Below are positions 1-11,601 of a DNA stretch of 11,601 bases, piece by piece. The stretch is taken from positions 1-11,601 of the forward strand of contig JAGGYF010000008.1 of the NCBI GenBank assembly GCA_021162685.1. Direction: 5' to 3'. The notes below the pieces were generated by a model, which saw nothing but the letters and a program-made list of their open reading frames with translations, was not told the origin of the DNA and ran no database searches. Origin of the DNA: Candidatus Iainarchaeum sp. (GTDB lineage: Archaea > B1Sed10-29 > WALL01). The position numbers were made by a program, and so were the translations under genes. The stretch's first letter is position 1. Each line of letters starts with the position of its first letter.

Positions 1-15
1 AAGATATACAGCTAT

Positions 16-45
16 GCATATCCAAAAGATATATAAAGGATATGC
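16..45 (+). promoter_or_regulatory. Archaeal promoter (TATATAAA at 30-37) flanked by a perfect 8-bp inverted repeat; candidate operator
   Basis: GCATATCC (16-23) and GGATATGC (38-45) are exact reverse complements bracketing AAAAGATATATAAA. The TATA box lies at -30..-23 from the ATG at 60, which fits a leaderless transcript. Confidence 0.7.
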
Positions 46-59
46 TATTATAACATATC

Positions 60-278
60 ATGAAGAAAGTGCTCGTAACCATACCTGAAAATCTACTAAA
101 AGAAATTGACGAACTTGTACGTTCTGGCCATTACTCATCGCGTTCTGAGTTCCTGAGAGAGGGAGCACGCTTTCTCCTGCGCCTCCAATCAGGTGAGATA
201 ACAGAGGGGATTGAGGAGGTAGAGGAACCAAAGCCGATTAAGCAGAACAAGGATATAAACCATTGGAGCTATGGATAA
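60..278 (+). CDS. Ribbon-helix-helix (CopG/MetJ/Arc family) transcriptional regulator
   Basis: N-terminal strand KKVLVTIP followed by helices LLKEIDELVRSG-Y-SRSEFLREG, a typical RHH pattern, then an acidic tail. Confidence 0.88.
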   Translation: MKKVLVTIPENLLKEIDELVRSGHYSSRSEFLREGARFLLRLQSGEITEGIEEVEEPKPIKQNKDINHWSYG

Positions 279-318
279 GCATATAAATGCAAAAAAGGTA
301 AAACTATAAGGTGGTTTT

Positions 319-1416
319 TTGCCGATATTCTCGTTTCATCCATTGAAAGAGAGAAGATTAAAGAAGAAACTTATGTCGCATGAAGAAATGCAGGAGCACA
401 TAAGGAAACATGGTAAGAAGGTTGTTAATGATTTTATAAAAGGATGTAAAACTGCTTTGGATGCTGCGAATGTAAAGAGGGGGGATAGGATAGTTATTAT
501 TACAGACAACAAGAGAAGGGCTATTGCAGAGACATTAGAGGAACTTGCGAAGCACAGGGGGTTAGAGGTAAAAACAATAGTGTCTGGCTCTCCCCAGAAT
601 CCTATACATAAGGACCACGCAGTTATGACTAGTACAGTATCAGCAATTCATAACACACAACCAAAGGTAACGTTCTTTTTTGTTGATAAAGCATCATGGC
701 CACACAGAAAACCCATATATGTAGCTACTGATAAATACGGGTTTACATATACTGCCCCAGGTATAAGGCATGAGGATTTTTATGCAATCCTCTCTGGAGA
801 TGTTGATAAAGTGAGAAGAAAAACAAAGAGTGTCCTTGAGTTTGTCAAAGAGGCACAGAAGAGAGGAGGGAAGGTTGAGCTGCACACAGGTGAGCATTCA
901 GTATTTCATTGTGAGATAACACCAGAGGTTATGCTAACAGCAGACTCAATGGAGCCACCAACTCAGGCGTTTCTTGGTGAGAAGGTTGCTAATCTACCAG
1001 GTGGAGAGGTTGAAACCACATTCCCAAAAAATGTATCAGGCGAGATATTTTTTGATGCTGGTTCTGTATTTGGAGAGGCAGGTGTTATTGAGAAAGGCAT
1101 AACAGTCAGATTTGAGAATGGAAAACTAAAGGAGATGATTCCTCATTCTGAAAATGACAAAAAGCTTGTCAAACGAATGAAATCATTTTTTGATAAATAT
1201 GGGTATGATGTTGTTGAGTTCGCTATTGGCACAAACGAATTTGTTCCCTTGGAGTTAGCAAATACAGAGCTGACAAGAGAGAAGGTTTTAGGTACAATAC
1301 ATGTTGGTGTGGGTAGCGAGGAGGCACATTCTGATCTTGTGGCAAAGGTTAAACACCTAAGGATTGCTGGAAAACACATAATAAAGGATGGGAGATGGGT
1401 ACTTAACCACCTCTAA
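319..1416 (+). CDS. Aminopeptidase T-like metallopeptidase (peptidase family M29)
   Basis: M29 C-terminal motifs NLPGGEV, EFAIGTN, EKVLGTIHVGVG and HSDLV. TTG start is preceded by SD-like AGGTGG (309-314); the start could be later (MSHEE). Confidence 0.8.
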   Translation: MPIFSFHPLKERRLKKKLMSHEEMQEHIRKHGKKVVNDFIKGCKTALDAANVKRGDRIVIITDNKRRAIAETLEELAKHRGLEVKTIVSGSPQNPIHKDHAVMTSTVSAIHNTQPKVTFFFVDKASWPHRKPIYVATDKYGFTYTAPGIRHEDFYAILSGDVDKVRRKTKSVLEFVKEAQKRGGKVELHTGEHSVFHCEITPEVMLTADSMEPPTQAFLGEKVANLPGGEVETTFPKNVSGEIFFDAGSVFGEAGVIEKGITVRFENGKLKEMIPHSENDKKLVKRMKSFFDKYGYDVVEFAIGTNEFVPLELANTELTREKVLGTIHVGVGSEEAHSDLVAKVKHLRIAGKHIIKDGRWVLNHL

Positions 1417-2158
1417 CATATTTCAATATCTCCTCAGGTTTAGTTTCATACCCTCTCTTCTTGAAAAACTTGCATAGATTTCTGATATCCCTTTCAAGAA
1501 ATTCATCTGCATTTGGATGACTAACCAGAACTGCTTGTCCCATATCAATAATATATGGCTGTTCATTCCAATACAATATATTAAACTCTGAGAGATCCCC
1601 ATGCACTAAATCATTTTTGAGCAATGTTTTTACATCTTCAATAATCTTCCAGAATGTCTTTTCTAGGTTTTCAATAGCAGCATCTTTTAGTAACGGGGCA
1701 GCATACTCCCCACCAATGAATTCCATAACAAGGGCGTTCCTAAAGTAGGCATATGGTTTAGGAACATTACATTTTGCTTCATATGCGATTTGTAGATTTT
1801 TAAACTCCTTCTGACACCAAGCAAGAACTATCTGCCTCCTATTATGTTTTACATTCTCAAAACGTCTGTCTCCTTCAAGGTATTTCCACATGGCTTTAAA
1901 GTCAGATGTTTCTACTCTGTATATCTTACATGCTCTTGCTTTGCCCCCTCTTGTTACTGCTCTAAATACATTGGCTTCTTTCCCTTTTGACACACAATAC
2001 TGCAGCCCATCAATATAACCACGCGCAATCAATTTCATGACAGATTCAGCAGTATAGTTGTCAAATACATCCTCCATAATCTTCCTTTGTTCCCTGTCCT
2101 TCTCTCTCTCCTCTTCTTTCCTCACAAACAACCGTTTCTCAAATTCCGATACATCCAT
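1403..2158 (-). CDS. rio1: RIO1-family atypical Ser/Thr kinase/ATPase (ribosome small-subunit maturation)
   Basis: SKGKEANVF P-loop, KIYR, catalytic HGDLSEFNIL, IIDMGQAV, HPNA..FLERD. TATA-like TTTAAAAG on the minus strand at 2188-2181. Confidence 0.95.
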   Translation of the reverse strand: MDVSEFEKRLFVRKEEEREKDREQRKIMEDVFDNYTAESVMKLIARGYIDGLQYCVSKGKEANVFRAVTRGGKARACKIYRVETSDFKAMWKYLEGDRRFENVKHNRRQIVLAWCQKEFKNLQIAYEAKCNVPKPYAYFRNALVMEFIGGEYAAPLLKDAAIENLEKTFWKIIEDVKTLLKNDLVHGDLSEFNILYWNEQPYIIDMGQAVLVSHPNADEFLERDIRNLCKFFKKRGYETKPEEILKYVRGG

Positions 2159-2259
2159 GATTATAAAGAAGAGAGCAACACTTTTAAATGTTTTATAAAA
2201 ACCATAAGAAATATATTGCAGAAAGTTTACAAATTATCCAAGCCCACCCAGGGATTGTT

Positions 2260-2448
2260 ATGGTTAAGGATGCATTTTTCTATTATATATGCAAGAACTG
2301 CGGAAAGCGCTATTTAGGCTACTGTCCAGAGCGCTGTTCAAAATGCGGTTCAACTGATTTTGGCGTTGTTTTAGGGGATTGGGCGTATAGTGGCTCATCA
2401 AGTAAGGGTGGAAAACCACCAATTATCTGGGAGATAGATGAGGGATAG
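2260..2448 (+). CDS. Small zinc-ribbon (rubredoxin-like) protein, 62 aa
   Basis: YICKNCG...CPERCSKCGS gives two CxxC knuckles. ATG 2260 is preferred over 2188 because 2188 lies in the AT-rich divergent promoter region. Confidence 0.65.
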   Translation: MVKDAFFYYICKNCGKRYLGYCPERCSKCGSTDFGVVLGDWAYSGSSSKGGKPPIIWEIDEG

Positions 2449-2851
2449 CCTTTTCTATTATTTCCTTATGGTCAAAGCCCATGTCTGGCAACTCATCAAT
2501 AGTAAACCATCCCACATCTTCTGTTTCGCCAGATGTTTTCAATCCAAGTGTTTTTGGTTCACAAAGAAATGCAATTGAGATAACCCTTCCACGAGGGTCC
2601 CTTCTGATGCTATCAAAAATTCCGAGCAGTTCTTTTACTTCAACATCAATCCCTGTTTCTTCTTTTATCTCTCTGATAACTGCTTCTTCAATACGCTCAT
2701 CCAATCTAATAAATCCACCTGGCAGACACCAAGCTCCTTTGAACGGTTCATACTTTCTCTTTATGAGCAACACTTTTCTTTCATGAATAACTACGCCATC
2801 AACAGCAAGTCCGAACATAACTCCGTCTTTTTCACATCTCATATCGTACAT
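2423..2851 (-). CDS. NUDIX hydrolase (ADP-ribose pyrophosphatase-like)
   Basis: Complete Nudix box GGFIRLDERIEEAVIREIKEETGI, plus LLIKRK.EPFKG.W.LPGG, RDPRG and FDH motifs. Confidence 0.93.
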   Translation of the reverse strand: MYDMRCEKDGVMFGLAVDGVVIHERKVLLIKRKYEPFKGAWCLPGGFIRLDERIEEAVIREIKEETGIDVEVKELLGIFDSIRRDPRGRVISIAFLCEPKTLGLKTSGETEDVGWFTIDELPDMGFDHKEIIEKAIPHLSPR

Positions 2852-2861
2852 GGACTCACAC

Positions 2862-3713
2862 TCATATCAACAGTTTAACAATATTTTTTCTGCCTTTGGG
2901 TATCCTCTTTACTATCCCATCCTCCTCTAACCTGCGAAGCACCTTGCTTAATTTCGGTCCGCTCCAATCCAATTGTTTTTCAATCTCCTTCTGCACCATC
3001 TCTCCCCCGTTCTTTTTTAGGAGCTCTACAACTGCCATCTCATTTTCCCTTAGGAATTTCATTATCGTCTTTGCCTGTTTCCTCTTCTTTATGGTTAATC
3101 CTATACCAGTGCCAACAAGGATACCCACCCCCAATACAATCATAGAGACCCCAAGCAAATCCATTTTTGGTAATGTGTACTCAACAAAAACCTTTTTTTG
3201 ATTTTTCCATAAGAGGACAATGTGTTCCATATCTGTTGTTGCCTCTGCATCTGGGAATACTTGTTTTATATTGTTTAGTTCTACTATCCTGGCATGAGGC
3301 GGCAGTTTAAGGGCGATTGTTATATCGGTATTCTCTGGGCAGTCTATACCAAATGTAAACTTTTCACCATTCTGTGTATGTTCAATGAAACCCAATGCCT
3401 TTCCATCTCCCCTTAAGTGTATAGTTGTTGAATTCTTTACAAGACAAATAAGCTCATCACCTATATTGCAGTTCGGCGCGTCTATTACATCCATACCATA
3501 GGTGTCAAACACTACAACCCCTTGTTCACTGCTCTCAAATCTTATTGTTTCATCTATAACTCCTTTATCATCAATAGATATTGTGATGTACATACTATCC
3601 GTAGCATATACACTAGCGATAAGCAGCATCCATACTAAATATCTAAGGATGCTGCGCAAATGCCTTTTTTGGTAGTGCCCCAACTGCTGCCCCAACTGTT
3701 GATTTGGACACAT
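2862..3713 (-). CDS. Membrane-tethered winged-HTH protein (signal peptide, extracellular domain, TM helix, C-terminal wHTH; COG2512-like)
   Basis: Signal-like LRYLVWMLLIASVYA, TM LLGVSMIVLGVGILVGTGIGLTI followed by KKRK, C-terminal LRENE..VVELL...GG...QKEI......WS..KLSKVLRRLEEDGIVKR...GRKNIV. True start uncertain, possibly TTG at 3659. Confidence 0.82.
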   Translation of the reverse strand: MCPNQQLGQQLGHYQKRHLRSILRYLVWMLLIASVYATDSMYITISIDDKGVIDETIRFESSEQGVVVFDTYGMDVIDAPNCNIGDELICLVKNSTTIHLRGDGKALGFIEHTQNGEKFTFGIDCPENTDITIALKLPPHARIVELNNIKQVFPDAEATTDMEHIVLLWKNQKKVFVEYTLPKMDLLGVSMIVLGVGILVGTGIGLTIKKRKQAKTIMKFLRENEMAVVELLKKNGGEMVQKEIEKQLDWSGPKLSKVLRRLEEDGIVKRIPKGRKNIVKLLI

Positions 3714-3876
3714 TCTTTTCCTCTATCCCTGTGGCTTTTTCATACCTCTTTTCAATAGATGGTTGTTGTTCTTGGCTGGGTGCAGCCACCTCATGGGATA
3801 TAAAAATCAGAGCTATGCCTGCTATAATTAATATAATTCCCACGATGGCTGCAACCCATATCTTCAATTCCATCAC
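3643..3876 (-). CDS. Small single-pass membrane protein, hypothetical
   Basis: Strongly hydrophobic IWVAAIVGIILIIAGIALIFI followed by a polar linker. It fills the gap between two co-oriented genes. Start is GTG 3876 or ATG 3873. Confidence 0.65.
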   Translation of the reverse strand: MMELKIWVAAIVGIILIIAGIALIFISHEVAAPSQEQQPSIEKRYEKATGIEEKNVSKSTVGAAVGALPKKAFAQHP

Positions 3877-3889
3877 CCAATCTTTCTTC

Positions 3890-4927
3890 TCAGAAGCTTA
3901 AAAAACTTTCTAAGATTTTTTCTAGTTCAGATGTCCATCCTATTTCCTCATCAAATGTTTTCTCTGGCTTTATACTCTTGGAGTATCTGACCCCTTCCGC
4001 CTTTGCTGCACTTTGCACTGTTGCTCCTACTATCTGAGGAAGGTTATTAACCCTTATTGTGTGTGATACTCTATCATATGTTGGGTCCTTTGTATAATCT
4101 GCCATTTCTCCTTCTATGTGATAAGCGCGGTAGTACTGCTCTGGCCTCACTGTGTAATAATTAAGTCGTCTGTATGCCCCGCCTGTGATTTCTGCAATCC
4201 TTTGGAATACATCCTCTCCATGCATATATCTCTCTATCCCAGAACATCCGATTGTATAGATTGTTATGCCCTTCTCCTTTGCAATGTATGCCTCTTTTTC
4301 CCAATTGTATCCTTCTGGGTCTCCATTTGGAAAGCTCACATCTCCATTTCCTGATAATCCATGTGGTGGTGCGTCACCTATCAAGAAAATTATTCTCTTC
4401 ACTGGTTTGCTCTCACATCTTATCTCATTATTTGGCGTTGTGATACATTCTCCGTTCCATTGCATTCTGTTTATTGCGACGTGCAGAGCATTAGATACTG
4501 CCTCTGGTCCATCACCACCGCCCCTTGCATCAATCTGCATAATCCACTCCTTTACCTCTTGTATGTCCGATGTAAATTCATGCCTTCTCACTACATACTC
4601 TCTTTCTTCTGGTGGATAATCCCTATACGTAACAACACCTATCCTGAGTATAGGCCTTGGATATCCTCTTTCAATCTTGTCAATCATCTGTACCATCTCA
4701 TATTTTATTGCCTGTATCTCGTCAGCCATGCTCCCGGTGCTATCAACAACAAATACCACATCTATCCTTGGTTGTTTTGGAGGTACAGGAGGTATGGGAT
4801 ACGGTGGTTCTGGAATAAAATTAGGAGAGATGTTGTTGAATTCTCCTAAAACCATATCCATCAACCCACCTGCAAATGCAGATGAGAGTATTGTTGTTGC
4901 CAATACCAATCCTATAAGTTTCCTCAT
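3890..4927 (-). CDS. Secreted von Willebrand factor type A (vWA) domain protein
   Basis: Signal peptide MRKLIGLVLATTILSSAFA, Pro-rich linker, MIDAS-like DVVFVVDSTGSM, YRDY, GGGDGPEA, IFLIGDAPPH. SD GAGGTGAT on the minus strand at 4938-4931. Confidence 0.92.
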   Translation of the reverse strand: MRKLIGLVLATTILSSAFAGGLMDMVLGEFNNISPNFIPEPPYPIPPVPPKQPRIDVVFVVDSTGSMADEIQAIKYEMVQMIDKIERGYPRPILRIGVVTYRDYPPEEREYVVRRHEFTSDIQEVKEWIMQIDARGGGDGPEAVSNALHVAINRMQWNGECITTPNNEIRCESKPVKRIIFLIGDAPPHGLSGNGDVSFPNGDPEGYNWEKEAYIAKEKGITIYTIGCSGIERYMHGEDVFQRIAEITGGAYRRLNYYTVRPEQYYRAYHIEGEMADYTKDPTYDRVSHTIRVNNLPQIVGATVQSAAKAEGVRYSKSIKPEKTFDEEIGWTSELEKILESFLSF

Positions 4928-5097
4928 AGCATCACCTCATCTTTTTTTGTGCAGAGGACATACTCAATTATATGTTGGAAACAGTTTCTCTGGCAACCGC
5001 AAAAACCAAGCAAAATATCCAATTCCTTAAAAAAAGGAAGGAGATGCTTTCCTTTCCTTTACATTAAGTTTTAATACTCCTTTTGAGATATCCCATC

Positions 5098-5745
5098 ATG
5101 AACGTCCCTATAAAAGAGGTAAAGTTTTCAATGGAACATTATCATGGGCATCCAGCGTTGGTCATTCTTTTTGGTGGTAGTTCAAAGAGAGAAATACAGG
5201 ACCTCTTTGCATATGTGCTTGCATCAAAAGACATCATAGAAGCAGTTGTTTTTGATGGTGATGAACCGACAGATTACCCAAGTGCACTAACTTCGCTCTG
5301 CACATTATTCAAGCAAGAAGGGCTCCTAACAAAAGTCATTACACAAGGCAGCAATTCAACCATCATAAAGGACCTAATCTCGCGCAGACTCATTGATTCC
5401 CTCTCCTTAATAATCTATGCTCCCCTTGACAGCATTAGGATATGGGACTGGGTTGTTAACAATCCAGAGGCACAGATTTTTCATATCTACCAGATATTAG
5501 AGTATGCGTCACGTTCACATATTGACATAAAGGTTCTTATTCCTATTATAGATGGAATAAACAACAGGGCAGATGTTATAAGAAGCATAGCTGAAAGCAT
5601 TTCCAAATTTGATCCCACGGTTGTACTAATGGATGGAGAAGGTGAAATAAGCAGAGAAGAGATGCGGAGATTAGCGAAATCAGCCAAGGGCATTGTTCCA
5701 GAGGTTAGGATCAGAACAGCAGAATATGGAGAGGAGGGCGTATGA
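5098..5745 (+). CDS. Degenerate NrdG/PflA-like radical SAM-fold protein lacking CxxxCxxC (predicted inactive)
   Basis: Colinear with the downstream activase: EAVVFDGDEPT vs EAVEFTGGEPT, KVITQGSN vs KVHTNGTN, IIYAP vs DIKAP, PIIDGINN vs PVIPGLND. Only one Cys. ATG 5098 has TTTTAATA at -29..-22. Confidence 0.8.
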   Translation: MNVPIKEVKFSMEHYHGHPALVILFGGSSKREIQDLFAYVLASKDIIEAVVFDGDEPTDYPSALTSLCTLFKQEGLLTKVITQGSNSTIIKDLISRRLIDSLSLIIYAPLDSIRIWDWVVNNPEAQIFHIYQILEYASRSHIDIKVLIPIIDGINNRADVIRSIAESISKFDPTVVLMDGEGEISREEMRRLAKSAKGIVPEVRIRTAEYGEEGV

Positions 5746-5784
5746 ACAGCAAAACTTTAAAATGCTCAATGAGAATTACTCTTT

Positions 5785-6531
5785 ATGTACCTTAAACTTG
5801 CCTCGTTTAATCCAAATCTGCCCAGTGCATTTCCTGGAAAGAAATGTGCAGTTGTATACTTCGGCGAATGTAATTTTAGGTGTCCCTACTGCTTTATCCC
5901 AAAACATTATCTGGAAGGGAAGGGATGCAAATCAGTAAACATAAACCAGGTTTTGGCACTTATATTCCAAACAAAACCAGAGGCAGTTGAGTTCACAGGT
6001 GGAGAACCAACAATGCAGAAGAGACCACTTATAGCAATGGCATCATTTTTGAAATCCCAGGGCATACTTGTTAAGGTTCACACAAATGGAACGAATCCAG
6101 GTGTTGTAGGAGACCTACTAACAAAGAAGATTGTAGACTATCTATGCATAGACATAAAAGCACCATTCAGCGATGAGGCATTGTGGAACAAAGTTACAGG
6201 CATCAATGCAAGGGACTATATAAACAAGGTTAATGAGAGCACAGATATCGCAAAAGATAAAGCAGACTTCTTTGAGGTTGTCTATCCAGTAATTCCAGGA
6301 TTAAATGATAAGGCGGAATACATAAGAAAGGTTTGCAATGAACTGATATTCTGCCATTCATTCGTGGTCAGGGCATTTGAGAACAAGTATGGTACTGTTG
6401 ACCCCGCATTCTCAAAAAAGAAACCTCCTTCTTTTGACACACTTAAGAAACTCGCAAGAACAGCAAGAGACACTCTACTAAATGTAGAAAGTGTGAGAAT
6501 ACAACAAGGACATAAGATAACTGAGATTTAA
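5785..6531 (+). CDS. nrdG: Radical SAM glycyl-radical activating enzyme (anaerobic ribonucleotide reductase activase-like)
   Basis: CNFRCPYC (5869-5892), FTGGEPT, HTNG, DIKAP, PVIPGLND. Own TATA-like TTTAAAA at 5756-5762. The specific substrate cannot be determined from this window. Confidence 0.82.
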   Translation: MYLKLASFNPNLPSAFPGKKCAVVYFGECNFRCPYCFIPKHYLEGKGCKSVNINQVLALIFQTKPEAVEFTGGEPTMQKRPLIAMASFLKSQGILVKVHTNGTNPGVVGDLLTKKIVDYLCIDIKAPFSDEALWNKVTGINARDYINKVNESTDIAKDKADFFEVVYPVIPGLNDKAEYIRKVCNELIFCHSFVVRAFENKYGTVDPAFSKKKPPSFDTLKKLARTARDTLLNVESVRIQQGHKITEI

Positions 6532-7403
6532 TCCAAGAAGTAATCTTCACTACTTTTTATCTTTGCTTCAATTTCAATAAGTTCCTTCTGCTTTTCATTT
6601 ATCAACTCATTCCTCGTTTTTTCATCAATTATCCTCTTGTAAAAATTGTATTCAATCCTCTTTATCATCTCTTTTATCTCCTTTCTCCTCCTCAATAATG
6701 GCTCTCTCTTCTCAAGCCATACCTTATACTCCTTATTCGCAATCTCTTTTGCCTCAGTCCTTGTTAACCCTTTGTCCATGAGTTTCGTTATAATGTCTGT
6801 TGGTAATTCTCCTCTATCATACAGCTGCATACAAAGATACTTTATACCTTTCATCTCTTCCTTCTTTTTTCCGAGCAATCTGTCCAAAAACCCTATGCGT
6901 TTGACCTCTTTTGGTTTTTCTTTCATCTCCTCCTCTGTTGGTTTATATCGCGGGTGCTCCTCTTCTTTGTCCTCAATAATCTCAGCAAATTCATCCAAGT
7001 TTATGGCATACTCCTCTTTCTTCTCCTCCTTCTTTTCAGGAGGTTTCTCTATCTCCTCAGGTTTAACAATATCCTCTCCCTTTGCAATTTCCAGCACTTC
7101 CTCCTTGTTCTCGCCTGAAAGCAATTGCGTTATATCACTAACGTCTGTCTTCTCCTCAGGTCCTATGCTCGGAGCAGCTTCTGGTTCTTTTGTCAATATC
7201 TCTTCCAATGATTTCTCTTCTGGTTCTTTACCAAATTGTACAGTTGCAGGCGTTCCCATTATCTCTTCAACACCAGTTGGCTTTTCTTCCTCTTTCCTCT
7301 CACTTTTTTCCACCCTTTTCTTGCCTATCAGTTTTAGCAAAACGATTAGCCCTATGAATGCTAAGAAGCCATAAAACAATGGGTCAGGTAGGTCAAATGG
7401 CAT
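6528..7403 (-). CDS. Hypothetical N-terminally membrane-anchored protein with Glu/Lys/Pro-rich linker and helical/coiled-coil C-terminus
   Basis: TM LFYGFLAFIGLIVLLKLI followed by GKKR, a long low-complexity acidic region, and a helical C-terminal domain. 291-aa open frame. Confidence 0.8.
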   Translation of the reverse strand: MPFDLPDPLFYGFLAFIGLIVLLKLIGKKRVEKSERKEEEKPTGVEEIMGTPATVQFGKEPEEKSLEEILTKEPEAAPSIGPEEKTDVSDITQLLSGENKEEVLEIAKGEDIVKPEEIEKPPEKKEEKKEEYAINLDEFAEIIEDKEEEHPRYKPTEEEMKEKPKEVKRIGFLDRLLGKKKEEMKGIKYLCMQLYDRGELPTDIITKLMDKGLTRTEAKEIANKEYKVWLEKREPLLRRRKEIKEMIKRIEYNFYKRIIDEKTRNELINEKQKELIEIEAKIKSSEDYFLD

Positions 7404-7436
7404 ATGTTACTATTATACTAACAAGCATAAAAAGAT

Positions 7437-7580
7437 GAGGGGCGACAGCCATGCGAACGTGCGGAACAAGAAAGAGAGGAGGGTGGGAGTTCACATGGCT
7501 GACATCCCCAATGTCGCTTGAGGTTTCGCGAGGTGTTTTTGTTACCAAGAGCAGCGAACTTTTGGGGGTTTTCCCACCCG
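7437..7580 (-). ncRNA. Candidate structured RNA (sRNA, or 3'UTR/terminator element) of unknown family
   Basis: Visibly GC-richer than its flanks. ~20-bp imperfect inverted repeat 7439-7458 / 7489-7508, further pairings 7481-7488 / 7572-7579 and 7523-7529 / 7554-7559. A U-run follows on the minus strand (7433-7429). Confidence 0.5.
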
Positions 7581-7586
7581 TGAGCA

Positions 7587-8030
7587 TTATATGTAGTATA
7601 TCACCCTTTTTCCAGCGCGTTTCTTTTTCAGCAATCCTTCCTTTGCCAATTGGTTCAATCTTGCGCTGGCGGCGTTTTTTCCCTTGTATTTAAACTTCTT
7701 CTGCACCTCCTCTGCACACACTTTTTTCTTTAATTTTACGTATTTCAGGATCTCTTTATCCACATCAGAGAGGAATGCCTCAATTTCTTCTTTTCCTGCA
7801 CTTCCTTCCCTGATACTGTCACGCATCTGTCGTGATATTTCCACAAGCTCTTCAAGTTTTTTGTCAATGCTGCGGAACAGCGCATTTGTGAGTTTGCGCT
7901 CTTCCACGAGCCTGTGGATCATCGCTCCAACGACATATGGATCCTTGAATTTTTCTAGGTCATATTCTACATCTCTTGAAAGGAACGCATATTCATCTGG
8001 TCCGTATTTTTTTGGTATGTGCTCTTGCAT
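7587..8030 (-). CDS. Coiled-coil plus C-terminal winged-HTH protein, putative DNA-binding regulator
   Basis: Heptad-like LVEERKLTNALFRSIDKKLEELVEI, then LSDVDKEILKYV......CAEEVQKKF.YKGKNAASARLNQLAKEGLLKKKRAGKRVIY. ATG 8030 is preferred because 8031-8114 holds promoter elements. Confidence 0.8.
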   Translation of the reverse strand: MQEHIPKKYGPDEYAFLSRDVEYDLEKFKDPYVVGAMIHRLVEERKLTNALFRSIDKKLEELVEISRQMRDSIREGSAGKEEIEAFLSDVDKEILKYVKLKKKVCAEEVQKKFKYKGKNAASARLNQLAKEGLLKKKRAGKRVIYYI

Positions 8031-8047
8031 CACTGTACCCCGTAACC

Positions 8048-8114
8048 ACTTTGTACAAGTCATGATTATATCATGACTATTATTTAAATGTTTCGGTTGT
8101 GCAAAATTGTACAA
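8048..8114. promoter_or_regulatory. Palindromic operator cluster and TATA box in the divergent wHTH/histone intergenic region
   Basis: AGTCATGAT-tat-ATCATGACT (8058-8078), TTGTACAA at 8051-8058 and 8107-8114, TTGTGCAA at 8097-8104, minus-strand TTTAAATA at 8088-8081. Confidence 0.6.
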
Positions 8115-8213
8115 AAATGCCGTTTTTCCCCAATTTTAGGGTATATGCTTAAATACCAGTAGTTTTCTTAATCCAGAATAGGGTTGTTTTTACAACCTAA
8201 CGGAGGTTTTAAA

Positions 8214-8390
8214 ATGGCAGATGTTTTGGTTGTACAAAGTAAGGTACATGAATATGTAAAAAGAAAAGGAATGAACATGGCAGGCGATTTCGCAGCTGCA
8301 CTTAGCAAAGAAGTGGCAACACTTATAGAGAGAGCTGCAAAGAGAGCAAAGGCAAATGGAAGAAAGACAGTAAGACCAGATGACTTGTAA
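8214..8390 (+). CDS. Short non-canonical histone-fold protein (58 aa; DUF1931/Bd0055/face-to-face-like)
   Basis: MADVLVVQSKV N-terminus, long alpha2 helix, AKANGRKTVRPDDL with the histone RKTVxxxD motif and a stop right after. SD GGAGG at 8202-8206, TATA-like TTAAATA at 8149-8155. Confidence 0.9.
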   Translation: MADVLVVQSKVHEYVKRKGMNMAGDFAAALSKEVATLIERAAKRAKANGRKTVRPDDL

Positions 8391-8394
8391 GACA

Positions 8395-8430
8395 GGAAGG
8401 CATTTGCCTTCCATTTCTATTTCTTGTTTT
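8395..8430. terminator. Hairpin plus T-rich tract between the convergent histone and ppsA genes
   Basis: GGAAGGC-ATTT-GCCTTCC (8395-8412) followed by ATTTCTATTTCTTGTTTTT on the + strand. Confidence 0.65.
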
Positions 8431-11400
8431 TATATTTTAAATCCAAAGAGTTCAAAGTGTATCTTCTTCTGCTTTTTTTCTTCTCCTCCCTGCTGTTTCA
8501 ATCTCTTCTCTGCTTCAGCAACAACTCTCTTTGTTTTATAGACAACATCGTGGTTTACAGATATGGAGTCAATACCTATGCTCACCAAAAATTCAGCAAA
8601 CTCTGGATAGTTTGATGGTGCTTGTCCACATAAAGAAACCGTTCTACCTTGTGCATGCGCGCCATCAACAATCATTTTCACTGCTTTTTTCACTGCCTCA
8701 TTCCTTTCATCAAATAGGCCCATCCTACCCAAACGTTCCGAGTCTCTATCAACACCCAAAACCAATTGGGTTAAGTCATTTGTCCCTATGGAAAATCCAT
8801 CACAATGTTTTGCGAATTCCTCTGCTAAAAACGCTGTTGATGGTACTTCTGCCATAAACCATAGTTTGAAGTCTTCACTTCTTTCAAGCCCCTCTTCTTT
8901 CATAATTGCCTCAACCTTTTCAGCTTCATCAATCGTTCTGATAAATGGCAACATAATCCACAGATTCTTCAGATTCATCTCTTCCCTTACCTTCTTCACC
9001 GCTTTCAATTCTAATTTAAATGCCTCCTTATAGTCCTCATGATAATACCTTGAACAGCCTCTCCATCCTATCATTGGATTGTCCTCAATAGGCTCAAATT
9101 CCTCTCCTCCGATAAGTTTTCTATATTCATTTGTTTTGAAATCTGAGAGCCTTAATACAACAGGTCTCGGAGCAAAAGCCCTTGCCACCTTTGCAACACC
9201 CTCAGCAAGCTTATCTATGAATACTTGTTGCCTCCCCTCTTTGATAAGTTTCAAGGGATGCTCCTTTATGTATGTCGCTATAATAAACTCCTCCCTCATC
9301 AGCCCAACACCATCAACAGGGAGTTTTGCGTATTCCTCAGCCTTTTCAGGGACTCCAAGATTAAGATAAACCTTTGTTTTTGTTTCAGGTACAGGACCAA
9401 CTTCCTCTTTTACCTCTTCTATCTCCTTCTTTCCTCTGTATACAATACCCTTTGTGGCATCCACTGTTATCACATCACCATCATTAACAATCTGTGTTAT
9501 CTTTTCTGTGCCAACAACACATGGAACACCAAGCTCCCTTGATACAATTGCAGCATGGCAATTTGCAACAAGTACGGGAGTGAGTTGCTCTGTAAGAACA
9601 ATATAGTTATGGTTGTCCCTAACTTCAATGTTATATACCTCCTGTATTCCCAGTTCCGAGTCATACGCTACCCTCTTCATCCTCAAGTCTGAATCTATTA
9701 TCTTATTAAGCTCCGTCTTTTCCTTTTCTGGTGCCATAGGAATGACTTTATTCCGGATTTTCTCAGAATCTATAAGCAAGTTTTTTTGAACATATGGTTT
9801 TATCTTCCCCTTCCAATTTACATCATCAATTATATCTTCCAGCACTTGCTTTGCTGCAAAATATTTAGTCCCTTGGTGTTTTGTCCTTACATCAGCTTTA
9901 ATTCTTTTTGTGTATTTGAGTATCTTGTCAATGCCCTCTACTATCTGTATGTTCGTGCAGTTCTCCCTGTTTCTATACAAGGTTGGTTGTATACCAAGTC
10001 TTAAACAACTCAATACTATTGCCTTTGTTAGGTTAGAATCTCCGCTATAGATGTGTAGCCTGCAGCCATGGCCATGGTGGAAACTTCCATCACCATCAGC
10101 AACACCTGCCAAGAACATACATAGGCTTTCCTCATCAGTTGTCAGTACCCATGATTCCAGCTGCTCGTACATCGAGTTCAGCATAAGGGCGGGCTGTTTT
10201 TGGGCGCAGTAAAGGCGTGTTGCATTGCTGGTGAAAGTGTATCCTCTTATTGTTGATGTGTAGGAGTGATCTGTGGAAGTTAAGGGACTATCAAACACTT
10301 CATTGAAATACGTATTCACACAATCTATGAACTCTTTTTTATCTGGGCAGTCTTTTTGTATGAATGACACCTGCCCTTTTGTTCCTCTCAGGCTGATGTT
10401 CCCATCTGTGAATACTGCACCCATAAGATATGCTAGTTTTCTATTTTTCTCGCTGCTCTCAGATAATGGTGGGATATAATCTATAGTACAGAGTGCTTGG
10501 GCATCGTCGAGTATATGAGATATTTCTTTTTTTATCAGTCTTCTGTTTTCAAGGATGATCATTCTGTGGTCTGGGGTAAGTTCAAGTGTATTGCCTCTGG
10601 CCTTTCCTGTTTGAGACAAGCGTACACGTATGACAGGGGCCTTCCTCTTCATTGCAGCATCAATCTTTTTCCATTCAGTTTTCATGGTTTTTTGATTTAC
10701 AGAGAGAGTGTACAATCGTTCCCCAGCCTCCATCCTCTCATAAACTTCTGCGAGTGGCATTATCCCTCTGTTTGTAATTATCTGCGTTTTTCCTGTGAAA
10801 CACGTCAAACCCCCCTCATCAGTAACAATAGCTGCAGCCTTCCTCATTGCAGGAACCATATCTGGATTTGTCATCTTCGTTGTAAGTATATCGCCTTGCT
10901 CTACTTTATCAAGTTCATCTATACTATGAACAACCTTAACTGTACCTGTTGCAACACCAGGAGATGCAGGCATACCTTTTGCTATAACCTCACCAGTTAC
11001 CTCTTCTGTTACCTCTTTTTTCATGCTTAAGGTGGTGATAGCCCTTGACTGTACAATATATAATCTCCCTTCTTCTAATGCCCACTCAATATCCTGTGGC
11101 TTTCCATAGTGCTCCTCAATCCTCTTCCCTATGCCAGCTAACTCAATAATCTTCTCATCACTTAGCTTCTGATTTCTTCCTGTTTTCTCATCAAGTTCTA
11201 TGACAGTTGTCCCTAATGCCTTTTCATTTCTAACAATCTTGAAATCCTGCTTTCTAATACTCTTTTTTAATATCTTCATAGTCTCCTTATCCACAACATA
11301 GGTATCAGGATTTACTGAACCAGAAACAACAGCTTCTCCCAACCCATAAGCTGCCTCAATAATTATCTTTGTTGTATCCCCAGTTGGTTCTGCAGTAAAC

Positions 11401-11601
11401 ATAACACCAGCAACTTCAGATTTTACCATCTGTTGAACAACAACAGCAATTCCTACCTTTGAGTGGTCAAAACCTTGCTGCACTCTGTAAAAGATTGCCC
11501 TTGGTGTATACAGTGATGCCCAGCATTTTCTAACTGCTTTTATCACTTCGTTTTCTCCCTGCACATCCAAAAATGTTGCTTGCTGTCCTGCAAATGATGC
11601 T
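8430..11601 (-). CDS. ppsA: Phosphoenolpyruvate synthase (pyruvate, water dikinase), 5'-truncated by the window edge, intein-containing
   Basis: The frame stays open to the edge (ASFAGQQATFLDV). Motifs VVVQQMV, GLGEAVVSG, PQDIEWA, QSRAITT, TDEGGLT|CHAAIVSRELG, RLSDFKTNEY, NPMIGWRG, FSIGTNDLTQ, CGQAPS. Confidence 0.98.
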   Translation of the reverse strand, partial: ASFAGQQATFLDVQGENEVIKAVRKCWASLYTPRAIFYRVQQGFDHSKVGIAVVVQQMVKSEVAGVMFTAEPTGDTTKIIIEAAYGLGEAVVSGSVNPDTYVVDKETMKILKKSIRKQDFKIVRNEKALGTTVIELDEKTGRNQKLSDEKIIELAGIGKRIEEHYGKPQDIEWALEEGRLYIVQSRAITTLSMKKEVTEEVTGEVIAKGMPASPGVATGTVKVVHSIDELDKVEQGDILTTKMTNPDMVPAMRKAAAIVTDEGGLTCFTGKTQIITNRGIMPLAEVYERMEAGERLYTLSVNQKTMKTEWKKIDAAMKRKAPVIRVRLSQTGKARGNTLELTPDHRMIILENRRLIKKEISHILDDAQALCTIDYIPPLSESSEKNRKLAYLMGAVFTDGNISLRGTKGQVSFIQKDCPDKKEFIDCVNTYFNEVFDSPLTSTDHSYTSTIRGYTFTSNATRLYCAQKQPALMLNSMYEQLESWVLTTDEESLCMFLAGVADGDGSFHHGHGCRLHIYSGDSNLTKAIVLSCLRLGIQPTLYRNRENCTNIQIVEGIDKILKYTKRIKADVRTKHQGTKYFAAKQVLEDIIDDVNWKGKIKPYVQKNLLIDSEKIRNKVIPMAPEKEKTELNKIIDSDLRMKRVAYDSELGIQEVYNIEVRDNHNYIVLTEQLTPVLVANCHAAIVSRELGVPCVVGTEKITQIVNDGDVITVDATKGIVYRGKKEIEEVKEEVGPVPETKTKVYLNLGVPEKAEEYAKLPVDGVGLMREEFIIATYIKEHPLKLIKEGRQQVFIDKLAEGVAKVARAFAPRPVVLRLSDFKTNEYRKLIGGEEFEPIEDNPMIGWRGCSRYYHEDYKEAFKLELKAVKKVREEMNLKNLWIMLPFIRTIDEAEKVEAIMKEEGLERSEDFKLWFMAEVPSTAFLAEEFAKHCDGFSIGTNDLTQLVLGVDRDSERLGRMGLFDERNEAVKKAVKMIVDGAHAQGRTVSLCGQAPSNYPEFAEFLVSIGIDSISVNHDVVYKTKRVVAEAEKRLKQQGGEEKKQKKIHFELFGFKI
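9561..10802 (-). mobile_element. Intein (414 aa) with LAGLIDADG/DOD homing endonuclease in ppsA
   Basis: Block A CFTGKTQI, block B LTPDH, blocks C and E YLMGAVFTDG and FLAGVADGDG, block F VYNIEVRDNHNY, C-terminus VLVAN|C. Removing it restores GGLTCHAAIVSRELG. Confidence 0.96.

Follow-up and report, generated by a model that had tools for sequence, protein, structure and literature searches.

The genome of Candidatus Iainarchaeum sp. (assembly GCA_021162685.1) carries, on contig JAGGYF010000008.1, two adjacent genes of the radical SAM type, the first without the CxxxCxxC motif, and the question raised by this locus is whether that first gene is maintained for a non-catalytic role or is a duplicate on its way to loss. 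The whole stretch analysed, positions 1 to 11,601 of the contig, is referred to here as the window. A reading made from the letters alone (the sequence-only reading) had described two ORFs, and both were recovered with the same boundaries: ORF A (5098..5745, forward strand; ATG at 5098, stop at 5745) encodes a putative cluster-less NrdG2-like radical SAM derivative of 215 aa, and ORF B (5785..6531, forward strand) a putative intact orphan NrdG2-like radical SAM protein of 248 aa, with CNFRCPYC at nt 5869-5892. The account we consider somewhat probable is that ORF A is a real gene, that its product descends from an orphan NrdG2-like radical SAM protein and has kept the structure but lost catalysis, in a lineage with tandem copies, and that this product would act as a binder.

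Gene structure and homology of ORF A and ORF B

The two proteins share 29% identity over 143 aa in BLASTP (E 2e-20), and the C-terminal correspondence of SREEMRRLAKSAK and SFDTLKKLARTAR noticed earlier holds; a resemblance of this strength cannot be due to chance. Both score best with TIGR02495 (NrdG2), which matches ORF A at E 2.3e-12, both remaining under its cut-off of 131.15 bits (ORF A 46.7, ORF B 108.8). Pfam Radical_SAM (PF04055) scored 15.9 bits with ORF A, under the gathering threshold of 29.5, and 51.2 bits with ORF B, which also matched Fer4_12 (31.9 bits), while no Pfam or NCBIfam family other than the radical SAM activases matched ORF A. The homology to ORF B and the TIGR02495 match bear out the proposal that ORF A is derived from a glycyl-radical-activase-like radical SAM protein.

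The reading frame of ORF A contains 0 stops in 215 codons, compared with 6-19 stops in the other five frames of this 40% GC genome. A neutral simulation with substitutions only left it open in 1.5-3.5% of runs when identity had fallen to 70%, and in 0.1-0.3% when it had fallen to 50%. At 0.289 bits per codon ORF A ranks at the 21st percentile among 209 long genes, a normal codon usage within the range of real genes; all frames other than its own scored negative.

Both ORFs are preceded by a TATA-like box on the forward strand: TTTAATA (5070..5076), a consensus match only, starts at -28 of ATG 5098 in a leaderless-type promoter geometry, and TTTAAAA (5756..5762) starts at -29 of ATG 5785. Among the 524 long ORFs of the genome, the motif TTTAWWW peaks in the bin -30..-26 (58 hits, against 0-21 in each of the other 5-nt bins), and 14% of the long ORFs have it at -33..-24. 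By this motif count the box of ORF A, which had been described as its own, sits at the genome-typical position of a TATA-like element. A bacterial promoter and terminator scan was set aside, the host being an archaeon.

Loss of the cluster loop and of active-site residues

A MAFFT alignment places a clean in-frame gap in ORF A after G26-G27-S28-S29, corresponding to the 19 residues F31-K49 of ORF B (FRCPYCFIPKHYLEGKGCK). The deletion site (5176..5187, forward strand; codons G27-S28-S29-K30), where S28 stands in place of the first Cys, agrees with the gap of about 19 aa placed near nt 5178 in the sequence-only reading. CX3CX2C is absent from all six frames of 4800-5800, so that the motif is not concealed by a frameshift, and the single Cys of ORF A is C68. 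In the same alignment ORF A lacks, again in frame, about 13 further residues past the beta-6 strand, with E183 and I184 flanking the site (5644..5649, forward strand); this deletion (nt ~5647) and the substitution E145K had both been overlooked. The same segment is missing from P0065, a cluster-less singleton of the family.

The drift of the SAM-contacting motifs was as earlier described (GGEP to GDEP, TNG to TQG and DIK to IIY), and all three map on the forward strand to known positions of the pyruvate formate-lyase activase PFL-AE: the degenerate GGE(P) at 5257..5268 (G55D in G54-D55-E56; PFL-AE G77-G78-E79), TQG for TNG at 5341..5349 (N83Q; T105-N106-G107) and IIY for DxK at 5410..5418 (D105I and K107Y; D129 and K131). 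All 68 aligned relatives (100%) have the second Gly of GGE, which is an Asp in ORF A. Out of 14 near-invariant family positions (>=90% conserved), ORF A is changed at 8 and keeps 6; the 68 others keep 98% on average and 86% at the minimum, and ORF B keeps 14/14.

PFL-AE is also the solved structure closest in sequence to the family profile (E 4.6e-24). In the passages of PMC10267522 that describe it, PFL-AE has C29/C33/C36, G77-G78-E79, T105-N106 and D129/K131, the Gly-Gly cis-peptide of its GGE motif faces the cluster, and Asp129 coordinates a monovalent cation in the active site to which the carboxylate of SAM is bound as well. The Cys loop is missing from ORF A, in which G78, N106, D129 and K131 correspond to D, Q, I and Y. 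On this residue mapping and the family alignment, the description of ORF A as cluster-less with lost SAM motifs stands: the predicted protein is one for which [4Fe-4S] cluster binding is impossible and from which the SAM and cation ligands are also gone. With the [4Fe-4S] loop, a further active-site loop, the second GGE Gly, the Asn of TNG and both DxK residues all lost, ORF A would not cleave SAM.

Predicted fold

The AF2 model of ORF A has a pLDDT of 97.2, a value that leans on an alignment made of intact relatives. The best Foldseek matches of the model were PFL-AE structures (3c8f, 8fo0 and 3cb8; E 2.4e-9 to 3.1e-9, TMq 0.76-0.77); 123 PDB chains matched at E <= 0.001, and among the matches listed all are radical SAM enzymes. 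The structural comparison thus returned the radical SAM fold for a predicted model, in which a partial (beta/alpha)6 TIM-barrel appears to be retained. Compared with PFL-AE/PflA (3C8F, 3CB8, 8FO0), ORF A is of like size and has a like partial TIM-barrel, with an identity to the model of 12-13%.

Relatives and origin of the tandem pair

The sequence-only reading had suggested a search for homologues with the same gap and adjacency, and neither was found in the collections searched. ORF A itself was the sole match in 5.8 billion clusters, with no orthologue, and its best non-self match among 1.84 billion representatives is an intact protein of 37% identity. Among 111 loci with a family match, only the window pairs a cluster-less gene in tandem with an intact one; this architecture is not recurrent.

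In related small archaeal genomes a single, intact copy of about 250 aa occupies the corresponding place, with shared neighbours. The gene order is NUDIX, wHTH and then the radical SAM gene in L013 (genome G001), and radical SAM gene, charged protein and then KFKDPYVVGAMIHRLVEER protein in L015 (G009), while a RIO kinase adjoins the radical SAM gene in L024, L025, L027 and L028. The orphan copies of the order form a clade (SH-aLRT 97) that includes both ORF A and ORF B. The terminal branch of ORF A is long, at 1.71-1.73 where the medians of two trees are 0.58 and 0.40. A sister relation of the two ORFs was not rejected (AU p 0.17), and a weak link of ORF A to the G001/P0004 copies (SH-aLRT 80) was discarded, as it was gone in a larger tree; the data are therefore compatible with a recent tandem duplication as well as with an older paralogue.

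Other cluster-less members of the family

The tree requires seven independent losses of the cluster for 10 cluster-less rows. Of the seven cluster-less lineages, five consist of one sequence on a long branch, a pattern that fits sporadic decay. L033, L034, P0158 and P0159, from small archaeal-type contigs, form a separate cluster-less subfamily with the same Cys replacements in one clade (SH-aLRT 100). L033 and L034 have a dN/dS of 0.078, and the subfamily is under purifying selection. Like ORF A, these are full-length family members without the three Cys and with the second Gly of GGE changed (GSEP in their case). Their cluster loss is independent of that of ORF A: the Cys positions hold S, T and G, whereas in ORF A they are deleted with the loop, and the DxK pair lost in ORF A is kept. 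The L033/L034 type is also, unlike ORF A, single-copy with no intact tandem paralogue, being the positional counterpart of the intact gene of L035 beside a malic-enzyme-like ORF (identified by eye).

Motif-less representatives of 176-199 aa, considered as a possible N-truncated family, were treated as truncated gene calls; 6 of the 8 checked are singletons, and 2 cluster with full-length members of 253 and 244 aa. A scan of the genome collection with P0065 returned two weak, partial matches only. The first match in the ESM Atlas was an archaeal cluster with 59 members of 195 aa (score 0.94), which we regard as a lead only.

Glycyl-radical systems of the genome

Three NrdD-like genes were found in the genome, on contigs C22, C15 and C38 and thus outside the window, each adjoining its own activase. 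These NrdD-linked activases scored 222.3, 212 and 169.6 bits with TIGR02495 and are true NrdG2 members, while the orphan NrdG2-like copies of the same order, at 99-118 bits, are all below the cut-off. Linkage to NrdD would be expected of an NrdG2 gene (TIGR02495), but ORF A and ORF B adjoin no NrdD. No glycyl-radical enzyme gene lies beside either ORF, and Gly_radical (PF01228) had no match in the genome. Because each NrdD of the genome is already paired with an activase, the orphan gene has no evident substrate. The earlier description of ORF B as an intact glycyl-radical activase keeps its first half, given CNFRCPYC and the full set of near-invariant columns, but is overstated in its second, given the sub-threshold score and the lack of an adjacent glycyl-radical enzyme; on its sequence ORF B is better called an orphan activase-like protein.

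Maintained gene or decaying duplicate

The pattern of change within ORF A bears directly on this question. In the lower conservation bins ORF A keeps 17/26, 14/37 and 28/69 of the columns, against family means of 74%, 58% and 37%, and a uniform rate of decay across bins was rejected (likelihood ratio test p 0.0045; retention 0.44 vs 0.87). Conserved columns outside the near-invariant set are thus kept at 87% of the family norm, which points to a protein catalytically dead yet structurally kept, not to uniform decay, and makes ORF A probably a kept non-catalytic protein. Public contigs show one difference in ORF A, the non-synonymous C5203A (L36I), on one contig at depth 2.1, and four in ORF B, all at third codon positions (4/4), on a contig from another study, numbers too few for pN/pS in a stretch that is partly uncovered. 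Synonymous sites are saturated between ORF A and its nearest relatives, which are 33-38% identical in amino acids. As ORF A is a singleton and the nearest relative of ORF B is 50% identical, the lineage is poorly sampled, and maintenance of ORF A by selection can only be inferred. The earlier claim of a maintained gene accordingly survives in part, as a probable one: open frame, codon usage, non-uniform change and promoter-like box speak for it.

That ORF A is instead a young unprocessed pseudogene, still open but redundant after tandem duplication and drifting to loss, seems to us rather unlikely. Such decay would be in keeping with a singleton on a long end branch that has suffered two deletions and changes at 8/14 near-invariant positions, whose only detected polymorphism is non-synonymous, in a family where cluster loss is mostly sporadic. 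It sits poorly with the concentration of change in catalytic columns, with two deletions that are both in frame, with an uninterrupted frame of gene-like codon usage and with a promoter-like box still at -28; moreover, D105I and K107Y need two base changes each, which implies that time has elapsed since catalysis was lost. That the gap arose in assembly or sequencing, or that a frameshift conceals a real, intact radical SAM enzyme, is scarcely credible. Although this is a draft genome in 45 contigs and the contigs covering the gap are of low depth, the gap site proposed for checking as an assembly error is bridged by contigs from two studies (run X1, spanning 4950-5265 with 0 differences, and run X6, from another study, spanning 5089-5239 with 1 difference), the motif is missing in every frame, and one error could not explain five other near-invariant substitutions together with a second deletion.

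The EHYHGH stretch ahead of the gap (residues 13-18; 5134..5151, forward strand), present as first described, invites a further alternative, that the barrel has become a new enzyme or metal-binding protein with another cofactor, for example at a H14/H16/H18 metal site. The stretch takes the place of the family's N-terminal D-[YF]-P-G-K loop, adjoining the former cluster site: H14 replaces D (79% of the family column), H16 and H18 stand opposite the P and K of FPGK in ORF B, and the G (78%) is retained as G17. These three His and a barrel predicted to be intact would suit such a change of function, which we nevertheless rate as improbable, with two active-site loops deleted instead of remodelled and no database family beyond the activases. 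The alignment finds the His stretch in ORF A only and in none of the other cluster-less lineages, and a His metal site is for this reason pure conjecture.

In the explanation that we prefer, a kept and catalytically dead ORF A, the gene that related genomes have as a single intact copy is present here as two in tandem. One copy would have lost the [4Fe-4S] loop through the 19-aa in-frame deletion, together with another active-site loop and the motif residues of GGE (second Gly), TNG (Asn) and DxK (both), while the partial TIM-barrel core was retained. ORF A may then act as a non-catalytic binder, whose likeliest target would be the target or partner of ORF B, or ORF B itself, and which would thereby modulate or assist its intact paralogue. 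When ORF B and ORF A were modelled as a complex, the outcome (score 0.02, mark 0.32) was neutral, favouring neither side. The roles suggested in the sequence-only reading, as scaffold, heterodimer subunit, decoy inhibitor or oxygen shield, found no support in any of the results and stay conjectures. Among SAM-radical enzymes, Dph1-Dph2 is an example of an inactive paralogue paired with an active one. A general logic similar to that suggested for ORF A and ORF B, an inactive paralogue serving its active sister, is set out in abstracts on GMPPA/GMPPB and DRM3/DRM2; a binding of ORF A to ORF B would be an analogy to these pairs.

Implications for the radical SAM family

Radical SAM enzymes are defined by the cluster motif, and homologues without it are consequently dropped or mislabelled by annotation pipelines. 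A search of the literature on radical SAM pseudoenzymes and on homologues without CxxxCxxC, with most subscription journals outside its range, found no description of this kind, and no such cluster-less proteins appear in the relevant passages of a review on glycyl radical enzymes from 2026. A wider reading, which we put forward tentatively and consider doubtful, is that cluster-less NrdG2-like proteins are a recurring, selected, non-catalytic class in small (DPANN-type) archaea, with at least seven losses of the cluster and the product kept at least twice (L033/L034/P0158/P0159 and ORF A), acting as binders or regulators of the orphan activase's target; ORF A would be the first beside an intact partner. 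The present analysis also flags the orphan NrdG2-like gene as conserved in small archaeal genomes. If a cluster-less activase paralogue is indeed structurally kept, it would mean a non-catalytic role for the radical SAM family, and the dN/dS of 0.08 in the L033/L034 subfamily indicates that such a role can be selected.

Organization and homology of the tandem pair

Two ORFs lie on the forward strand with 39 nt between them: ORF A (5098-5745; 215 aa) and ORF B (5785-6531; 248 aa), the latter carrying the CNFRCPYC motif. They share 29% identity over 143 aa (BLASTP, E 2e-20), which confirms the sequence-only reading in taking the upstream ORF for a diverged paralogue of the downstream one. ORF B scores 51.2 bits on Radical_SAM and 31.9 bits on Fer4_12 (Pfam), has all 14 near-invariant columns of the family of NrdG2-like radical SAM proteins, and is, judging from its sequence, an ordinary radical SAM protein. 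ORF A reaches 15.9 bits on Radical_SAM (Pfam), under the cut-off of 29.5, matches TIGR02495 (NrdG2; NCBIfam) with an E of 2.3e-12, and contains a single cysteine.

Alignment shows a clean in-frame 19-aa gap in ORF A after G27-S28-S29, where ORF B carries FRCPYCFIPKHYLEGKGCK. All three motif cysteines are gone, and CX3CX2C is absent from all six frames between 4800 and 5800, so that the motif is not concealed by a frameshift. Relative to the family, GGEP has become GDEP, TNG has become TQG, and DxK has become IIY; the near-invariant positions hold D55, Q83, I105, Y107 and K145. The N-terminal D-[YF]-P-G-K loop is replaced by H-Y-H-G-H, within an EHYHGH stretch found in ORF A alone among the aligned family members. 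The missing CNFRCPYC segment, the drifted SAM-contacting motifs and the EHYHGH stretch are thus all present as previously described; the E145K change and a further in-frame gap, about 13 aa long and following E183, had been overlooked. The stretch of about 13 aa that follows the beta-6 YVLQQF strand is missing both in ORF A (around residue 183) and in the database protein P0065, a singleton that is independently cluster-less; this common loss may reflect convergence or chance.

An assembly error, a concern raised by the sequence-only reading, is ruled out as the origin of the 19-aa gap by public contigs placed on 4950-6600, since contigs of two studies bridge the gap site: one from run X1 (4950-5265, no differences) and one from run X6 (5089-5239, a single difference, C5203A, giving L36I; depth 2.1). 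A contig from a third study (run X5) covers 151 nt of ORF B with four differences, all at third codon positions, as expected of a gene under purifying selection.

Catalytic competence of ORF A

Reductive SAM cleavage by radical SAM enzymes needs the cluster, and ORF A would perform none because it has no cluster. When the family profile is aligned to pyruvate formate-lyase activating enzyme (PFL-AE), GGE corresponds to G77-G78-E79, TNG to T105-N106-G107, and DxK to D129/K131. A PFL-AE study describes Gly77-Gly78 as a cis-peptide facing the cluster and Asp129 as a ligand of the monovalent cation in the active site, to which the SAM carboxylate is also bound (PMC10267522). Of the features that define the radical SAM superfamily, ORF A lacks every functional one and retains the predicted fold alone. 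Its catalytic death is as certain as can be established from sequence, and ORF A is best regarded as a candidate pseudoenzyme that arose from the NrdG2-like group.

Genomic setting and origin of the pair

The source genome (G000) is a 1.11 Mb draft in 45 contigs, rated 98% complete. It encodes three NrdD-like genes (C22:5194-7002, where the match contains one in-frame TAG; C15:35828-37516; and the divergent C38:79729-81138, with 223 bits vs about 650 for the other two), and has no match to the glycyl-radical domain PF01228. Since each NrdD-like gene adjoins its own intact NrdG2-type activase (222, 212 and 170 bits on TIGR02495, cut-off 131.15), the pair in the window makes up a fourth locus, an orphan one. 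On this model ORF B reaches 108.8 bits and its counterparts in related genomes 99-118, all under the cut-off; the earlier description of ORF B as an intact glycyl-radical activase overstates the case.

Related small archaeal genomes (loci L012-L028) have conserved the intact orphan gene represented here by ORF B, as a single copy with neighbours as in the window, the correspondences being judged by eye. It is preceded by a NUDIX and a wHTH membrane protein at L013 (genome G001), followed by a charged protein and a KFKDPYVVGAMIHRLVEER protein at L015 (genome G009), and adjoined by a RIO kinase at L024, L025, L027 and L028; a RIO kinase or an alanyl-tRNA-synthetase-like ORF (by eye) is often adjacent. 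No glycyl-radical enzyme was found beside it, either at ORF B (5785-6531 of the window) or at L012-L028.

Elsewhere in the window, four ORFs have no Pfam match (E <= 0.001): 319-1416, 2188-2448 and 8184-8390 on the forward strand, and 6528-7403 on the reverse strand, the last encoding a very E/K-rich protein of 291 aa that follows the orphan gene at L015 as well. The gene at 8430-11600 (reverse strand; 1046-aa ORF) is of the PEP synthase / pyruvate phosphate dikinase type; an intein carrying a LAGLIDADG endonuclease domain interrupts it at about residues 256-660 and splits its mobile PEP-utilizers domain (Pfam).

Family trees of 42 and 52 members place ORF A and ORF B together in an order-level clade made up of orphan copies (SH-aLRT 97). 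ORF B clusters with copies from the same taxonomic family (99), while the placement of ORF A within the clade is not resolved (long end branch, 1.71-1.73) and a sister relation of the two is not rejected (AU p 0.17); a recent or an older duplication would both fit the tree. The search for homologues sharing gap and adjacency, proposed by the sequence-only reading, yielded no ORF A orthologue, and among 111 loci with a family match the cluster-less and intact tandem occurs in the window only. The tandem is peculiar to this lineage.

Maintenance or decay of ORF A

We consider ORF A probably a kept non-catalytic protein; that it is a decaying duplicate whose frame happens to be still open appears rather unlikely. 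Of the 14 columns conserved at >=90%, ORF A retains six, vs an average of 98% in 68 other members, and it retains 17/26, 14/37 and 28/69 of the columns in the 70-90%, 50-70% and 30-50% bins, where family means are 74%, 58% and 37%; in the 70-90% bin its count is above that of ORF B (11/26). Uniform neutral decay would not give this pattern, and a likelihood-ratio test rejects a single decay rate across bins (p 0.0045; retention 0.44 for the invariant bin vs 0.87 elsewhere), which points to a release of catalytic constraint on a fold probably still constrained. Both deletions are in frame, and D105I and K107Y each require two base changes. As had been claimed, the frame has no stops or frameshifts (0 stops vs 6-19 in the five other frames); in drift simulations with substitutions only it stayed open in 1.5-3.5% of runs at 70% identity and 0.1-0.3% at 50%. 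The codon usage of ORF A (0.289 bits per codon) ranks at the 21st percentile among 209 long genes, with scores below 0 in all other frames. The TATA-like box also claimed for ORF A was recovered by motif match (TTTAATA, forward strand, 28 nt before the ATG at 5098), as was one for ORF B at -29; such motifs peak at -30 to -26 across 524 long ORFs. The AF2 model (pLDDT 97.2, pTM 0.92; 69 aligned sequences, the confidence leaning on intact relatives) bears out the suggested structure check, its top PDB matches being the PFL-AE entries 3c8f, 8fo0 and 3cb8 (E 2.4e-9 to 3.1e-9, TMq 0.76-0.77).

Decay is favoured by the long end branch, by the sole variant seen in ORF A being non-synonymous, and by the lack of an orthologue in the databases searched: ORF A was its own only match among 218 candidates from 5.8 billion clusters, and of 178 matches at E <= 0.001 among 1.84 billion representatives only ORF A itself reached <= 1e-30, the best other being 37% identical and intact. 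As the nearest relatives of ORF B are themselves merely 50% and 44% identical, this absence is weaker as an argument for decay; the ORF A/B lineage is simply unsampled.

Other cluster-less members of the family

A contiguous CX3CX2C is missing in 35 of 150 listed representatives, ORF A included. Five others span the full length and possess the family N-terminus (P0020, P0065, P0071, P0072 and P0125), and the remaining 29 begin within or beyond the motif region or differ from the family at the N-terminus. Among eight such short forms looked up, six were singletons and two had other cluster members, among them full-length ones; the short forms were taken as truncated calls. In the 52-row tree, the 10 cluster-less rows require at least seven cluster losses, and five of the seven lineages consist of one sequence each, on a long branch.

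A search from P0065 together with a metagenome scan identified a cluster-less subfamily comprising the proteins P0158 and P0159 and the metagenome genes L033 (4001-4759 of its contig) and L034 (4001-4699). All four are full-length, have S, T and G in place of the three cysteines and GSEP instead of GGEP, and form a clade with SH-aLRT 100 and normal branch lengths. The gene is single-copy, occupies the position that an intact gene holds at L035, and lies in a conserved neighbourhood with the order GlmS-like ORF (by eye), HTH regulator, small membrane protein, the gene itself, malic-enzyme-like ORF (by eye). Between L033 and L034, dN is 0.125 and dS 1.61 (near saturation), and this dN/dS of 0.078 shows that strong selection can act on an NrdG2-like protein that has no cluster. 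About 20 aa are missing in L034 around the YALQQF strand. The ESM Atlas cluster nearest to ORF A by language-model features (score 0.94; archaeal, 59 proteins, about 195 aa, no common Pfam family) may be another motif-less relative.

Possible role of ORF A

An activase such as PFL-AE receives the glycine loop of its protein substrate at the open side of its barrel. ORF A, a predicted barrel without the cluster, the SAM ligands or two active-site loops, would act as a binder; most simply, it might bind the target of ORF B or ORF B itself, tuning or assisting activation. None of the described activases works like ORF A. In the literature searched, which included a 2026 glycyl radical enzyme review and lay mostly outside subscription journals, no description of cluster-less activase paralogues was found, in line with the earlier remark that no described system of this kind is known. 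A pseudoenzyme paralogue is a known kind of protein, and as far as could be seen none has been described in the NrdG2-like family. The observation of ORF A is solid and somewhat surprising. ORF A itself is a singleton; the better-supported novelty is the conserved cluster-less subfamily, which lies outside the window.
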